Assembly (NCBI GenBank): GCA_003482855.1
Contig: DMXO01000002.1
Coordinates: forward strand, 112,114 to 176,113
Source of the DNA: Candidatus Magasanikiibacteriota bacterium
Lineage (GTDB): Bacteria; Patescibacteriota; Patescibacteriia; Magasanikbacterales; UBA922
Length of the DNA: 64,000 bases
Direction of reading: 5' to 3'
Shown here: positions 1 through 64,000 of the stretch, piece by piece
How the letters are laid out: each line of letters starts with the position of its first letter
How positions within the stretch are numbered: the stretch's first letter is position 1
Translations under genes and position numbers: made by a program
Notes under the pieces: generated by a model
Told to the model about the DNA's origin: nothing
Seen by the model: the letters and a program-made list of their open reading frames with translations, nothing else
Database searches by the model: none

Positions 1-1253
<1,253 letters not shown>

Positions 1254-2267
1254 TTATTTAAGTAAACCCTTTATTTCGTCAATCACCTTCTCATCTACCT
1301 CAATCCACCCTCTCTTCAAACATATCTTTTTGTGCCTATATGCACGCTCGCCTGGGATCAAAATTTCTCTCACGCCTTTTCGTTTACGTGAACGCTTTAA
1401 CTGCTTCACTAATTCGCTGTTTTGCCTTTTAAATATTTTGATATCAACAAACTTACTTGGATCAATGGCAATAAATAACGCTCCGCGTAAACCAACTCCC
1501 ACTACACCTGGCGCGTCTTTTTTCAACCATAACTTTTTTGAACCAAATCCAGAACGAACCAACGTGCCAGTAAGCAATTCCACCAACAACCCCATAATAT
1601 ATCCCTTGTAACCACCGAAGGGTAAAGCAGAAAAGACATTATTTGGATCTATTGTAATATTACCTCGTTCATCCAAAAAGCAATCGGGTGATAATGTGCG
1701 CCCCTCTGCCTTGGCCAACCGTATTTCACCCCACGCCCGCTCTGAGACTGCCATATCAGCGACAATAGGGTCTGCTGTGGTTGGGATGGCATACCCAATA
1801 GGATTGGTACTTATAACAGGATCTATGCCACCATAAGGAGCAACTAATGATCCACCACCGTTATGAAATACTAACCCAACCAAATCATGCCGAGTGATAG
1901 ATTCTGCTTGACTACCCGGGCGAAGCAACGCCTGTGCGTTATAAGAGCCAACCATAGCTATCCCAAATTTCTTTGCTTTTTTGATAACTAATTTTCGTGC
2001 GACTTCAGCTACGAGCTGCCCTGCCTGGCGATTTCCATTGATAAGCGCAAAGGCTTGTTTGTCTTTCTCAATTTTTATTTTACGACCTTTCTCCTGTATA
2101 ATTTTCTCCATTCCGTGTTTAAAAGCAAATAGCCCATGAGTTTTCTTCCCCAACAGTTCCCCTTCTATATAATCATCAACAATGATTGAAGCATTCTTTT
2201 TTGCAATACCATGTACAGTTAAAACTTTTTTACACAATATTCTTATCTCGTCAATTTTTATTTTCAT
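1254..2267 (-). CDS. Ldh_2 family (malate/L-lactate/ureidoglycolate dehydrogenase-like) oxidoreductase
   Basis: 337 aa ORF; motifs typical of Ldh_2 family (HG...G; DMAVSERAWGEIRLAKAEG; GGYKGYIMGLLVELLTG). Confidence 0.65.
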   Translation of the reverse strand: MKIKIDEIRILCKKVLTVHGIAKKNASIIVDDYIEGELLGKKTHGLFAFKHGMEKIIQEKGRKIKIEKDKQAFALINGNRQAGQLVAEVARKLVIKKAKKFGIAMVGSYNAQALLRPGSQAESITRHDLVGLVFHNGGGSLVAPYGGIDPVISTNPIGYAIPTTADPIVADMAVSERAWGEIRLAKAEGRTLSPDCFLDERGNITIDPNNVFSALPFGGYKGYIMGLLVELLTGTLVRSGFGSKKLWLKKDAPGVVGVGLRGALFIAIDPSKFVDIKIFKRQNSELVKQLKRSRKRKGVREILIPGERAYRHKKICLKRGWIEVDEKVIDEIKGLLK

Positions 2268-2284
2268 AAACTCAAATTAGACAA

Positions 2285-3061
2285 TCAAAAACTCAAAAAA
2301 CTCAGATACCAGCTAAGTATTCGTTCACCCCACACCATTACTACAAACGTCGCGCTCGTCAAAAAAACCCCGAATGGCACCTGACTTTTCATTGTTTTCT
2401 TTTTTGAAACAAGTAAACCAACACTTATAATTGCCCCAACCACATATGCAATCCACAATGCCAAAAGCAACAATTTCCAACCCAAAATAACACCCATAAG
2501 TATACCAATCCTGATATCTCCTCCCCCCACCCAACGTCCTTTTGATAATATATATTGCAGAAGAAAAAAAAGACCACCCAAACAGGCACCGATAAGTAAG
2601 GGGAACCATTCACCCCCCCAAACAACATATCCCCCGATAAAAAATAAAATAACTGCTGACCCAAGTGTGATACTATCTACCACCTCCATATATATGAGAT
2701 CATATACAAAAATAAACGAAAGTACCCACATAACAAACCAATGCAATACTACTATAGGAAAGACCATCCCTACTACACTCCACTCAAACCATACAACAAA
2801 CACAAATACTATTCCCATCCATAACTCTACCAACGGATACTGCCATGATATTTTTTCTTTGCACATTCGACAACGGCTACGTAATAATAAAAAACTAAAC
2901 AATGGTATATTGTCATACCATGCAATCTGCTTTAAACAATGAGGACACTTAGACCGTTCTGTGATCTTATTGTGTGTATGGAGACGCCAAACAATAGCAT
3001 TCAAAAAACTGCCAAAAGACACTCCGAGTAATGCTACAATAAAATACAAAAATAACATCAT
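2285..3061 (-). CDS. pilD: prepilin peptidase (type IV leader peptidase/N-methyltransferase, A24 family)
   Basis: N-terminal CPHC...CRMC zinc-binding tetracysteine, multi-pass membrane protein, adjacent to pilin gene. Confidence 0.85.
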   Translation of the reverse strand: MMLFLYFIVALLGVSFGSFLNAIVWRLHTHNKITERSKCPHCLKQIAWYDNIPLFSFLLLRSRCRMCKEKISWQYPLVELWMGIVFVFVVWFEWSVVGMVFPIVVLHWFVMWVLSFIFVYDLIYMEVVDSITLGSAVILFFIGGYVVWGGEWFPLLIGACLGGLFFLLQYILSKGRWVGGGDIRIGILMGVILGWKLLLLALWIAYVVGAIISVGLLVSKKKTMKSQVPFGVFLTSATFVVMVWGERILSWYLSFLSF

Positions 3062-3080
3062 ATAGGCTTATTATAGCAAA

Positions 3081-3118
3081 AAAACAAAATAAAAAAAAGC
3101 CCCTTTTACGAGGCTTTT
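3081..3118 (-). terminator. putative rho-independent terminator downstream of pilin gene
   Basis: hairpin aaagcc..ggcttt followed by U-run on minus strand, between pilin stop (3136) and pilD start (3061). Confidence 0.4.
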
Positions 3119-3135
3119 TATTCATCAACCTAGAA

Positions 3136-3573
3136 CTATTGTGTAAGACCTGATGGGGTGGCACTCACTGTACCTGCTACGAAATTACCAGCGCCAACTT
3201 CGAGCACTGCGGTAATGACATAATCAGTACCAGCGCTAGAATTGTATGTGTAATATTCAGCTGAACCAGGACCTGCTGGGACAAGACCCATATATGGACT
3301 TGCACAACCAGAAGCTCCAAAACCACTAGAACCAAGACAAGTATAGTTACCTGTTCCAAGATTTACTTGGGCAGTAGTGGTAGGATATGAATTATTATCT
3401 GTATAGTACAATTCAAGTGCAGTCTGTACTTGTTTGACGTCAGCAAGACGCTTTGAGTCATTTGCTTTCTTACGTGCTGAACCTAGAGCAACTACAGCAA
3501 GTGTAGATAGCAAACCAATAATAGCGATAACAACCAAAAGTTCAATCAATGTAAAACCTTTCTTATTATTCAT
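3136..3573 (-). CDS. type IV pilin (prepilin with class III signal peptide)
   Basis: MNNKKGFTLIELLVVIAIIGLLSTLAVVAL: classic G/FTLIELL prepilin cleavage/N-methylation motif; strong SD GGAAGGGGGTGA 5 nt upstream of ATG at 3573 (ORF track start at 3582 is a GTG three codons upstream). Confidence 0.85.
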   Translation of the reverse strand: MNNKKGFTLIELLVVIAIIGLLSTLAVVALGSARKKANDSKRLADVKQVQTALELYYTDNNSYPTTTAQVNLGTGNYTCLGSSGFGASGCASPYMGLVPAGPGSAEYYTYNSSAGTDYVITAVLEVGAGNFVAGTVSATPSGLTQ

Positions 3574-3618
3574 GTGTATCACCCCCTTCCGATGCGAGAT
3601 GTATAGTTCCCATAATTT

Positions 3619-4002
3619 TTATAGGCCTAATACTTTTTTAACTTTTTCTACTGTTTCAGATGGTTTGAAATGTGCTTTGATAAGGTAGTCAACAGCACCC
3701 ATTTCAAGACCCTTTTCTACATCGTCTTTTTGACCCAAGTTGGTCAATAAGATAACGGGGATATCTTTTGTTGTTTCGTCCTTTTTGAGATTCTCCAAAA
3801 CAGCAAAACCATCCATTTTGGGCAACAAGATGTCAAGCAAGACAATATCCGGCTTTCTCTTTTTTACCGCCTCAAGGCCTGCTTCGCCATCTCCAGCTAC
3901 CGAGATATTAAATTTCTCCATCTCAAATTTGGTCTTGTAGATATTTGCCAAAAATGTATCATCCTCCACGAGAAGTATATGTATATCTTTCTTATCTGCC
4001 AT
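3619..4002 (-). CDS. single-domain response regulator (CheY-like receiver)
   Basis: MADKKDIHILLVEDD...DIVLLDILLPKMDGFAV...VILLTNLGQKDD...KAHF: receiver-domain acid pocket, phosphoacceptor Asp and conserved Lys; start taken at internal ATG (MADKK) rather than the upstream alternative start of the ORF track. Confidence 0.75.
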   Translation of the reverse strand: MADKKDIHILLVEDDTFLANIYKTKFEMEKFNISVAGDGEAGLEAVKKRKPDIVLLDILLPKMDGFAVLENLKKDETTKDIPVILLTNLGQKDDVEKGLEMGAVDYLIKAHFKPSETVEKVKKVLGL

Positions 4003-4078
4003 ACAAAAAATATTAAGATATATATAGTATATCAAAGAATAGATAAAAACCCTATATTTCGTTGTGGATAGAAAAATC

Positions 4079-5224
4079 TCAGAAATTTCGAAGTCCCAAA
4101 CCAATACTCACCGCCATACGGGGCCCTATTTCGCCCAATATACTCTTCAAACCATCCTGATATATGACACGAGCCCATGGATCACCCACAAACACTCTCA
4201 AAGGAAACATCTGTTGTATATACTCACTAATTGGAGGAAAAAGCCCTGCACCACCAGTTAGAATAATTTTTTCCGGACGTTTCGCCTCATTGCCACTCTG
4301 GTGCAAGTATAAATCAAGACTATATTGAATTTCTTTTGAGATAGGATCAAGGATACTCAAAAATAGGTCTGTGGTCATGCGTGACTGTAAAGATAGGTCT
4401 CTCTTTATCTGATCAACCTGCCCGATATCTACTCCGAGATGCTGGCTCAAAATTTTATCAAAATTATTACCCCCAATTTGGAGACTCCGGTGAGTCATCG
4501 GGACGCCGGCATCAATAATGAAAAAATTAGTACGTTCTGCACCCACATCGACCACCATAGACACTGTTGTATCTTTACCTACAAGGGAGCGGGCAAGGGC
4601 AAAAGCTTCAGTTTCGAGCTCCTCGAGTTGCAGGCCCGCGCGCTGAAATATGGCTGTATAAAAAGCCACAAGCGCTTTGGGGGCTGCTGTCACAAGAAGT
4701 GTCATATACTTCTTCTCTCGTTCTGGATCTTTGGTAATTTTTTGATGCACTATTTGCATGTCATCTATGGGACTGGTGATCATCTTGGCGACTTCTGCCC
4801 TCACAATCTGGGGTATTTCCTTATCACTTACATGAGGCAAATTGAGAATAGCATGAAATACGTACGATACTGGCAAACTTGAAGTAACACGGTGAGATTG
4901 TACCCGTGCTTTTTGAATCAACAATTTTAAAAGCTCTGCATATTCATTGATACGTGCATCTTTGAGGATAAGTTCTTGGGCAGAAGTTGGTTCTTTCTTG
5001 TCTTGCTTCTTTTTTTCATTTTCATACTGTATATCACGCTCGTGCAAGAGATCTTGTAGATCTTTCTCTGGAGGAGTCTGGACATGTACATCAAGTTCTT
5101 TATCAAGGATACCATATGTCCACAGTTGAGGTCTGCCTTTTGTCTTGTGTAATTCAACAAGCTTGATACCATGTGCACCAATATCTATGCCAAGATAATT
5201 TTCTTTTTTTGAGAATAAACCCAT
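4079..5224 (-). CDS. pilM: type IV pilus assembly ATPase-like protein PilM (actin-like fold)
   Basis: N-terminal GIDIGAHGIKLVEL motif typical of PilM/FtsA-like; 381 aa. Confidence 0.75.
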   Translation of the reverse strand: MGLFSKKENYLGIDIGAHGIKLVELHKTKGRPQLWTYGILDKELDVHVQTPPEKDLQDLLHERDIQYENEKKKQDKKEPTSAQELILKDARINEYAELLKLLIQKARVQSHRVTSSLPVSYVFHAILNLPHVSDKEIPQIVRAEVAKMITSPIDDMQIVHQKITKDPEREKKYMTLLVTAAPKALVAFYTAIFQRAGLQLEELETEAFALARSLVGKDTTVSMVVDVGAERTNFFIIDAGVPMTHRSLQIGGNNFDKILSQHLGVDIGQVDQIKRDLSLQSRMTTDLFLSILDPISKEIQYSLDLYLHQSGNEAKRPEKIILTGGAGLFPPISEYIQQMFPLRVFVGDPWARVIYQDGLKSILGEIGPRMAVSIGLGLRNF

Positions 5225-5290
5225 AAACGAAATTTATAAAATTGACTATAGTATACCATATTTCGAATTTTGACACTATAACAGGTTAAT

Positions 5291-5400
5291 AAATTCACCT
5301 AATTACCTAATTCACCTAATTTCTAACAAAGTTCCTAATATCTAAATTGAATCTTTTAATTTTTATTAGGTGAATTAGAAATTAGAAAATTAGGTGAATT
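5291..5400. repeat. nested inverted repeats / iteron-like cacctaatt motifs between MBL gene 3' end and pilM start
   Basis: aattcacctaatt (5292-5304) pairs with aattaggtgaatt (5388-5400); inner aattcacctaat (5309-5320) pairs with attaggtgaatt (5366-5377); cacctaatt occurs 3x direct, aattaggtg 2x inverted; overlaps the last codons and stop of the MBL gene. Confidence 0.5.
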
Positions 5401-6312
5401 CTCTGATATTTCGATACCATTTATTCCAATTCCAAATTCTATATCTCCCTGCTGATCCGTTCTCCACACCGTACTCGACGCTCGTTCAAGCCGTTTCAAA
5501 ACACGACGAGAAGGATGGCCAAATTTATTACTTACTCCCGCCGAAGCAATCGCATGTAAAGGCGTAACTACGTTGATAAATTCCTGTATTGATGAACTGT
5601 CACTGCCATGATGACCAAGTTTGAGTATATCTGAATCAAGCTGATCTCCATATATTGAAAGCAAATATTTTTCCAAAGGCTCTTCGGCATCACCCATCAT
5701 CAGTACTGAGTACCCTCCATAGGATAGCTCAAAAATAATAGACGTATTATTATTGTTGGATTCCTTATTCAAACCTGGAATTTTCGAATCACCAGACAAA
5801 GAATGATCCGGATACAAAAAATGCAATGAAGAACTTCCAATATTCCAAACATCCTCTTTGTTTATTTCAATATGATCGCCACTTTCTAAATCTTTTGCAC
5901 TCAAAAAAGCATCCCACTGCGAATCGTTATTCTTCTCGAATCCAGTATGTACAATATGCCGCACATCAAACCTATTGAGTACATCTTCACAACCTCCAAA
6001 ATGATCTGAATCCGGGTGTGTGACAACCATATAGTCAATATCGTGGTCATAATACGACATGACACGCCCGAGTGCTTCCAAAACCCTCGCATCTTCCGAA
6101 CAATCCACAAGCATTTGTTGACCATTATCAAATTCAATAAACGTGGCGTCTCCTTGACCAATATCCAAAAAAGTCATTTTAATTCCTTCAAATTGTTCTA
6201 CCTTTTCTCCAGCCACGTCTTGTGTGACTTCATTTTTATCACGCTTCACAAACCAAAGCATGGCACATACTATGACGAGAAGAATACCTATTGTGATAAG
6301 CAGTTTTTTCAT
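5356..6312 (-). CDS. membrane-anchored metallo-beta-lactamase fold protein, ComEC C-terminal (DNA internalisation nuclease) domain-like
   Basis: N-terminal TM helix then FLDIGQGDA...VVTHPDSDHFGG...LKLGHHGS: MBL HxHxDH-type motifs in the arrangement seen in ComEC/Rec2 C-terminal domains. Confidence 0.75.
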   Translation of the reverse strand: MKKLLITIGILLVIVCAMLWFVKRDKNEVTQDVAGEKVEQFEGIKMTFLDIGQGDATFIEFDNGQQMLVDCSEDARVLEALGRVMSYYDHDIDYMVVTHPDSDHFGGCEDVLNRFDVRHIVHTGFEKNNDSQWDAFLSAKDLESGDHIEINKEDVWNIGSSSLHFLYPDHSLSGDSKIPGLNKESNNNNTSIIFELSYGGYSVLMMGDAEEPLEKYLLSIYGDQLDSDILKLGHHGSDSSSIQEFINVVTPLHAIASAGVSNKFGHPSRRVLKRLERASSTVWRTDQQGDIEFGIGINGIEISENSPNFLISNSPNKN

Positions 6313-6379
6313 AGCGCGAGTAGAAAGTAAAAAGTATAAAGTTGAAAATTATATATAATCAATTATTTCTTTCTACTTG

Positions 6380-6985
6380 TTACTTTATACACTTAATAAT
6401 CTGATTCACCCACACCTCACCCTCTTTTACAAACTGCTCTTCCTCAACACTAAACGCCAATTCTTCGAGCAACTCTCTAATTTTTTCAGGTCTGTGATAA
6501 TATGAATCAATAATGATTTTTCCTTTCTCCGTTTCAACCTCAGGCGGGCGCTTTTGGTTTATATTCGTAACTACAAAAAAACTGCCGGGTTTGAGCACAC
6601 GGTATACTTCATCAAAAAATCTTTTGGGATCTTTCAAATGTACAATTAGAAATGTGGCGATAACTCCATCAAATGCCTCATCGGAAAACGGCAAATTTTC
6701 CGCATCTCCAACCTCGACTTTTACCTTTCTACTTTTTACTTTCAACTTATTCAACATCTCTTCCGAAATATCCAACGCGACAACATCTGATCCTCTTTTG
6801 GCAAGTTCAACTGAAACCCGCCCTGTCCCTGCACCAACATCAAGAATTTTCTTTCCTAAAACGTCTCCAACCAAATTCCACAAAACATCTTTTTCAAAAC
6901 TATCTAGATAGGATTTCTTTTTGTCGTAATTTTTTGCAGCGAGATTGTAGCCTTCTTGTGAATCGAGTATTTTTATTTTTTTCAT
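6380..6985 (-). CDS. class I SAM-dependent methyltransferase
   Basis: ILDVGAGTGRVSVELAKRGSDVVALDISEEML (motif I GxGxG) and VLKPGSFFVV; 201 aa. Confidence 0.85.
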   Translation of the reverse strand: MKKIKILDSQEGYNLAAKNYDKKKSYLDSFEKDVLWNLVGDVLGKKILDVGAGTGRVSVELAKRGSDVVALDISEEMLNKLKVKSRKVKVEVGDAENLPFSDEAFDGVIATFLIVHLKDPKRFFDEVYRVLKPGSFFVVTNINQKRPPEVETEKGKIIIDSYYHRPEKIRELLEELAFSVEEEQFVKEGEVWVNQIIKCIK

Positions 6986-6988
6986 ACT

Positions 6989-8509
6989 TCAAACTTTATA
7001 CTTTCTACTTTTAACTACCACAAAGTATATCATAATTCCATACAGAATCACCATTACCCACCATGGGAAACTGATATCAAGCGAAGAAAAATGTAAACCA
7101 GCAAACCATTTCACTGTTTGGACGATATATTCCATTCCCACCCAGGATATCCATGATAATACGAGAGCCAGTGGCTTGAATATGAAACTAATAAGAACAG
7201 TAAAAAAACCAAAAGCCATAATGATAGGGATCGTCCAAAGAATAAGCACATTTACAATTGGCGCAACAATAGATAGCCGTCCAAATTGAAACAAAATTAA
7301 TGGTAATGTGGCAATAATAGCGGCGAGTGTTGATAACAAAGATTCTCGCAATCCCAAAAATTCTGGAATTTTATCAAATGGCTTACGAATGGCTGGGGTA
7401 AGATACACAAGGCCAAGTGTAGAAATAAATGATAATTGGAATCCAGCGTCATATATCAAAATATAAGGATTTTGCAATGTCATGACTGTTGCTGTGAGTA
7501 CAAGAACATTTCCAATACGCGAAGTTCTGCCAACCTGTTTTGCGAGCAATGTTATAATACCCATTATCCCCGCTCGTACAACTGATGCGCTTGCTCCAGC
7601 AAAAATGACAAATAACACAATTCCACCGACAATAATCCAGAATGCTTTTTTGCGTGGAATATATAAATACACGCACATGGTAATCAAAATCGTCGCAATA
7701 ATCGTAATATTATACCCAGAAATTGCCACAATATGTGTAACACCTGTTTTTGAAAATAAATCTTGTAACTCACCAAGTCCACCACGATAGCCGTATAATA
7801 ATCCTGCCATAAAACTCGCATATGGTTCATGCCACAACTCATTTATTCTTTGTGCAATTACTTGTTTCAACGTAAATATACCACGCAATACACCATTCCC
7901 CTCACCTGATCCCATCTTTTTGATTTCAGAATTTTGACATAGCGTAAATACACCGTATCTCGCTAAATATTTATCATAGGCAAAATCATTTATTTGTTCT
8001 GGCTTCTCAAGATTGCATTTAATTTCTAATCTGTCACCGTATTCATATCGCGGATATAACGTGGATTTCAAATATATATATCCTTCTATGACATAATTTT
8101 GTACGGGTGGCTCTAGAGCCACCCCTTCACCAGCAATCATTTCTTCAATGCCCACAATATATCGCACGCCGTCCATCCTCACATCCGGCTCTACACTTAC
8201 ATACCCAACAACCGTCTTCTTTACCCCAACATAATGCACAATATTTTGCTCTGTATCTTGCGGAATTGAAATGCTATATCTCCATATTCCAAATGTTGCA
8301 AAAAATATACAGAATAATATAAAGCGGAATAATTTATTTTTCCAATAGATTATGATGAAAAAAATAGAAACGGATAGAGATACAAAGAGATAGAGTACAT
8401 CTATTTTAAAATCAAAAATTGAAACAATTCCAACGCCCAATAAAAAACAAAAGCAAAACGAAAAAAACGTCTTGCTTTTTGATTGTATAATCTGTTGTAT
8501 CCCCTCCAT
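6989..8509 (-). CDS. comEC: ComEC/Rec2 competence-domain membrane protein (lacks MBL domain)
   Basis: multi-pass membrane protein with competence-domain signature ...VTHIVAISGYNITII...; ORF track start (8527) is a TTG overlapping leuS stop; first ATG at 8509 (MEGIQQ) 2 nt after AAGGG-like SD region; either start is possible. Confidence 0.75.
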   Translation of the reverse strand: MEGIQQIIQSKSKTFFSFCFCFLLGVGIVSIFDFKIDVLYLFVSLSVSIFFIIIYWKNKLFRFILFCIFFATFGIWRYSISIPQDTEQNIVHYVGVKKTVVGYVSVEPDVRMDGVRYIVGIEEMIAGEGVALEPPVQNYVIEGYIYLKSTLYPRYEYGDRLEIKCNLEKPEQINDFAYDKYLARYGVFTLCQNSEIKKMGSGEGNGVLRGIFTLKQVIAQRINELWHEPYASFMAGLLYGYRGGLGELQDLFSKTGVTHIVAISGYNITIIATILITMCVYLYIPRKKAFWIIVGGIVLFVIFAGASASVVRAGIMGIITLLAKQVGRTSRIGNVLVLTATVMTLQNPYILIYDAGFQLSFISTLGLVYLTPAIRKPFDKIPEFLGLRESLLSTLAAIIATLPLILFQFGRLSIVAPIVNVLILWTIPIIMAFGFFTVLISFIFKPLALVLSWISWVGMEYIVQTVKWFAGLHFSSLDISFPWWVMVILYGIMIYFVVVKSRKYKV

Positions 8510-8519
8510 AGTAAGCCCT

Positions 8520-11500
8520 TTAGACAACTATAGAAATCAGCTTTCCCTTCACATAAATCACTTTTTTCGGTTCTTTCCCTTCCAGCCATTTGATCACTTT
8601 TCCACTTCTTAATGCTTCTACCTTTGCATCTTCTTCTGAAATATCTGTTGAAACAGTAATCGTATCGCGCAATTTTCCATTTATCTGTATAGCAAGGGTG
8701 ACAGTATTTTCTTTAGTTAATTCTGGATCGTATACTGGCCAAGGCTGAGTGGTCACAGTATCTTTATTCCCTAGTCTATACCACAATTCTTCAGACATAT
8801 GAGGTGCAAAAGGTGAAAGAAGTTTAATGAGTACAGTATACCCAACTTTTGAAATTTTTTCTTCTTTTAGGAGTACATTCGTGAACTGCATAAGCGCTGC
8901 AATGGCAGTATTAAATTTCAATGCTGCAACATCTTCGCCAACTTTTTTAATTGTTTGGTGCACAAGCGTTGTTAAACTATTACTCTTTGCTTCTGCCTCT
9001 ATTACTTTTTCTTGTAGATTCCAAACTTTATCAAGAAAACGCCTAATTCCTCTTACTCCATTCGTATCCCACGGCTTATCTTCCTCCAACGGCCCCATAA
9101 ACATTTCATACATCCTCATCGTATCCGCACCAAATTCATTGACCACATCTGTTGGATTTATCACATTCCCCCATCTCTTGCTCATCTTTCTATTGTCTGG
9201 TCCAAGAATCAATCCCTGGTGTCTATGAACTTTGAATGGTTCGTCTCCGACCAAGTCGGATCCGCCTTGGGCGGAAAAATCAATATAACCAGCATCGTAT
9301 AATACTTTGGTAAAAAATCGTGAATACAACAAATGCCCGTTCACATGTTCTGGCCCGCCAAGATAAAAATCAACGGGCATCCATTTTTTCAACGCTTCGG
9401 GCGATGCAAACTGCTGATCATTTTTGGGATCAAGATAGCGATAATAATACCAAGATGAACACATAAATGTATCAAGCGTATCTGGTTCGCGATGCCATCC
9501 CTTACCATATCTCTTTTCAACACCTTTTTGAAAATCTTCTGAATACGTCAATGGCGATTGACCTGTTGGTTTGAAGTCTACATCGTCTGGGAGAAGAACA
9601 GGAAGATCAGATTCAGAGACTGGCTTGAGACCAGTGACAATAGATTCCTCTAAAACAGAAGGTTCTATCTTCCCATTAAAATGTCTATCATTTGGTCTTG
9701 CTTTCACCAAACGAGCATCTAACAATTTTTGCATTTCTTCCAAATGTTCTTTTTTAATAGTTTTATAATCACAATCTGCAATCACTACAAATTCATCTGA
9801 TGATGATTTAATTTTTTCAAAATCAAATTCAAATGAATCACTGGCTTCTACGTCTGGACGTTTTTTGTCAGGAAAATCTGGTCGTAATACCGTGTCAACC
9901 AAAATCAATTTTGCAATTTTATTTTTCAATTTCTCCAAAATACGAAATGCAACTGGACCACCCAAACTATGTGCGACTATCACAGTATTTTCATCGATCG
10001 TGGTATTATTCAAAATATATTCGGCCCACTCAACTACATTTGGTTTGTCATTATGTGGCAAGTCTGGTGAAAAGACAGCATGTCCAAGCTGTTCTAACTC
10101 TTTTTTTAACCAAGGACGGAAATCATTATTACCCGTGGCTAAATAACCATGTATAAACACATAATTATATTTTCTATTTTTTCTTTCTTCATTAAACAAC
10201 ATCGGAATCGGTGCACCCCAAAACCGCTGACGAGAAACCGACCAGTCGCGGAGTTTGTATTGTACTTTTCGTTTGCCTATTCCCTTTTCTTCAAGCCATT
10301 GAATCATTTTTTCTTTGGCTTCTTGAGTTGAAAGGCCATCTAAAAAATTAGAATTTATTGCAGTGCCTTCACCTGAAAACAATCTCCCTGTTTTTTCCAA
10401 TGCCCTTCTTATAAATATTTCCTCTGAACCATTGTAAGTTTTCAATTTTTCAATAGCTTCATCTGGAGCCAACCAATTGGCCTCGTAATCTTCATAGCTC
10501 TCAAATGCAGTATCAGTTTTTTTATCACTCAACAATTTAAGCTTCAAGACCCTTTGTAATTTGTTCCATTGAATATTTTTGTCAACCGCATAAAAATTTG
10601 ATTCAATCATTCCTAGATCATCTACAACTTCATAATCCGTATACCCTGCTTCTTCGCGGAGTTCACGCTGTACTGTGTCTTCCACTGTCTCCCCCCGCTC
10701 CATCCCCCCAGATGGTAAACGATAAATATTAAACTTTTTATTAAACAAAACCAAAACCTTATCATCTTTAAAGACAACGGCCGCTGCTGAATCACGGTGT
10801 TTAGCGCTTTTATCAAAACCACCACAATGTTGAACAACTACATCTTTTATTGGTAAATTATATTTCTTCGCAAACTCAAAATCTCTTTCATCATGCGCTG
10901 GTACTGCCATAATTGCGCCAGTTCCATATGTTGCAAGTACATAATCAGCAACAAAAATAGGAATCTCTTCATTTTTCACGGGATTAATTGCTTTTATTCC
11001 TTTTAATTCTACACCTGTTTTTTCTTTCTGCACTTGACGATCAAGTTCAGTCTTTTTTGATGTTGCTTCAATATATTTTTCAACTTCATCCCAATTCTGG
11101 ACTTCGGACTTTAGACTACGGACTACAGCATGTTCAGGTGCTAGAACCATATATGTAGCTCCAAACAAAGTATCAGGTCTTGTAGTAAAAACCGTTATCT
11201 TCTTTTCTTGATTGTGGTCTGAAGTCTGAAGTCTGAAGTCTACTTCCGCTCCTTCCGACTTCCCAATCCAATCCTTCTGCCTTTTCTTCGTCTCTTCTGG
11301 CCAATCAAGTTTATCAATATCATTCAATAATCGTTCGGCATAATCAGTAATTTTGATATACCACTGTTCCATTTCTTTTTGAATAATCAAAGTATCACAT
11401 CGCTCGCAATGTCCTTCTTTTACTTGATCATTTGCAAGAACTGTTTTGCATGAATCACACCAATTCACTGATTGTTTTTTTCTATAGGCTAAACCGCGTT

Positions 11501-11936
11501 TATAAAATAATAAAAAAAACCACTGTGTCCATTTGTAGTAATCTGGATTATGCGATCCCACTTCCCTATCCCAATCTACAGAAATGCCCAAAGATTTTAT
11601 TTGACTACGAAAATTGTTCACTGCTGTCTCAGTGCTTTTTGCTGGATGTACATTTGTTTTAATTGCGTAATTCTCTGCAGGTAAACCAAAACTATCCCAG
11701 CCAATCACTTGTAAAACTTTCTTTCCAGTCATGCGCTGATATCGCGCGTAAATATCGCACGCTGTATACACTTCCGCATGGCCGACATGAAGACCGCTTC
11801 CGGATGGATATGGGAGCTGTGGAAGAATGTAAAACTTGTTTTCAGAATTAATATCTTCTGGAGTCTTAAACAACTTTTGTTCTTCCCAAATTTTTTGCCA
11901 TTTTGATTCTATTTCTTGAGGATTATACTTCTCCAT
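8520..11936 (-). CDS. leuS: leucyl-tRNA synthetase with two inserted domains (Nudix hydrolase-like ~nt 10377-10814; alpha/beta serine hydrolase-like ~nt 9633-10175)
   Basis: HVGHAEVY (HIGH), TTRPDT...VPAHDERD (CP1 editing), GEGTAINS...RDWSVSRQRFWGAPIP, WHREPDTLDTFMCSSWYY, KMSKR (KMSKS); plus GGMERGETVEDTVQRELREEAGY (Nudix box) and FIHGY...VIVAHSLGG (GxSxG) not found in canonical LeuS; 1138 aa. Confidence 0.9.
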   Translation of the reverse strand: MEKYNPQEIESKWQKIWEEQKLFKTPEDINSENKFYILPQLPYPSGSGLHVGHAEVYTACDIYARYQRMTGKKVLQVIGWDSFGLPAENYAIKTNVHPAKSTETAVNNFRSQIKSLGISVDWDREVGSHNPDYYKWTQWFFLLFYKRGLAYRKKQSVNWCDSCKTVLANDQVKEGHCERCDTLIIQKEMEQWYIKITDYAERLLNDIDKLDWPEETKKRQKDWIGKSEGAEVDFRLQTSDHNQEKKITVFTTRPDTLFGATYMVLAPEHAVVRSLKSEVQNWDEVEKYIEATSKKTELDRQVQKEKTGVELKGIKAINPVKNEEIPIFVADYVLATYGTGAIMAVPAHDERDFEFAKKYNLPIKDVVVQHCGGFDKSAKHRDSAAAVVFKDDKVLVLFNKKFNIYRLPSGGMERGETVEDTVQRELREEAGYTDYEVVDDLGMIESNFYAVDKNIQWNKLQRVLKLKLLSDKKTDTAFESYEDYEANWLAPDEAIEKLKTYNGSEEIFIRRALEKTGRLFSGEGTAINSNFLDGLSTQEAKEKMIQWLEEKGIGKRKVQYKLRDWSVSRQRFWGAPIPMLFNEERKNRKYNYVFIHGYLATGNNDFRPWLKKELEQLGHAVFSPDLPHNDKPNVVEWAEYILNNTTIDENTVIVAHSLGGPVAFRILEKLKNKIAKLILVDTVLRPDFPDKKRPDVEASDSFEFDFEKIKSSSDEFVVIADCDYKTIKKEHLEEMQKLLDARLVKARPNDRHFNGKIEPSVLEESIVTGLKPVSESDLPVLLPDDVDFKPTGQSPLTYSEDFQKGVEKRYGKGWHREPDTLDTFMCSSWYYYRYLDPKNDQQFASPEALKKWMPVDFYLGGPEHVNGHLLYSRFFTKVLYDAGYIDFSAQGGSDLVGDEPFKVHRHQGLILGPDNRKMSKRWGNVINPTDVVNEFGADTMRMYEMFMGPLEEDKPWDTNGVRGIRRFLDKVWNLQEKVIEAEAKSNSLTTLVHQTIKKVGEDVAALKFNTAIAALMQFTNVLLKEEKISKVGYTVLIKLLSPFAPHMSEELWYRLGNKDTVTTQPWPVYDPELTKENTVTLAIQINGKLRDTITVSTDISEEDAKVEALRSGKVIKWLEGKEPKKVIYVKGKLISIVV

Positions 11937-11940
11937 AAAA

Positions 11941-12363
11941 CTACTTTATTGAAAATTCTTTAGTAATAGGATCTACATTATCTGCTTTAATTTGCAAAAC
12001 AACTTGATATGCGCCGACAGGCCAACCATTATCTGGTATAGATAGACTGCCGTACACTTCTTGCTGATCTCCTTCTTTTTTCGTAAAATCTACAGAATCA
12101 ATCTCGTATGGTTCTTCTGTGCCTTGTTCTCCTAAATAATACCAAGAATAGTTTACGACAGTGCCTTCTACTGCATTTTGCAATAACGCGGTGAGAAATA
12201 ATTCTGGAGTATCAGATGAAAATTCAACTGTATCTTCTGCACATTGATAATCTACTAAAGCTGAACACATTTTTACATTTTGTAAATTTGCTGTTGTTAC
12301 TTCGCAACCTGCGCCAAGTAACGCTAAAATTCCTAATGATAATAAACCGATTCTATACTTCAT
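11941..12363 (-). CDS. putative lipoprotein
   Basis: MKYRIGLLSLGILALLGAGC: signal peptide with lipobox (LGAGC); 140 aa. Confidence 0.5.
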   Translation of the reverse strand: MKYRIGLLSLGILALLGAGCEVTTANLQNVKMCSALVDYQCAEDTVEFSSDTPELFLTALLQNAVEGTVVNYSWYYLGEQGTEEPYEIDSVDFTKKEGDQQEVYGSLSIPDNGWPVGAYQVVLQIKADNVDPITKEFSIK

Positions 12364-12380
12364 ACACGCATTTTTAAAAA

Positions 12381-13160
12381 TTAATTTTTAAATAATGACA
12401 AAAGTTGTGTGTGTAAATGCTGATTTGCCGCCACAATATCTTGTCTTCCTCGCTTCCACGGATTCCCGTCACTATCTGTAACGACAGCCCCAGCCTCAGT
12501 ACATATCAGATAAACAGGCAATCTATCCCAATCCAAACCTGAGTTTGCGATGACATAATCAAGTGCCCCACTTGCGAGGTAACACATATTTGCAGCATTT
12601 GCAAAATTCACCATAACCATATTTGTTTCTTGGACAGCACGCATAGTCATGACCCGATATCGTTCAAAATAATCTCCATACAAATTTACTGCTTTTGATC
12701 GACGTTGCAAAATTCCATATGCGCCATCAAGTAATTCTGTGTTTTTCACATGAATTTGTTTGTCATTCAAATACGCCCCTTTACCAATTTCTGCAAAAAA
12801 TAACTGTTCTGCCATAGGGAAATATACTGCACTCATAAGAGGCTTATTATCCTGCAGTACAGCCACCATCACCGCCCACACAGGGATACCATGCACGAAT
12901 CCCCATGTCCCATCTATAGGATCAATGACCCATTCATATTCACTGTTTACATTGATATCATCAGCCATTTCCTCACTTTTGATATGATGAGTCGGGTACT
13001 GTGCATTGATTTTTGATACCAAAAATTCACTCACCATCAGGTCTGCTTCTGACAAAAAATCATGCGGATGGCCCTTGGTCATAGGTGTAACCCCTCGCAA
13101 AAAGAATTCTTTTGCTATAGCTCCCGCTTCTTTGATAATTTGTTTCAAAAAATCTTGCAT
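12381..13160 (-). CDS. inositol monophosphatase family protein (IMPase/SuhB/CysQ-like)
   Basis: WVIDPIDGTWGFVHGIP (DPIDGT metal-binding motif), EEMADD upstream; 259 aa. Confidence 0.8.
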   Translation of the reverse strand: MQDFLKQIIKEAGAIAKEFFLRGVTPMTKGHPHDFLSEADLMVSEFLVSKINAQYPTHHIKSEEMADDINVNSEYEWVIDPIDGTWGFVHGIPVWAVMVAVLQDNKPLMSAVYFPMAEQLFFAEIGKGAYLNDKQIHVKNTELLDGAYGILQRRSKAVNLYGDYFERYRVMTMRAVQETNMVMVNFANAANMCYLASGALDYVIANSGLDWDRLPVYLICTEAGAVVTDSDGNPWKRGRQDIVAANQHLHTQLLSLFKN

Positions 13161-13293
13161 AACTTCTCTGTGTAATCCAATAAATCCGTGTAATCAGTGT
13201 ACTAAAATATGCCCAAAAAATCAAGAAATATTGACAGACATACCAAAAAATGATGATATATAACTTAGCTTACACCCCAAACATGGAGATAAC

Positions 13294-13428
13294 ATGGGTA
13301 AGATGATATCCAAGCGTCTCCTCCAAAGTGGCGTCGCAAGCTTGACCCTCTTCGGAGGGTCGTTCACACTTACCTGCATAGCGTTTTTCAGCTGCGCAGT
13401 ACTGCTCATGATCTGGACAGAACGATGA
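13294..13428 (+). CDS. putative small hydrophobic membrane peptide (44 aa)
   Basis: GGAGA SD 4-5 nt before ATG; MGKMISKRLLQSGVASLTLFGGSFTLTCIAFFSCAVLLMIWTER; below ORF-track size cutoff; preferred over overlapping minus-strand ORF 13221..13409 which lacks signals. Confidence 0.3.
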   Translation: MGKMISKRLLQSGVASLTLFGGSFTLTCIAFFSCAVLLMIWTER

Positions 13429-13493
13429 ATCCGATACCAAGGAGAAAGGAGGGCAATCGGTTGAGTATATTTATCTCAAGTATATTCAACAAG

Positions 13494-13522
13494 AAAAAAA
13501 CACCTTCGTCAGGTGTTTTTTA
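13494..13522. terminator. bidirectional rho-independent terminator
   Basis: aaaaaaacacct-tcgtc-aggtgtttttt: 6-bp stem, A-run 5' and T-run 3'. Confidence 0.55.
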
Positions 13523-13713
13523 TATAGCAGTGCCATCTTTCCTCCAGTCCTTCTGTGATCTTTCTGTCTGTTCTTTGGTCAAATGAATAGTTATATGTTG
13601 TACATTTCCATCACCTCTACCAGACTCAAATCCTGGAAAACCTCTATGTTCTTTCTTCGCCTCATCAGAGAGAGTAAGTGTGTCACGTCTTTCTTCAACA
13701 AAGGGTCTATCAA
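13513..13713 (-). repeat. direct repeat copy 1 (~200 bp, ~90% identical to 24376-24571): 3' fragment of a paralog of the small ORF at 24382..24666
   Basis: alignment by eye of 13513-13713 with 24376-24571; repeat edge (…caaagggtctatca) coincides with stop codon of giant gene A (13710-13712); minus-strand reading gives …VDRPFVEERRDTLTLSDEAKKEHRGFPGFESGRGDGNVQHITIHLTKEQTERSQKDWRKDGTAI* in the +1 frame relative to gene A, with no start codon. Confidence 0.7.
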
Positions 13714-16700
13714 CTGTCGTGGTCTTTCTTTTTCAAAACTTCATTTCGTGCAATCAAGCCACCCAAACCACCAGTTTTTTTACTTGAAAAATCCACCTCT
13801 TCACTCTTCTTTTCCTCATAGCCTAGTTTATCATATGTAACATAATACACACTTGGTCCGACAAGAGCCGCATATCTCCCTTTTTTATCGGTAACGCTCG
13901 TCGCAATAAGCTTGTTGTATGCCGCGTCAAATATACGCACCACGACTTTACCAAGTGGCTTTTCAGTTAATGCCTCTAAGACTTTACCAAAGTTACCACC
14001 AAGCTTCTTGCTGGCAAAACGACGAAGCATATCATAGACAAAGATATGGAACACAAGCATAACAGCAATATACCACTTTGGTGATATGATGAAAGACACT
14101 GCAGTTAAAATGACGCCAGACAACGCGAGAGTCTTTTGGAATGTTTGACGTGTGTATTCTTTGATAACTTTTGCTGTAGAATCCACTTTCGTTTCAGGAT
14201 CAAGCGGGATATTATAATTCATCTCAAATTGTTCTTCAGTCACTTCAAATTCTTTGCCATGATATAAATTGATATAGTTGCTGTCTTCATCAAATTTCTG
14301 TAGATATTCACTAAAACCAACAAAGCCGGGCTTTTGAATTTCGATACGATATTTGCCTTCGTCAGCAATGATAAAAAATCGTCCTTGGCTATCAGTAACT
14401 TGCGTCTGTACTACTTGTAAATTTGAGGTATTGACCAAACGCACAGTTGCTAAGTCTATTGGCTGTTTAGTATATGCATTGTATACCACACCCCACTGTT
14501 TTCTCTTGCGTCTACGCAAAAGGACGAGTGGCTGAGTAAAAATATAGCGTAAGTATGCAAGAATATTCGGTAGCTGAAACCCGACTGCAACATTTGCGAC
14601 AGCTATGATAGCGACAGACGGCGCGACAACTTTTTCATTAACTGATTCTACAACAGGATTATTTACAACTCTTTTAATAACTTCAAATGTTTTGCGTGTA
14701 AAATCTTTTATGGAATCAGGAATAATATCAGCTATAGTTTCTGTTATTTTTTTGAAAATATGACCAATGCTGTCCGTTATATATCCGCTTATATCAGTTA
14801 TAACATCGACAAAAGAATTAAAACCAAACTGACTGTCTGAAACATTACTACTGTCTTCTCCCTCTAATCTATCTGTAACATCAGGTAAACTATCATTATC
14901 TTTTTCATCTGCTTCTTCTGATTCGTCCCTACACAAAGACGAACAGCCATCACCTGAAACTACATTGCCATCATCGCATGACTCACCTTTTTCTACAATC
15001 ATATTGCCGCACGCTATCTCAGGTATGATCTTTACAAGCTTACATCTCAAATTACAATAATATCCTTCAGGAGCACTGCCATCGCATGCTTCACTGTCTT
15101 CTTTAATACCATTTCCGCACACTCTTACTATTTCTTCACACACATCTCCAATGCCGTCACTGTCCTTATCCAGTTGGTTAAAATTTTTATGATAGGGACA
15201 ATTATCACAAACATTGCCCACCTTATCTCCATCGATATCCAATTGATCAGTATTAGGAATATCAACACAATTGTCAGCCCCATCAAGCACTTTATCCTTG
15301 TCCTTGTCTTTACAAGTATTGGTACTATCATGGGGACACGTGTCACACAAATTACCAACGCCATCTTTGTCGCTATCCAACTGGCCGGCATTTGATACGC
15401 TTGGACAATTATCAATGCCATCTTGAATGCCATCGCCATCTGTGTCACCAGAACAAATATACAACGCAGGATTTTCAAGGCATTGATCAACGGTAGTGAC
15501 TGGCTTTATACCTATCCCTACCGTATTGCCATACAAGAGAGTGGAATCATTTGGATCAATTACTGCCGCAGCGCTCACAGAAGTCATTGGCGCTTTGACG
15601 CCAAAACGAAGATATATATATTCTGGAAAATCATATAACTTCGCTTTTATACTGCGGTACATGAGAATTGATGTGATGCCTGTCTTTGCAGATGCACCGC
15701 TCCAGGTAGCAGGATAAACGAAAAACTTCTCACCTACATTATTGTCGCTGAATGGTTTGTCACTTATATACACCTCATACTCTGTCGCCTTTTTACACAA
15801 TTGAAATGTAAAATATATATCACCTCTCGAACTATTTTTTACCAACTTCAAAAGACCAGTGCCATCAAGAGGAACTTCTTCGTCAGAGTAAGGTTCCAAT
15901 TTTAAGATATCAGGCGGTGTATCAAGGCATGGATGTTTGGGAGAAATACCTATATATCCTATGCTCGCGCTTCTGCTAAAAATAACATTCCGCGCACCCG
16001 GGGCATAAAATTTTACACAGACAGTCTTGTTGCCTGGGCCATCGGAAAAAGTAAATGGCACACGCTTTGAGGAGCCATTGGGCAAAGGAATTTGATCCAA
16101 AGTCTGTTCTGTATCACATCCTTGCCCGCCTTGTACTTCAAATGGCGTATAATAATGCGTTGCTGAATTGCTTGAAATAGTAAGAAGCACGTCTCTTTTA
16201 TTTGTCGTACTTTCTCCGCCATTTATAACCACAGTGCCATTGGCATCCTGTGGACATGTATTGGTCTCATTGCAATTAGGAGGCGGAGGCGGCGGGGGCG
16301 TAGAAGGGTTCCCGATATTCACTGTCACACCTGATGCATTTACAAAAGATGTTTCTACATCAGCTGTATTTTTTGCTTTTACACGAAATGTATAGGTGCC
16401 ATTGGACAAACCACTAAATATGTACGAAGTACTCGTGACCCAGCCAGAATTTAGAGAGGCATTTGAACTGTCTTCAACATAATATGCTGCGGCTGTGCCA
16501 GACCATGAAACAGTAACATCTTGATTTGCAACTGAAGCACTCAGTGACGACAGGCTTGCCAATGTATAATTTGAAATAGCGTCAGTCGAAGATGTCATTT
16601 CCCCATCTACATTACGCGCTGTCACACGAAAAGAATAACTCTGGTTTGGGGTAAGCCCTGCAAAAGCATAAAAAGCGTCTGCTATCCACCCAGAGTTCAG

Positions 16701-19475
16701 ACCATTGGTTATGTTTTCAGCCAAAAATTCTGCGCCGCTATCACCGGTCCACGATAGTGTGATTTGTATAGCGCTGTCTACTGTCGTAGTTGCCGAAGTT
16801 GGCACATTGGTAAGTGTATATACAGCAGAGGCACTTACATAGATGGTTTCATCGTCACCGCCATTTTTTGCTTTTACTTTGAATTGGTACTGCGTATTTG
16901 CGCTCAGGCCAGTAAACTGATACGACGTTGCCCCTATCCAATCTGAGTTACGACTCGCATCATTGTTGTCCTCTACCCAGTATGATGGTGCATCGCCAGA
17001 CCACGAAACAGTAATAGTACTCGTGCTATTGGCAATGGCCGCAACAGAATACGGAAGTCCGACAGTAGTATAGGCAGAAGCAGATGGTCCATATGCTGTT
17101 ACAGCGCCGTCTCCATTACGCGCCTTTACCTCAATGCTATGCAAGGTATTTGTCACAAAACCGACGGTCGTGGTGCCAGATGCAGCACCAAGTTCTTCGT
17201 ATGTAAACCATACCTCTGCAGCCCCCCACGTAGCATCACTTTGCAAATACAAATCATCTTGTGAATCATGAACTAAAAATTCAGTCCCTGCAGGATTGCT
17301 ATTTGGATTTATGGTGATATCTAGTGTTGTCTCTGTAGGATTGGAAATACTTGGTACTCCTGGTGTGTTTGCAAGAGTAAAAAAATCCAAACTGCTCGTT
17401 GCCGAAGATATTCCATCAGCATTGCGTATATTTGCAGAGGTACTGTACTGCACATTAGGCGACAACCCACTTATAGACCAGCTACTCACTCCTGATTGCC
17501 ACCCGGAACTCGACACGACCGACCCGCCAAATAATGAGATATCAAAATAATAACCTGAAAGGCCTGTGGAATGATTATCGAATGTATCGACTAACAATGA
17601 AACAGATGAAGCACCAAGCGAGCTCGTGGCAAACCCAGATACGGCAGGCGCCAAAGTATAAAAACTTAATTCAGATGTAGAAGAGACGCTACGCCCAAAA
17701 ATATCATACGCCCATAAACTCATATAGTACAATGAATTCCCTATAAGTGAAGAAACTAATACAGTCGTATTTCCTTCCCAGGTACTTGATGCAAAATATG
17801 AAAATGTAGAAGATGTGAGTGATGAACTAAATTCAGTGACCGGAGTAGATGTACTATAATAAATAATATACTCCAAAAAATTTGTATCCGTGGTTGTTGT
17901 CAAATTTACAATAGTAGACGTGGCAAATATAGTATTGGTAGTCAGTGGACCAGGGAGCGGTGATGGCGCCAATGTATCAATGGCAAAAGCAGTGGATGAC
18001 ACTGTCGTTCCATTTACTGTACCATCATTTGGCGTCAAACGAAAATAGACTGTGCTATCATCAATATTTGGCACATCCGCGGCAATGTTCCACTCAAATG
18101 ACAGATCAACAGAACCATCAAGGTTTGTGTCTACGCTTGAAATACTACCTGTCGAAGTGGAGACAGATCCTTCGCTTAAAATAGCACTACCAATAGTTGA
18201 TGAAACCCATGTACTATTATCAAGCGAGTACTCTGCGATAATACTTGTTACATTATTATCTGCATCAGCAATAGTTGTTGTCACGGTAACTACGTTTGTT
18301 AAGGTTTGAGCTGGATAAATGTTGGTAAGTGTGGGCGCAGTGTTTGGATTGGTGTCTACATAACTTAAATAATTAACACTACCCAAATCAGAAGAATTGT
18401 GTGATATTGCTATAACATCACCATATTTTTGTAATTCATGCAAAGAACCCCAATACACGCCACCATCGACTTTCTCTGTGCTCCAAGTACCATTTTTTAT
18501 ACTAAATTTTAAATCATCCGGTACTTCATCAAACCACGCTATCATTGGGTTGCTACCAGCCGAATCCACCCACAAAGACACTTGACGAGCAGATACGGTA
18601 TTAGCAACTTCAGCGCATCCCAAAGAACCGCCGATACTAGCGGTACAGTATTGTAAATCTTGGTCTGAATCAACATATGCAAAATGAATATTATCCGACC
18701 CGTCAACATCCAAACCAATATCACCAACAATAGTGCTGGCTGGCAGATAAGTAACTTTGGCTGTATCATAACAATTCCAATTCGTGTCAGTACAAGTACC
18801 AGCGCCAGCGCCGTTTTTAACCGCGTACCACATACGCGCAGTGGAATACTCATTATAAGCAATAACCGGCACGCCACTGCTGTTAAAGGCCAAACGCAAA
18901 CTCAAACCCAGCTCGTTGGCGATATCATGCACCAAAGTAAAAGTCCAATTAACCGCGGAACCACAATCATTGGCCGTATCGCAAAATCCATAATAAATAT
19001 TTTCATTAGTGGCATAGGTCACACCGACCGTACTGCCAAAAACATCAGCAGAGACGGTTCTCGTAAAACCAGCCCCATTGTTAATACTGACCGCTGACCA
19101 ATTAACCCCATTATCCGATGAACTGGCGACATAAAGGTCGCCGGTCGCATATACACTGTAAAATGTTAATAATTTATTTGTTCCAGCGTAAACTATGTCT
19201 ATATTTTGCATCTTGTCTCCCGTACCAGCATCACTCGTAACCACATGCTCCGCACTTGGTACGCCATTATTGACTGACACATGATAAATTTTATCTGTGG
19301 CTTCGTTTGAATAATAAATTGTATGGATTAATGTCTCTGACTCCATAGCCACGGCTGTTTGTTCCAATCCGACTTCATCAGTGGATAAAGCTACAGTTTG
19401 CCACGAATAAGCATTGCCATAACGAGGCAATAAAAAAGCTGATAACAAAAACGTGATATCTAAAAAAAATAACAT
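13710..19475 (-). CDS. giant secreted/membrane-anchored surface protein (BNR/Asp-box beta-propeller-like N-terminal region, multiple fibronectin type III-like repeats, poly-Pro linker, thrombospondin type 3-like Ca-binding repeats, Cys-rich repeats, two carboxypeptidase-regulatory-like domains and C-terminal TM helices)
   Basis: 1953-aa ORF in track (TTG at 19571); likely start ATG at 19475 (MLFFLDITFLLSAFLL signal-like, GGAAAG SD); SSDNGVNW Asp-box; repeated ...SWSG...Y.F.V.A.N FnIII-like units; DTDGDGIQDGIDNCP / DIDGDKVGNVCDNCP TSP3-like; PPPPPPP; CGNGIKEDSEACDG; VYNAYTKQPIDLATVRLV...TDSQGRF. Confidence 0.8.
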   Translation of the reverse strand: MLFFLDITFLLSAFLLPRYGNAYSWQTVALSTDEVGLEQTAVAMESETLIHTIYYSNEATDKIYHVSVNNGVPSAEHVVTSDAGTGDKMQNIDIVYAGTNKLLTFYSVYATGDLYVASSSDNGVNWSAVSINNGAGFTRTVSADVFGSTVGVTYATNENIYYGFCDTANDCGSAVNWTFTLVHDIANELGLSLRLAFNSSGVPVIAYNEYSTARMWYAVKNGAGAGTCTDTNWNCYDTAKVTYLPASTIVGDIGLDVDGSDNIHFAYVDSDQDLQYCTASIGGSLGCAEVANTVSARQVSLWVDSAGSNPMIAWFDEVPDDLKFSIKNGTWSTEKVDGGVYWGSLHELQKYGDVIAISHNSSDLGSVNYLSYVDTNPNTAPTLTNIYPAQTLTNVVTVTTTIADADNNVTSIIAEYSLDNSTWVSSTIGSAILSEGSVSTSTGSISSVDTNLDGSVDLSFEWNIAADVPNIDDSTVYFRLTPNDGTVNGTTVSSTAFAIDTLAPSPLPGPLTTNTIFATSTIVNLTTTTDTNFLEYIIYYSTSTPVTEFSSSLTSSTFSYFASSTWEGNTTVLVSSLIGNSLYYMSLWAYDIFGRSVSSTSELSFYTLAPAVSGFATSSLGASSVSLLVDTFDNHSTGLSGYYFDISLFGGSVVSSSGWQSGVSSWSISGLSPNVQYSTSANIRNADGISSATSSLDFFTLANTPGVPSISNPTETTLDITINPNSNPAGTEFLVHDSQDDLYLQSDATWGAAEVWFTYEELGAASGTTTVGFVTNTLHSIEVKARNGDGAVTAYGPSASAYTTVGLPYSVAAIANSTSTITVSWSGDAPSYWVEDNNDASRNSDWIGATSYQFTGLSANTQYQFKVKAKNGGDDETIYVSASAVYTLTNVPTSATTTVDSAIQITLSWTGDSGAEFLAENITNGLNSGWIADAFYAFAGLTPNQSYSFRVTARNVDGEMTSSTDAISNYTLASLSSLSASVANQDVTVSWSGTAAAYYVEDSSNASLNSGWVTSTSYIFSGLSNGTYTFRVKAKNTADVETSFVNASGVTVNIGNPSTPPPPPPPNCNETNTCPQDANGTVVINGGESTTNKRDVLLTISSNSATHYYTPFEVQGGQGCDTEQTLDQIPLPNGSSKRVPFTFSDGPGNKTVCVKFYAPGARNVIFSRSASIGYIGISPKHPCLDTPPDILKLEPYSDEEVPLDGTGLLKLVKNSSRGDIYFTFQLCKKATEYEVYISDKPFSDNNVGEKFFVYPATWSGASAKTGITSILMYRSIKAKLYDFPEYIYLRFGVKAPMTSVSAAAVIDPNDSTLLYGNTVGIGIKPVTTVDQCLENPALYICSGDTDGDGIQDGIDNCPSVSNAGQLDSDKDGVGNLCDTCPHDSTNTCKDKDKDKVLDGADNCVDIPNTDQLDIDGDKVGNVCDNCPYHKNFNQLDKDSDGIGDVCEEIVRVCGNGIKEDSEACDGSAPEGYYCNLRCKLVKIIPEIACGNMIVEKGESCDDGNVVSGDGCSSLCRDESEEADEKDNDSLPDVTDRLEGEDSSNVSDSQFGFNSFVDVITDISGYITDSIGHIFKKITETIADIIPDSIKDFTRKTFEVIKRVVNNPVVESVNEKVVAPSVAIIAVANVAVGFQLPNILAYLRYIFTQPLVLLRRRKRKQWGVVYNAYTKQPIDLATVRLVNTSNLQVVQTQVTDSQGRFFIIADEGKYRIEIQKPGFVGFSEYLQKFDEDSNYINLYHGKEFEVTEEQFEMNYNIPLDPETKVDSTAKVIKEYTRQTFQKTLALSGVILTAVSFIISPKWYIAVMLVFHIFVYDMLRRFASKKLGGNFGKVLEALTEKPLGKVVVRIFDAAYNKLIATSVTDKKGRYAALVGPSVYYVTYDKLGYEEKKSEEVDFSSKKTGGLGGLIARNEVLKKKDHDS

Positions 19476-19680
19476 TATTACCACTTTCCATTTTTTATTC
19501 AATTGTCCTAATAAAAATGACATATTATACAAAACTATCCGCCAACAAAAGGAAGATTCCTGATATAACAAATAACCTGTAATACAAGTTCATTTGGTTC
19601 ATGCTAAATTGTGCTTTAGAGATAGTCTTAGAGACAAGAGAATTATATCATTCTTTATGCGCCTCAACAACATAATACTG

Positions 19681-19707
19681 TGCACAAAAATACGCTCGGT
19701 TGAGCGT
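19681..19707 (-). terminator. putative terminator after giant gene B
   Basis: acgctc-ggtt-gagcgt hairpin followed (minus strand) by AUUUUUGU. Confidence 0.45.
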
Positions 19708-19740
19708 ACTTTGTTTATTTTGTCAAATTTACTTTCCACC

Positions 19741-22700
19741 TTACTTCAATATCTCTCCCTCCTCATATATCTCAGTATCTGGAACAGTAACAATGCGGTC
19801 CCAACGGAAGTCGAGCGAGGTGAAGATGAGCTCGTCTTTGATGAGACGCTTCACTTGCGAGGTTTGATCTTGTGGATTTGGTTCAATTCTATAGATGTGA
19901 GGACTATTTGCGTACTTGATCAAGGTATAATCAGGATGGTGAGTGGTATAGTTTATCTCTTGTGCTGTAGTATATTTATCCAAAAGTTGTGTTGAAATAT
20001 CTTCTATCCAATTCCACGCATAATGAAGAGCTTCAAACACGGCTGGTGAAGTAATCCAATATTTTTGTGTACCCAGAAGCAAATAAATCTTTGGGTCAGA
20101 GACTATTTTGACAATAGCGCCATATTGAGGATTGTACAACGGTCCCTTAGGCATGAAACCTAAAGAGTCATTTGGTACTAAATTAAGCTTGGTTTGTGTG
20201 GTATTGTTGACACTGCTCCATGAGGTAAAGTAGGTTTTGTATGTTGTTTCATCTTTGAACGCGCGTCTGGTGCAGTCTTCGGTAATATAGTAGATTGCAG
20301 AGCTATCCGGTATTTTGTAGGCTTTGCCAATGTCTAACGGACATACGCCTGTCTTTTGTTCAGTTGCTTGGCTCACAAACTCAATAGTATCTGAAACAAT
20401 CTTTGTACCGCCTGCTGTTGTGCGAAATTTTACATAGACTGTTTTTACTCCATTACCAGAAGTTAAAATCCATGATTTTGTTTTGCTATATGGTTCAAAT
20501 GATATATTGGTAAAATCATTTGAGTTAGAAATAGCCATCTGCGTTGCGTCTGGTGAATTTAGATACAATGTAACATTTTGAGAGTTGGTCTTTGACAAAG
20601 CTTTATTGATACTCATTTCTAAATCAACAATAGCAGATAAAGTAAGTTTTACTTGCTTACTGTCTGCTGACGCGAGCCTCACAAACAAATCATCTGTTCC
20701 ATCTTTATTTGTGTCCACCAATTGTTCCTCCCCTGCTTTTAATGTGATGGTAATGGGGTCAGATTGGACTGTGACGGTAACATCACCTACTGCGTCTGGT
20801 GAGCTTGCTGTAATAGTATGTGTAGCATTGCCAACAGAGACGGACGTGGGAGTATGAGGAGATATCGTAATGCTTAACGTAGTCGGTGCACTAGAGACCG
20901 GTGTTGAAGGTGCAGAAGGAACAGCAGAACTACCACCACCTGATGTATCGTTGTCTGTAATGGTTACTGTGACAGAGGCAATAGTAGCGCCATCATAGTC
21001 TGTGTCATCGCTCACTGCAGTATGGGTAATTGTAGAGCTATGTGAGCCATCGACTGTGCTATTGTCTGTAGCAGTTACCGTAACGGTTTGGGTAGTATCC
21101 CAATTGGCAGAGGTAAAGGTAATCGTTGATGGTGACACAGATGCCCCTGTAGTAACTGATGGTGTTATAGTTACATTGGTTGATGGTTTTGTCGTAAGAA
21201 CAACCGTATATGTATCAGTCGTACCACCTTCGGTGACAGCTTGGGTGGATTCAGAAACAGTAACAGCTGGAACAGTAGACAAAATAGCCGACGCGGAACT
21301 GGTCGCGGCCGTGCCCGCGTCCGTACCGTCATCAGGTGTTACTTCAAATTTCAAATATTTGCCCGCGTGGCTAGAACTAACAATTGTAGTGGTAGTAGTG
21401 GCGCCGGCAATAACACTATACACACCACCGGAAGTATCAGCTACCAACCAACGGTAGGTTGAACCGCTTTCCAGGTCATCATCGGTGTCAGTAAAAGTAT
21501 AAGTACCGGTCAACGTCTCACCCACGCGCAAAGTACCGGAAATTACTGCATCAGACGCGGTTGGGGCGGTATTACTTGGTACTGCGGCCAGTACCAAAGT
21601 GGCAGTTTTATTTGGTGAATCAAGCGTAAAATTACTGGTTGATGAGGCACTATATGTGCCGTCTCCGGCAAAACTAACAGTGAACGGATTGCGATTTCCA
21701 TTATCAGTATCAATGCTTGAACTGGTCATGATCCATGACAATAAATAATCTGTGTATGGCGTGTATCCGCCCGCGGTAGAAGTGACAGTCTCACTTTGCG
21801 ATCCGCCAGAGCCGTCAGCAAAAGTCATGCCAATATCTGCAAGGCCACTACTCGTGGAAGTCGCAAGACCTCTCGCTTTGAAATACACATTCACATTGCC
21901 GGTGCTCGCGATTGAGCTTGACGCGGATGTAAATGTGACATTTTTCAAATTATTATCTGTTGTCGCGTCAGAATAAATATCATACGCATCGCTAGAAGAA
22001 AATACTGTGCTTGACACATTATTACTTGCAGACGTGCCGTTAAACCAAATACCATAATACCCATCAGTCGTTGTAACATTTTGAATCGTATTTGAATTGG
22101 AGTTGATGAGTTTGATGTTGGAGTAAACTACAGAAGAACCACCAGAAAGAGTAGGTGGGTTCGTATAACCACCTGCAACACCTGTTATGGGTACACTTGC
22201 ATTTGCCAAAGCATCAGCATTGTATGAATATACACCATTACTTAAAGTAAAAACATCTGATGCCCAAGAATCAACGGCTATTGAACAAATTGACTCCCAT
22301 GCTCCTTCAGTAGAAGCTACACTGTCCGGAACCCACATCATCATTTTTACTCCACCGCTATCAAATAATGCGACGTTTATGTTATCAACTCCAAACTCGT
22401 CATATGAAGTAACATCAGTAGCCGAAGTAAAACTAGTCAGATGCACATCTTGTTGACAACCTGCCCCATCATAGTGCAACAAAACAAAACCACCATAAGC
22501 TGCTGCATCGTATGCCGTTTCACCAATAGCTAATGGTGAGTAAGACATAATATATGGAGATACACCTGTAGAACTCGCGTTCTGCACTACCAAATCTTGA
22601 ATCGTGCTATTATCCGCTGAAGACAGTGTAATGCCATTTTGGCCAGAGCCGGCGCTAATAATCGTATTCACGCCCGAGCCGTCTATGGTCACACTGGAAG

Positions 22701-24180
22701 TAGCAATGGTAAATGGACTGTATGTTCCATTTGACAATGACACTGTGTCTCCAGGTTTTAAACTATTAGTCAGGGCAGTGGACATATCTTCCGCGTAAAT
22801 ATTCGCATAGTCAACCACGCCATCATCGGTAACAACTATTGGAGTGTCTGTTAAACGCGTGCACGCGAAAGCGCCAACGTCATAGTCGCAATATAAGCTA
22901 TGCGGAGCAAGGTGCTGGTCATTTGCTGTGCTTGTATCTCCGGTCTTGAACCATGGTCCCGCGGTCGGCGTCTGATGCCCACCTCCGTTAACAAAAGCAA
23001 TAGTCCCACTCGTAGTTGTATTCAAATCAAGATTATAATAAGCATTATTGGCTATATAAGCAGTAAAATTACCATCAGCCCTTTCAAAATATTCTCCTCC
23101 ACCCATTGATGATCCTGATGAGGAATAAAATAAATTGTTGGTGGAAGTAACAAAAACATCATTATTCGCGCCTGCGGTACGCAAACTTAAGCAAGCAGTA
23201 TAATTTCCATCTTCATCTGATAAAACATTACATGTATTATATTGGTAAGTCAGGCTTATATCAGTAAAAGGCCACGATACACTATTACTATTTCCATAAA
23301 AACCGCGCGTACCAGCTGGAATAGTAAAATAATTACCAGAAACAAGCACATTAGTATGTGTCCCTTGAAAAGCACTGATCATTACACCACCATCTCCACT
23401 GCCAAGCGATGTGTTGAGCGTATTGGAAGTAATTGACATATTAGTTGATGTACCAAACTGTATGGCATCACCACCAAAGTCTGTCCAATATAGAGTATTG
23501 GAAGTAATAAGAGCATTATTAGTTGTTGGCAAGTCAATAATACCTCTGTTTGACATATCTACATACCGACTGTATATTTCATTATTTTGTATAGTCAAAT
23601 TATCCATGGTCATGGTTCCACTGTAACCGATTTGCTTCATGCCCGTATTATTGCTAATAGTCCAGCCTGTCACGCTGTTTAGCAAAAAAATAGTGGTCGT
23701 GGCCGTACTCGTCACTGATGTATTTCCAGTGATGAGCACATTATCCGAACCACCAAAAGCAGTGGTTATCATTACATTATTAAGCTGGCAATTTTGCAAT
23801 GTGGAACTATTGGATAATTTAATAGCGCTTGTAAAATTATCATAATTACCTGCAAAAGTAGTTGAAGCAATGGTTGCTTCATTGTGACAATCTATTGTTA
23901 TACTTGAGGTTGGAACAGTAATCGGATAATTCTCGCCAGTTGGATCATAATCTGAATAAACCCGAATGGTATCACCTTCCACTGATGCAGCTAATGCCGC
24001 GGCTATGGTCTGGTATGTGTGACTGGCTCCTACTTCAAGAGTACCCACAGCCTCAACATTTTGTGTATCATACAACTGCGGAATCAAAACACTCAAAATC
24101 GCCAAACTAAAAACAATAAGACCAAGCCAAACATTTTTTATAGCTATATAAAAAATTTTGCCTTTGATAGTGAGAGACAT
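19741..24180 (-). CDS. giant secreted protein with right-handed parallel beta-helix (pectate-lyase-like PbH1) repeats
   Basis: 1479 aa; N-terminal signal/TM (VWLGLIVFSLAILSVLIP); many ...ITSNTL.../NNxI.. beta-helix-type repeats; Ser/Thr/Pro-rich linker; C-terminal ~330 aa domain of unknown type; no LPXTG or C-terminal TM. Confidence 0.75.
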   Translation of the reverse strand: MSLTIKGKIFYIAIKNVWLGLIVFSLAILSVLIPQLYDTQNVEAVGTLEVGASHTYQTIAAALAASVEGDTIRVYSDYDPTGENYPITVPTSSITIDCHNEATIASTTFAGNYDNFTSAIKLSNSSTLQNCQLNNVMITTAFGGSDNVLITGNTSVTSTATTTIFLLNSVTGWTISNNTGMKQIGYSGTMTMDNLTIQNNEIYSRYVDMSNRGIIDLPTTNNALITSNTLYWTDFGGDAIQFGTSTNMSITSNTLNTSLGSGDGGVMISAFQGTHTNVLVSGNYFTIPAGTRGFYGNSNSVSWPFTDISLTYQYNTCNVLSDEDGNYTACLSLRTAGANNDVFVTSTNNLFYSSSGSSMGGGEYFERADGNFTAYIANNAYYNLDLNTTTSGTIAFVNGGGHQTPTAGPWFKTGDTSTANDQHLAPHSLYCDYDVGAFACTRLTDTPIVVTDDGVVDYANIYAEDMSTALTNSLKPGDTVSLSNGTYSPFTIATSSVTIDGSGVNTIISAGSGQNGITLSSADNSTIQDLVVQNASSTGVSPYIMSYSPLAIGETAYDAAAYGGFVLLHYDGAGCQQDVHLTSFTSATDVTSYDEFGVDNINVALFDSGGVKMMMWVPDSVASTEGAWESICSIAVDSWASDVFTLSNGVYSYNADALANASVPITGVAGGYTNPPTLSGGSSVVYSNIKLINSNSNTIQNVTTTDGYYGIWFNGTSASNNVSSTVFSSSDAYDIYSDATTDNNLKNVTFTSASSSIASTGNVNVYFKARGLATSTSSGLADIGMTFADGSGGSQSETVTSTAGGYTPYTDYLLSWIMTSSSIDTDNGNRNPFTVSFAGDGTYSASSTSNFTLDSPNKTATLVLAAVPSNTAPTASDAVISGTLRVGETLTGTYTFTDTDDDLESGSTYRWLVADTSGGVYSVIAGATTTTTIVSSSHAGKYLKFEVTPDDGTDAGTAATSSASAILSTVPAVTVSESTQAVTEGGTTDTYTVVLTTKPSTNVTITPSVTTGASVSPSTITFTSANWDTTQTVTVTATDNSTVDGSHSSTITHTAVSDDTDYDGATIASVTVTITDNDTSGGGSSAVPSAPSTPVSSAPTTLSITISPHTPTSVSVGNATHTITASSPDAVGDVTVTVQSDPITITLKAGEEQLVDTNKDGTDDLFVRLASADSKQVKLTLSAIVDLEMSINKALSKTNSQNVTLYLNSPDATQMAISNSNDFTNISFEPYSKTKSWILTSGNGVKTVYVKFRTTAGGTKIVSDTIEFVSQATEQKTGVCPLDIGKAYKIPDSSAIYYITEDCTRRAFKDETTYKTYFTSWSSVNNTTQTKLNLVPNDSLGFMPKGPLYNPQYGAIVKIVSDPKIYLLLGTQKYWITSPAVFEALHYAWNWIEDISTQLLDKYTTAQEINYTTHHPDYTLIKYANSPHIYRIEPNPQDQTSQVKRLIKDELIFTSLDFRWDRIVTVPDTEIYEEGEILK

Positions 24181-24320
24181 AATGATAATGATAATACAAA
24201 AAACTTTATATATAGTATACCATAAAAAGCAAGTAATACGTATATCAGATACAAAACTGTGGATAATCTTTGCCTGAATTTAGACAACCATTCATCCCCG
24301 CACTCCGGCCAACGTAAGAA

Positions 24321-24354
24321 CTACAACAAAAAACCAACGATTAGATGACGTTGG
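24321..24354 (-). terminator. rho-independent terminator downstream of small ORF 24382..24666
   Basis: ccaacg-tcatctaat-cgttgg followed by UUUUUUG on minus strand. Confidence 0.55.
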
Positions 24355-24375
24355 CATTCTTGTGGGGTTTCCTAG

Positions 24376-24571
24376 TGTTTTTTATATAGCAGTGCCATCC
24401 TTCCAGTCCTTCTGTGATCTTTTAGTCTGTTCTTCAGTCAAATCAATAGTTGTATGTTGTACATTTCCATCACCTCTACCAGACTCAAACCCTGGAAAAC
24501 CTCTACGTTCTTTCTTCGCTTCATCAGAGAGAGTAAGTGTATCACGTCTTTCTTCAACAAAGGGTCTATCA
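24376..24571 (-). repeat. direct repeat copy 2 (matches 13513-13713); lies inside small ORF 24382..24666
   Basis: ~90% nucleotide identity with copy 1; differences include an in-frame 3-nt indel and substitutions of which about half are synonymous in the minus-strand frame. Confidence 0.7.
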
Positions 24572-24666
24572 GCTTTTGGCATATATTTCCGAACATCTCT
24601 TATGGGGCTGACAGGACTAACACGCCTATCTCCAGGTCCTGGTCCTGGTCCTTTAATTTCACTCAT
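24382..24666 (-). CDS. small hypothetical protein (94 aa) with GPGPGPG and RGD motifs; paralogous fragment at 13513-13713
   Basis: MSEIKGPGPGPGDRRVSPVS...ESGRGDGNVQH...; own terminator; conserved in the second copy with frame-preserving indel. Confidence 0.5.
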   Translation of the reverse strand: MSEIKGPGPGPGDRRVSPVSPIRDVRKYMPKADRPFVEERRDTLTLSDEAKKERRGFPGFESGRGDGNVQHTTIDLTEEQTKRSQKDWKDGTAI

Positions 24667-24678
24667 ATATTTGAGAAA

Positions 24679-25959
24679 TTAAGATAATGTTTTTTTAAGT
24701 CCCTGTGCTACACGCTCAATTGCTTTGACAAATGCTGCTGTTCGCATATCAATTCCATATTTTTCTTTAGTATCCCACACTTCGTTGAATGCATCAACCA
24801 TAATCTTTTCTAATTTTTGCAATACATCTACCTCTGTCCAGTGTTCACCTTTGACATTTTGATCCCATTCAAAATAACTCACCGTCACCCCACCAGCATT
24901 GGCCAAGACGTCAGGCACAATAATAATACCCTTTTCCTTCAAAATTTCATCAGCTTCAGGAGTTGTTGGACCATTGGCAAGTTCTACAATAGCTCTTGCT
25001 TTGATATTTCCTGCATTTTCTGCAGTAATTTGGTTTTCGAGAGCGGCAGGTACCAAAATATCTACGTCAAGCTCAAGCAGATCTTCGTTGGTAATATGTT
25101 TGCATGGTCCTTCATGGGGGACTTCACTCAGTGAACACGCATTACCCAGACAATAGCATGCAAGTGGGCTACCTGTCTTTTTTATCTCCTCTACTTTGTC
25201 AGGATCAAGACCATGTTCATCATAAAATACACCACCCTGTGAATCACTCACTGCAACAATTTTATATCCCATGTTATATAGTAATTTTGCCATAAAGCTC
25301 CCTGCATTGCCAAAACCCTGAATGGCAACTGTTGTCTCTTCAGGCTTCATATTCATTTTTTTTGCAAGTTCGCGCACACAATAGACACCGCCCTGAGCTG
25401 TAGAAAATCCTCGTCCTTCAGAGCCGCCTTGTTCTATAGGTTTGCCGGTAATGACCCCGGGGTCAGCATGCCCAACCAATTTTTCATATTCATCACGCAT
25501 CCATGCCATAATTTGTGGTGTGGTGTACACATCTGGTGCAGGCACATCTTTATCAGAACCAATATCACGCCAAATCTTTTGGATATATGTGCGAGACATG
25601 CGTTCAAGCTCACCTATTGATAACTCTTTTGGATTTACAATAATGCCACCCTTTCCTCCGCCCATAGGAATATTGACTGTCGCACATTTCACCATCATCC
25701 AAAAAGATAATGCTTTGACTTCATCAAGCGTTACATTCCAATGATAGCGAATACCGCCTTTGTAAGGGCCAAGTGTATTATTATATTGAGAACGATAACC
25801 AGTGAATATTTTTATTTCTCCATTATCCATCTTGACCGGTATAGAGACAGTCAACACACGCTCCGGCTGTTTCAAGACTTCATGAACATCCTTATCAAGG
25901 TTCATTATTTTGGCCGCTTTATTGAGTTGAGACATGGCGTTTTCAAACGGGTTTGACAT
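24679..25959 (-). CDS. gdhA: glutamate dehydrogenase (Glu/Leu/Phe/Val dehydrogenase family)
   Basis: NIPMGGGKGGI catalytic Lys motif; GFGNAGS Rossmann motif; 426 aa. Confidence 0.9.
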   Translation of the reverse strand: MSNPFENAMSQLNKAAKIMNLDKDVHEVLKQPERVLTVSIPVKMDNGEIKIFTGYRSQYNNTLGPYKGGIRYHWNVTLDEVKALSFWMMVKCATVNIPMGGGKGGIIVNPKELSIGELERMSRTYIQKIWRDIGSDKDVPAPDVYTTPQIMAWMRDEYEKLVGHADPGVITGKPIEQGGSEGRGFSTAQGGVYCVRELAKKMNMKPEETTVAIQGFGNAGSFMAKLLYNMGYKIVAVSDSQGGVFYDEHGLDPDKVEEIKKTGSPLACYCLGNACSLSEVPHEGPCKHITNEDLLELDVDILVPAALENQITAENAGNIKARAIVELANGPTTPEADEILKEKGIIIVPDVLANAGGVTVSYFEWDQNVKGEHWTEVDVLQKLEKIMVDAFNEVWDTKEKYGIDMRTAAFVKAIERVAQGLKKTLS

Positions 25960-26050
25960 ATATACAAGTTCAAAATTTAAAAATTAAAACTCAAAGTTGC
26001 CTTTATAGTGTACGCCGCTTTTTATAGCTTTGCAAGAGGTGGACAAATAC

Positions 26051-26079
26051 TTGACAAAAACCTTATTTTATGCTATAAT
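26051..26079 (+). promoter_or_regulatory. near-consensus sigma70-type promoter
   Basis: TTGACA (26051-26056) - 17 nt - TATAAT (26074-26079), ~48 nt upstream of ATG at 26127. Confidence 0.55.
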
Positions 26080-26126
26080 TTTTTAATATTTTTAATATAA
26101 ATCATTTATTTTAATTTTTCATTTAT

Positions 26127-26417
26127 ATGGTAAAATCCTTAAAAACATTGGTGGCCATAACTGTCTTATTTTCACTCTCTCTTGTATTACTTCCCCAAAA
26201 GACAAGCGCGGCTATAGACATGGAACGTATGTATTTTCCACATGCTGAAAATGCACAATCATTCTATCCAAGTAAATATATCGCAGGTGTTGCAAAAATT
26301 CAAACAGACACAGATATGGATGATTACAGCGGTGATGTAGTGGCTCCACATATAAACAATACTTTTATAAATATACATCCTACAATCACACGATTTGTCT
26401 GTACCATCTGCAAATAA
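26127..26417 (+). CDS. small secreted protein (96 aa, hypothetical)
   Basis: N-terminal signal peptide MVKSLKTLVAITVLFSLSLVLLPQKTSAA; consensus promoter upstream, terminator downstream. Confidence 0.5.
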   Translation: MVKSLKTLVAITVLFSLSLVLLPQKTSAAIDMERMYFPHAENAQSFYPSKYIAGVAKIQTDTDMDDYSGDVVAPHINNTFINIHPTITRFVCTICK

Positions 26418-26423
26418 CCAACA

Positions 26424-26460
26424 TATAAAAATATCCCGATTCAGTCGGGATATTTTTATT
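26424..26460. terminator. bidirectional rho-independent terminator between convergent genes
   Basis: aaaa-atatcccga-ttcag-tcgggatat-ttttatt. Confidence 0.6.
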
Positions 26461-26474
26461 ATACGTTTAGAACA

Positions 26475-27455
26475 TTACATTTCCAATTTCTTATTTCCAC
26501 GCCGCCTCACAATCCTGACAATCACCCACACCACAAGTATAATTACCAACCACAGCGGAATATACACCACAATCCAAATCACAAAATTGACAAACCCTTG
26601 TCCCACATCTACCAAAGAGCGGAATGCCTCTTTTACCTGGGCCCACGGCTTCCATTGATCTTCATCATCCCATGCAGGCAATACCTCTGGATTCGTAGAC
26701 AAATATATAGTCAATGTAGACAAATCAGCACTCTGACGCAAATACTTCATACGCCCTTCAATACGATCAATCTCCCCGCGAACCCATGAGAGTTCACGTT
26801 GTACAGCTAGGACATCTTCAATTGCTACAGCTCGTTTCATAATTTCCAAAAATTGATTTTCTGTTGCGCGCAAATTTTTGATTTGAGCATCAAGATCTAC
26901 ATATTCCTCAGTCACATCCTGACCATACATTGCTTGGCTCGTCACTTCACCATATGATTTCACCTGCTCGATACTTTCATCAAAAGATGCCACAGGTATA
27001 CGGATCGTGATATTGCCATACAATGTAAGACCTGACTTACTTATATCACTCGAAACTACAAAACCACCTTTCTCCAAGGTATAACTATTTATTTTTTGTA
27101 TTGCTTCACGCACATTGTCCACAACAAGAGACATATTTCCTGTCTTCACAATAAGCCTGTCCTGAGTTGGTGTAGCATCAGAATCAGCTGTCCCAGAACT
27201 AGGAACATTTTGTGCTGAAGGAGACGATGGCTCAGCATTTCGTACCATCTTGGCTGAATCTCGAGCTGCCATACCAGCTGACTCACTTACCACAGCGAGA
27301 CCAAACTGATCATCCATTGCGTATCCTTCTTCATAATCATATGAACCAGCTGTCTCATATACTTCGTTATTAACAAATTTGTATCCCAATACAACAAGCA
27401 CTAGGACGAGTATGGATGCACCAATACCCAAACCCCATTTGAGACCTTTTGACAT
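26475..27455 (-). CDS. membrane protein with N- and C-terminal TM helices (DUF4349-like architecture; hypothetical)
   Basis: 326 aa; TM at res ~8-30 and ~290-315, long extracytoplasmic middle region. Confidence 0.5.
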   Translation of the reverse strand: MSKGLKWGLGIGASILVLVLVVLGYKFVNNEVYETAGSYDYEEGYAMDDQFGLAVVSESAGMAARDSAKMVRNAEPSSPSAQNVPSSGTADSDATPTQDRLIVKTGNMSLVVDNVREAIQKINSYTLEKGGFVVSSDISKSGLTLYGNITIRIPVASFDESIEQVKSYGEVTSQAMYGQDVTEEYVDLDAQIKNLRATENQFLEIMKRAVAIEDVLAVQRELSWVRGEIDRIEGRMKYLRQSADLSTLTIYLSTNPEVLPAWDDEDQWKPWAQVKEAFRSLVDVGQGFVNFVIWIVVYIPLWLVIILVVWVIVRIVRRRGNKKLEM

Positions 27456-27530
27456 AAGATATAATTAAAAATTAAAAACAAAAATTATCTATGAATAATA
27501 TAACATAAAAATAAAATATATGAAAGAGAA

Positions 27531-27573
27531 TTGTTAAATTGCTGTGAATTTTAACAGTTTAGCAATTTAACAA
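27531..27573. promoter_or_regulatory. perfect 13-bp palindrome (operator-like) upstream of gene 26475..27455
   Basis: TTGTTAAATTGCT-N17-AGCAATTTAACAA. Confidence 0.4.
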
Positions 27574-27577
27574 TAGA

Positions 27578-27610
27578 ATAATAAAAACAATCCTGACTGA
27601 GTCGGGATTG
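27578..27610 (-). terminator. rho-independent terminator after trxA
   Basis: minus strand: caatcccga-ctcag-tcaggattg followed by UUUUUAUU. Confidence 0.5.
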
Positions 27611-27643
27611 CTTCAAAGTATAGTACTTGGTTAAATTGTTGAA

Positions 27644-27967
27644 TTAAAGATGTTTATCAAGCATGGCTTTCAACTTTTCTTTGGGTACGCCACCAACCAT
27701 CTGGTCAACTACTTGTCCACCCTTAAATACGAGAAATGTAGGTATACTCATGACACGATATTGTCCGGCAACAGTACCATTGTCATCTACATTAAGTTTA
27801 CCAATTTTTGCTTTTGTCATTTCATATTCCCCTGCCAATTCTTCTATCACCGGGCCCATCATCTGACAAGGACCACACCAAGGCGCCCAAAAATCAACAA
27901 GTACAGGGACATCTGACTTGAGTACCTCTGCTTCAAAATTTGCATCGGTAAGAGTAATTTCTGACAT
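27644..27967 (-). CDS. trxA: thioredoxin
   Basis: [13 protein letters not shown] active site; 107 aa. Confidence 0.9.
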
Positions 27968-28002
27968 ATAACTATAGTTTAATAATTATTGTAGTAACAA
28001 AT

Positions 28003-28803
28003 TTAATTTTGTGCCTGTTTTGGTTCTTTCTCATCCTGACCAACACCATTTGAATCTTGCGGATTATTTTCATGATCTTCTGGTTGTGCACTTTCGTCTT
28101 CACCACTACCAGCTCTTTTATTTTTATTTTCGCCATACAAAAATAAAATAGTATTGTATGGTTCCTTTTCTCCATATACGAGAGAAAACCCTTTATCATC
28201 TAAATATTGAAAGCGTAAATTCAAATTGAAATGTTCACTCTGCCCAGGAGCAATATTGATGGTCTTCGTTGCCAATTGTCGTATATCAGCCTCACGGCTT
28301 TTGGGAATTACAAAGGTTGTTGCTTTTTCAAAATCTTGAATATGACCGAGTTTTGCCGCATCAAATCCAGGCCCTTTGCCCTCATCACCTGCTGAATCGA
28401 TATTTTCGACAAGATATACATCATTGGCACCAAAGCGTCTCAAAAGCAATGCAAATGTCGCAATGATCTCACTGTGTACATGTGTATATTCCAGTTGCTG
28501 TTTTATTTCCAATTCAGCGTGTTCTGGATCATCGAGATGAGCTTCTACATCATGCGCCTTTGCCTGCTCTGCATCGGCCAATTTGCTCAATTTGGTTGCT
28601 TCACTATCGATATAACTTCTCCCTTTGAGAGGTACTACATTGGCCCATGCGTCTGGTGTATCATATAGCTTCGCCTGCAATTGTCCTCTCATATCCCGAC
28701 GCATAAGCATCTCATTGTCTTGGTATTGAGAGGGTTCCTGTCCTCCGTCAATAACTTTCAAATGTTCTCTGCCTTCACGAGAAGGACCATTCTCTGGAGT
28801 CAT
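28003..28803 (-). CDS. hypothetical protein (266 aa, acidic)
   Basis: long ORF downstream of infB in same orientation; no recognisable motif. Confidence 0.45.
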   Translation of the reverse strand: MTPENGPSREGREHLKVIDGGQEPSQYQDNEMLMRRDMRGQLQAKLYDTPDAWANVVPLKGRSYIDSEATKLSKLADAEQAKAHDVEAHLDDPEHAELEIKQQLEYTHVHSEIIATFALLLRRFGANDVYLVENIDSAGDEGKGPGFDAAKLGHIQDFEKATTFVIPKSREADIRQLATKTINIAPGQSEHFNLNLRFQYLDDKGFSLVYGEKEPYNTILFLYGENKNKRAGSGEDESAQPEDHENNPQDSNGVGQDEKEPKQAQN

Positions 28804-28809
28804 AATACT

Positions 28810-30834
28810 TTATTTAAAAACTATTTCACGTGCTTTTGTTTCCTCAGTATAAAATTCAAGTACATCACCTTCTTCAACACGTGTGTTACCTTCAAACTTC
28901 ACACCACACTCAGTTCCTCTCCCTGCTTCTTTTACTGTGCCTTGGCCTACTTTACATTCAGTGATTTTGCCAGTACCCATTACTACTCCTTCATGTTTGA
29001 CACGAGCACGTACATTTTTTATTGCTTTACCATCTTCTATCCTACCACCTACGATCATAGATCCTTTCTCTCTCCGGAAAATGGCAAGCACTTTCATAGT
29101 GCCAATTTCAGTAATAATTTTCTCATCACTCAAAAGTTTGCCCAGCTCTTCTTTGGCCCAATTTATTAAATCATAAATAATACTATACTGCAAAAAGTGG
29201 ATATGTTTTTCTCGCACGCTATCCTCTGCTACTGGCGTCAAATTTACATTAAACCCAATGATAGCAGCCTGTCCTGCTTCTGCCTTGTTCACGTCGTCTT
29301 CAGTGACATTGCCAAGTCCTTTACCCACGACTCTCACACCCACTTCATCATGTTGTATCTTACCAAGAGATGCAATAATGGCTTCAAGTGAACCAAGTAC
29401 ATCAGCTTTTACAATAAGATTAAGCATTTTCTTTTTTTCATCTTCACTATCTGTTTGGGAATCACTTATAGTCTCGCGCTCAGCACCTGTCTGTTGTGTC
29501 CTTTTTTTCCTTACATTAATCTCTGTTGCTTCAGCAGCCTTGCCTACATTGAGTACATCGCCAACCTCTGGAGCAAGTTTGAATCCTATAATCTGTACAG
29601 GTACTGAAGGACCTGCCACATCTATATTTTTCCCACTATAGCTCTTCATTGCACGCACACTACCATATATCTCTCCATTCACGACAAGTTTATCGCCTCT
29701 TTTGAGAGTACCCGACTGAATAAGAATTGTAGATACAGGGCCCATACTTTTGTCCACGTGTGACTCAATGACCGTCCCAACCGCTGGCATATGTGGGTCT
29801 GCAGTAATTTTGTCCGCATTCATATCTGCCACAAGGAGAAGGACATCAAGCAATTTATCAATATTAGTATTTTGCTTTGCAGAAATTTCGACCATAGGCA
29901 CGTCGCCGCCCCACTCTTCAGCCAAAATACCTCGCTGAGACAAATCTGTTTTTGTTTTTTGTGGATCAGCACCTTCTTTATCAATCTTGTTAATAGCCAC
30001 GACAAAAGGAAGTCTTGCCGCTTTAATAATATTGATAGCCTCTTCTGTCTGAGGCTTTACACCATCATCAGCTGCGACGATCAAAATTGCGATATCTGCG
30101 ACTTTCGCACCACGAGAACGCATCATAGTAAAGGCTTCGTGCCCTGGAGTATCAATAAAGCTCAATTCACGCTCAACCTGAGTCTTGGGATCCTTCCATA
30201 CTGTCTGATATGCACCAATATGCTGTGTAATACCACCTGCTTCAGTATCAATAATATTTGCGTGACGAATAGTATCAAGTAATTTTGTTTTACCATGATC
30301 AACATGCCCCATTACCACAATAACCGGTGCACGCCCCTCTGCATGTTCATCCATTGCCAAAGCTTCTTCAAGACTCTGAACACGTGCAGCTTCTTTTTGT
30401 TCATTCATTACTTTTTCTTCTTCTTTCTTCACTTCAAACCCAAGCTCATCAGACAAAATCGCCATCGTATCAAAATCTATATCCTGATTTTGATTTGCAA
30501 GAATACCATTTTTCATAAGCTCAGTAATGACTTGACTCACCGACATATTCAAACGCTCGGCAAACTGCCTCACCGAGAGACGCATAGGCAATACAACACT
30601 GTGACCCATTTGCTTACGTAATTCACGTTCCTTTATTTTACGTTCCTCAAGTTCTTTTCGTTGTTTTTCTTCCAAATCACGCTTAATAAATTTCCATTTA
30701 CGTTGTACCTGCTGCGCTGTCCTGTCATCTATCTTGATAGCTTTGGCGCCAATATCAAATCCATACTGCGGTAATATATCGAGTAAATCTTTGGTGTTGA
30801 TGTGGAGTGTTCGTGCTAATTCAGTAACATTCAT
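28810..30834 (-). CDS. infB: translation initiation factor IF-2
   Basis: [16 protein letters not shown] (G1), DTPGHEAF (G3), NKIDK (G4); 674 aa. Confidence 0.9.
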
Positions 30835-30939
30835 AAAGTCTAGAACGCCAAAATGCTTATAAAGCTTAGAGGCTAATATATATAATTAATGTGCTGAGAG
30901 TATACGTAATTATGATAAAAAAGTCAATGAAATTGCGAG

Positions 30940-31045
30940 GAAGGTGTCATTTAGGTCGGCGGTTTCTGTACCGCCGACAGCGACAGTACAATCCGACTTA
31001 GTCGAAGGTTTTACACCTTCTTTTCGCAATAAAAGGATCAAAAAA
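30940..31045. other. structured element in infB upstream intergenic region (nested hairpins)
   Basis: outer gaaggtgt/acaccttc stem enclosing gtcggcgg-tttctgta-ccgccgac hairpin. Confidence 0.3.
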
Positions 31046-31109
31046 CTACCACTCAAAAAAGTGATAGTGATTTATTATTTGGTAAATTTAAAATTTCCTT
31101 AACACACCA

Positions 31110-31238
31110 CTACTCGTCACCGTCTATACTTTTATCTTCTTCCTCAAAAACATCATGCAATTCTATATCAAATTCGTGTTCCAAAAATTGATCCTCATCA
31201 GAATGATCATCCATACCTCTATGTGTATGTGGCATCAT
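31110..31238 (-). CDS. possible small His-rich acidic protein (42-48 aa)
   Basis: GAGGGG SD 6 nt before ATGATG: MMPHTHRGMDDHSDEDQFLEHEFDIELHDVFEEEDKSIDGDE; below ORF-track cutoff. Confidence 0.25.
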   Translation of the reverse strand: MMPHTHRGMDDHSDEDQFLEHEFDIELHDVFEEEDKSIDGDE

Positions 31239-31259
31239 TTTTTCCCCTCGAAACATAAT

Positions 31260-32663
31260 TTACGCAAAATAGCGAGTGATTAATTCATTGACTTTTGTAT
31301 CAACATCATGAGATGTCAATGGAGCTGTCTGCCCAGACTTTTCAATCAATTCTATTACTGTATTTAATATATGCTTAATACCTGGAATAATATGGATATC
31401 TCTATCTTCAGCATAAGAAAACCTCACATAACCCAATCCCATTTTACCAAAATCTGATCCAGCCAGAGTCGCAATCCCCCGTTCGTATAAAAACCAACGG
31501 GATAGTTGTTTATCATTCTCAATTTTTAATTCATCCTTTACATAGGATAATTTTAGAATATTTGCAAAACTAGGATATAGATAAAAAGCACCTTCAGCTT
31601 CGTTGCAAACTACATATGGCTTAAGTAAATTTAAAGCTTCTGAAACAAACTGTCCTTTCTTTTCATATTCTACGAAATCTTTGTTAATCAATTCTTGCAC
31701 TTGCGTCTTGATACTCGGATATTTGAAGCCATCGAGTTCCATATCACCATAGATAGCTCCTGCCACAATCTGATTAACGCGTGATACACAACTCCATTTA
31801 TTGATTGCCAACCTACCAAAAATCTCTATTACCCATTCTGGGGCCACCACAAAGCCCAACCGCCAACCAGTCATGGCATAATTCTTAGAATAACCATTCA
31901 AATTAATAGTCCAATCGAGCATGCCCGGAATGGAAATAAAACTAAAATGTTTACGTCCACCAAACGTAATCTGATCATAAATGTCATCAAAAATCACAAA
32001 GAACTTATATTGACGAACAAGATCGGCCACAGCTTCTAATTTTTCTCTGCCAATCACCATGCCCGTCGGATTTTGTGGTGTATTTATCACGAGTAATTTT
32101 ACACCTTCATTTTCTTCAATCAGTTTTTGCAAATCTCCTACCCGAAACTCCAAAGTTTGTTTTTCCTCATCTTTGTATGCTTGCCAATGCAAAACTTGAC
32201 CATGATGATAAAACTCGGCCAAAGATTCATAAACTGGATACCCTGGATCTTGAACAATAATTTTGTCTCCCGGAGCAACCAAAACTTGCATGGCTAATTC
32301 GATTGGTGATTTACCAGCTGGTTCTAGAAGAATATTAGTTGGCTTAATTTCTACTCCACGCAACTCACTCCAATATTTGGCAATATTTTCTCGTACTTTA
32401 GGATAACCAGCAAAGTGGCCATACTTAGTTTGTTTGTCTTTCAAAGCTTGAATTGCAACATCAATAATTGGCTGTGGAGTCTTTGGGCCAGTATCACCCA
32501 CATGAAATTTATAAACCTGAGAAAATTTTTTTGATGCTTCAACGGCAATTACTTCTGCTCCAAAACCAAACGCAGTTTCTGTACCAAGATAATTGAGAGC
32601 AGGATTGATAGTGACGTTTGGAATTAAATTTTTGTCAGTGAGAAATTTGGGAAGTTGTGACAT
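31260..32663 (-). CDS. pyridoxal-phosphate-dependent aminotransferase, class I/II
   Basis: NPTGMV..., YSKNYAMTGWRLGF (PLP-Lys motif SKxxxxxGxRxG); ORF track start 32696 is TTG overlapping tkt stop; first ATG at 32663 (MSQLPK). Confidence 0.75.
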   Translation of the reverse strand: MSQLPKFLTDKNLIPNVTINPALNYLGTETAFGFGAEVIAVEASKKFSQVYKFHVGDTGPKTPQPIIDVAIQALKDKQTKYGHFAGYPKVRENIAKYWSELRGVEIKPTNILLEPAGKSPIELAMQVLVAPGDKIIVQDPGYPVYESLAEFYHHGQVLHWQAYKDEEKQTLEFRVGDLQKLIEENEGVKLLVINTPQNPTGMVIGREKLEAVADLVRQYKFFVIFDDIYDQITFGGRKHFSFISIPGMLDWTINLNGYSKNYAMTGWRLGFVVAPEWVIEIFGRLAINKWSCVSRVNQIVAGAIYGDMELDGFKYPSIKTQVQELINKDFVEYEKKGQFVSEALNLLKPYVVCNEAEGAFYLYPSFANILKLSYVKDELKIENDKQLSRWFLYERGIATLAGSDFGKMGLGYVRFSYAEDRDIHIIPGIKHILNTVIELIEKSGQTAPLTSHDVDTKVNELITRYFA

Positions 32664-32692
32664 AGAATTATAGATAATTGATATGCAAATTA

Positions 32693-34957
32693 TCAAGTTA
32701 AAATTTTAATTACCCTTTCTTTGATGTCACTTGCTGTCAAACCTGCAAGTTCATACACTTCGCTGACTGAACCAGATTTGAGATAGGTGTCAATCGCAAT
32801 AGTACGCTTCTCATAATCAGGCGGCAATAAAAACGGATACAGAAATCCTTTCCAACCAGCATGCAATGCAATTGCAAGGCTACGGTCCTCATCAGAAAAT
32901 ATCTTATGTGCTTTCTCTGGATTTGTCTTTCTCAAGTCCTCAAACAATTCAGGAGATGTGACCGCAACCAATTTCACGTCATACCCCTGTGCTTCTAGAT
33001 CAGGCAGAATATCAATGGTATTTTTCAAAACTTGCATTCCTGCGATTACCAAGGTAGTTTTCTTTTTACCATTATTTCTATAATCTTTAAAAATATATGC
33101 ACCATTCACTGCTTCACGCACTTCTGGGACAAATTGGCCACAACATGCATTCTCGCCTCGAACAAACACTGGTGTATCAGGACGAGCAACTGACAAAGCA
33201 ATAGGTTCACCTTTTTCAAGCGCGTAAAACAACATCTCCACTGTCTCGTTCGCGTCCATTGGTTTATAAACTTTGATACCTGGGTATGCGGTATACATAC
33301 TCATCCAATATAAACCTTGGTGTGTCGGGCCGTCTTCGCCAGTTTCTGGACCATCATGCGCAGAAAGTAATATAAAAAATCCTTTGTGTTCTGGATACAA
33401 ATGATTACCTATGAGAATAAGACGAATCGCATTGCACATCATAGAGCTAAATACTGCATATGATCCAAACACAGACACTGGTGCAAATCCTCCGGGCAGC
33501 CTATCGGCAGTCATCGCCGCGCCCATCATTGCCATATTTTGTTCAGCAATGCCATATCGAATACCGCGTCCATACGGATTTTTGCGGCTCACAACACCAT
33601 ATACATCTTCTGACTTATTTACCAATATGGAACCAGAAAGATCTCCTGCCCCAGACCAAAAAAATGCAGTCTGTTTCATGAGCCACTCAAAAAATGCTCC
33701 ACTTGCTTTGCGAGTTGCGGTATTTTTACCTTGTTCAAAAACCAATTCAGCAGGAAGCGTATCAGGACGTCGAATTGTTATAGGATTTACCAATGGGCGA
33801 TCTCCAAGTTTTGTCTTCATCTCTCCAACTAATTCCTGTTCTGTCTTGACCAAGCTCTTTGCAATATCTAATCTTTCTGAAATATATTCTGCGACTTCAC
33901 TTGTGAGCTGCGAAAGTACATGTTCAATATCTTTTGAAGCCTCGCCTTGTACACCAGGAATATCAAACCTCAAGCTCTTCATCACCTGCACATAATCATC
34001 ATGTTTTGCCGGAGCACCATGAGATTTGTGAGTACCTTCTACAACACCATAGCATTTTCCTTTGAGCGTATGTGCAACAACGACAGTCGGATTTCCATTA
34101 TCAAATATTTTTTGTTCTGCCAGTCTATATGCATATATACACTCAAGTATATTATGTCCATCTATTTCTATCACATTCCAACCAAGCCCAAGCCAATGAT
34201 TAATCATAGGACTACTAACCACTTCTTCAATAAGCCCATCTATACCATTATGATTATAATCAAATGCGACAATCATATTGTCAGCTCCAACTGTGTGCAA
34301 TATATTACGTGCTTCATACGTCATACCCTCCTCACTTTCAGCGTCTCCCATAAATGCCCACACATTGGTAGACAGACCCGATGATTTGTGCACGATGGCC
34401 ATACCACCAGCAGAGGGCATACCATGTCCTGAAGGACCTGTAGCTATATCACTCAAGGGATAATAATTTTCAATATGGCCTTGTGGACCATCATGCCGCC
34501 TAAAACGAGGAAGATCATCTGCCATAACTGCACGTAATTTTTTAGCATCAAATCCTTGACCAACTTTTTTCAAAGATTCATACAAAACAGTCAAACCTGC
34601 ATAAAGACCTGGAGAGCAATGCCCTGCCGACCACACCAGTCTATCTCTGCCAGGATTCTTGGGGTCAAGAGGATCAAAGGCAAATGCGCCACCAAGTATC
34701 ATGCCAAAAAACTGCTCTACCTTGCCTGATGAACCACCAGGATGACCTGATTGTGAAGCTTCAAGCATTGAAAAAATAAAACCACGCATAATACGCGCAG
34801 CTTCATTAAGTTTGTCAACGTCAATCCCTTCCAAAGGGGTCAAATCTAAATTTTGCAGTTTTAAATAGCTTCCACCTTTCATCTCATGATTAAAACGCTC
34901 AGGCTGATTCGCCTTGAGCTTGTCGACCTCCTCTTTATTCAACAAATTATATGACAT
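32693..34957 (-). CDS. tkt: transketolase
   Basis: SQSGHPGGSSG...DRLVWSAGHCSPGLY TPP-binding N-terminal motifs; 754 aa. Confidence 0.75.
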   Translation of the reverse strand: MSYNLLNKEEVDKLKANQPERFNHEMKGGSYLKLQNLDLTPLEGIDVDKLNEAARIMRGFIFSMLEASQSGHPGGSSGKVEQFFGMILGGAFAFDPLDPKNPGRDRLVWSAGHCSPGLYAGLTVLYESLKKVGQGFDAKKLRAVMADDLPRFRRHDGPQGHIENYYPLSDIATGPSGHGMPSAGGMAIVHKSSGLSTNVWAFMGDAESEEGMTYEARNILHTVGADNMIVAFDYNHNGIDGLIEEVVSSPMINHWLGLGWNVIEIDGHNILECIYAYRLAEQKIFDNGNPTVVVAHTLKGKCYGVVEGTHKSHGAPAKHDDYVQVMKSLRFDIPGVQGEASKDIEHVLSQLTSEVAEYISERLDIAKSLVKTEQELVGEMKTKLGDRPLVNPITIRRPDTLPAELVFEQGKNTATRKASGAFFEWLMKQTAFFWSGAGDLSGSILVNKSEDVYGVVSRKNPYGRGIRYGIAEQNMAMMGAAMTADRLPGGFAPVSVFGSYAVFSSMMCNAIRLILIGNHLYPEHKGFFILLSAHDGPETGEDGPTHQGLYWMSMYTAYPGIKVYKPMDANETVEMLFYALEKGEPIALSVARPDTPVFVRGENACCGQFVPEVREAVNGAYIFKDYRNNGKKKTTLVIAGMQVLKNTIDILPDLEAQGYDVKLVAVTSPELFEDLRKTNPEKAHKIFSDEDRSLAIALHAGWKGFLYPFLLPPDYEKRTIAIDTYLKSGSVSEVYELAGLTASDIKERVIKILT

Positions 34958-35042
34958 ACATATACAAATTATAATTTTAGCCTAATGAGTATATCACTTC
35001 AAACGCGCGTTGTGCAAGGGTAAAAAATGGGCAAAAAATTAG

Positions 35043-35984
35043 TTATGGACTTTTAATTTTATGGGCTTTTGGATACTTTATCCCCAACACAATATACCCC
35101 TGACTCTCTACCCATCTACCTACGGTAAGCATCTCAACCAATCCATACAATTCCCAAAACGCAGTTGAAAATGGGTGTGTCTTTTGTTTAATCCAAAAAA
35201 ATATCTTGTTAAAAAATTTAAGTATAGGAAAATTTTTCTGATGTTGCAAGGCATCGTATAATTCATCGGGGTGGGCAAAAAACTTAGCCCAAAAAGTAGA
35301 GTACATTCTTTTTATATCAAACCCAGCCTCATACAATAGTGCCCTAAGCTCATGTTTGCTATACAATGAAATGTGAAACTCGGCATGTGGATCAATATTT
35401 AGTCCACGCTTCAAAAGACAATTTCGTATCCATGCATGCTTTCCCAATTTTGATTCACTAAACATGGCAAGCCTACCACCAGGTCTTAAGACACGATACA
35501 ATTCATCAAGCCACGCAGGTACATCGCGTACATGACCAAGAACATCTGACGTATATACGACATCAAATGATTCGTCTTCAAACGGCAAACGCTTCCCGTC
35601 GTAATGCTGAAACTCAGCCCACACACCATATTCTTTGACCCGCTTCCGTGCTACATCTATTTGCATAGCAATGACATCTACTCCCACGACTTCGACACGC
35701 TTGCCCCACAACTTCTTCATTTCAATAACAGATGCGCCAGTACCACACCCAACATCAAGTATTCGCACATGTGCTCCCGTACTTTTGTGCTTGACTGCTT
35801 TTGTGATAAATCGGTAGAGCAAAAATTTTTTTGGAAAGAAAAACAATTTAAAAAGGTCCTTCCATGTAGCCATCTCTCCCGTGATGACCGGTCGTGCATC
35901 CCAAAATTCAGTATGTGTCCCTTCTATTACTCCCCAGCCTTTGGTTGTTGAATTTTTTTCGTTCATATGAGAGTATTGTATCAT
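35043..35984 (-). CDS. class I SAM-dependent methyltransferase
   Basis: ILDVGCGTGASVIEMKK...VLRPGGRL. Confidence 0.8.
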   Translation of the reverse strand: MIQYSHMNEKNSTTKGWGVIEGTHTEFWDARPVITGEMATWKDLFKLFFFPKKFLLYRFITKAVKHKSTGAHVRILDVGCGTGASVIEMKKLWGKRVEVVGVDVIAMQIDVARKRVKEYGVWAEFQHYDGKRLPFEDESFDVVYTSDVLGHVRDVPAWLDELYRVLRPGGRLAMFSESKLGKHAWIRNCLLKRGLNIDPHAEFHISLYSKHELRALLYEAGFDIKRMYSTFWAKFFAHPDELYDALQHQKNFPILKFFNKIFFWIKQKTHPFSTAFWELYGLVEMLTVGRWVESQGYIVLGIKYPKAHKIKSP

Positions 35985-36076
35985 ATTAGAGTACTTGGTT
36001 CATAGTTAATAGTTCTTGGTTCGGGGTTTATAAAATTGTAAAATAAAAAAAGCCTTTTTCAAAAAGCTTTTCCTTT

Positions 36077-36131
36077 CCGCCGGCCCACTTGGAGCGAAGA
36101 ACCGAAGTCCTTGCTACAAGTGGGCCGGCGG
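36077..36131 (-). terminator. strong GC-rich stem-loop (15-bp perfect stem) immediately after small Cys-rich ORF
   Basis: ccgccggcccacttg-N25-caagtgggccggcgg, followed on minus strand by U-rich tract. Confidence 0.5.
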
Positions 36132-36133
36132 GG

Positions 36134-36313
36134 TCAGCGTCCGGCGTCGGCGCCGCAGTGGCCGCAGTCGTCAGCCGTCTCGCACTCACCCGAGACGTAG
36201 GCCTCCACGCAGGCCGGCTCGATGCCAGAGCCCATGATCTTGTCCCAGGCCATCCACACGATGGCGGCCGGGACGAGCGCTACACGACGCCAGGTCCAAC
36301 GGAATTCCTCCAC
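36134..36313 (-). CDS. small Cys-rich protein (59 aa) in high-GC island
   Basis: AGGAGG SD 5 nt before GTG; VEEFRWTWRRVALVPAAIVWMAWDKIMGSGIEPACVEAYVSGECETADDCGHCGADAGR (N-terminal hydrophobic helix, 5 Cys in C-terminal 25 aa); ~65% GC vs ~37% for surroundings. Confidence 0.35.
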   Translation of the reverse strand: MEEFRWTWRRVALVPAAIVWMAWDKIMGSGIEPACVEAYVSGECETADDCGHCGADAGR

Positions 36314-36379
36314 GGTCTCCTCCTTTCGCGCCTCCTACTGGCGCGTAATCCAGCTATTGCATACACGAAAAAACATATT

Positions 36380-37099
36380 ATGTCAACCCTCCATTCAGGT
36401 TTTCTCCTCATCAACAAACCAAAAAACTGGACCAGCCATGATGTCGTGGCTTATGTTAGAAACATTGCACGAAAAGCTACTGGAGAGAGAAAAATACGTG
36501 TAGGACATGCAGGAACGCTTGATCCATTTGCTACTGGTCTTCTCATTGTCGGTGTTGGACGCGAAGCAACAAAAAGGCTAGATGAATTCAAATCATTGTC
36601 AAAAACATACATTGCAACACTCAGATGTGGAGCGACAAGCAATACCTACGATAGTACTGGAATAATTCAACAATGTAACAATGAAACAATGAAGCAATTA
36701 TCAACAAAACTAACCCTAAAAAAAATACATATTGTTGTACAATCGTTTCTTGGTAAACAAAATCAAACCCCTCCCATGTACTCTGCAAAAAAAATAAATG
36801 GTAAAAAATTATATGAACTCGCGCGAAAAGGAATAGAGATTAAACGAAAATCAAATGAAATTGAGATATTGGATATTAAGATATTAGAATATTCATGGCC
36901 GACACTGACTATTGAAGTACAATGTTCTTCAGGGACGTATATCCGTACGCTTGCACACGACATCGGTCAAAAACTTGACTGCGGTGCGTACTGTGAAGAA
37001 TTGGAACGCACGAGCATCGGGGAATATAAAATTGAAAACACGGTTGATCCCAAAAAAATTACAAGGGAAAATATAGAATCTCTCATCATGAAATTATAA
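36380..37099 (+). CDS. truB: tRNA pseudouridine(55) synthase
   Basis: LLINKPKNWTSHDVV...GHAGTLDPFATGLL (catalytic Asp); start at ATG 36380 (MSTLHSG); the ORF-track N-terminal extension from 36089 is high-GC read-through of a foreign-looking island. Confidence 0.85.
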   Translation: MSTLHSGFLLINKPKNWTSHDVVAYVRNIARKATGERKIRVGHAGTLDPFATGLLIVGVGREATKRLDEFKSLSKTYIATLRCGATSNTYDSTGIIQQCNNETMKQLSTKLTLKKIHIVVQSFLGKQNQTPPMYSAKKINGKKLYELARKGIEIKRKSNEIEILDIKILEYSWPTLTIEVQCSSGTYIRTLAHDIGQKLDCGAYCEELERTSIGEYKIENTVDPKKITRENIESLIMKL

Positions 37100-37123
37100 A
37101 TCTGGAACAAAAATTGACCAAAC

Positions 37124-37160
37124 AACCACCCGATTACTCGTGGTGGTTTTATTTATTCGG
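37124..37160 (+). terminator. rho-independent terminator after truB
   Basis: aaccacc-cgattactc-gtggtgg followed by TTTTATTTATT. Confidence 0.5.
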
Positions 37161-37210
37161 CCTAGCCCCGAATTATCGGGCTGAAGATGGATTGACAAAA
37201 ACAAAAATCT

Positions 37211-37762
37211 ATGTTAGATTCGAACGTCCGTTTGCCGACTTTTCCCGATGGCGACGGACAAAGGAAAAAAGTGTATTTCACAACGAAAGGCTTGCTATTC
37301 TGGGTTGACGACGACCAGTACGACATGGAGGAAACACTCTACGTGCTCCTCCCGGATGGCAGGCAGATCGATGCGGGTCTCCTCCTCCAAGAGGAGGACG
37401 ATGAGAATCAGAAAGTGATCGTCGATCTCGACAAAATCACTGACGAAGATCCCCATGCTCCAGTCTACGTTGGGGGAATTATGGCCACCTTGGTCGGGTT
37501 GGCCGAGACGCCCGTCGACATCGTCGAGAAGATGAACGACGGACGTGGGCAGTACTCCTTCCAGGTTACACTTTCGAACCCGTATGACCTCGCACTCCTG
37601 CGCATGGTCGCGAAGGCCATGTGTCATGGAGGTGTCGAGATCATCCACGCGGACTCTCTCGACAGGGAGCTGGGCTCTGATCCTCTTGCGACAGTCGATG
37701 ACATCCTCATCGCCCCCGAGGTCAGCGTGCCGACGCCCGAAGAGCTCGACGACAACAGGTGA
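37211..37762 (+). CDS. hypothetical acidic protein (183 aa) in high-GC island
   Basis: long ORF with ~60% GC and GC3-rich codon usage unlike neighbours; no SD seen; start uncertain. Confidence 0.4.
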   Translation: MLDSNVRLPTFPDGDGQRKKVYFTTKGLLFWVDDDQYDMEETLYVLLPDGRQIDAGLLLQEEDDENQKVIVDLDKITDEDPHAPVYVGGIMATLVGLAETPVDIVEKMNDGRGQYSFQVTLSNPYDLALLRMVAKAMCHGGVEIIHADSLDRELGSDPLATVDDILIAPEVSVPTPEELDDNR

Positions 37763-37951
37763 GACTCATCGCGGGCCCAAGTGACTCCGCGACTGACCTG
37801 CGACATATCGAGCAGAACTACACGAATCCGAGGACGCGCGACTTCTTCGCGCCTGGCGCACACGCGTCCTCGGGTTCATCACATCAAACTGCATACCAGT
37901 TTGTTTTTATTTATCCACACCCATTTGCTTTAGACTAGCGAAATACAAAGA

Positions 37952-37980
37952 TTGACAAAAGCACTAAAACCTGCTACACT
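37952..37980 (+). promoter_or_regulatory. putative sigma70-type promoter upstream of rny
   Basis: TTGACA-17 nt-TACACT. Confidence 0.35.
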
Positions 37981-38262
37981 CAATACGCATTTCAATATAT
38001 AGGTTCGAGAGTTACACGTATGCAAGAGATATGAATGCAAGCTATACTATTATCAAACTTCGCTAAATTATGAGAAAAAAGGAATTAAAAATTCAAAACC
38101 TTTCTTTTTCATATAGTGTATTTCTTTCTAAAAATACATCTATAGCACCTCTCAAATAGTACGAGATCCAAAATCTCGAGCTTCTTCGTGTCATCATATA
38201 CATGTCAAACTCTCAATACTAGAGTAATTTTATTTTAATCTAAACGTAATTAATATACATGT

Positions 38263-39789
38263 ATGTCAGAACTTACACTAATAGTCACCATACTTGGTGG
38301 GCTCATACTGGGCGGAGGACTTGGGTACTTCATCCGAGTGCAAATGGGCAAAGCCAAGGCAAACTCTGTAGAAGCAAAAGCAGAGAAAATGCTCAATGAG
38401 GCAAAACAAAAAGAGCAAGAACTTTTGCTCCACGCAAAAGAAAAAGCTATCAAAATAATTGATGACTCAAAAAAAGAAGAAAATGATCGCAGAAGCGAGC
38501 TTGGTCAATTGCAAAAAAGACTCACTGAACGCGAGTCCATGTTTGACCAAAAACTTATGGAGTTTGAAGAGCGAAAGACAAATCTTCAACAAAAAGTAGA
38601 AGAAATACAGGCTATCAAACAAAAAGTTGATCTCTTGCGAGAAGATGCAACAAAAAAATTGGAAACAATCTCAAACATGACACGAGAAGAAGCAAAAGAA
38701 GAGATTATCCACCAAGTCGAAGAACAAAGTCAGGAAGATCTATTTGGTCGCATCATGAAAATTGAACGTACCAATAGTGAAAAATACGAAATTAAAGCTC
38801 GTGAAGTAGTACTCTCTGCAATACAACGATGTGCGTCTGATCATTCTTCAGAGACAACTTCGACCTCAGTAAATCTCCCTAGTGACGAAATGAAGGGGCG
38901 GATTATAGGAAAAGACGGCCGTAACATCAAAACTATTGAAAAACTTACTGGCTGTGAATTAATCATTGACGACACGCCAGACATGCTCCTGGTCTCAGGA
39001 TTCTCCCCTATCCGCCGACGTGTTGCACAAATTGCAATTGAAAAATTGATCAAAGACGGCCGTATCCAGCCAGCACGTATCGAAGAATTCATAGAAGAAG
39101 CAAAAAGAGAACTTGCTATCGATATCAAACAGGCAGGAGAAGAGGCTCTCTACAAACTAGGTATTACAGGACTTGATCCAAAACTTGTGTCTATCGTCGG
39201 ACGTCTCAAATATCGTACTAGTTATGGCCAAAATATTCTGAACCATTCAGCCGAAGTAGCACATCTGTCTGCACTCATTGCACAAGAGCTTGGAGTAGAT
39301 GCTGCAACAGCAAAGAAAGCAGGGTTCTTCCATGATATAGGTAAAGCAGTAGACCAAGAGACGCAAGGTGGTCATCCGGAAATTGGAGAAACCATCCTCA
39401 AAAAATTTGGTCTTCCTGTAGAAATCCAAGATGCAGCTGCTCACCACCATGATGACAAGCCTGAGAGCGTCATCACACAGATCGTGAAGGCAGCAGATGC
39501 TATATCTGGATCACGCGTCGGAGCACGTCGCGATACGTATGAACAATACGTGGCACGTCTCGAAGAGCTTGAGGCAACAGCAAGTGGTTTTGCAGGCATT
39601 GATAAAGTATACGCAATTCAAGCTGGACGCGAAGTACGCATATTTGTAAAACCAGAAGAAATTGATGATTACGAAGCATATAATCTAGCAAAAGACATTG
39701 CTCGTAAAATAGAAAATGAACTTCAGTATCCTGGCGAAATCAAAGTGCACGTCATCCGAGAATCACGCGTCATCGAATATGCTAAGTAA
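38263..39789 (+). CDS. rny: ribonuclease Y
   Basis: N-terminal TM helix, KH domain (GRIIGKDGRNIKTIEKLTG), HD domain (HSAEVAHLSALIAQELG...FFHDIGKA); 508 aa. Confidence 0.9.
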   Translation: MSELTLIVTILGGLILGGGLGYFIRVQMGKAKANSVEAKAEKMLNEAKQKEQELLLHAKEKAIKIIDDSKKEENDRRSELGQLQKRLTERESMFDQKLMEFEERKTNLQQKVEEIQAIKQKVDLLREDATKKLETISNMTREEAKEEIIHQVEEQSQEDLFGRIMKIERTNSEKYEIKAREVVLSAIQRCASDHSSETTSTSVNLPSDEMKGRIIGKDGRNIKTIEKLTGCELIIDDTPDMLLVSGFSPIRRRVAQIAIEKLIKDGRIQPARIEEFIEEAKRELAIDIKQAGEEALYKLGITGLDPKLVSIVGRLKYRTSYGQNILNHSAEVAHLSALIAQELGVDAATAKKAGFFHDIGKAVDQETQGGHPEIGETILKKFGLPVEIQDAAAHHHDDKPESVITQIVKAADAISGSRVGARRDTYEQYVARLEELEATASGFAGIDKVYAIQAGREVRIFVKPEEIDDYEAYNLAKDIARKIENELQYPGEIKVHVIRESRVIEYAK

Positions 39790-39790
39790 T

Positions 39791-39819
39791 ACAAAACTCC
39801 CTTCGGGGAGTTTTTGTTT
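39791..39819 (+). terminator. rho-independent terminator after rny
   Basis: aaactccc-ttcg-gggagttt-ttgttt. Confidence 0.6.
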
Positions 39820-39986
39820 CAAATCCTAAATTCTAAACCAAAAATCCTAAACAAACTAAAATGTTCAAATTACCAAAACTCTAAACGTGATTGTTTGTGG
39901 TATTAGTGCTTTATTAATTTTGTATTATTTAGAATTTCGATATTAGAATTTCGAATTTACACGATTGTGGATAAAAAATGCCTCTA

Positions 39987-40015
39987 TTGACAGCTTTTTC
40001 TATGTATTATACAAT
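39987..40015 (+). promoter_or_regulatory. putative sigma70-type promoter for HU gene
   Basis: TTGACA-17 nt-TACAAT; HU gene has AAGGAA SD. Confidence 0.4.
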
Positions 40016-40093
40016 AAATCTGTAATAGTAATCTCATTTATCTTCTAACCTTCCCCATGAACCTATCAGTTTCTTGGGGAATAAGGAACACAT

Positions 40094-40372
40094 ATGAACA
40101 AAGCAGAATTGGCACAGGCCATAGCCGACAAAGCAGGAGTATCCAAAAAGGAAGCAGAAAGTATGGTAGCTTCTTTTGTACAAATTGTTACCACCACTAT
40201 CAAAGGCGGTGGCGAGGTAAATATTGCAGGCTTTGGTGCATTTAGCGCAAAGATGCGTGCAGGACGCGTCGGAGTCAACCCACAAAACCCAACACAAAAA
40301 ATTCAAATCCCCCCTGTCACCGTGCCAAAATTCAAAGCTGGCAAAGCATTGAAAGATGCGTTGAAGAAATAG
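40094..40372 (+). CDS. hup: DNA-binding protein HU
   Basis: MNKAELAQAIADKAGVSKKEAE...GFGAFSAKMRAGRVGVNPQN...: HU/IHF family signature; 92 aa. Confidence 0.9.
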   Translation: MNKAELAQAIADKAGVSKKEAESMVASFVQIVTTTIKGGGEVNIAGFGAFSAKMRAGRVGVNPQNPTQKIQIPPVTVPKFKAGKALKDALKK

Positions 40373-40387
40373 AATAACAATTTACAC

Positions 40388-40418
40388 AAAAACCTCTCAT
40401 AATGAGAGGTTTTTTATT
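40388..40418 (+). terminator. rho-independent terminator after HU gene
   Basis: acctctc-ataat-gagaggt-tttttatttttt. Confidence 0.6.
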
Positions 40419-40432
40419 TTTTCATGAAACTG

Positions 40433-40556
40433 TGTCAGAGGGGAGGATCGAACTCCCGACCTTAGCGTTATGAATGCTACGCTCTAACCGACTGAGTCCC
40501 GAGGCGAGCTCGGGATCCCGATTCAGCCCCAAGGCTGACATCGGGACTACTCTCCA
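40433..40556 (-). pseudogene. tRNA-Met(CAT)-like second copy with ~50-nt twin-hairpin insertion in D-arm and mismatched acceptor stem (pseudogene or insertion-containing tRNA)
   Basis: revcomp: TGGAGAGTAG-[TCCCGATGTCAGCCTTGGGGCTGAATCGGGA TCCCGAGCTCGCCTCGGGA]-CTCAGTCGGTTAGAGCGTAGCATTCATAACGCTAAGGTCGGGAGTTCGATCCTCCCCTCTGACA; D-arm to 3' end nearly identical to tRNA at 40824-40900 with compensatory T-stem changes; 5' acceptor strand pairs only 4/7. Confidence 0.5.
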
Positions 40557-40822
40557 ATATTATTTTTATCTTCAATAATTTTTTCAATAATAATTCTGCT
40601 TTTCTGTCTCTTTAGCCAACGTTCTCTTTGGTAAGCTTCCTCGATTGAGCTAAACTTTTCAATTTTCTTTAATTCCCAAGGTCTTTTTGTGACTGTAGAT
40701 TTTGATTGTCCACGGTTATGTTCTTTTATCCTTCTTTCAATATTATTAGTTACGCCAATATAAAAACTCCCATGTTTTATACTTTGTAAAAAATATACAT
40801 AATATGGGAGTTTTATACTCAT
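40547..40822 (-). CDS. GIY-YIG nuclease family protein (small UPF0213/YhbQ-like)
   Basis: MSIKLPYYVYFLQSIKHGSFYIGVTNNIERRIKEHNRG: GIY-(10)-YIG, Arg, Glu and Asn catalytic residues; ORF starts 2-3 nt after tRNA-Met 3' end and its TAG stop lies in the 5' end of the downstream tRNA-like copy. Confidence 0.8.
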   Translation of the reverse strand: MSIKLPYYVYFLQSIKHGSFYIGVTNNIERRIKEHNRGQSKSTVTKRPWELKKIEKFSSIEEAYQRERWLKRQKSRIIIEKIIEDKNNIGE

Positions 40823-40823
40823 A

Positions 40824-40900
40824 TTGTGACAGAGGAGGGAATCGAACCCTCGACCTTAGCGTTATGAATGCTACGCTCTAACCGACTGAGCTACTCTGTC
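40824..40900 (-). tRNA. tRNA-Met (anticodon CAT; elongator-type or tRNA-Ile2 lysidine-type)
   Basis: GACAGAG TA GCTC AGTCGGTTA GAGC G TAGCA TTCATAA CGCTA AGGTC GAGGG TTCGATT CCCTC CTCTGTC A; cloverleaf by eye; no GGG/CCC initiator signature in anticodon stem. Confidence 0.8.
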
Positions 40901-40929
40901 ATAGTTATAATTTCGAATTTTTTAACCAG

Positions 40930-41001
40930 TACCGCCACGGGGAATTGAACCCCGGTTGCATGGATGAGAACCATGCGTCCTAGCCACTAGACGATGGCGG
41001 C
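40930..41001 (-). tRNA. tRNA-Glu (anticodon CTC)
   Basis: GCCGCCA TC GTC TAGTGGCTAGGAC G CATGG TTCTCAT CCATG ... GGGGT TCAATTC CCCCG TGGCGGT A; resembles bacterial tRNA-Glu (TCGTCTAG D-arm). Confidence 0.75.
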
Positions 41002-41072
41002 GTATATATCTTTTCAAAAAATACAAAGAGAGCGAGCATAGTATACTGTATATAGACTCATCTGTCAACGAA

Positions 41073-42842
41073 TCATCTATCTGGTGGAACCCGATAATAT
41101 TGCATAATATACTTGGCAATCTCTGCAAACGTAGGTGCAGCTGTCGTCGACGCGTATGCACGCTTGGGTTTTTCAAATTTAACTATCATTACAAATTTTG
41201 GATCATCAACAGGACCGAAGCCAATGAACGAATGATTTGTGTCTGCCAGATAACCCCCCGGTCCAGGAATCTGTGCAGTCCCCGTCTTGCCTGCCACATA
41301 GTACCCCGGCACATGCCCTAATCGTGCCGATCCCACGTCTACTACGCGAACAAGCATACCAGACAAAAGTTGTGCTGTTCTCTTTTCAATTACCTGTCTA
41401 ATTATCTTCGGCTTTGTCTCTTCTATCTTACCATTTGGATATATAACATCTTTGATAATATATGGCTTCAAAAGAGTACCACCATTTGCAATAGCAGCAA
41501 ACGCACTTACCATTTGGAGAGGAGTAGCGGTAATGCCCTGCCCAAAAGATGCTGTGGCTGTGTAACAATCTATTTTGTCTTTTTTGTTGCGATAAAGTGA
41601 GTCTATAGTGCCCGATGACTCAGTATTGAGCTCTATGCCTGTCTTTACGCCAAAACCAAATCGTTCCACATAATCTCTAAATCGTTCTTTGCCGAGTGAG
41701 GTAACCACATGCACCATCCCAGTGTTTATTGAATTTTCAAGAACGCCAGTCATAGTTTGGTCACCATACGATTTGAAATCAGCATTTTTGATAGGCTTCG
41801 TACATCCGACATCTACGCTACCACTGTCAAAAAAATAAGAGTCTGGTGTTACTATTTCTTCATTCAAAGCCGCAGCCATACCAATTGGCTTGAATATAGA
41901 ACCAGGTTCGTAAGGAGTAAATATGTTGAGATTATTATATGCGTCTATTGATTCAACCTCATTGTACGTATTTGGATCAAAATCAGGCAAAGAGCACATA
42001 GCTGTTATTGCTCCTGTCTTCGGATCCATAATAACTAAAGAAGCAGTCTGTGCTCCATACTCATCCATCCGTTGTTTCAAAATATCACACGCTTTGAACT
42101 GAAGTGTACGGTCGATAGTTAATGTAAGACTTACGCCATCTTCTGCTGGTTCAAATAAACGACCGGCAAGCGGTATCCATCCGCCTTTCGCACCCATAGC
42201 GCCTTCAAGAAAACCACCCGTGCCTGATAATTCTTTATTCCAATATCCTTCGATACCATAACTCCCGATGTCATTGCCATCTGCGTCTTTTCCCAAAAAA
42301 CCTATAACTTGCGATGCGAGCGATGCCTCAGGATAAAAACGGTGTGGTCTCCTTACAAAATGGATGCCCGGCAATTTAAGTCCGTCAATCATATCTGCAA
42401 TTTCTTGTTCTACTTTTTTTTCAAGAGGCTCATAAGGATCGTCACGCTTACTGAGCTGCATATAGAGACTCAACTTTTTTTCGTCGTCATAATGAAACAA
42501 CTCAGCTAATTTCTCAGCTATGTCTTCTGCCGTCTCATCATCTTGAATTACCCGCGTATCAACATACATCAAAAACAAGTCCCTATTTATTGCAAGAGGA
42601 TATCTCTCCTGCGAATCCTGCGACTCGAGATAGATAGACCCACGTTCAGGGAAAAGCTGCGCATATATATCATGGGATCCTGAAGCAAGCGCGGTGTAAA
42701 ACCCGTGTTGCCATACCATAAGTACAAAAAGACGAAACACAATAAACAAAAATACGACGGTGAACAGTATGCCCACCGCGCGTATTCGAGAATCCTGTGT
42801 GCCAGGACGTTCAAAGCTATTATGAGAGCGTACGTGTCTCAT
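41073..42842 (-). CDS. penicillin-binding protein 2 / class B transpeptidase
   Basis: N-terminal TM anchor; KTGTAQ (KTG motif), transpeptidase domain; 589 aa. Confidence 0.8.
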   Translation of the reverse strand: MRHVRSHNSFERPGTQDSRIRAVGILFTVVFLFIVFRLFVLMVWQHGFYTALASGSHDIYAQLFPERGSIYLESQDSQERYPLAINRDLFLMYVDTRVIQDDETAEDIAEKLAELFHYDDEKKLSLYMQLSKRDDPYEPLEKKVEQEIADMIDGLKLPGIHFVRRPHRFYPEASLASQVIGFLGKDADGNDIGSYGIEGYWNKELSGTGGFLEGAMGAKGGWIPLAGRLFEPAEDGVSLTLTIDRTLQFKACDILKQRMDEYGAQTASLVIMDPKTGAITAMCSLPDFDPNTYNEVESIDAYNNLNIFTPYEPGSIFKPIGMAAALNEEIVTPDSYFFDSGSVDVGCTKPIKNADFKSYGDQTMTGVLENSINTGMVHVVTSLGKERFRDYVERFGFGVKTGIELNTESSGTIDSLYRNKKDKIDCYTATASFGQGITATPLQMVSAFAAIANGGTLLKPYIIKDVIYPNGKIEETKPKIIRQVIEKRTAQLLSGMLVRVVDVGSARLGHVPGYYVAGKTGTAQIPGPGGYLADTNHSFIGFGPVDDPKFVMIVKFEKPKRAYASTTAAPTFAEIAKYIMQYYRVPPDR

Positions 42843-42853
42843 GTCATGAAAGA

Positions 42854-44023
42854 TTAGTTGCCAAAATTAATCGCGTCAAGGTTTTCTTCCATGCCATCTT
42901 GAGGTAATACCGTGCCATCTAAATCTTCCAAACTACCAAAATCAAAAGTCATAGAGTCTCCCAAAGCCGCATTATCAGAGGTATCCATCATCGTATTCAA
43001 GCTACCAAATGCTCCAAACAACATAGCACCAACAACTTGTTGCATAACCTCTTCAAATGAAGAAAAGCTATCAGGAGCCATGACATTGACTGGCTTGTTA
43101 TGATCATATAATTCTATATTGGCGTCTACAGTCGCATCAATACCTTCGGCTTCACTCTTGACAGGACCGGCTATACTTATCTTGTATAATAATGCATCTT
43201 TTTCCCCTACCCACAAACCAATATCTAAACGGGTCAATTGTTCAATCATTTCTTGTTTTTTGACTATCTCGTCATCTCTAAGTTTCTTTTCCTTGTTTAA
43301 CAATACGCGAGTAAGTGCATCCTTATTAAATTTGGCACGCACATGGACAGTATTCACACCACGTATAGTCTCCTTAGATGTTTTTTGTTCAAGTATAAAA
43401 AGAGACTCTTCTTCGAGTAAATCTTCAAACTCCTGAACATCTTTTTTTTCACCTTGCACTGCAATTGTCTGGCCTTCTGGGCTAACTGCGTCATCTTTCT
43501 TCTCAAGTCCAATCCATTTGTTTGAGGCAGCACTACTTATAGAGTCCAACAAGGGCTTCACATCCTCTGGCGCCTGCAGATTAACATTTGATAACTTAAT
43601 ATATGTCATATCTTCCAACATGCGCGTAGACAATGACAATGACCCTGTATCTTCACCTGATTCATAACTCAATGCTATCTCTACACTCCCTTTGGAAACA
43701 TCATTTTCTATTTTTTCAAATCCCCCCTCAGCATCAATAATCGTTTTTCCTTGTTTCATTTCCTTCGCCGTATCACCTGACTCGTCTAGTCCACCCCCAC
43801 CCATCATGGAAGTTAATTCTTTTGTAGGCAATAGATCACTTGCAAAACTACCTTCCAAAACTAGGTGTGCATTAAATTTTCCAGACTTGACCTCGGCCAT
43901 ATTTTCTTGCATCTTTTGCAAGAGTTTTTCAGGAGATGCACTATTTACTACATTGGTAAAAAAATACCACCCTCCTGCTACTACAGCTACGACGATGACG
44001 ATACTGACGATTAGTTTACGCAT
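42854..44023 (-). CDS. hypothetical membrane-anchored protein (389 aa)
   Basis: N-terminal TM (LIVSIVIVVAVVAGGWYFF) then acidic soluble region; no motif recognised. Confidence 0.45.
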   Translation of the reverse strand: MRKLIVSIVIVVAVVAGGWYFFTNVVNSASPEKLLQKMQENMAEVKSGKFNAHLVLEGSFASDLLPTKELTSMMGGGGLDESGDTAKEMKQGKTIIDAEGGFEKIENDVSKGSVEIALSYESGEDTGSLSLSTRMLEDMTYIKLSNVNLQAPEDVKPLLDSISSAASNKWIGLEKKDDAVSPEGQTIAVQGEKKDVQEFEDLLEEESLFILEQKTSKETIRGVNTVHVRAKFNKDALTRVLLNKEKKLRDDEIVKKQEMIEQLTRLDIGLWVGEKDALLYKISIAGPVKSEAEGIDATVDANIELYDHNKPVNVMAPDSFSSFEEVMQQVVGAMLFGAFGSLNTMMDTSDNAALGDSMTFDFGSLEDLDGTVLPQDGMEENLDAINFGN

Positions 44024-44076
44024 ATATCTTTAAATTAAAAACTTAAAAAAATTATTTCGAAACTTAAAATTCAAAA

Positions 44077-45111
44077 TTATACTCTCCTCTGTTTTCCTAC
44101 TCTTTTCTCTGCTGTCTCTTTTGATATAAGCCCTTCTTTCAAAAGTTGCTTGACTGAATTTTCCATAGTGACCATACCATCTCTTGCACCGGTCTGCATA
44201 GCACTATATATTTGCGCAATATTATTCTCGCGAATAAGATTTGATACGGCAGATGTATTGACCAAAACTTCTCGTGCGACAGTCTGTTTGCCATCTACTG
44301 TAGGCAGTAATTGCTGGGCAACAATCCCACGCAAGACTGCACCCAACTGAATAAGAACTTGTTTCTGACGAGACCCATCAAATACATCCACAATACGCTC
44401 TACTGCCTCTGCTGCTGTAGACGTATGTAGTGTCGAAAACACTAAATGGCCTGTCTCTGCGGCCGTCAAAACAGTTGCTATGGTCTCCGGATCACGCATC
44501 TCCCCTACCAAAATAACATTGGGGTCCTGGCGCAGTACATGTTTGAGTGCTGCTGCAAATGAATGGGTATCTGTACCTATTTCACGCTGTTCAATCAGAC
44601 TCTTTTTGTCTTCAAACACAAACTCTATAGGATCTTCAACCGTCACAATATGTGCTTTTCTGGTTTTATTGATTTCTTCGACCATACTTGCCAATGTCGT
44701 AGATTTCCCATGTCCTGTCGGTCCAACTACCAAGACAAGCCCATCGAGTAAATTGGTAAAATTAATAAGCGCTGGCTCAAAACGCAATACATCAGGACTC
44801 GGTATATCTTTTGGAATTACACGAGCTGCGAGCCCAATACCGCCATCTTGACGGTGTAAATTGACACGAAAACGAACTCCTGAGACTTCATACCCAAAGT
44901 CCATTTCAAGATTCTCTTGAAATTTCTTCTTCTGCTCAGATGAGAGAACCCCATTGATCGCAGTCTCGAGTTCTTTTGCAGGAAGTGACTTCGTGTCCAT
45001 TTCTTGAAGTTCTCCCTGTATACGCAACATCGGCATTTCACCTCCGATAAGGTGAAGATCAGAGGCATTGCTCTTAATCGCCTCCTCAAAATATGATTTA
45101 ATGGATTTCAT
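44077..45111 (-). CDS. pilT: type IV pilus retraction ATPase PilT family
   Basis: GPTGHGKSTTLASMV Walker A, 344 aa typical PilT length, Asp-box and His-box regions. Confidence 0.85.
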   Translation of the reverse strand: MKSIKSYFEEAIKSNASDLHLIGGEMPMLRIQGELQEMDTKSLPAKELETAINGVLSSEQKKKFQENLEMDFGYEVSGVRFRVNLHRQDGGIGLAARVIPKDIPSPDVLRFEPALINFTNLLDGLVLVVGPTGHGKSTTLASMVEEINKTRKAHIVTVEDPIEFVFEDKKSLIEQREIGTDTHSFAAALKHVLRQDPNVILVGEMRDPETIATVLTAAETGHLVFSTLHTSTAAEAVERIVDVFDGSRQKQVLIQLGAVLRGIVAQQLLPTVDGKQTVAREVLVNTSAVSNLIRENNIAQIYSAMQTGARDGMVTMENSVKQLLKEGLISKETAEKRVGKQRRV

Positions 45112-45300
45112 AAGATTATGTTTAAGTTTATGTATTTTATCATATTTGTATAAAAACAGACAATGTCTTGATTTTAAGCTTAAGAAAGACTAAAATAAAC
45201 TATAGTGGGCTAAATATAAAGCTCACTGTCGTTCGCCACGGGGCGAGTAGAGATTTTAGATCTTCTCGTCGTGTGATAGACGGTAGTCTATTTTACGCGA

Positions 45301-45373
45301 CGGGCTATAGCGCAGTTGGTAGCGCGCATCGTTCGGGACGATGAGGTCGGCAGTTCGAGTCTGCCTAGCCCGA
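45301..45373 (+). tRNA. tRNA-Pro (anticodon CGG)
   Basis: CGGGCTA TA GCGC AGTTGGTA GCGC G CATCG TTCGGGA CGATG AGGTC GGCAG TTCGAGT CTGCC TAGCCCG A. Confidence 0.8.
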
Positions 45374-45404
45374 CTATACAGCATTTTAACTTTTACTCAA
45401 TTTT

Positions 45405-46433
45405 ATGCCTGTCAAACATACTGCGTCCAAAGACCATATAATCCTCGAAAAAGATCAAATCTCTATATTTGATTATAATAAAGACAAATTTGAAGAAAAA
45501 GATACAGGCAGCTTATCTGACTGTATACAATATAAAAATACGCCAAGCGTTACCTGGGTGAATATAGACCGGGTACCACCGGCTGATTTTTTGAAAAAAC
45601 TCGGGCTTGGATTTGAGCTTCACCCTATTATTTTGGAAGATATTGAAAACCTAAACCAGCGGCCAAAAGTTGAATTCATGGACGACTATATATACACGTC
45701 TGTCAAAATGCTGAATCCGGATCCAAAAACAAAAAAAATACAATCAGAACAAGTGAGCATCATTACTGCGCCAAAATTCGTCCTCACATTTCAAGAAGGC
45801 ATAAAAGGAGATACGTTTGAACCGGTACGTGAACTAATCCGCAAATCCCATACCCGCATCCGTACGCTTGATACTGATTATCTGCTTTATGAACTGATTG
45901 ATTCTATTGTCAACAAATACTTTTCAGTGCTCGAAACGTTTGGAGAACGCATTGAAACACTTGAAAATGAGGTAGTAAAGACGCCCAATCCCAAAACACT
46001 CAAATCAATACATACACTTAAGCGTGATATCCTCCATGTGAGAAAAAGTGTCTGGCCATTGCGCGAAGTCGTGAGCATGCTTGAGCGGAGCGAAACAATG
46101 CTTATCAAAAAAAATACACGAATTTATTTTCGCGATATTTATGAGAGACTCATCCAAATTATAGACTCACTTGAAACATACCGCGATATCCTATCTGGGT
46201 TACTCGATGTATATCTTTCAAGTATCAACAACCGCCTAAATAGCGTCATGAAAATTTTGACGATAATCACTACTATATTCATGCCGTTGTCATTTCTAAC
46301 TGGATTGTATGGAATGAACTTCGTATACATGCCAGGGTTACACTCAATATGGGGCTTCCCGATTATGCTCGGGGCTATGTCTTCTGTATTTATTGTCATG
46401 ATGATATTTTTTAACAAAAAAAAGTGGCTGTAA
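45405..46433 (+). CDS. corA: magnesium/cobalt transporter CorA
   Basis: C-terminal two TM helices with YGMNF (GMN) motif; 342 aa. Confidence 0.85.
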   Translation: MPVKHTASKDHIILEKDQISIFDYNKDKFEEKDTGSLSDCIQYKNTPSVTWVNIDRVPPADFLKKLGLGFELHPIILEDIENLNQRPKVEFMDDYIYTSVKMLNPDPKTKKIQSEQVSIITAPKFVLTFQEGIKGDTFEPVRELIRKSHTRIRTLDTDYLLYELIDSIVNKYFSVLETFGERIETLENEVVKTPNPKTLKSIHTLKRDILHVRKSVWPLREVVSMLERSETMLIKKNTRIYFRDIYERLIQIIDSLETYRDILSGLLDVYLSSINNRLNSVMKILTIITTIFMPLSFLTGLYGMNFVYMPGLHSIWGFPIMLGAMSSVFIVMMIFFNKKKWL

Positions 46434-46439
46434 GCGCGT

Positions 46440-47528
46440 ATGAATTTACCTCAACTGTATAACACACAAATCTCGCTTCCCGAATGGTTCGAACAAATTG
46501 GGCATAAAAAAACACAACATATCCGTGATGAAGACTTGACGCGACAGACACGCCTCAAAACTCTGAATGAAATCACTGGACTCCCCTATGACAAGCCAGA
46601 AATTTTTAATTCCGATGATGTTTTGAATAATACAGAAAAATTCAAAATATTTTTTGAACGAGAAAAAAATAATACCTGTCGCCTTCGCCTCTTACCTCTT
46701 TCAAAAGAGGCTCCCAAGTTGAGAACAGTTGGACGAACAGTTGCGCAGTCGGTTGAATGGTTCAAAGAACAAAAAGTAGATCCTGAAAATTACCAATTAA
46801 ATTTTTTAAGTTTTACAAACCAGCCATTGTGGGCAACAATCTTTGTTATCAGCCGCTATGGCATCTTTGGTGAAATGGTGTTTGGTGGTCATAACCAGCT
46901 CACCCAAGGATTTTATGACAAAAAACCCATAACCTTTGCATATGACTATAGTATATGGAAACTAAGTGAAACAAATGAGAAAGCGCTTGAACATCTCAAA
47001 TATATAATCCATTTCCTACACATCCCAGATAGCTCAAACCAAAAAAAATTAAAAGACAAACTACATGCTGAATTCACACAAAGATACCTCAATGGATATT
47101 TTGAAACCGTATCAGACGTCACTATTCCTTTACAATTCATTGATTATAACCGCGTACTAGGAGAAATCTACAGGGATTACAAAAATAAACCTCAAAACAA
47201 AATCACTACACATCTTGCAGGGCAAACCGGATCACCAGGTATGGTGATAGGCAAAGTAAAAATTGTAATGCCAGAACATATTTCAACTACCCAGCTCCAA
47301 CCCGATGAAATAATTGTCTGTGATATGACCAGCCCAGATTATATATCACTCATGAAACAAGCATGTGGTATTATTACAAACAGAGGTGGTATTTTGAGCC
47401 ATGCGGCAATTATAAGCCGTGAACTTGGTAAACCATGCATTGTGGGTACAGGAAATGCGACAAAAATTTTAAAAGATGGACAAAAAATCATTCTCGATGC
47501 GACAAACGGTACAGTCGAAATAACATAA
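46440..47528 (+). CDS. protein with C-terminal PEP-utilising-enzyme mobile (swivel phosphohistidine) domain and uncharacterised N-terminal domain
   Basis: GQTGSPGMVIGKV...DMTSPDYISLMKQACGIITNRGGILSHAAIISRELGKPCIVG: swivel-domain signature with phospho-His; N-terminal 250 aa unrecognised. Confidence 0.6.
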   Translation: MNLPQLYNTQISLPEWFEQIGHKKTQHIRDEDLTRQTRLKTLNEITGLPYDKPEIFNSDDVLNNTEKFKIFFEREKNNTCRLRLLPLSKEAPKLRTVGRTVAQSVEWFKEQKVDPENYQLNFLSFTNQPLWATIFVISRYGIFGEMVFGGHNQLTQGFYDKKPITFAYDYSIWKLSETNEKALEHLKYIIHFLHIPDSSNQKKLKDKLHAEFTQRYLNGYFETVSDVTIPLQFIDYNRVLGEIYRDYKNKPQNKITTHLAGQTGSPGMVIGKVKIVMPEHISTTQLQPDEIIVCDMTSPDYISLMKQACGIITNRGGILSHAAIISRELGKPCIVGTGNATKILKDGQKIILDATNGTVEIT

Positions 47529-47553
47529 AACCACCTCCAGGTGGTTTTAAAAT
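47529..47553 (+). terminator. rho-independent terminator
   Basis: aaccacc-tcca-ggtggtt-ttaaaat. Confidence 0.55.
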
Positions 47554-47600
47554 CGTTATCTATAAATCTGTAAAATCCATTAAAATCAGTGTAATCAATG

Positions 47601-47915
47601 TTATTTCTTATCCCCTTTTACATTTTTCCATTGAGCCTTGACCAATTTTTCTACCATGTCCCGCATATTGTCGACAAGTCCATTTTCTACTGCATATTTA
47701 TTCACAACTTCTTCTACTGCTTGGTAATATTTACTCTTCGTCATACTACTCCATTGTTCTGAACTGGTTACTTTGTTTTTGACTTCTCCATACACATCAG
47801 CTGCGTAGTCAAGAAGTTCATCTCTTACTTGTTTACCCTTCTTGGTCGCGTTGAGCCACATGAGTCCGGCGCCAAGCAATCCCCCTACAAAAAGACCTTT
47901 TTTAAATGTACCCAT
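47601..47915 (-). CDS. YtxH-like (DUF948) small membrane-associated protein
   Basis: MGTFKKGLFVGGLLGAGLMWLNATKKGKQ...: N-terminal Gly-rich helix then coiled region; 104 aa. Confidence 0.5.
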   Translation of the reverse strand: MGTFKKGLFVGGLLGAGLMWLNATKKGKQVRDELLDYAADVYGEVKNKVTSSEQWSSMTKSKYYQAVEEVVNKYAVENGLVDNMRDMVEKLVKAQWKNVKGDKK

Positions 47916-47980
47916 ATGATTAAAATTATATTCAAATTTTTATATCACTACTCTCTATACAAAGTATACCAGACGATACT

Positions 47981-49171
47981 CTATCCTACAAGCTCTCTAT
48001 ACAAAGTATCAAGCTGTCCTGCTACCTGCTCCCACGCATATTTGCGCTCAGCCACCATACGGACATCTTGACGCCAAGATGCTTGCTGCGTATCTTGTGA
48101 AAAATAACCAGCAATGGTATCTGCCAATTCATGGGTATTGCCGGGTTCAAATACCATCCCCCCATCACGTGCAACCGTACGGACGCCAGGCAAATCACTT
48201 GCAACCACAGGCACACCACTTGCCATAGCTTCGAGAAGCACCATGCCAAATGCCTCACCCCTTGTCATAGACGGAAGTACAAGCAAATCAGCCATATTAT
48301 AATAATATGGCAATTCTTCATTTGAAACTGAACCAACAAAACGAACTATCTCTCCAAGTCCCATACCCTGCGCTCGCAATTCAAACTTTTCTCGTAATTC
48401 ACCATCACCAACACACACACACTGTATGCGTTCATCACGCTGTTTGAGTAAGAGTAATGCATCAAGCAACAAAGGTATACCCTTGAAATAATGGGGTGCA
48501 TCCATGCCTCCAACAAACAACACAGTTGGCAATTCAGGATTAAGACGATGGCGTGCAAATAAAGCGTCCTGTACCATCCGTGGCTCAAACTGATGTATAT
48601 CCACACCAAAAGGAATTTCTACCCACTTATCTTCGTTCGCGCGAAATAACCCTGCTGCATCACTTACCTTGATATAATCAAAAGAACTTGCGATAAGTTT
48701 GTCAGCACTCCCTAAAATTTTGGGCATCCAATATGATGCATAATATTTGAACACAAGTCCTTTCCACCCGCCACTACGCGTATCCATATGATACGTGATT
48801 ACCAATGGTTTCTCTGGATGTTTTTCTTTCCATTTTCGCACCATATTTGCCGTACCAAAAAAAGGATAATGTAAATGCACAATATCGAAATCGTCAAGCT
48901 CCTGTTTTATCTGGGGCATATACGCCGCATTCCCATAACTAATAGGTATTTTGAGACGTTTGGCATAATCTATTGACTCTTGAAGCTTCGGTGTATGTGT
49001 ACGAGCAGATGGGGTGTCTTTTGCGCGAATTTCTTTGTGTTCATAATACTGCGGGGTAAAAACCATCACCTCATGACCATAATTTGCCAAATAACTTGCA
49101 GTCTGAAACACGACATTACCCATGCCGCCAAAATAAGGAGGGTATGTAGATACGATGTGAGCAATGCGCAT
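47981..49171 (-). CDS. glycosyltransferase family 4 (GT-B fold)
   Basis: MRIAHIVSTYPPYFGGMGNVV..., C-terminal E-x7-E-like region; 396 aa. Confidence 0.8.
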   Translation of the reverse strand: MRIAHIVSTYPPYFGGMGNVVFQTASYLANYGHEVMVFTPQYYEHKEIRAKDTPSARTHTPKLQESIDYAKRLKIPISYGNAAYMPQIKQELDDFDIVHLHYPFFGTANMVRKWKEKHPEKPLVITYHMDTRSGGWKGLVFKYYASYWMPKILGSADKLIASSFDYIKVSDAAGLFRANEDKWVEIPFGVDIHQFEPRMVQDALFARHRLNPELPTVLFVGGMDAPHYFKGIPLLLDALLLLKQRDERIQCVCVGDGELREKFELRAQGMGLGEIVRFVGSVSNEELPYYYNMADLLVLPSMTRGEAFGMVLLEAMASGVPVVASDLPGVRTVARDGGMVFEPGNTHELADTIAGYFSQDTQQASWRQDVRMVAERKYAWEQVAGQLDTLYRELVG

Positions 49172-49179
49172 ACAAATGT

Positions 49180-49575
49180 TTATTTATCCAACGCTTTATC
49201 GCGTACAACTTTGGTCAAGTCTCGTTTCAACTCCTCAAACTTAACATGTAATCTAAACAGTATAAAAAAGATAATGACGAGCGCAATATAAATCACAAAG
49301 TCGACACCGCGGCCAATTCCAAAACGACGTGCTATGATTTGAACTGATTCAGGCCACATGACCACTATGCTTGCACCAACCCAAAATAGAATCCAAAACA
49401 ACATGCCTTTGGGTCCCAAAGAACTTTCTCTCCTCTTGTTCACCACACTTACAATTGCAAATAATGCAAAAAGTATAAAAACCACTTGAAAAACTGAAAG
49501 CATATACTTATAAATTACATATATGAGTAAAAAATTCAGAAGCGAGAGCATATATTCCCGTTCCCCAATCCACAA
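49180..49575 (-). CDS. DUF2304-like small membrane protein (often paired with GT2 in polysaccharide loci)
   Basis: 3 TM helices; RRFGIGRGVD motif; alternative start ATG at 49548. Confidence 0.5.
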   Translation of the reverse strand: MWIGEREYMLSLLNFLLIYVIYKYMLSVFQVVFILFALFAIVSVVNKRRESSLGPKGMLFWILFWVGASIVVMWPESVQIIARRFGIGRGVDFVIYIALVIIFFILFRLHVKFEELKRDLTKVVRDKALDK

Positions 49576-49621
49576 CCCAGTACTTACTCTCTAAAACCTA
49601 AGCTTACCTAAAACCTAACAC

Positions 49622-50290
49622 CTATTTCACGATCTTCCCCCACAACAAATCTCTAACTATTTTGAAACCTCCTACTGCACGTTGGCCATATTCATGGTAC
49701 GTCACCTGTACCGGAAATTCAATATAATTCAAATGATATTTTTTTGTAAGAGCGAGAATTTCAGTCGCATGTGCCATCCGATTTTGAGTGATCCGTATCT
49801 TATCCAAAGCCTTTTTATTGAGTATGCGAAATCCATTATGCGCATCAGTCACTTGCACCGCACCAAACAACAGATTCACAATTCGACCAAGAGGTGCAAG
49901 CACATGGCGTTTGAACCAAGGCATATTTGAACGTTTGTCAAAAAAGCGTGATCCAAACAATATATCAGCACCTTGTGCTTGTAACTTCTCTAGGGCTGGA
50001 TCTATATCTGCCGCGTCAAACTGTTCATCAGCATCAAAATGTAATACATAATCAGCATTCATTCCTCGAGCATATGTGTGTCCAGTCTCCAAGGCAGCTC
50101 CTTGTCCCAAATTAATTTCATGGCGCAGGACAATCGCCTGAGCATGCTCTGCTTCTCTACTTGTTGCATCAGATGATGCATCATCTACCACTACCACACT
50201 GTCTACATGTTCAAAAAGACTCTGCACCACAGAGCCTATTGTCTTTTCTTCATTATGAGCTGGTACAATTGCGATAAACATAGTATTCAA
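49622..50290 (-). CDS. glycosyltransferase family 2 (GT-A fold)
   Basis: FIAIVPAHNEEKTI...VVVVDDASSD (DxD/DD motifs). Confidence 0.8.
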   Translation of the reverse strand: MNTMFIAIVPAHNEEKTIGSVVQSLFEHVDSVVVVDDASSDATSREAEHAQAIVLRHEINLGQGAALETGHTYARGMNADYVLHFDADEQFDAADIDPALEKLQAQGADILFGSRFFDKRSNMPWFKRHVLAPLGRIVNLLFGAVQVTDAHNGFRILNKKALDKIRITQNRMAHATEILALTKKYHLNYIEFPVQVTYHEYGQRAVGGFKIVRDLLWGKIVK

Positions 50291-50306
50291 CTACAGTCTG
50301 GCAAAA

Positions 50307-51338
50307 TTAGCCAATATGATTATTCATCAACAGCATTTCCTTGTTGGCAAGTGTATAATCAATCGTGCGTTGTAATCCTTCCTCAAGTCTCACGAGAGGA
50401 ATCCAACCCAGCTGTTCTTTTGCACGGCGCAGGTCAGGCAGCCCTTTCTTGGTCAAAAATACCAAAGGATCTTCATACCGAATATGCGACAATGAATTGG
50501 TCATCTCAATAATTTTTTCTGCAACTTCTTGCATTCTATAGGGTTCATCAAGTCCTAAATTGACTATAGACATATCTGGATCAGTACCCATGAGACGCAC
50601 GAGACCATCTATCATATCAGATACAAAACATAATGATTGATGCAAACTTCCCTCACCGTAAATAACTAAATCTTTATTTTCAAGTGCATTCAAAATAAAA
50701 TCAGGTATAAGCAATCCGTCGCGCAATTTCATACGCGGACCGTATGTCGTGAATATACGTGCTATTTTGGCATCAAGCCCATATACTTGGCGATAGGTTT
50801 CTATACAGGTCTCAGCAAAACGTTTGCCCTCATCATAACAACCACGGGGAGACAGATGTTGAACAATACCCTCCTCATCTTCTGAAAAAATATGATCTTC
50901 TCCTGTGGGCTCGCCATATACAACAGAGCTTGAACCAAATACATATTTTGCTCGATAAACAACGGCCAAATCAAGCGTATTGAGCATGGCACGAGAATTT
51001 GCCCACAAGGAATGAATTTTCAAATCTTCAAAGTTTTTTGGGCTTGTAGGACATGCAAGGTGATATATTTCTTGAATTCCCTGAAATCTAACTTTGAATT
51101 TTTCAAGCTCAGGAAAACTATTGATGTCAATGGGTTGATTGACATCATATTTAATAAATTCAAAATCAGGATATTGCAACAAATGCTGAATATTTTGGAT
51201 ATGTGAATTTGACAAATCATCCATGCAAATCACTTTTGCCTCTTTGAGCAACCGTTCACATAGGTGGGAACCCAAAAAACCAGCCCCACCGGTTACGAGA
51301 ACATTCTTTTTTTCAAAAATAGGTGTATCTCCAATCAT
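50307..51338 (-). CDS. NAD-dependent epimerase/dehydratase (SDR family; UDP-glucuronate decarboxylase/UDP-sugar epimerase-like)
   Basis: VLVTGGAGFLGSHL Rossmann motif; YxxxK present; 343 aa. Confidence 0.8.
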   Translation of the reverse strand: MIGDTPIFEKKNVLVTGGAGFLGSHLCERLLKEAKVICMDDLSNSHIQNIQHLLQYPDFEFIKYDVNQPIDINSFPELEKFKVRFQGIQEIYHLACPTSPKNFEDLKIHSLWANSRAMLNTLDLAVVYRAKYVFGSSSVVYGEPTGEDHIFSEDEEGIVQHLSPRGCYDEGKRFAETCIETYRQVYGLDAKIARIFTTYGPRMKLRDGLLIPDFILNALENKDLVIYGEGSLHQSLCFVSDMIDGLVRLMGTDPDMSIVNLGLDEPYRMQEVAEKIIEMTNSLSHIRYEDPLVFLTKKGLPDLRRAKEQLGWIPLVRLEEGLQRTIDYTLANKEMLLMNNHIG

Positions 51339-51355
51339 ATAAATAGTATAAGGAA

Positions 51356-53401
51356 TTACAATTGAGTGACGAGTATTGGGCCACGATCCTTGCTATTGAG
51401 CGCCCACCACTCTTCTATGAGTCTGCCATAAGTATCAAATACGCGTACTGGCTGGCCGTTCACTTGTGGCGTTACTATAAGCTCATAGGTGCCATTATCA
51501 TCATAATCAAAAATATTCATAAATACCCCTTCTTTGTACTGTGGCAAATATACTCTAAAATCGCGAACAACTTCTCCGCTCTGTTCAATAATATAGGCAC
51601 GCGCTTGTTTGCCTACACGAGAATTGACTATATATTCATCTATACCGTCATTGTCTATATCCCCCACTATGATGCGATCACCTTTGACCCCATCGATAGA
51701 ATATACATCAATCGTATCAAATGAAGAACCTTCTATTCGTTCAACAAATGTACTACCATCATATATGTACGTAAGCACAACATCATAAATATCGCGTACC
51801 TCATCATATATAACATTCACCGAGGCGCCGTCATGTGATGTGTCTTCAATACTACGTAATGATTGACCATCGAGTGTATATACAGACACGTATGTCTCAC
51901 TTGCTTGCTTAGGAGATATAAGTACTTCAGATTCATAATCTCCAAGCACGTCCCCCGCTGTTATGTCATATATGCCATCTCCCTCAATAGACCACTTGTG
52001 AAGACGACCTAATTCATGATTATAAATACTAACAATTTTTTCATGAGGTGCTCCACTGCGAATAGTTACATAGCGTACAAGCCCATCGCGTGTAACAAAA
52101 CGTTCTATGTCTTCGACTCCTTCAAACGCAATACGTCTCACGATATCAGTCATTTCATTTCCATGTGTGCGGCGTTCATATTCACCAGTCAGTGGAGCCA
52201 AAAATATCATGCGACTTTGAGATTCACCACTCGCAGGTAGAGAAGGCCCTACAACTTGCTTGGATCTATCTTGCTTTTGACTATCTGTCTGCTGCCCGAG
52301 CGCGTACTCTATTGCCTTATCAATTTGAAGCAACCCTGCACCAAACAAATTGGCATATACCACTTCATCTTGACCCGGTGTGTGTTGCACTGTAGATGTC
52401 AATGCACGTATAAGCTCAGGTGCCTTCCATAGAGGTTGGAGGCTCTTGATAAGTGCTGCGGCACCACTCAAAAAAGGAGTTGCAAATGAAGTGCCATCCC
52501 ATCCTTCATCCACAGAATATGTATCATACAGTGCATCTAATGGGGAAAAAAACAATGTCGATTTGATACCAACACCAGGAGCTGTGATATCTATACATTG
52601 TGATCCAGAATTAGAAAAAATAGCCAAATGATGTCCTTCGTCAATAGCGCTCACCCCGACAACTTTCTCAATCGTTGTGTCATTATCTGCGCAAATAGGA
52701 TATCTTGGAGACTCATTCAAATAAGTCAAATTGTTGCCCGCTGCAGCAGCAACAAAAACACCGTGATCATATGCATAGGTAACTGCTTCAATTACATCAT
52801 CCACTTCTCCACTCCCTACCATGCTGACATTGATGACATCAGCGCCATTGTCTACCGCATAATATATTGCCTCAGCGAGAGGAGCTAGATCTCCCACACC
52901 ATCATTCCCAAGAACCTTGAGATTCATAAGTTTTACATCCCAGTTCACGCCAGCACCATCACGTCCATTATTGCCTTTTGCACCAATAATACCAGCTACA
53001 ATAGTACCATGATTATAGATACCTTCTTCTTGTGAAGCAGCATCTAGACCCAATACATCAGGACGAGGATCATTGGTATAATCGAGAAAATTCCATCCAT
53101 ATACATCATCCACATACCCATTATGGTCATCATCCAATTTATTATCGGGAATTTCGCTCTCGTTCTTCCATACATTATCGCGCAAATCTGGATGAAACAT
53201 GTCAAAACCATTGTCTATCACAGCCACAACAACGTCTTTGGATCCTGTGGTCTTGTCCCATGCATCATATATACCCAAATCATTATACGCCCACTGAAGT
53301 GCATATGGATCATTGGGAATTTTTGCCATTGCAGGAAAAGGGAAATACGCACTAATTATAATCAAAATAAGAAAAATGTATGCATGAATTTTTTTAAACA
53401 T
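51356..53401 (-). CDS. secreted S8 family serine peptidase (subtilase) with C-terminal extension
   Basis: signal peptide; VVAVIDNGFD (Asp), HGTIVAGIIGA (His), GTSFATPFLSGAAAL (Ser) catalytic triad motifs; 681 aa. Confidence 0.85.
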   Translation of the reverse strand: MFKKIHAYIFLILIIISAYFPFPAMAKIPNDPYALQWAYNDLGIYDAWDKTTGSKDVVVAVIDNGFDMFHPDLRDNVWKNESEIPDNKLDDDHNGYVDDVYGWNFLDYTNDPRPDVLGLDAASQEEGIYNHGTIVAGIIGAKGNNGRDGAGVNWDVKLMNLKVLGNDGVGDLAPLAEAIYYAVDNGADVINVSMVGSGEVDDVIEAVTYAYDHGVFVAAAAGNNLTYLNESPRYPICADNDTTIEKVVGVSAIDEGHHLAIFSNSGSQCIDITAPGVGIKSTLFFSPLDALYDTYSVDEGWDGTSFATPFLSGAAALIKSLQPLWKAPELIRALTSTVQHTPGQDEVVYANLFGAGLLQIDKAIEYALGQQTDSQKQDRSKQVVGPSLPASGESQSRMIFLAPLTGEYERRTHGNEMTDIVRRIAFEGVEDIERFVTRDGLVRYVTIRSGAPHEKIVSIYNHELGRLHKWSIEGDGIYDITAGDVLGDYESEVLISPKQASETYVSVYTLDGQSLRSIEDTSHDGASVNVIYDEVRDIYDVVLTYIYDGSTFVERIEGSSFDTIDVYSIDGVKGDRIIVGDIDNDGIDEYIVNSRVGKQARAYIIEQSGEVVRDFRVYLPQYKEGVFMNIFDYDDNGTYELIVTPQVNGQPVRVFDTYGRLIEEWWALNSKDRGPILVTQL

Positions 53402-53491
53402 AGGTATACAACACTTGTTTTTTTGTGTTTATTATGCTATAAATTATATGAACTTAGTATATCAATTTATATAAACTTAATCAACATAAGC

Positions 53492-54880
53492 ATGAAATAC
53501 ATGTACCGGTTCAAACAGCTCATCCTAGCGAGTGGTGACCTCATCGCTTTTTTCAGCGGATTTTTGCTGAGCCTTATCACACGATCTGTTGCACTCCCAT
53601 CAGTGGCGCAAGTCACATCAAACATGACACTATTCTTTTTTGTGTTTTTGTTCTGGATAGTTGCCAATTACATCAATGGCCTGTATGACTTGAAGCTTAT
53701 CCGAGATGCTGGATTATACAAACGCATTATCCAGACAAGCATCTTTTCTCTTGCTGTAGGTGTTATATTTTTTTATATCACACCAAATCGTTACATCACA
53801 CCGAAAACAATTCTTATATTATCCGTCATATTTGGATATATGTTTGCCTATGTATGGCGTGTTATTTACAATGCCGTCATAGGAGAAAAAACTCTGCAAA
53901 CCAATATCATGTTCCTTGGCTACTCAGCCGAAACTGCTGAATTACTCAATATATTACGCAAAGAAACTAATCTTGGTTACCATGTAGTCGCTCTCATTGA
54001 CCCTGAACACCTTGCAAAAACATCGGACCACCCAAACATAAAAATAATTGATGATATCAATCAGATAGACACTATTGCACAGACATACCATGTCACGACC
54101 ATAGTCACGTCTCCACACCTCGAGATGTATGAAGAAATAACAAAAAAAATATACTCACTACTCTTTTCTACAGTGAGTATTATTGATCTTACATCTTTTT
54201 ATGAGACACTCACCGGTCGTATACCTCCTACAACCTTTTCAGAAGGCTGGTTTATAAAAAACATACGCAGTTCTGAACATATTGTGTATGACAAACTCAG
54301 AAGACTCACAGATATTATTGCGGCCATAGCGCTCGGCGTAGTCCTCCTTATTACATCACCTATTATCATCCCTCTTATTCATTACACATCTCAAGGGCCT
54401 GTCATATTTAGACAAAAAAGAATAGGAAAAAATGGATACATATTCTGGATATATAAATTCAGAACCATGTATGCGCTCGCTGCAGACGGAAGCGCAGAAA
54501 CGCAGGGAGCACAATTCGCTGAAAAAGATGATGAACGAATTACAAAGATAGGAAAATTATTACGCAAAACACGGCTTGATGAAATACCCCAAGTATGGAA
54601 TCTCCTCAAAGGAGATGTAACACTTATAGGACCTCGGCCAGAACGACCGGAAATCGTACAAAAACTTGAAGCACACATGCCCTATTATGCGCTACGCCAC
54701 ATGGTGAAACCGGGCATCACCGGTTGGGCTGCTGTACACCAACATTATACAGATACACTCGAAACATCGTTACAAAAACTGCAGTACGATTTATATTATA
54801 TAAAAAACAAATCCTGGTTATTGGATTTGTCTATCATACTCAAAACGATAAATGTAGTATTGAGAGGGATGGGACAGTAA
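53492..54880 (+). CDS. polyprenyl-phosphate sugar phosphotransferase (bacterial sugar transferase, WbaP/WcaJ-like initiating enzyme)
   Basis: C-terminal ...PVIFRQKRIGKNG..F.IYKFRTM...DERITKIGKLLRKTRLDEIPQVWNLLKGDVTLIGPRPERPE; start at ATG 53492 (MKYMYRF); upstream part of track ORF is read-through. Confidence 0.85.
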   Translation: MKYMYRFKQLILASGDLIAFFSGFLLSLITRSVALPSVAQVTSNMTLFFFVFLFWIVANYINGLYDLKLIRDAGLYKRIIQTSIFSLAVGVIFFYITPNRYITPKTILILSVIFGYMFAYVWRVIYNAVIGEKTLQTNIMFLGYSAETAELLNILRKETNLGYHVVALIDPEHLAKTSDHPNIKIIDDINQIDTIAQTYHVTTIVTSPHLEMYEEITKKIYSLLFSTVSIIDLTSFYETLTGRIPPTTFSEGWFIKNIRSSEHIVYDKLRRLTDIIAAIALGVVLLITSPIIIPLIHYTSQGPVIFRQKRIGKNGYIFWIYKFRTMYALAADGSAETQGAQFAEKDDERITKIGKLLRKTRLDEIPQVWNLLKGDVTLIGPRPERPEIVQKLEAHMPYYALRHMVKPGITGWAAVHQHYTDTLETSLQKLQYDLYYIKNKSWLLDLSIILKTINVVLRGMGQ

Positions 54881-54907
54881 AATCCCCCATTAGAATAAAA
54901 AGTTGTC

Positions 54908-55957
54908 ATGAAAGAACGCGACTTTCCAATTGATTTCCTGAGAACACTAGGGTTGTTTGCGATAATCTTGGCACATGTTTCTCCACCTGCTCTTATTTCC
55001 CAATTAAGAAGTTTTGACGTTCCTCTCATGGTGGTAATATCTGGTTACGTATTTGCCATAACAAAGCCAACTTCTGAAAATACATTCAAATTAATTCCTT
55101 ATGTTAAAAATCGCTTTGTTAGACTCGCTATCCCTGTCTGGATTTTTTTGTCATTTTTTTTCATCCTTGTCTTTATATCATCGCACGTATTAAACATACC
55201 TTTTCCCTTTGGTGGAGCAAAGATACTATCAAGCTATTTGTTATGGAATGGCATCGGATACGTGTGGATAATTAGAGTATTCTTGATGATAGCAATATGT
55301 GGTCCTCTTTTTATAAAAAAAATAGAAAAATTTAAAAATAAACTACACATCATTGCCATCTTGTATGTCTCATATGAAATAATATTTCTTTTATACACAA
55401 AAATATATTTCAAACTCAATGACAATTTAAACCTTATACTTATTGGAACATTATTTTACCTTATACCCTATTTACTATTTTTTACTTATGGAACATTTTT
55501 TAGACAGATGAAAAAAAATACAACCTCATCTATTATTTTAATATTGGTCATCACACTAGTTGTTGGGATATGGTACACATACGACAAAAACGGCGTACTC
55601 CTTGACATCAGACGTTTCAAGTATCCGCCAACTTCTTTTTACACCACATACGCTATATTAATATCAACCCTGCTATTAAAATATATAAACATTTTTGAAA
55701 AAATAAAGTCTATCAAATCCCGCACATTAATACACTTTATAGGGTCGTCGACGTTATGGATATACTTGTGGCATATTCCTATTGTCCTTTTTCTACACTT
55801 TGCGGAATTCAATTATATTTTTATTAAATATATACTCGTCATCTGTCTTTCTATATGTATCACTTTTATACAACAAAAATTTCTTTATTTTTTGCTGACC
55901 AAAAATAAACTACTAAAAAGCAGAGAAAAACTACTAAAAATCATATTTACTGGATGA
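54908..55957 (+). CDS. acyltransferase family 3 membrane protein (O-acetyltransferase-like)
   Basis: MKERDFPIDFLRTLGLFAIILAHV N-terminal signature, ~10 TM helices. Confidence 0.8.
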   Translation: MKERDFPIDFLRTLGLFAIILAHVSPPALISQLRSFDVPLMVVISGYVFAITKPTSENTFKLIPYVKNRFVRLAIPVWIFLSFFFILVFISSHVLNIPFPFGGAKILSSYLLWNGIGYVWIIRVFLMIAICGPLFIKKIEKFKNKLHIIAILYVSYEIIFLLYTKIYFKLNDNLNLILIGTLFYLIPYLLFFTYGTFFRQMKKNTTSSIILILVITLVVGIWYTYDKNGVLLDIRRFKYPPTSFYTTYAILISTLLLKYINIFEKIKSIKSRTLIHFIGSSTLWIYLWHIPIVLFLHFAEFNYIFIKYILVICLSICITFIQQKFLYFLLTKNKLLKSREKLLKIIFTG

Positions 55958-55977
55958 ATGTATTCAAACCAGCCTAT

Positions 55978-56012
55978 CAAAAAGAGCATATATGTATCAT
56001 GCTCTTTTTTTA
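55978..56012. terminator. bidirectional terminator between convergent genes
   Basis: aaaa-agagcat-atatgtatc-atgctct-tttttt. Confidence 0.55.
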
Positions 56013-56049
56013 TATATATCTTATTATTTCTAGATATTCTTGGCTTGAA

Positions 56050-56973
56050 TCAGCCTACTACCCCCCACCCAATTTTGAGCTCCCTAATCCCATCTTCGAG
56101 ATTAATCTTTGGCTCCCAACCAAGGAGCTGTTTTGCTTTTGTGTTGTCTGCTTCTGTATAGCGTACGTCACCTGGACGCTCCTCTACGTGTACAAAATTA
56201 CCACCCATCAATTTTACAATGTCATTCACTGAATATGGATTTTTATTCCCAATATTAATTGTTTCTCCGTTCCCCACGCTGTCTTTTGTCATAGCAAGGA
56301 TATTTGCTCTTACAACATCTGATACATGGGTATAATCGCGATAATATTCCCCATCACCGCATACGGTCATCTTTTCCCCATGTTTAAGTTGTTTCAAAAA
56401 TTTTGCTATGACCAATGCATATGCACCGTCAGGATCAGCATAGGGACCATACACATTGAAATAAATTAGGCTAACCGTTTCAAGATTGTACAACTCTGAA
56501 AAAATTCTACAGTAATGCTCTCCTATGTATTTATGCAATGCATAGGGCGCAATTGGTCTTTTGACAATACCATCTTCCACCAGAGGATATGCTTCACGTG
56601 GTTGGTCACCATATGTCGAAGACGAAGACGAAAATACTACTCGTTTTACGCCATTATCCCGCGCGGCAAGCAATACATTGAGTGTGCCATTGACATTCAC
56701 GTCATGTGTTTCTTGTGGATGCTCTACAGAAAATGTTACCCGAGGCAGAGCAGCCATATGAAATATTCCATCTATGCTCTGCATTGCGCTATTGAGATCA
56801 TCCATCTTGCGGATGTCCCCATCGATATATTCAGCGCCATTCTGAAATCGTTCTTCTTTTTTACCACCAGCATAATTATCCAAAACACGAACTTGGTGCC
56901 CTTCAGCGAGCAATTGTTTTGTCAAATTTGTCCCTATGAATCCGGCACCCCCGGTAACAAGATAATGTGACAT
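56050..56973 (-). CDS. NAD-dependent epimerase/dehydratase (UDP-glucose 4-epimerase-like)
   Basis: MSHYLVTGGAGFIGTNL; 307 aa. Confidence 0.8.
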   Translation of the reverse strand: MSHYLVTGGAGFIGTNLTKQLLAEGHQVRVLDNYAGGKKEERFQNGAEYIDGDIRKMDDLNSAMQSIDGIFHMAALPRVTFSVEHPQETHDVNVNGTLNVLLAARDNGVKRVVFSSSSSTYGDQPREAYPLVEDGIVKRPIAPYALHKYIGEHYCRIFSELYNLETVSLIYFNVYGPYADPDGAYALVIAKFLKQLKHGEKMTVCGDGEYYRDYTHVSDVVRANILAMTKDSVGNGETINIGNKNPYSVNDIVKLMGGNFVHVEERPGDVRYTEADNTKAKQLLGWEPKINLEDGIRELKIGWGVVG

Positions 56974-56977
56974 ACGT

Positions 56978-58366
56978 TTATTTTTTACCTTTTAAAAATG
57001 GAGAGCCGATGGCAATAATATCAAATCCTGCTTTTTGCAAATCAATATATCGATGCTGTAACATTCTGCGTCCATCCATAATAAGAGGCTTGTGCTTTAA
57101 TTCAGTAATAATACTATCACCTAATCCTCTAAATTGAGGCCAGTCAGTTGCTATAATAATAACATCAGCATCTTTTACTGCGTCAAATTCATGATTAAAA
57201 TAATGATACTGTTCGTTTTCTGGAAAGACAAGCTTGAAGTTGTCCATTGCCGCAGGGTCATATATATATATATTCTTTACAAGACGCTCCTGTAAATAAT
57301 AACAGATATCAATACTAGGAGAATTACGTATATCATTAGTATCACGCTTGAATGCTGTACCAACAAGTGCCACCGTCTTTCCTTCCCACTCAAAATCTGC
57401 CTCTTTTTCTGCACGTCCAATAAACGTTTCCAGCTGTCGCTTATTTGCCACATAGGTTTCGTTCACTAGAACTGCTCCATACCCCGCAGTCTGTAGTTGA
57501 TGAGACAGAGAGCGTGCATCTTTTATAAAGCAACTTCCACCTGCATACAAACTATCATACAACCCCCATGAACCTATACGTGGGTCACTACTCAAAACCT
57601 TTCGTATTTGTTCATAACTTATATTATCAAAAGCCTCGCATGTACGACCGATGACATCAAACGTAATAGCAAGCTTATTGAACAGTGTGTAATTAGCAAG
57701 CAACTTTCCTGCAGCGGCTTCCTTGGGATTTACTTCTATATATTGTACAGTCGGGGAGTCATAGAATCGCTGATACATACGGCGCATTATCTCAAAATCT
57801 TTTTCGTGCCACGCGCCTACAACGACTCTGTCTGGACTCAGTGATCCCTCTATGGCTTTGCCCTCTACCAAGAATTCTGGATTTGAAACCACACCATAAT
57901 TTTTTACTCCTGCCCTATCCATAATTTCCTGTGTCTTATCTACCATATCAATTGGCACAGTACTTTTGTTGACAATAACTACATATTTTTCCTGCATACC
58001 GCTGTTGCGTCTTGCAAGGACAGACCCAATCTTTTCGGCAGCATCAAAATAATACGTCAAATTGCTTTCTCCAGTCTCTCCTATCTCTGGGGTAGGAAGA
58101 CACATAAAAACTCCATCACATACATCAAGGAAGCCTTCTACCTTAGAATAATCTGTGGTGAAATCAATACGTCCTTGATTACGGACAAGGAGATCTCCAA
58201 GACCTTTTTCAAATAAACAAGACTCTATGGTATCACGATCTCCGGAAGAAAGCATGTCGATCTTTTTTTTATCAACATCATAAACAAGAACGTTGTGCCC
58301 GCTCGCGGCCGATACTGCTGCAGAACATGCACCGACAAAACCAGAGCCGATATATAAGATGTTCAT
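56978..58366 (-). CDS. UDP-glucose/GDP-mannose 6-dehydrogenase family (nucleotide-sugar dehydrogenase)
   Basis: MNILYIGSGFVGACSA N-terminal Rossmann; 462 aa; central Cys region. Confidence 0.85.
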   Translation of the reverse strand: MNILYIGSGFVGACSAAVSAASGHNVLVYDVDKKKIDMLSSGDRDTIESCLFEKGLGDLLVRNQGRIDFTTDYSKVEGFLDVCDGVFMCLPTPEIGETGESNLTYYFDAAEKIGSVLARRNSGMQEKYVVIVNKSTVPIDMVDKTQEIMDRAGVKNYGVVSNPEFLVEGKAIEGSLSPDRVVVGAWHEKDFEIMRRMYQRFYDSPTVQYIEVNPKEAAAGKLLANYTLFNKLAITFDVIGRTCEAFDNISYEQIRKVLSSDPRIGSWGLYDSLYAGGSCFIKDARSLSHQLQTAGYGAVLVNETYVANKRQLETFIGRAEKEADFEWEGKTVALVGTAFKRDTNDIRNSPSIDICYYLQERLVKNIYIYDPAAMDNFKLVFPENEQYHYFNHEFDAVKDADVIIIATDWPQFRGLGDSIITELKHKPLIMDGRRMLQHRYIDLQKAGFDIIAIGSPFLKGKK

Positions 58367-58374
58367 AAATAATG

Positions 58375-59466
58375 TTAGCTAAGTTTGAGTATATAGTTTA
58401 GCTGATCAGACATGACTTTGCAAGTATAACGCTCCAAAACTAATTTATGACCCTGTATTGCTATTTTTTTTGCTAAATCTTCATTATTTTTTAATAAATC
58501 AATTTTTTTACGCAAATCTTCTACAGATCCTGGGGTATAGAAAAGACAATGTATCTCATCTTCAAAAAGTTCTCTAAATGGTGGTGCGTCAGACACTATA
58601 ACTGGTCTTCCACACGCAAGCGCCTGCAAAACGCAACTAAGACCGGAAGACTCTGTTTGTAATGGGAAGCTAGGTATAACCACTATGGTAGACTGTGAAT
58701 AACAAGTTCGTACCTCAGCATTTGATATTCCCGAAAGTATAGTAATATATTTTTTTTCTTGATCATACTCAACATGTTTATTTGTAATAAACACCGCCTT
58801 TTCATCGTATCGAAGTGCCCCTATCAGCGTAGCGAAATCTCGATTCATATCATTTCCGATCGACATAATATTATAAATCACGTCGTGACGTTCCTGTACC
58901 CAAAAACTGGTGTCTATACCAAAATACCATGTATATATCTTTTTACGATCTAATTTAAATTTTAGAGCCAACGTATCTGACGCAACTTCCGAAAGGGTGA
59001 GTATGGAGTTCGCTTGTCTGAGTAATGCGGACACAAACCATCTGAGCGGTTGGATATGTTCAAAATACTTAATACGCTCAGAAAAACTCATTACTATCGC
59101 ATGAATTTTTTTACCCTTCAACGCGCCACATAGCCTCCAGAACAATATGCCTACTGATACTTGATCATAGGTACATACTATCTCATCAGCCCACAGTAGA
59201 TCTTTCCTGTATTTCAAATATATGTCGAGCGGCAGACCAATACGAGTATATTTTGCAAATGCCACTTCAAAAAACCATGTAAATCTGCGAATACCTGTGC
59301 GTTTGCCAAAGCGAGGGGCATTTATAAAACGTACCTCATATTTCGTCCGATCAAGATCTTTCATACCCCACAAAAACTCTGAAGGTTCACTCACTTTTTC
59401 GTCATTAATAAGACCAATATTTTCCATCGGCGTCCGAAATACAAATAATATCTTAATTTTGCCCAT
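58375..59466 (-). CDS. glycosyltransferase family 1/4 (GT-B)
   Basis: C-terminal ...GLSCVLQALACGRPVIVSDAPPFRELF; 363 aa. Confidence 0.7.
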   Translation of the reverse strand: MGKIKILFVFRTPMENIGLINDEKVSEPSEFLWGMKDLDRTKYEVRFINAPRFGKRTGIRRFTWFFEVAFAKYTRIGLPLDIYLKYRKDLLWADEIVCTYDQVSVGILFWRLCGALKGKKIHAIVMSFSERIKYFEHIQPLRWFVSALLRQANSILTLSEVASDTLALKFKLDRKKIYTWYFGIDTSFWVQERHDVIYNIMSIGNDMNRDFATLIGALRYDEKAVFITNKHVEYDQEKKYITILSGISNAEVRTCYSQSTIVVIPSFPLQTESSGLSCVLQALACGRPVIVSDAPPFRELFEDEIHCLFYTPGSVEDLRKKIDLLKNNEDLAKKIAIQGHKLVLERYTCKVMSDQLNYILKLS

Positions 59467-59467
59467 A

Positions 59468-61201
59468 TTAATAATTTATATGCGTGCGATTCTGATCAAA
59501 CCACCAAGCAAACACAAGCAATTTCCAATACATGAGCCTATATATATGCGCATTATCTAACACATATGTAACGAAGTCTGTATTGACAAATGGACAATCT
59601 TTGAGTGTTCTCTTTATGTATATAACTTTGTCACTCGACAAAAGTGTATGTACAGGCCTAACAAAGCCTTGTTTTTTTCTCGTCAAAATATACCCTGGTA
59701 TTTTATCTGACATGAATGAACGTAATACCGCCTTCCCCTGTGGATGAGACAGATGTACCTTATGATCTATAGATAAAGCAAACTCTACCATGGGACGATA
59801 ACAAAAAGGAGCGCGCATTTCGATAGAATGTAACATACTCATAGCATCGGTTTTTCTCAAATAATAATCTGGTAGTGTATGCTTTAAATCAAACATACGC
59901 ATCTGCAACGATGGGGTACTATAATATATGTCATCAAGCAGAGCAAGAGATGCTTCATCATAATTATTGACAATGTTTAATAATTTCTTGTCAAAACCAA
60001 AATAATATTTCAATATCCAATCTTTTTGAAAACTACGAATTATGCGTACCCACGCTTGTTTTCTATATAACTGTATATATTTCGTATAGCCAAAAAATGT
60101 CTCATCCGCTCCATCGCCACCAAGAACAACTTTGACATGTTCTGATGTTTCTTTGGCTATCAATGAGTTGGCTATACTGGCTGGGTCAGCAAAAGGCTCA
60201 TCAAAGTACAGCATACTTTCTTGTGCATGTTCTATAAAATCTTTGGCAGTAACTGAAAGTTCTGTATGGTGCGTCCCAAAATGGCGGGCAACTCTACGAG
60301 CAAATAATATATCTTCATCAACATTTTTTCCATCTTTCACATAAACAGTAAAAGTATTTACATCCTGTATATTTTGCTTTATAGCCCATAAAATGCTAGA
60401 AGAGTCTAATCCCCCACTTAATAATGCTCCTATGGGAACATCCGAGATTAAATGATCTTTTACAGATTGGACAAAAATATGTGATAAAGTTTTTGTTGCT
60501 TCATCTAAAGTTTTTATGGTTGGATTATATTTAGGCTCCCAGTATAATTCTTGAGTTACATCCAACGATGAGCTATTCATACGCATGAACAGATAATGAC
60601 CAGCCTCTAACTTTAGAATATTTTTATAAATAGTTCGCGGGGCTGGGATAAATTTATAAGTGAAAAAGTCTGATAATGCAACAAGATCCACTTCCTGTGG
60701 AATTTCGAGCAGTGCTAAGATTGCTTTAAGTTCTGAAGCGAAATAAAATGTATGATCATCATAGGCATAGACAACCGGCTTCATACCAATAGGATCCCGA
60801 GCAACAAAAAGTGTCTCTTTTTGAGTATCATATATTGCAAAAGCAAACATGCCTTCCACATGTTTTAACATATCTACTCCATACACATGATATGCAGCCA
60901 ACAACACTTCTGTGTCTGACTGAGTAACAAAACGATATGAAAAAGATAATTGTTGCTTTAAAACTTTGTAATTATATAACTCACCATTATATACAATTGT
61001 GTATCTTCCATCATATGAGGACATCGGCTGTGTCCCTGTTTTCAAATCTATAATACTTAAACGAGTGTGACCGAGCACACAATGTTTATATCCAACAGTG
61101 GACTGCCCATCTGGTCCCCTCTTATTAAGATATTGCATTACTTTGTCCAACTTTTCTTTCTGTAAGTTTTGAGAGCTAAAGACTCCTGTAATACCACACA
61201 T
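59468..61201 (-). CDS. asnB: asparagine synthase (glutamine-hydrolysing) family amidotransferase
   Basis: MCGITGVF N-terminal nucleophile Cys; SGGLDSS PP-loop; 577 aa. Confidence 0.85.
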   Translation of the reverse strand: MCGITGVFSSQNLQKEKLDKVMQYLNKRGPDGQSTVGYKHCVLGHTRLSIIDLKTGTQPMSSYDGRYTIVYNGELYNYKVLKQQLSFSYRFVTQSDTEVLLAAYHVYGVDMLKHVEGMFAFAIYDTQKETLFVARDPIGMKPVVYAYDDHTFYFASELKAILALLEIPQEVDLVALSDFFTYKFIPAPRTIYKNILKLEAGHYLFMRMNSSSLDVTQELYWEPKYNPTIKTLDEATKTLSHIFVQSVKDHLISDVPIGALLSGGLDSSSILWAIKQNIQDVNTFTVYVKDGKNVDEDILFARRVARHFGTHHTELSVTAKDFIEHAQESMLYFDEPFADPASIANSLIAKETSEHVKVVLGGDGADETFFGYTKYIQLYRKQAWVRIIRSFQKDWILKYYFGFDKKLLNIVNNYDEASLALLDDIYYSTPSLQMRMFDLKHTLPDYYLRKTDAMSMLHSIEMRAPFCYRPMVEFALSIDHKVHLSHPQGKAVLRSFMSDKIPGYILTRKKQGFVRPVHTLLSSDKVIYIKRTLKDCPFVNTDFVTYVLDNAHIYRLMYWKLLVFAWWFDQNRTHINY

Positions 61202-61204
61202 AGA

Positions 61205-61585
61205 TTATTCAAAAGACCAATATTTATGACTAAAAAAAGAAACGGGGGCTATAAAGGCCAAAATAAAAAATTGACTGATCCCAGCACGAAACATCAATAT
61301 ATCAACACATATATATAACAACACATAATTTAAACCAAATACTATTATATACACCAAGACAAACTTACTAAATGCCCTTCTGTGTGTAGTCCTACTATGA
61401 AATGTTAGGTAACGATTCCACACATAGGAATTAATAGTACCAAATATATATTCAGCCACAAGCGCATATACATATGAGATAGACAATATATAAAGAGATC
61501 CCAAATAAACTCCATAAGCAAGCAAGGTATTAAAACCACCAATTAAAATAAATAGTATAAATTGTCTATTCAAAAAATATTTCAT
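61205..61585 (-). CDS. GtrA family membrane protein (polysaccharide synthesis/translocation associated)
   Basis: 126 aa, 4 TM, FILIGGFNTLLAYGVY signature. Confidence 0.7.
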   Translation of the reverse strand: MKYFLNRQFILFILIGGFNTLLAYGVYLGSLYILSISYVYALVAEYIFGTINSYVWNRYLTFHSRTTHRRAFSKFVLVYIIVFGLNYVLLYICVDILMFRAGISQFFILAFIAPVSFFSHKYWSFE

Positions 61586-62319
61586 TTTTTTGCAACGATA
61601 AATAAAGAACTACCGAAAGGAAATGATATAAAAGGTATAAGTCTATTTTCTATCATACCTACTACATATAACGACCTATCTATTATTTTAGGAAGTCTTT
61701 GCAAATCCGATCGTACGTTCATATCTCTTTTTACATATTCAAATATCTTCTTTGCAAGCAATATACAAAAAATGTATGGGAGTCTATAAGTGGCTTTTTG
61801 TATATCAAAACCGATACCTTTCATATTATTTTTTAGACTTTTTCTACGATATCGACGAGCACCAAATACTTGCTTGTCGTGTCTGCGTCTTAATAAAGAA
61901 AAAGCTGGTACATTAAGTATCACAATTCCACCAGGTTTTAGTGAATGGTAGATAGACTCAAGCACCTGCACATCATTTATGATTGCTTGGTGATAAAGGA
62001 CATCAAGACATATAACAACATCATATATACCAGAAACAGGTAGCCACGTATTTATATCTTGTTGTTGAACTTTTGTCAGACCCCGTTTTTTACAAAAATG
62101 TATTGCCTCGGGTGCATAGTCAAAACCTTCAACATCTCCATACACTAATAATTTTTTCATCATTCTCCCTGTACCACACCCAGCATCAAGCATAGAGATA
62201 TCTTTTTTTTTACTTCTTATATGTTTCTTTACGTAAAACAAAACAAGTGAATCAAGAACCCTATACCACCAATAAGACTCTTCATGTATAAACATGTTAC
62301 TATATTCATTTTCTCTCAT
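61582..62319 (-). CDS. class I SAM-dependent methyltransferase
   Basis: MLDAGCGTGRMMKKL; LKPGGIVIL. Confidence 0.8.
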   Translation of the reverse strand: MRENEYSNMFIHEESYWWYRVLDSLVLFYVKKHIRSKKKDISMLDAGCGTGRMMKKLLVYGDVEGFDYAPEAIHFCKKRGLTKVQQQDINTWLPVSGIYDVVICLDVLYHQAIINDVQVLESIYHSLKPGGIVILNVPAFSLLRRRHDKQVFGARRYRRKSLKNNMKGIGFDIQKATYRLPYIFCILLAKKIFEYVKRDMNVRSDLQRLPKIIDRSLYVVGMIENRLIPFISFPFGSSLFIVAKK

Positions 62320-62325
62320 GTAATT

Positions 62326-63246
62326 TTATTCAAATGACTCTCTTATTGTATACTGGGGAGTTTTATTCTGTGACAAAAACATACGGCCAAGGTACTCACC
62401 CATGACACCTATAGAGATAAGCTGAATACCAGACAACATCAAGATAGCAATAACAAGCGACGGATACCCCAAAGGCAAAGATGGATTAGTAAATTTTTCA
62501 TATACAACAAATAACCCGACAATAAAGGCTCCTACCGCAAACAAAAATCCAACCACGATCATTATTCTTAGTGGTAAAATCGAAAAATTGATAAACATAT
62601 TGGACCACAATGATACCAATTTTTTGAGTGTATAATTTGACTTTCCTACCTCGCGAGCAACATGCTCCACTTTGATTTTCCCTATATAACAAGTGGTACG
62701 CAAAATAAGTCCATCAACATAAGGAAACGGTGATGTATAAGAAATTATCTTATCTATGGTAAAACGATTTATAGCTTTAAAACTTGATAGATATAAACCT
62801 CTTGGCTTCCGAAGCATTACGTTTGCAACCCTATCATTAAAAGTGCTCCCTAAATTACGAAAACGCGAATGCTTCTTCTCTTCATAATATGTATATACGA
62901 CATCAAAACCACGTTCAACAATATACCTAATAAGCTTTATTACTTCGGTTATAGGATTTTGGAAATCGTCATCCATGATAACAGCATAATCACCTGTGCA
63001 CTTATTGAGTCCCGCCATCACAGCATTATGTTCACCAACATTTTTAGCTAAACTATAAAATTTTATATGTTGGGGAAAACGTTTTTGTACCTCTACACAT
63101 GCATCTCTTGAATTATCAGGCGAACAGTCATTCACCAATACAATCTCCAAATTATATGAATTACCTACCTGCTTAATCAATTCTTCTGCAAGTCGCCCTA
63201 TGGTTTGTGAACCATTATATACTGGTATGATAATAGAAATACGCAT
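62326..63246 (-). CDS. glycosyltransferase family 2 with C-terminal TM helices (polyprenyl-phosphate sugar synthase-like)
   Basis: ISIIIPVYNGSQTI...VLVNDCSPDNS, DDD; start taken at ATG (MRISIIIPVYNG). Confidence 0.8.
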   Translation of the reverse strand: MRISIIIPVYNGSQTIGRLAEELIKQVGNSYNLEIVLVNDCSPDNSRDACVEVQKRFPQHIKFYSLAKNVGEHNAVMAGLNKCTGDYAVIMDDDFQNPITEVIKLIRYIVERGFDVVYTYYEEKKHSRFRNLGSTFNDRVANVMLRKPRGLYLSSFKAINRFTIDKIISYTSPFPYVDGLILRTTCYIGKIKVEHVAREVGKSNYTLKKLVSLWSNMFINFSILPLRIMIVVGFLFAVGAFIVGLFVVYEKFTNPSLPLGYPSLVIAILMLSGIQLISIGVMGEYLGRMFLSQNKTPQYTIRESFE

Positions 63247-63250
63247 ATAA

Positions 63251-64000
63251 TTAATCACCAAAAGTATTAATAACGGAGATGATCTCATCTACCTGACTAT
63301 CTGTCAACTCTGGATATATAGGTATACTGACAATCTCTTCTGCAAAACGTGACGCCTGTTGATAGTCATCTCCAATCTTCCATACAAAAGCTTTCTGCGC
63401 ATGATTTGGTATAGGAAAATGAATTAGTGTTTTAATTCCTCTATCTTCCATAAACTTCATAAAGGCATCCCTCGAACCTGTCTTAACGACAAACAAATGG
63501 TACACGCTGTCACCATACGGACGTTCTACAAGAGGAACTACTTTATGTAAATTGCTTTGATACGCGTGTGCAATGGCTCTGCGTTTTTGATTATCGGCAT
63601 CTAAGTGTAAAAGTTTCACGCGCAATATGGCAGCCTGTATTTCATCAAGCCTACTATTTATACCAAAACTGTCATGCGTATATCGAGATGTCTGCCCATA
63701 ATTTCTCATGGAAATCAATGTCTCATACAATTTTTCATCATTGGTAGTGATAGCACCACCATCACCATAAGCACCCAAATTTTTGGTGGGATAAAAAGAA
63801 AATGCCCCACAAGTACCCATTGAACCTACTTTTGACCCTTTGTAACTGGCCCCAGCTGCCTGAGCACAATCCTCAACAATAGAAATTCCACGATCTTGGG
63901 CAATACGTCTCAAGGCATCCATATCACAACTTTGTCCATATAAATGCACAGGGACAATTGCCTTTGTATTTGGTGTGATATACTGCTCAATTTTTGAAGA
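63251..64000 (-). CDS. DegT/DnrJ/EryC1/StrS family PLP-dependent sugar aminotransferase (C-terminal part; N-terminus beyond window end)
   Basis: ...DALRRIAQDRGISIVEDCAQAAGASYKGSKVGSMGTCGAFSFYPTKNLGAYGDGGAITT...; frame stays open to position 64000. Confidence 0.8.
   Translation of the reverse strand, partial: SSKIEQYITPNTKAIVPVHLYGQSCDMDALRRIAQDRGISIVEDCAQAAGASYKGSKVGSMGTCGAFSFYPTKNLGAYGDGGAITTNDEKLYETLISMRNYGQTSRYTHDSFGINSRLDEIQAAILRVKLLHLDADNQKRRAIAHAYQSNLHKVVPLVERPYGDSVYHLFVVKTGSRDAFMKFMEDRGIKTLIHFPIPNHAQKAFVWKIGDDYQQASRFAEEIVSIPIYPELTDSQVDEIISVINTFGD

Follow-up and report, generated by a model that had tools for sequence, protein, structure and literature searches.

Why should an AT-rich groundwater bacterium, a member of Candidatus Magasanikbacteria, carry two GC-rich stretches of DNA, one on either side of an ordinary housekeeping gene? 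The whole stretch analysed here, which we call the window, is 64,000 nucleotides long; its GC content is 39.2%, and it exceeds 55% in only two long stretches. A sequence-only reading of the same DNA took these islands to be acquisitions from a high-GC donor, or else the contig to be chimeric. We think it probable that each island is a moron-like small accessory transcription unit, an orphan-gene islet lying between conserved housekeeping genes.

The two islands flanking truB stand out in a sliding comparison of GC content, as had been described. Island 1 (36077-36345) is 68.4% GC, and the best stretch of equal length elsewhere in the window reaches 52.0% (z = 6.7); for the core of island 2 (37290-37880), the corresponding values are 58.7% and 49.6% (z = 5.8). 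The intervening gene, truB (36380-37099), is intact and ordinary, with 36.9% GC, also in agreement with the initial description. Abrupt edges had been reported throughout. They are found on both sides of island 1, where the flanks are AT-rich (27% GC in 35985-36076 and 29% in 36346-36379), and on the right side of island 2, at ~37880; the left edge of island 2, which had been placed at 37190, is gradual, with GC climbing over 37140-37290. The GC excess sits mostly in third codon positions: GC3 is 0.83 in the ORF of island 1 (orf59) and 0.70 in that of island 2 (orf183), compared with 0.21-0.40 in the other 41 long ORFs. In a comparison of 42 long ORFs, orf183 is the one with outlying GC3.

Island 1 is read on the minus strand, divergently from truB, and has the following features:

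36032..36074, minus strand: predicted intrinsic terminator of the island 1 unit, an AT-rich hairpin with a U-run
36077..36131, minus strand: very stable GC-rich hairpin, 2 nt past the orf59 stop
36134..36313, minus strand: orf59, with a GTG start, encoding a predicted pre-peptide of 59 aa
36317..36344, minus strand: 5' leader of orf59, with a small hairpin (36326-36344) and the Shine-Dalgarno sequence AAAGGAGGAG 5 nt before the GTG
36358..36386, minus strand: candidate promoter of the island 1 unit, TTGACA (36386->36381), 17 nt and TATGCA (36363->36358), read from the sequence
36380..37099, plus strand: truB (tRNA pseudouridine-55 synthase; Pfam TruB_N 6e-48), a native low-GC gene outside the islets

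The Shine-Dalgarno sequence, GTG start and 59-aa minus-strand ORF (36313->36134) had been read correctly, and so had the perfect 15-bp GC-rich stem-loop that follows the stop; the 15 perfect pairs extend to 24-nt arms with 88% complementarity. The surrounding 3' region (36030-36140, 111 nt) folds with -56.1 kcal/mol (z = -8.7). Five cysteines had been counted in the peptide, where there are four, spaced C-x8-C-x5-C-x2-C in the acidic C-terminal part. At the N-terminus, RR is followed by a hydrophobic core. This segment, previously called a hydrophobic helix, does exist, but it spans only ~13 residues (maximum Kyte-Doolittle 15-residue mean 1.31) and fits the core of a signal peptide better than a full membrane helix. 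AlphaFold2, run without an alignment, gives helices at residues 9-28 and 33-40 with a mean pLDDT of 67. GC at codon positions 1/2/3 is 0.65/0.57/0.83.

The promoter-like site overlaps the start codon of truB. The consensus scan missed it because the final T is absent from its second hexamer; in the closest relative (L002), the equivalent position reads TTGACT-16-TATAAA. On these motifs, 36358..36386 might serve as the island 1 promoter. At the other end of the unit, the terminator is predicted to insulate the promoter of the adjacent methyltransferase gene, and its flank GTAAAATAAAAAAAGC is kept in five species. An ORF of 336 aa (36089-37099) also runs through island 1 upstream of truB and is a trap for gene callers.

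A small intergenic ORF of this kind could belong to a type I toxin-antitoxin-like locus, with a Hok-like membrane toxin, a structured mRNA and an antisense RNA that might be the truB leader. Island 1 shares with Hok/Sok-like loci the small peptide with a hydrophobic N-terminus, the structured mRNA (stable hairpins in both the leader and the trailer of orf59), the intergenic location and the fast evolution with poor sequence conservation. The C-terminal cysteines also fit, and the putative promoter over the truB start would make transcription divergent and overlapping. We nevertheless consider this reading improbable: orf59 matches no toxin family in Pfam, NCBIfam or PADLOC, its short core after RR is more like a signal peptide than a membrane segment, and the acidic, Cys-containing C-terminal domain makes up most of the peptide.

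Island 2 is read on the plus strand, between truB and the RNase Y gene (rny):

37192..37220, plus strand: promoter-like site of the island 2 unit, TTGACA, 17 nt and TG-TAGATT (10/12 matches in the consensus scan)
37211..37762, plus strand: orf183, a predicted acidic orphan protein of 183 aa at most, with no signal peptide
37766..37877, plus strand: GC-rich 3' untranslated hairpins downstream of orf183 (z = -4.9)
37885..37913, plus strand: predicted intrinsic terminator of the island 2 unit, a 7-bp stem and then TTTTTATTTA
37952..37980, plus strand: native rny promoter-like site, TTGACA, 17 nt and TG-TACACT, which delimits the inserted unit

The description of a highly acidic 183-aa protein with GC3-rich codons is borne out (pI 4.1; 38 D+E vs 14 K+R; GC at codon positions 1/2/3 of 0.65/0.33/0.70). 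If the promoter-like site is used, however, the transcript begins past the ATG at 37211, and the start would be the in-frame GTG at 37271, which is preceded by AAAGGA and would give a product of 163 aa; we infer both the use of this promoter and this start. The main 3' hairpin (37824-37877) has 15-nt arms that are 93% complementary. Beyond the unit, 37952-38113 is 77% identical to the rny leader of L002. The AlphaFold2 single-sequence model of orf183 has a pLDDT of 48, and a Foldseek comparison of this model with the PDB gave no match at E <= 0.001.

Are these ORFs genes at all? In AT-rich genomes, structured non-coding RNAs tend to be GC-rich, and the islands could be genes for such RNAs with incidental ORFs. 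The other GC peaks in these genomes are tRNA genes, the 3' ends of both islands form exceptionally stable hairpins, and long ORFs arise by chance in GC-rich DNA. Against this, Rfam searches find only tRNAs elsewhere when the whole window is scanned at the gathering threshold, and only noise in 35900-38300 even at E <= 10. The exceptional folding is confined to the 3' hairpins, and the ORF parts barely beat shuffled sequences (z = -2.0 and -1.35). Codon periodicity is clear, with a GC2 of 0.33 vs a GC3 of 0.70 in orf183; a strong ribosome-binding site lies at the right distance; and orf59 resembles a 68-aa ORF of L002 as protein but not detectably as DNA, with a dN/dS of 0.2. An RNA-only origin of the islands therefore appears very improbable to us. 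Since orf183 has no homologue, its coding status is based on ORF length, codon periodicity and regulatory signals.

Database searches of both ORFs had been proposed, along with a check of donor taxonomy; no donor was found in any database searched. In a word-indexed search of 5.8 billion proteins, orf183 matches only itself (P0001, Cand. Magasanikbacteria RIFOXYC2_FULL_39), and orf59 matches nothing, whether submitted alone or as a two-sequence profile. An exhaustive phmmer search of 1.8 billion cluster representatives with orf183 returns no credible relative, only the protein itself and P0002. The latter has seven Cna_B-domain matches, and its score sums six weak repeat matches; we regard the hit as spurious or inconclusive, and orf183 has no match to Pfam Cna_B. 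Neither ORF gives anything above threshold in Pfam, PHROGs, PADLOC or NCBIfam, nor do ten islet ORFs of relatives in Pfam; a sub-threshold match of orf183 to the N-terminal domain of Cas6e (13 bits, E 0.025-0.096) was treated as chance. PDB sequence searches are empty. Searches of viral contigs, phage records and plasmid records, at both the protein and the DNA level, give no match to either island, and the literature searched on Patescibacteria or Magasanikbacteria gave nothing relevant on GC-rich islands or islets.

The Cys-containing peptide had also been suggested to be metal-binding or RiPP-like. Both ideas lack support. The islet has no modifying enzyme specific to it: the methyltransferase next to it is conserved, like truB, in relatives that lack the peptide, and no adjacent, co-occurring dedicated enzyme (radical SAM, LanM, YcaO etc.) accompanies orf59.

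The same gaps were compared across relatives. The neighbouring genes, namely tkt, a class I SAM methyltransferase gene (MT; Pfam Methyltransf_11/25), truB, rny and HU, are syntenic across the phylum. The order tkt-methyltransferase-truB-rny-HU is kept in related Magasanikbacteria, whose truB at this position is 57-68% identical to that of the window genome (W). The relatives' islets described here were sampled mostly at this one gene cluster. In W, the MT-truB gap is 395 bp and the truB-rny gap 1163 bp; six relatives (L003, L004, L006, L019, L027 and L035) have short, AT-rich gaps of 25-176 bp and 249-555 bp, respectively. Other relatives with the same gene order have islets of 50-70% GC in the tkt-MT, MT-truB and truB-rny gaps, and these do not align with one another. 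Counted over other studies and habitats, at least a dozen further assemblies have GC-rich islets in these gaps.

All members of the clade of the window genome (W/L001, L002, L007/L042 and L034) carry an MT-truB islet. In five of five species (W, L002, L007, L034 and L005), such islets end in a GC hairpin and then a terminator hairpin, with a GC hairpin sequence that is different in each. The homologue of orf59 is the 68-aa ORF of L002 (3849-4055, minus strand), in the same gap and on the same strand. The two are similar by blastp (4e-6) and phmmer (0.005-0.009), and their Smith-Waterman score of 70 compares with 24 +/- 4.6 for shuffled sequences, none of 5000 shuffles reaching 70. Further homologous ORFs in islets at the same place are the 67-aa ORF of L002 and 70-aa ORF of L034, and the 200-aa ORF of L008, which matches both the 117-aa ORF of L044 (4e-13) and L039/L041 (1e-6). 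Islet ORFs have strong ribosome-binding sites, N-terminal hydrophobic segments in most cases and a depletion of third-position A in all 16 examined. By eye, the C-terminus of orf183 resembles the L008/L044 islet family, but neither BLASTP nor hhalign supports this.

This recurrence bears directly on the suggestion of a chimeric contig, in which foreign GC-rich reads (from contamination, for example) would have been joined to the rest. The jumps in composition are abrupt, and within island 1, at the equivalent of 36161-36171, a scaffold N-gap interrupts the independent sister assembly L001 (GCA_001783195.1). Scaffold N-gaps apart, however, all four junctions in L001 are identical to those in the window, and the analogous islets in the same gaps come from genomes and metagenomes of unrelated projects, some of them sharing homologous ORFs and the 3' module of the island 1 type. 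Native promoter and terminator signals enclose the islands neatly, and the genes on either side are intact. We find an assembly artefact scarcely credible. Similar GC-rich mini-genes in the same gaps of relatives suggest that the islands are neither assembly errors nor simple recent imports.

Recent import deserves closer attention. Both islands would then be fresh arrivals from a high-GC donor, with GC not yet drifted hostward; acquired DNA in bacteria normally drifts towards host composition. The composition is indeed foreign-looking, and neither the strong Shine-Dalgarno sequence nor the GTG start is typical of the host. In addition, orf183 is lineage-specific: the truB-rny gap of L002, the closest relative, holds an unrelated ORF on the opposite strand. 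Over 36812-41767, the two sister assemblies differ only within orf183. Nothing donor-like appears among the proteins, cluster representatives, viral contigs, phages and plasmids searched, however, and there is no integrase or transposase among the ORFs of both islands and flanking genes. Terminal repeats are not convincing either: the only repeats near the islands are a 14-nt match between the promoter-like sites at 37190 and 37950 and an 18-nt AT-rich inverted repeat that is 83% complementary. No repeats linking islands 1 and 2 were found, and no paralogues in the window or in the relatives' loci. Both the promoter parts and the terminator parts look native and are rich in AT.

For island 1, divergence provides a further argument. 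Silent-site divergence between W and L002 is saturated for islet and flanking genes alike (dS ~2.3-2.5 in both), and in the L008/L044 pair dS is 0.87 for islet genes and 0.61-0.68 for flanking genes. Islet genes evolve faster as proteins, with a dN/dS of 0.20-0.56 vs 0.04-0.19 in the flanking genes; for orf59 and its L002 homologue the value is 0.20 over the alignable part of 35 codons, and this single homologue with its 35 alignable codons is the basis of the argument for vertical inheritance of orf59. Despite silent-site divergence equal to that of the flanking genes, GC3 in the island 1 family is still 0.6-0.9, which argues against recent transfer of island 1, an island that is clade-wide with a positional homologue and no younger than its flanks. 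Its GC-richness has outlasted silent-site saturation, so that something keeps GC high, and the composition is not the fading trace of an import. Overall, we judge recent acquisition of both islands unlikely. Of the original proposal, the foreign look of the islands stands, its application to island 1 does not, and island 2 may still fit: with orf183 lineage-specific and the L002 islet in that gap unrelated and on the opposite strand, island 2 is possibly a separate, later gain.

In the favoured account of accessory transcription units, each unit would consist of a sigma-70-like promoter, a strong Shine-Dalgarno sequence, one short, fast-evolving orphan ORF, a GC hairpin and an AT-rich intrinsic terminator. 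The terminators would shield the neighbouring genes from transcription, the methyltransferase gene in the case of island 1 and rny in the case of island 2. The signal-like N-terminus of orf59 probably directs the acidic four-Cys domain, in which disulfide bonds are likely, either to the cell surface or beyond it; the product of island 2 would be acidic, 163-183 aa long and probably cytoplasmic. Within clades, the units would be vertically inherited residents of the chromosome, and the tkt-methyltransferase-truB-rny cluster has at least three gaps in which islet content turns over. High GC may be kept by selection on mRNA or DNA, or by repeated replacement that draws on a GC-rich gene pool not yet sampled. 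The anatomy of the units, their coding signal, their recurrence and their co-divergence with the flanking genes are observed; a part in interactions with host or phage is a guess.

More tentatively, and with rather more doubt than belief, Magasanikbacteria and perhaps other Patescibacteria may carry an undescribed class of tiny, separately transcribed GC-rich islets, at set positions between housekeeping genes, whose codon GC is actively maintained. The islets seen here measure 0.3-0.9 kb, have one or two genes, lie 20-30 GC points above the genome and return in the same gaps in several species of an uncultured, host-dependent phylum. Maintenance of GC against AT-biased drift would point to an unrecognised force. 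Candidates include selection for nuclease-resistant, long-lived mRNAs, adaptation of the genes to a high-GC host with which they interact or in which they are even expressed, and continual replacement from an unsampled GC-rich mobile pool by homology-assisted recombination between conserved flanks. Many islet products are predicted small membrane, exported or acidic proteins and could include host- or phage-interaction factors. If this is confirmed, accessory genes of Patescibacteria could be found simply by searching conserved gaps for GC3 outliers, and the islets would allow a concrete test of what maintains base composition in individual genes.

Several known systems resemble the islets in part. 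Like an integron cassette, island 1 has one short orphan ORF with an imperfect palindrome of ~55 nt immediately downstream. Unlike a cassette, it is not part of an array and has its own promoter-like site and terminator; on inspection, the hairpin ends lack RYYYAAC/GTTRRRY core sites, and we rejected it as an attC site. With hypervariable slots (genomic islets), the islets share fixed positions between conserved genes, species-variable content and mostly small, predicted membrane or exported proteins. They differ in being much GC-richer than the host, in their small size, and in carrying neither a tRNA target nor repeats nor, among the island ORFs and their immediate neighbours (methyltransferase, truB, rny and HU), an integrase. 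In bacteria, orphan genes confined to one lineage, and acquired islands too, are reportedly AT-richer than the host genome as a rule, a pattern ascribed to Daubin and Ochman in 2004, and the islets reverse it.

The closest parallel is the phage moron, an autonomous extra gene, small and equipped with a promoter and a terminator of its own, located between genes that are adjacent in relatives and with GC unlike its neighbours (Cumby, Davidson & Maxwell 2012; PMC3594210). The islets likewise place a single small gene between otherwise adjacent genes, as the six relatives with short, AT-rich gaps indicate, and their GC is deviant (68% and 59% vs 39%). Terminators with U-runs are predicted for both units, and the promoter-like site is good for island 2 and weak for island 1. 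In contrast to morons, the islets lie in a housekeeping chromosomal cluster, with no PHROG, phage or viral-contig matches, rather than in a phage or prophage. They also appear to be inherited vertically across a clade and exceed the GC content of the host by 20-30 points, the island 1 family having remained so through saturated silent-site divergence.

The window has a GC content of 39.2%, and only two long stretches in it exceed 55%. With edges placed using 40-nt windows, island 1 spans 36077-36345 (269 bp, 68.4% GC) and the core of island 2 spans 37290-37880 (591 bp, 58.7% GC). Stretches of equal length elsewhere in the 64 kb reach at most 52.0% (island 1; z = 6.7) and 49.6% (island 2 core; z = 5.8), and GC is 27-30% in the adjacent intergenic stretches measured just beyond the islands. 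The two high-GC islands noticed in the sequence-only reading are therefore real. The abrupt edges it described are found on both sides of island 1 and on the right of island 2, but the left edge of island 2 is gradual across 37140-37290. As that reading also held, truB between the islands is an ordinary low-GC gene. The neighboring genes are:

35043-35984, minus strand: class I SAM methyltransferase (MT), left of the islands
36380-37099: truB, between the islands (Pfam TruB_N, 6e-48; 36.9% GC)
38263-39789: rny (RNase Y), right of the islands

No stop codon interrupts the truB frame upstream across island 1, which creates a spurious TTG-initiated ORF of 336 aa (36089-37099). Judging from relatives, truB starts at 36380, and the longer ORF is likely a gene-calling trap. 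To the right of rny, a 91-aa GIY-YIG ORF (40547-40822, minus) lies between the two copies of a direct repeat of ~66 nt with 91% identity (40431-40496 and 40825-40890, region 40431-40900). Of these copies, one belongs to tRNA-Met (40826-40900) and the second resembles a tRNA in truncated form (Rfam, 30.9 bits, model positions 9-63); the ORF looks like a small element inserted at tRNA-Met, with part of the tRNA duplicated.

Island 1 is laid out on the minus strand as follows, with the MT promoter region and MT gene coming next:

36386 to 36358, minus: weak candidate promoter read from the sequence, TTGACA-17-TATGCA, overlapping the truB start
36326-36344, minus: leader hairpin, then ribosome-binding site AAAGGAGGAG
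36313 to 36134, minus: orf59, 59 aa, GTG start
36131 to 36077, minus: very stable GC hairpin after orf59
36074 to 36032, minus: AT-rich hairpin with a U-run, after the GC hairpin

The GTG start of orf59 and its ribosome-binding site, 5 nt upstream, are as first proposed, and so is the stem-loop, which lies 2 nt from the stop codon and has 15 perfect pairs. The folding energy of the 111 nt at the 3' end (36030-36140) is -56.1 kcal/mol (z = -8.7). In orf59, codon positions 1/2/3 have GC of 0.65/0.57/0.83. The peptide consists of an Arg-Arg pair, a short hydrophobic core and an acidic domain with four cysteines, rather than the five originally counted. The supposed hydrophobic helix does correspond to a hydrophobic stretch, but one of just ~13 residues right after Arg-Arg; the AlphaFold2 model has helices at 9-28 and 33-40 (pLDDT 67). 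The product is probably exported or membrane-tethered, and is unlikely to be a component of a type I toxin-antitoxin system. The suggestion of a RiPP-like product was rejected because no modifying enzyme co-occurs with the peptide, and an integron cassette because the hairpin lacks attC core sites.

Island 2 is arranged on the plus strand:

37192-37220, plus: promoter-like TTGACA-17-TG-TAGATT, preceding orf183
ATG at 37211, plus: orf183, acidic ORF of 183 aa
37824-37877, plus: main one of the GC hairpins 3' of orf183
37885-37913, plus: predicted terminator after the GC hairpins
37952-37980, plus: native rny promoter-like site, aligning with the rny leader of L002, the closest relative

If the promoter at 37192-37220 is used, ATG 37211 would lie upstream of the transcript, and a GTG further on in the same frame (37271, just behind AAAGGA) would serve as the start, for a product of 163 aa. 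The orf183 protein is indeed highly acidic and GC3-rich (pI 4.1, GC3 0.70), with no signal sequence. Its model is poor (pLDDT 48, fold not predictable), and a fold search added no information. Codon positions 1/2/3 of orf183 have GC of 0.65/0.33/0.70, compared with 0.60/0.33/0.32 for the neighboring RNase Y; since the first two positions are alike, the protein composition is ordinary and the difference is almost wholly one of synonymous choice. GC3 ranges from 0.21 to 0.40 in the other 41 long ORFs of the window, leaving orf183 as the sole outlier.

A 14-nt direct repeat, GATTGACAAAA[A/G]CA, occurs at 37190-37203 and 37950-37963, 760 bp apart, forming the -35 region of both the island 2 and rny promoter-like sites. 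An AT-rich 18-nt inverted repeat, 83% complementary, brackets the island (37188-37205, 37900-37917). These repeats could reflect promoter duplication upon insertion, or chance in AT-rich DNA.

From composition and signals, both island ORFs appear to be genuinely coding, with their codon usage reversed, and each island reads as a separate predicted transcription unit. That the islands are instead structured non-coding RNA is very unlikely, because the folding of the ORF parts exceeds that of shuffled sequences only slightly (z = -2.0 and -1.35) and an Rfam search found no family for the islands.

orf183 has a single database relative, a hypothetical protein from Candidatus Magasanikbacteria bacterium RIFOXYC2_FULL_39 that is 99% identical to it. 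This protein lies on contig L001 (GCA_001783195.1), which was assembled separately from essentially the same organism. At all four island junctions L001 matches the window exactly; the only differences are scaffold N-gaps and one substitution. The N-gaps (9020-9030, 9428-9447 and 9577-9601, or window 36161-36171, 36569-36588 and 36718-36742) fall inside island 1 and truB, possibly explaining why the L001 gene table has nothing between the tkt fragment and orf183. The substitution, the only one across 36812-41767, is non-synonymous, Val to Gly at orf183 codon 95 (37493-37495). The chimeric contig once suspected is ruled out, practically with certainty, by these junctions together with the islets (small GC-rich units) that other species carry in the same gaps.

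Using RNase Y as a handle, we fetched 32 genome and 30 metagenome loci. The gene order tkt(-), MT(-), truB(+), rny(+), HU(+) is kept in Magasanikbacteria. The gaps are short and AT-rich in some species; in many others they contain GC-rich (50-70%) islets:

tkt-MT gap: L002, L039, L041, L012
MT-truB gap: window, L002, L005, L007/L042, L034
truB-rny gap: window, L002, L008/L043, L009, L010, L012, L044, L049

Other non-tRNA GC-rich stretches lie in L039 (7603-8147, rny-HU gap) and L041 (8083-8421, between HU and a tRNA). The phenomenon may reach beyond the three gaps near truB, perhaps across the whole genome. Islet DNA does not align between islets; the alignable parts are only the native AT-rich flanks. 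Islet ORFs share strong ribosome-binding sites and a GC3 between 0.6 and 0.9; all 16 ORFs examined are depleted in third-position A. Most have an N-terminal hydrophobic segment, acidity is frequent, and Pfam assigned these ORFs no family. Three relatives have a second small membrane-protein gene by truB in the MT-truB islet (62-70 aa, motif MKRV.L...FGS.CLFGPP; L002 4189-4392, L034 4532-4744 and L007 4547-4735, all minus). The window is without it, and its orf59-truB spacing is just 66 nt. Records titled 'uncultured Gammaproteobacteria bacterium' (L004, L005, L009, L012, L015) encode RNase Y 56-78% identical to that of the window genome, and L004, L005 and L012 also have the full gene order; the labels look wrong.

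In a neighbor-joining tree of RNase Y, the MT-truB islet is present in all members of the clade of the window, L001, L002, L007/L042 and L034. The truB-rny islets of L008/L043, L044 and L012 represent another clade, and the tkt-MT islets of L039 and L041 a third. All five MT-truB islets end (minus strand) in two hairpins, first a GC hairpin and then an AT-rich terminator, the fold being kept while the sequence differs between species. At the same position and strand as orf59, L002 has a 68-aa homologue with the common motifs MA-x-DK and G-[IM]-[ED]-P-x-C-[VL]-E-[AG]-Y-[VI]-x-G-x-C. The match is supported by blastp (4e-6, 127-sequence set), phmmer (0.005-0.009, 11,757 six-frame segments) and an alignment score of 70, against 24 +/- 4.6 for shuffles (0/5000 as high). 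Other homologous pairs occupy the same gap:

L002 67-aa and L034 70-aa: E 6e-4, pairwise
L008 200-aa and L044 117-aa: E 4e-13
L039 and L041: E 1e-6

Divergence of islet and flanking genes
L008/L044, islet gene: dS 0.87, dN/dS 0.56
L008/L044, truB and rny: dS 0.61-0.68, dN/dS 0.05-0.19
Window/L002, orf59 family: dS 2.55 (saturated), dN/dS 0.20
Window/L002, truB and rny: dS 2.27-2.34 (saturated), dN/dS 0.04-0.11

Silent-site divergence of islet genes is thus about that of their flanks, so they are resident, co-diverging, weakly constrained protein genes. Despite complete silent-site turnover, the aligned orf59 codons have GC3 of 0.91 (window) and 0.63 (L002), compared with ~0.3 genome-wide and a GC of 27-30% in the neighboring intergenic DNA measured, so that, at least for island 1, high GC is maintained rather than a residue of recent import. 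Selection on mRNA stability is one option for the cause; another is that recombination via the conserved flanks repeatedly replaces the islets from a GC-rich pool not yet sampled.

Island 2 may be a later, lineage-specific gain. No homologue of orf183 was found in any relative examined, nor, besides the L001 protein, among 5.8 billion proteins; exhaustive HMMER across 1.8 billion representatives gave none that is credible. An extra match, to a protein with seven Cna_B-domain matches, was discarded as the sum of six weak repeat matches. In L002 the truB-rny gap holds, on the opposite strand, an acidic ORF of 76 aa unrelated to orf183, which also points to a later gain. The proposed horizontal acquisition from a high-GC donor, if recent, is contradicted for island 1 by GC3 that stays high after saturated divergence. 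It would apply mainly to island 2, where the lineage-specific ORF and the unrelated one in L002 favor it but searches turned up neither a donor nor mobility genes nor any convincing repeat; overall we consider it possible but doubtful.

Most likely, then, both islands are small accessory gene units in a phage-moron layout. The pattern is more than a one-off island, as other species show it too and the island 1 family has kept its GC bias (essentially one gene cluster was sampled). We conjecture accessory roles in host or phage interaction, which would fit the fast evolution, the predicted surface exposure of many products and the fixed variable slots. Morons are obvious additions relative to related genomes, differ in GC from the genes around them and carry a promoter and terminator of their own (PMC3594210). 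Unlike phage morons, the islets occupy a chromosomal cluster of housekeeping genes and are vertically inherited, and so are not members of that category. We read them as moron-like accessory islets, or hypervariable slots, carrying new orphan protein families.

Follow-up and report, generated by a model that had tools for sequence, protein, structure and literature searches.

The locus considered here lies in a 64,000-nt window, that is, the whole stretch of DNA that was analysed, which corresponds to positions 112,114–176,113 (forward strand) of contig DMXO01000002.1 (GCA_003482855.1) from a Candidatus Magasanikiibacteriota bacterium. The entire window holds one GIY-YIG ORF and one pseudo-tRNA, and both belong to a minus-strand transcription unit that faces the HU gene. 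The features are as follows:

41040–41068, minus strand: sigma-70-like promoter TTGACA-17-TATACT, 5′ of tRNA-Glu (11/12 consensus matches)
40929–41001, minus strand: tRNA-Glu(CTC), the first gene in the transcription unit (59.8 bits)
40827–40900, minus strand: tRNA-Met(CAT), intact copy 1 (Rfam tRNA, 71.2 bits)
40547–40822, minus strand: stand-alone GIY-YIG nuclease ORF, 91 aa (Pfam GIY-YIG; 1zg2, E = 6e-20)
40547–40553, minus strand: AGAGTAG, leftover of tRNA positions 4–10, overlapping the final codons and the stop of the ORF (direct reading and comparison with relatives)
40516–40546, minus strand: hairpin 1, TCCCGAT-G-TCAGCC-TTGG-GGCTGA-ATCGGGA (sequence; covariation in relatives and clade signature)
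40497–40515, minus strand: hairpin 2, TCCCGAG-CTCGC-CTCGGGA (sequence; covariation in relatives and clade signature)
40433–40496, minus strand: tRNA-Met remnant, positions 11–73, copy 2 (30.9 bits, model positions 9–63)
40388–40414, either strand: palindromic intrinsic terminator common to the tRNA/ORF unit (minus) and the convergent HU gene (plus)
40094–40372, plus strand: HU gene, convergent with the tRNA/ORF unit

Apart from the site at 41040–41068, no strong promoter-like sequence was seen for the unit composed of tRNA-Glu, tRNA-Met, the ORF, and the remnant. The ORF has neither a promoter nor a Shine–Dalgarno sequence of its own and is therefore presumably transcribed from the tRNA-Glu promoter. 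The complete minus-strand tRNA-Met(CAT) recognized in the earlier note is called by both programs (ARAGORN, 40826–40900; Rfam, 40827–40900). The ORF was said there to start 2–3 nt after this tRNA; its ATG (40822–40820) indeed lies 3 nt past the end called by ARAGORN, but the distance from the discriminator A at 40827 is 4 nt (CAAT). No Shine–Dalgarno sequence fits upstream of the ORF, in agreement with the supposed lack of room for a ribosome-binding site, while the adjacent HU gene has AAGGAA. At the other end, the TAG stop (40549–40547) lies within GGAGAGTAG, which contains a match to tRNA positions 4–10 (AGAGTAG) of copy 1, and the stop codon itself is, as proposed, made of positions 8–10 of the remnant. 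Exactly 50 nt (40497–40546) are inserted in the D-arm of copy 2 between G10 and C11, and they comprise the two hairpins with perfect 7-bp stems that had been noticed before. The direct repeat at the tRNA-Met locus extends over 80 nt with 85% identity, which is far beyond chance, and only 394 bp separate its two units.

From position 11 to position 73, copy 2 is ~91% identical to copy 1. The T-stems differ (GGGAG/CTCCC in copy 2 versus GAGGG/CCCTC in copy 1), the T-loops are one base apart, and the 3′ acceptor strand reads CTCTGAC in copy 2 versus CTCTGTC in copy 1. Copy 2 is left without a usable 5′ acceptor strand, and three of its seven acceptor pairs are unable to form, corresponding to the three mismatches reported earlier. 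Scanning of both copies with tRNA models gave a normal score for copy 1 (71.2 bits), whereas copy 2 does not look like a functional tRNA, since its Rfam match is local (30.9 bits, positions 9–63) and it receives no ARAGORN call. A search for a ribozyme, an intron, or a known RNA near the insert (Rfam, E ≤ 10, 40300–41100) returned just tRNA and chance miRNA/sRNA matches. A group I or group II intron with an encoded endonuclease was rejected because no Rfam intron family matches this region and copy 1 is uninterrupted.

Genome contigs scanned with a broad tRNA-Met pattern provided four syntenic relatives (L088, L099, L116, and L014; HU 77–86% identical), in which the tRNA-Met is present and the ORF is absent. 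Their acceptor stems are GTCAGAG/CTCTGAC or GTCAGGG, and their T-arms resemble that of copy 2 in the window. The cassette is found, instead, in a distant organism, L010, whose HU is only 57% identical to that of the window at the amino acid level (67% at the nucleotide level), while the ORF is 79% and 76% identical, respectively, tRNA copy 1 is 93% and hairpin 1 is 90% identical, and a 25-nt stretch of the T-arm and acceptor is the same in both. Since the distant organism shares the cassette at an identity above that of HU and the close relatives lack the ORF, the cassette has probably moved horizontally; presence or absence at homologous loci combined with horizontal spread is the pattern of a Seg-like homing gene.

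The ends of the two copies can be traced separately. The T-arm and acceptor of copy 1 (GAGGG TTCGATT CCCTC CTCTGTC) are identical to those of copy 1 in L010, and copy 1 bears a derived A2:T71 pair that is unique among 119 tRNA-Met genes, with GACAGAG found in none of the other genes of the same type (0/119). The 3′ part of copy 2 (GGGAG..CTCCC CTCTGAC) agrees with the L116/L088 type. This is the arrangement described for fungal-type mORF hybrids, the end of copy 1 being that of the distant element and the displaced end of copy 2 being that of the relatives. Comparison of these ends identifies the downstream copy 2 as the original resident, and element-type sequence is carried by the intact copy 1 upstream. 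Positions 11–48 are identical between both copies in each genome, so a simple homing model needs subsequent gene conversion. In L010, the intact copy likewise has a non-resident 5′ acceptor strand, copy 2 and one more remnant end differently at the 3′ side (CGCCGCT, CCCAGCT), and a new intact tRNA-Lys lies within a fragmented old tRNA-Lys, adjoining a second GIY-YIG ORF. All contigs of the window's own population that span the site carry the insertion, and others end inside the repeat. Look-up by the exact HU sequence found no empty site within the population and no within-species polymorphism, which counts against a selfish reading.

The 91-aa product matches Pfam PF01541 (E = 7.2e-17, residues 7–76) and keeps the GIY and YIG motifs and the catalytic Arg, His, and Glu of the GIY-YIG superfamily: in 10 homologues, Y10, Y21, G23, R31, and E67 are invariant, and H35, T25, and N26 are nearly so. 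Profile searches of the PDB retrieved 1zg2 (E = 5.9e-20) and 1ywl (E = 8.3e-18), then SLX1 nuclease domains (E = 5e-7 to 8.5e-5), and I-TevI only at E = 2e-3. The UPF0213/YhbQ/COG2827 proteins (SLX1-like URI domain) were delimited as single domains of ~85–105 aa, nearest to BH0048/EF2693 and without an extra DNA-binding domain; the ORF product falls within these limits, with a TIGR01453 match under the cut-off, and by its profile matches is a stand-alone member of the UPF0213/SLX1-like GIY-YIG family. The protein represents the ~90-aa catalytic domain alone, having no C-terminal DNA-binding module (NUMOD, IENR1, HTH) and no second Pfam/NCBIfam domain. Classical GIY-YIG homing endonucleases owe their specificity to a DNA-binding domain that has no counterpart here. 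An affiliation with a defence system or a phage was rejected, as PADLOC and PHROG gave just weak matches to generic GIY-YIG homing endonucleases. The dN/dS value of 0.10–0.14 indicates that the ORF is under purifying selection. Selection of such strength is atypical for a fixed homing endonuclease and counts against a selfish reading; it could reflect a benefit to the host instead of selfishness.

Hairpin 1 consists of an outer stem of 7 bp and an inner stem of 6 bp, and hairpin 2 of a single 7-bp stem. No further occurrence of either was found in the window with up to 3 mismatches (0 expected by chance), the sole resembling structure in the 64 kb being one terminator with a similar stem. A compensatory change of A:T to G:C is seen in relatives, and among 25 distinct hairpins the TCCCGA/TCGGGA stems are invariant while the seventh pair covaries (C:G in 11, T:A in 10, G:C in 3). 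The signature ...TAG/TCCCGAN..N'TCGGGA/TCCCGAN..N'TCGGGA/CTCA... is present in all nine clade members examined, where it adjoins tRNA-Met, Val, Arg, Thr, or His-like tRNA sequence, and the hairpin site in this clade is always at tRNA position 10/11 or 25/26. Judged by this covariation, the twin hairpin is a conserved module of the element and no random insertion; the fixed 10/11 position only hints at a possible cut site. Target-site duplications around the hairpins are not consistent, being seen in two cases only (GCTTGCC in L010, TCAAC in L150) and not in the window. One hairpin of L010 holds a nested hairpin between 7-nt direct repeats, resembling an insertion event.

Outside the window's own clade, to which the fixed 10/11 (or 25/26) site is limited, the picture is looser. 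The wider family does not share one insertion coordinate, as its remnant boundaries span positions 8 to 59. A same-strand T-arm motif lies within 250 nt in 21 of 86 metagenomic homologues, versus a background of 2.7%, and about three quarters have no nearby tRNA motif. Linkage of the whole UPF0213 family to tRNA genes was likewise rejected, since the homologue from Flavobacterium P0004 sits amid protein-coding genes; such distant members count against reading the element as a selfish tRNA cassette. Degenerate second tRNA copies accompany the ORFs in L137, L153, L154, L155, L150, L191, L044, and L108, some of the remnants homologous to copy 2 being shortened, chimeric, or provided with foreign 3′ ends, and several loci contain two ORF copies. 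The hairpins are 3′ of the ORF in the window, L230, L231, and L233, and 5′ of it in L191 and L228. No tyrosine or serine recombinase gene lies between the tRNA repeats, where the 91-aa ORF stands alone, and the related loci examined are alike.

These observations are probably best explained by a horizontally mobile selfish cassette, composed of a minimal GIY-YIG gene and a twin hairpin, that invaded the D-arm of a resident tRNA-Met at positions 10/11. As read from the aligned ends, the invasion duplicated the tRNA-Met: the upstream copy is intact, with a T-arm and acceptor of element type, and in the displaced resident copy the end of the ORF has replaced the 5′ strand and the hairpins follow G10. 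The window element is one of a family of apparently undescribed tRNA-targeting selfish cassettes found beside many different tRNAs. The idea of an integration or duplication scar of a GIY-YIG selfish element, put forward in the earlier note, has gained strong support from the empty sites, the sharing with a distant organism, and the recurrence at many tRNAs.

It is unlikely, though not negligibly so, that the ORF is an ordinary domesticated host UPF0213 gene in a tRNA operon, copy 2 being a decaying tandem duplication and the hairpins unrelated palindromes or terminator-like structures. The strong purifying selection, the fixation of the insertion in the population, and the existence of UPF0213 genes in non-mobile contexts of other phyla would all suit such a gene; however, the sampled close relatives lack the ORF and a distant organism shares it above HU identity, the association of ORF, hairpin, and duplicated tRNA recurs at no fewer than five tRNA species in the clade and at additional ones across the broader family, the hairpins show conservation and covariation and invariably occupy 10/11 or 25/26, and double ORFs occur at several loci. 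The duplicated 3′ part of the tRNA might also be an att scar of a lost larger integrase island with the ORF as leftover cargo, direct repeats of a tRNA 3′ part being the classical mark of tRNA-targeting integrative elements. This reading is very improbable, given the 394 bp between the repeats, the lack of an integrase here and in those related loci that were studied closely, the identical minimal content in every instance, and a repeat that begins at tRNA position 4–11 and so is not confined to the 3′ half. As to the idea that copy 2 is a working tRNA-Met from which the 50-nt insertion is removed, with the nuclease aiding its processing, the intact D, anticodon, and T arms and the compensatory T-stem changes speak for it, but this second suggestion of the earlier note hardly seems tenable. 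Neither here nor in any relative does copy 2 possess a 5′ acceptor strand, with three of seven pairs impossible and an Rfam match covering positions 9–63 only; in the examined relatives, ORF coding sequence without acceptor complementarity lies 5′ of the hairpins, several remnants are truncated or chimeric, and the region has no match to an intron or ribozyme family. Moreover, GIY-YIG enzymes are DNA nucleases, which counts against a role in tRNA processing.

A further possibility departs from the selfish cassette in the DNA transactions only. Two distinct elements assemble as closed loops of 407–410 bp in three contigs from three samples (ERZ27254754, ERZ27254845, and ERZ27250473): L011 and L012 represent an identical 410-bp unit in two samples with different rotation starts, and L226, from the third sample, is a 407-bp unit whose ORF is a different one (57% identical) and whose tRNA part is His-like. 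The overlap of the loop contigs equals the assembly k-mer size exactly (141 nt). The element occurs in loop or tandem form, and the closed-loop contigs suggest a DNA intermediate different from that of simple homing. The mobile form may accordingly be the ~0.4-kb unit itself (twin hairpin, tRNA positions 11–76, and ORF up to ...TAG) either circular and free or arrayed in tandem at high copy number, a possibility that deserves attention but is less than likely. In it, the SLX1-like nuclease would cut at the foot of the hairpins, the hairpins as cruciforms resembling a Holliday junction, and the resulting ends-in substrate, with tRNA positions 8–10 at one end and 11 onward at the other, would recombine into a tRNA gene and duplicate it. 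A circle opened on either hairpin side would yield both arrangements, with the hairpins 3′ or 5′ of the ORF; the invariant TCCCGA/TCGGGA bases suggest recognition by a protein, and the nuclease family is kin to the structure-specific SLX1. On the other hand, tandem arrays whose low-depth flanks are pruned likewise give loops in a de Bruijn graph, a 0.4-kb circle is missing a replication function, and the non-resident 5′ acceptor strand of L010 is not predicted by a simple single crossover in the tRNA body. To our knowledge, no GIY-YIG enzyme works in the way required. It is rather doubtful that autonomous ~400-bp DNA units (a tRNA-like segment, the twin hairpin, and an SLX1-like nuclease of 80–95 aa), existing as circles or long arrays and cut by their own product at the cruciform or hairpin, insert in essentially any tRNA gene through recombination of their ends at the universal D-arm motif TAG/CTCA.

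T4 SegB and the fungal mORFs suggest, by analogy, how the invading selfish cassette might move. The nuclease would cut tRNA genes devoid of the cassette, and repair off a cassette-bearing donor would copy the ORF, the hairpins, and neighbouring tRNA sequence by co-conversion, giving a hybrid functional tRNA with the former 3′ part displaced downstream. A cassette may now and then reach a different tRNA species by way of the conserved tRNA motifs at its borders. Translation of the ORF would begin at a near-leaderless or AU-rich start freed by tRNA 3′ processing and end at the universal tRNA U8-A9-G10 used as the stop codon, while the hairpins and the remnant may form a structured 3′ end of the ORF transcript ahead of the sole terminator. 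With the old copy crippled and part of the functional tRNA contributed by the element, selection would act against loss of the cassette.

The closest analogues are T4 SegB and the fungal mitochondrial mORF hybrids. SegB is a free-standing GIY-YIG homing endonuclease encoded in a tRNA gene cluster; it recognizes the T-psi-C stem-loop motif, cuts many tRNA genes, spreads itself and neighbouring tRNA sequence through double-strand break repair, and is absent from related genomes (PMC2330249). In both cases, a GIY-YIG nuclease gene lies between co-oriented tRNA genes, but SegB, as far as described there, is a phage gene product of 221 aa with a 27-bp site, unlike the 91-aa UPF0213/SLX1-like catalytic domain of a bacterial chromosome. 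Duplication of the target tRNA and a hairpin module, both present in the window cassette, are not noted in the available part of the SegB report (PMC2330249). Fungal mitochondrial mORFs form gene hybrids in Allomyces atp6 and in Glomus atp6, atp9, cox2, and nad3; the endonuclease ORF brings a foreign gene end, and the displaced native end resembles close relatives more (PMC3630166). Similarly, copy 2 in the window is of resident type and copy 1 of element type. The mORFs differ in that their targets are organellar protein-coding genes and not a CPR bacterial tRNA gene, and their endonucleases are mostly LAGLIDADG or full-size GIY-YIG proteins; in the cassette family, moreover, the duplication may precede or follow the ORF, whose stop or start codon is supplied by nucleotides of the tRNA.

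Integrative elements that target tRNA genes use a tyrosine integrase and duplicate the tRNA 3′ end as att. They share with the cassette the intact tRNA on one side and the partial repeat on the other, whereas the cassette has no integrase, measures ~0.4 kb, and repeats up to nearly the whole tRNA or its 5′ part. Mobile GC-rich hairpin elements are known in bacteria as REP/BIME. The double-hairpin elements of Allomyces mitochondria are also mobile and GC-rich (Paquin et al. 2000, as cited in PMC3787672). Like the module here, these elements are pairs of short GC-rich hairpins, inserting in non-essential DNA, but the hairpins of the cassette are bound to one nuclease clade and a fixed D-arm site and are not dispersed over the genome. 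In CPR rRNA genes, non-intron insertions encode GIY-YIG proteins, are sparse, and are not obviously homing (PMC11270868). They concern the same bacterial group and likewise place a GIY-YIG ORF in a structured-RNA gene as neither a group I nor a group II intron; in the portion of that report available, there was no sign of linkage to tRNA genes, of a duplicated target, or of a twin-hairpin signature (PMC11270868). The literature searched in full text does not describe mini GIY-YIG cassettes linked to tRNAs in CPR, which does not in itself prove novelty.

An element that splits a tRNA gene and yet supplies a working replacement has a persistence strategy and probably drives the turnover of tRNA loci. 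The genomes of CPR/Patescibacteria are tiny and presumably encode just one copy of most tRNAs. A bare ~90-aa GIY-YIG domain, kin to SLX1, can apparently sustain mobility, and the twin hairpin with its fixed D-arm site is a candidate answer to how target specificity is achieved without a DNA-binding domain. The recurrent 0.4-kb loops would be remarkable if they were real circles; an autonomous unit of ~400 bp, if true, would be the smallest known protein-coding mobile DNA and would imply a new, structure-guided targeting of tRNA genes, with the host "addicted" via a part-replaced essential single-copy tRNA. On the practical side, the remnants and hairpins break assemblies, yield pseudo-tRNA calls, and may mislead tRNA annotation in metagenome-assembled genomes.

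In the window, the target tRNA gene is duplicated with one copy intact: the upstream tRNA-Met(CAT) bears an element-type sequence, and the downstream copy is the resident-type remnant of the old gene. A cassette composed of a 91-aa GIY-YIG ORF and a twin-hairpin module lies between them.

Features of the tRNA-Met locus in the window
41073-42842, minus strand: PBP2-like gene
41068-41040, minus strand: strong promoter-like site, TTGACA-17-TATACT
40929-41001, minus strand: tRNA-Glu(CTC)
40827-40900, minus strand: intact tRNA-Met(CAT), copy 1
between copy 1 and the ORF, minus strand: four-base spacer CAAT
40547-40822, minus strand: 91-aa ORF (Pfam GIY-YIG, E=7e-17)
40516-40546, minus strand: hairpin 1, 31 nt, perfect 7-bp outer stem
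40497-40515, minus strand: hairpin 2, 19 nt, perfect 7-bp outer stem
40433-40496, minus strand: second tRNA-Met copy, tRNA positions 11-73
40388-40414: palindromic terminator common to the tRNA/ORF unit and the convergent HU gene

Every element that the earlier note had read from the sequence (tRNA-Met, ORF, hairpins, second copy) is real; the sole correction concerns the ATG, which does lie just after the tRNA end, at a distance of 3-4 nt rather than 2-3 nt. The stop codon TAG (40549-40547) is indeed formed by tRNA nucleotides of the second copy, being located inside GGAGAGTAG, a copy of tRNA positions 4-10. The proposed model-based scan gave 71.2 bits (Rfam) for copy 1 and a partial match of 30.9 bits for copy 2, where only positions 9-63 align, 3 of the 7 acceptor pairs are unable to form, and ARAGORN makes no call. 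The window ORF has no SD sequence and is probably translated from a processed or AU-rich 5′ end; we infer that it is transcribed from the tRNA promoter and ended by the tRNA terminator.

The window belongs to a genome of Candidatus Magasanikbacteria (CPR/Patescibacteria). The ORF-encoded protein shows 100% identity to one annotated in a MAG of this group and is a bare GIY-YIG catalytic domain, with no second domain detected. A profile built from the window protein and nine homologues matched best in the PDB the stand-alone UPF0213 proteins BH0048 (1zg2, E=6e-20) and EF2693 (1ywl). SLX1, a structure-specific endonuclease, came next with its nuclease domain (E=5e-7 to 8.5e-5), and I-TevI gave only a weak match (E=2e-3). 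Conserved residues include the tyrosines of both motifs (GIY and YIG), Arg31, His35 and Glu67. Compared with its closest two relatives, which share 79% and 68% aa identity, the ORF has a dN/dS of 0.10-0.14, with synonymous sites approaching saturation; this indicates a functional, selected gene.

A scan of species-representative genomes for the window-type tRNA-Met returned 119 loci. The ORF is missing from the loci most window-like by synteny and HU identity, namely L116 (HU 86% identical to the window), L014 (78%), L088 (HU 77%, PBP2 61%) and L099. Their tRNA-Met acceptors (GTCAGAG/CTCTGAC, or GTCAGGG) and T-arms (GAGAG/GGGAG-TTCGATC type) represent the sequence type of the window remnant, not of the window intact copy, whose GACAGAG acceptor was found in none of the 119 tRNA-Met loci. 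The insertion is fixed in the window's sampled population. The same cassette is present in the distant contig L010, although the HU of its host is only 57% identical (67% at the nucleotide level). The L010 ORF shows 79% aa and 76% nt identity, hairpin 1 is 90% identical, and the intact tRNA copy is 93% identical, including an identical 25-nt T-arm plus acceptor. The post-hairpin remnant of L010 has a different 3′ part (AGTGG..CCACT CGCCGCT), and a remnant further downstream bears the CCCAGCT end typical of the L010 host group; these 3′ ends look like successive layers of displaced ends. The cassette is thus patchily present and shared horizontally: since the ORF is conserved above HU, the one marker protein used, between distant hosts and is missing from close relatives, horizontal mobility is the best explanation.

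The twin-hairpin module is a part of the element in its own right. Among 25 distinct hairpins collected from loci of window architecture, the more distant L191 and the ORF-less L088, every one opens with TCCCGA and closes with TCGGGA, and the seventh pair covaries (C:G in 11, T:A in 10, G:C in 3, the one exception being a nested regular-expression artefact). In nearly every case the module is placed between ...TAG and CTCA... (tRNA positions 10/11). Between the window and L010/L011, about 12% of positions differ in the 50-nt module as against 65% of synonymous sites, and the inner stem of hairpin 1 carries a compensatory A:T to G:C change, which argues that the hairpins are a selected part of the element. 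Selection therefore acts on both ORF and hairpins. The invariant stem bases suggest sequence-specific recognition; in the interior, which varies, the fold alone seems to matter.

A second protein search with a three-member profile found closer relatives at 55-67% identity, and all those with readable DNA have the window architecture. In L230 and L231 (Met), an intact tRNA is followed by 11-12 nt, the ORF, TAG, the twin hairpin and tRNA positions 11-76; L227 (Val) is arranged likewise, with an additional upstream 5′ remnant GGACAATTAG bearing the same twin hairpin. L233 (Thr) has a single hairpin following position 10 and a twin hairpin following position 25. In L228 (Arg) hairpins lie upstream of the ORF, with a second occurrence downstream of the intact tRNA. 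The intact and remnant copies differ at acceptor pair 2:71 both in L230 1-480 (G:C vs an implied C:G) and in the window (40827-40900 vs 40433-40440, A:T vs T:A), and at pair 6:67 instead in L231. Cleavage immunity, hybrid incompatibility and chance are all possibilities here; speculatively, the swapped 2:71 pair of the intact copy may protect the cassette: the swap could render the intact copy immune to cleavage, and could also stabilise the cassette by making deletion recombinants mismatched.

The wider survey took in the 80 best metagenomic loci, with 86 GIY-YIG ORFs between them. About 15 of the 86 touch or overlap an intact same-strand tRNA, and for 21 there is a T-arm motif on the same strand no more than 250 nt away (expected 2.7%). 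In many loci the ORF is flanked on its opposite side by another, degenerate copy of that tRNA. The intact tRNA is upstream and a 3′ remnant downstream in L044 (Ile), L154 (Val), L155 and L181 (both Ser); a 5′ remnant is upstream and the intact tRNA downstream in L108 and L191 (Met), L137 and L153 (Gly), and L150 (Lys). L135 has an intact tRNA-Ala downstream, and upstream only hairpins and a short weak D-loop match. The ORFs make use of conserved tRNA nucleotides. The ORF stop is tRNA U8-A9-G10 in the window, L010, L070, L135, L153, L154 and L191, and a D-loop TAG in L044, L108 and L150. For L137 and L153 it is the start codon: their ATG arises within the T-loop or immediately behind it. GC-rich hairpins are inserted in the remnants or take the place of the anticodon arm, their density being 5.45 per kb flanking tRNA-linked ORFs vs 1.42 per kb elsewhere, and CCGAY..RTCGG-type stems recur in unrelated loci. 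More distant homologues, e.g., in Flavobacterium, have no tRNA linkage; tRNA association is a trait of a sub-radiation, not of all UPF0213 proteins.

Two further shared elements were noticed in this family. The remnant anticodon arm is swapped for a near-identical palindrome TCCGACGT(A/G)ACGTCGGA in L044 760-780 (tRNA-Ile) and L154 1125-1147 (tRNA-Val), two loci of different organisms; this points to a second type of conserved hairpin in another clade. A conserved leader TCCTACGCTRAAGCTTCGGATGGCA between the tRNA 3′ end (CCA) and the ORF, found in the unrelated loci L181 1920-1960 (tRNA-Ser) and L108 6835-6800 (minus strand, initiator tRNA-Met), may be a clade-specific 5′ element.

Three MEGAHIT k141 contigs from three samples, L011 (1-551), L012 (1-551) and L226 (1-548), are closed loops whose terminal overlap of exactly 141 nt equals the assembler k. 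L011 and L012, from different samples, contain an identical 410-bp unit with different rotations at the start; the unit of L226 is 407 bp long, its ORF differs and its tRNA part is His-like. The unit runs ORF, twin hairpin, partial tRNA, ORF again, with nothing else in it. As assembly objects, the loops require a circular molecule or else a tandem array of such depth that its flanks were dropped from the assembly graph; in both cases the unit is multiplied as one block.

The best-supported model is homing-endonuclease-like spread: the nuclease would break tRNA genes without the cassette, and repair from the donor would co-convert the adjacent tRNA sequence, copy the ORF and hairpins, and displace the old gene end. 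PMC2330249 describes T4 SegB as a GIY-YIG enzyme that targets a universal tRNA-gene motif and drives the inheritance of itself and its tRNA neighbours. In fungal mitochondrial mORFs a foreign end replaces the native one, which is displaced (PMC3630166), the same pattern as in the window. The central tRNA region is identical in both copies within each genome, so gene conversion after insertion is needed. Alternatively, a 0.4-kb circle or array unit could integrate “ends-in” at TAG|CTCA, with the SLX1-like nuclease cutting at the hairpins; this would account for the closed loops, the fixed hairpin position and both remnant orientations, but it has no direct support.

We rate the cassette as belonging to a known kind, the free-standing genes for homing-type endonucleases with duplication of the target gene. 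Group I introns have been described in Patescibacteria tRNAs with GIY-YIG not mentioned (PMC13011429), and PMC11270868 reports non-intron GIY-YIG insertions in CPR rRNA genes. In the literature searched, mini GIY-YIG cassettes duplicating tRNA genes were not found described, nor was a twin-hairpin signature with TCCCGA. What is new about the cassette is the host group, the target class, the minimal nuclease, the hairpin module and, possibly, the loop form.

Some loci carry traces of further events. In L010 640-1330, a second invasion broke up the old tRNA-Lys (acceptor GCGCTCA...TGGGCGC), of which two 5′ fragments and a 3′ fragment full of hairpins remain. These enclose a second GIY-YIG ORF (753-935), which an in-frame TAA interrupts, and an intact new tRNA-Lys whose acceptor differs (GCCCCGT). 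ORF-less partial duplications of tRNA 3′ ends with hairpin-rich spacers occur in L014 (minus strand, ~2780-3420; tRNA-Met 3′ end and ~100 nt of downstream flank repeated at ~180 nt spacing), L116 1700-1870 and L088 7015-7100 (both tRNA-Glu 3′ parts); they are possibly relics of decayed cassettes. In L099 ~5105-5400, with no GIY-YIG ORF, another ORF starts 4 nt past the tRNA-Met discriminator (ACATT ATG ATG); its motif AILTQNTAWKNV, recognised by eye, is presumably endonuclease III/HhH-GPD-like.

Hairpin 2 of L010 (408-449) contains a nested 16-nt hairpin (CCGACGCAAGGTCGGG) with the 7-nt direct repeat GCTTGCC on either side, a repeat missing from the window and L011, and L150 has a hairpin between TCAAC repeats; such small hairpins may be insertion events with target-site duplication. 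A large TCCCGAT...ATCGGGA hairpin after GGCTAG, upstream of tRNA-Glu in L088 (6850-6925), where there is no GIY-YIG ORF, may be a relic of the twin-hairpin module. Finally, the hairpin TATCCCGATTCAGTCGGGATA at 26432-26452 of the window, with A and T runs on its sides, has the same TCCCGA/TCGGGA stem as the cassette hairpins and resembles a terminator acting in both directions between convergent genes.
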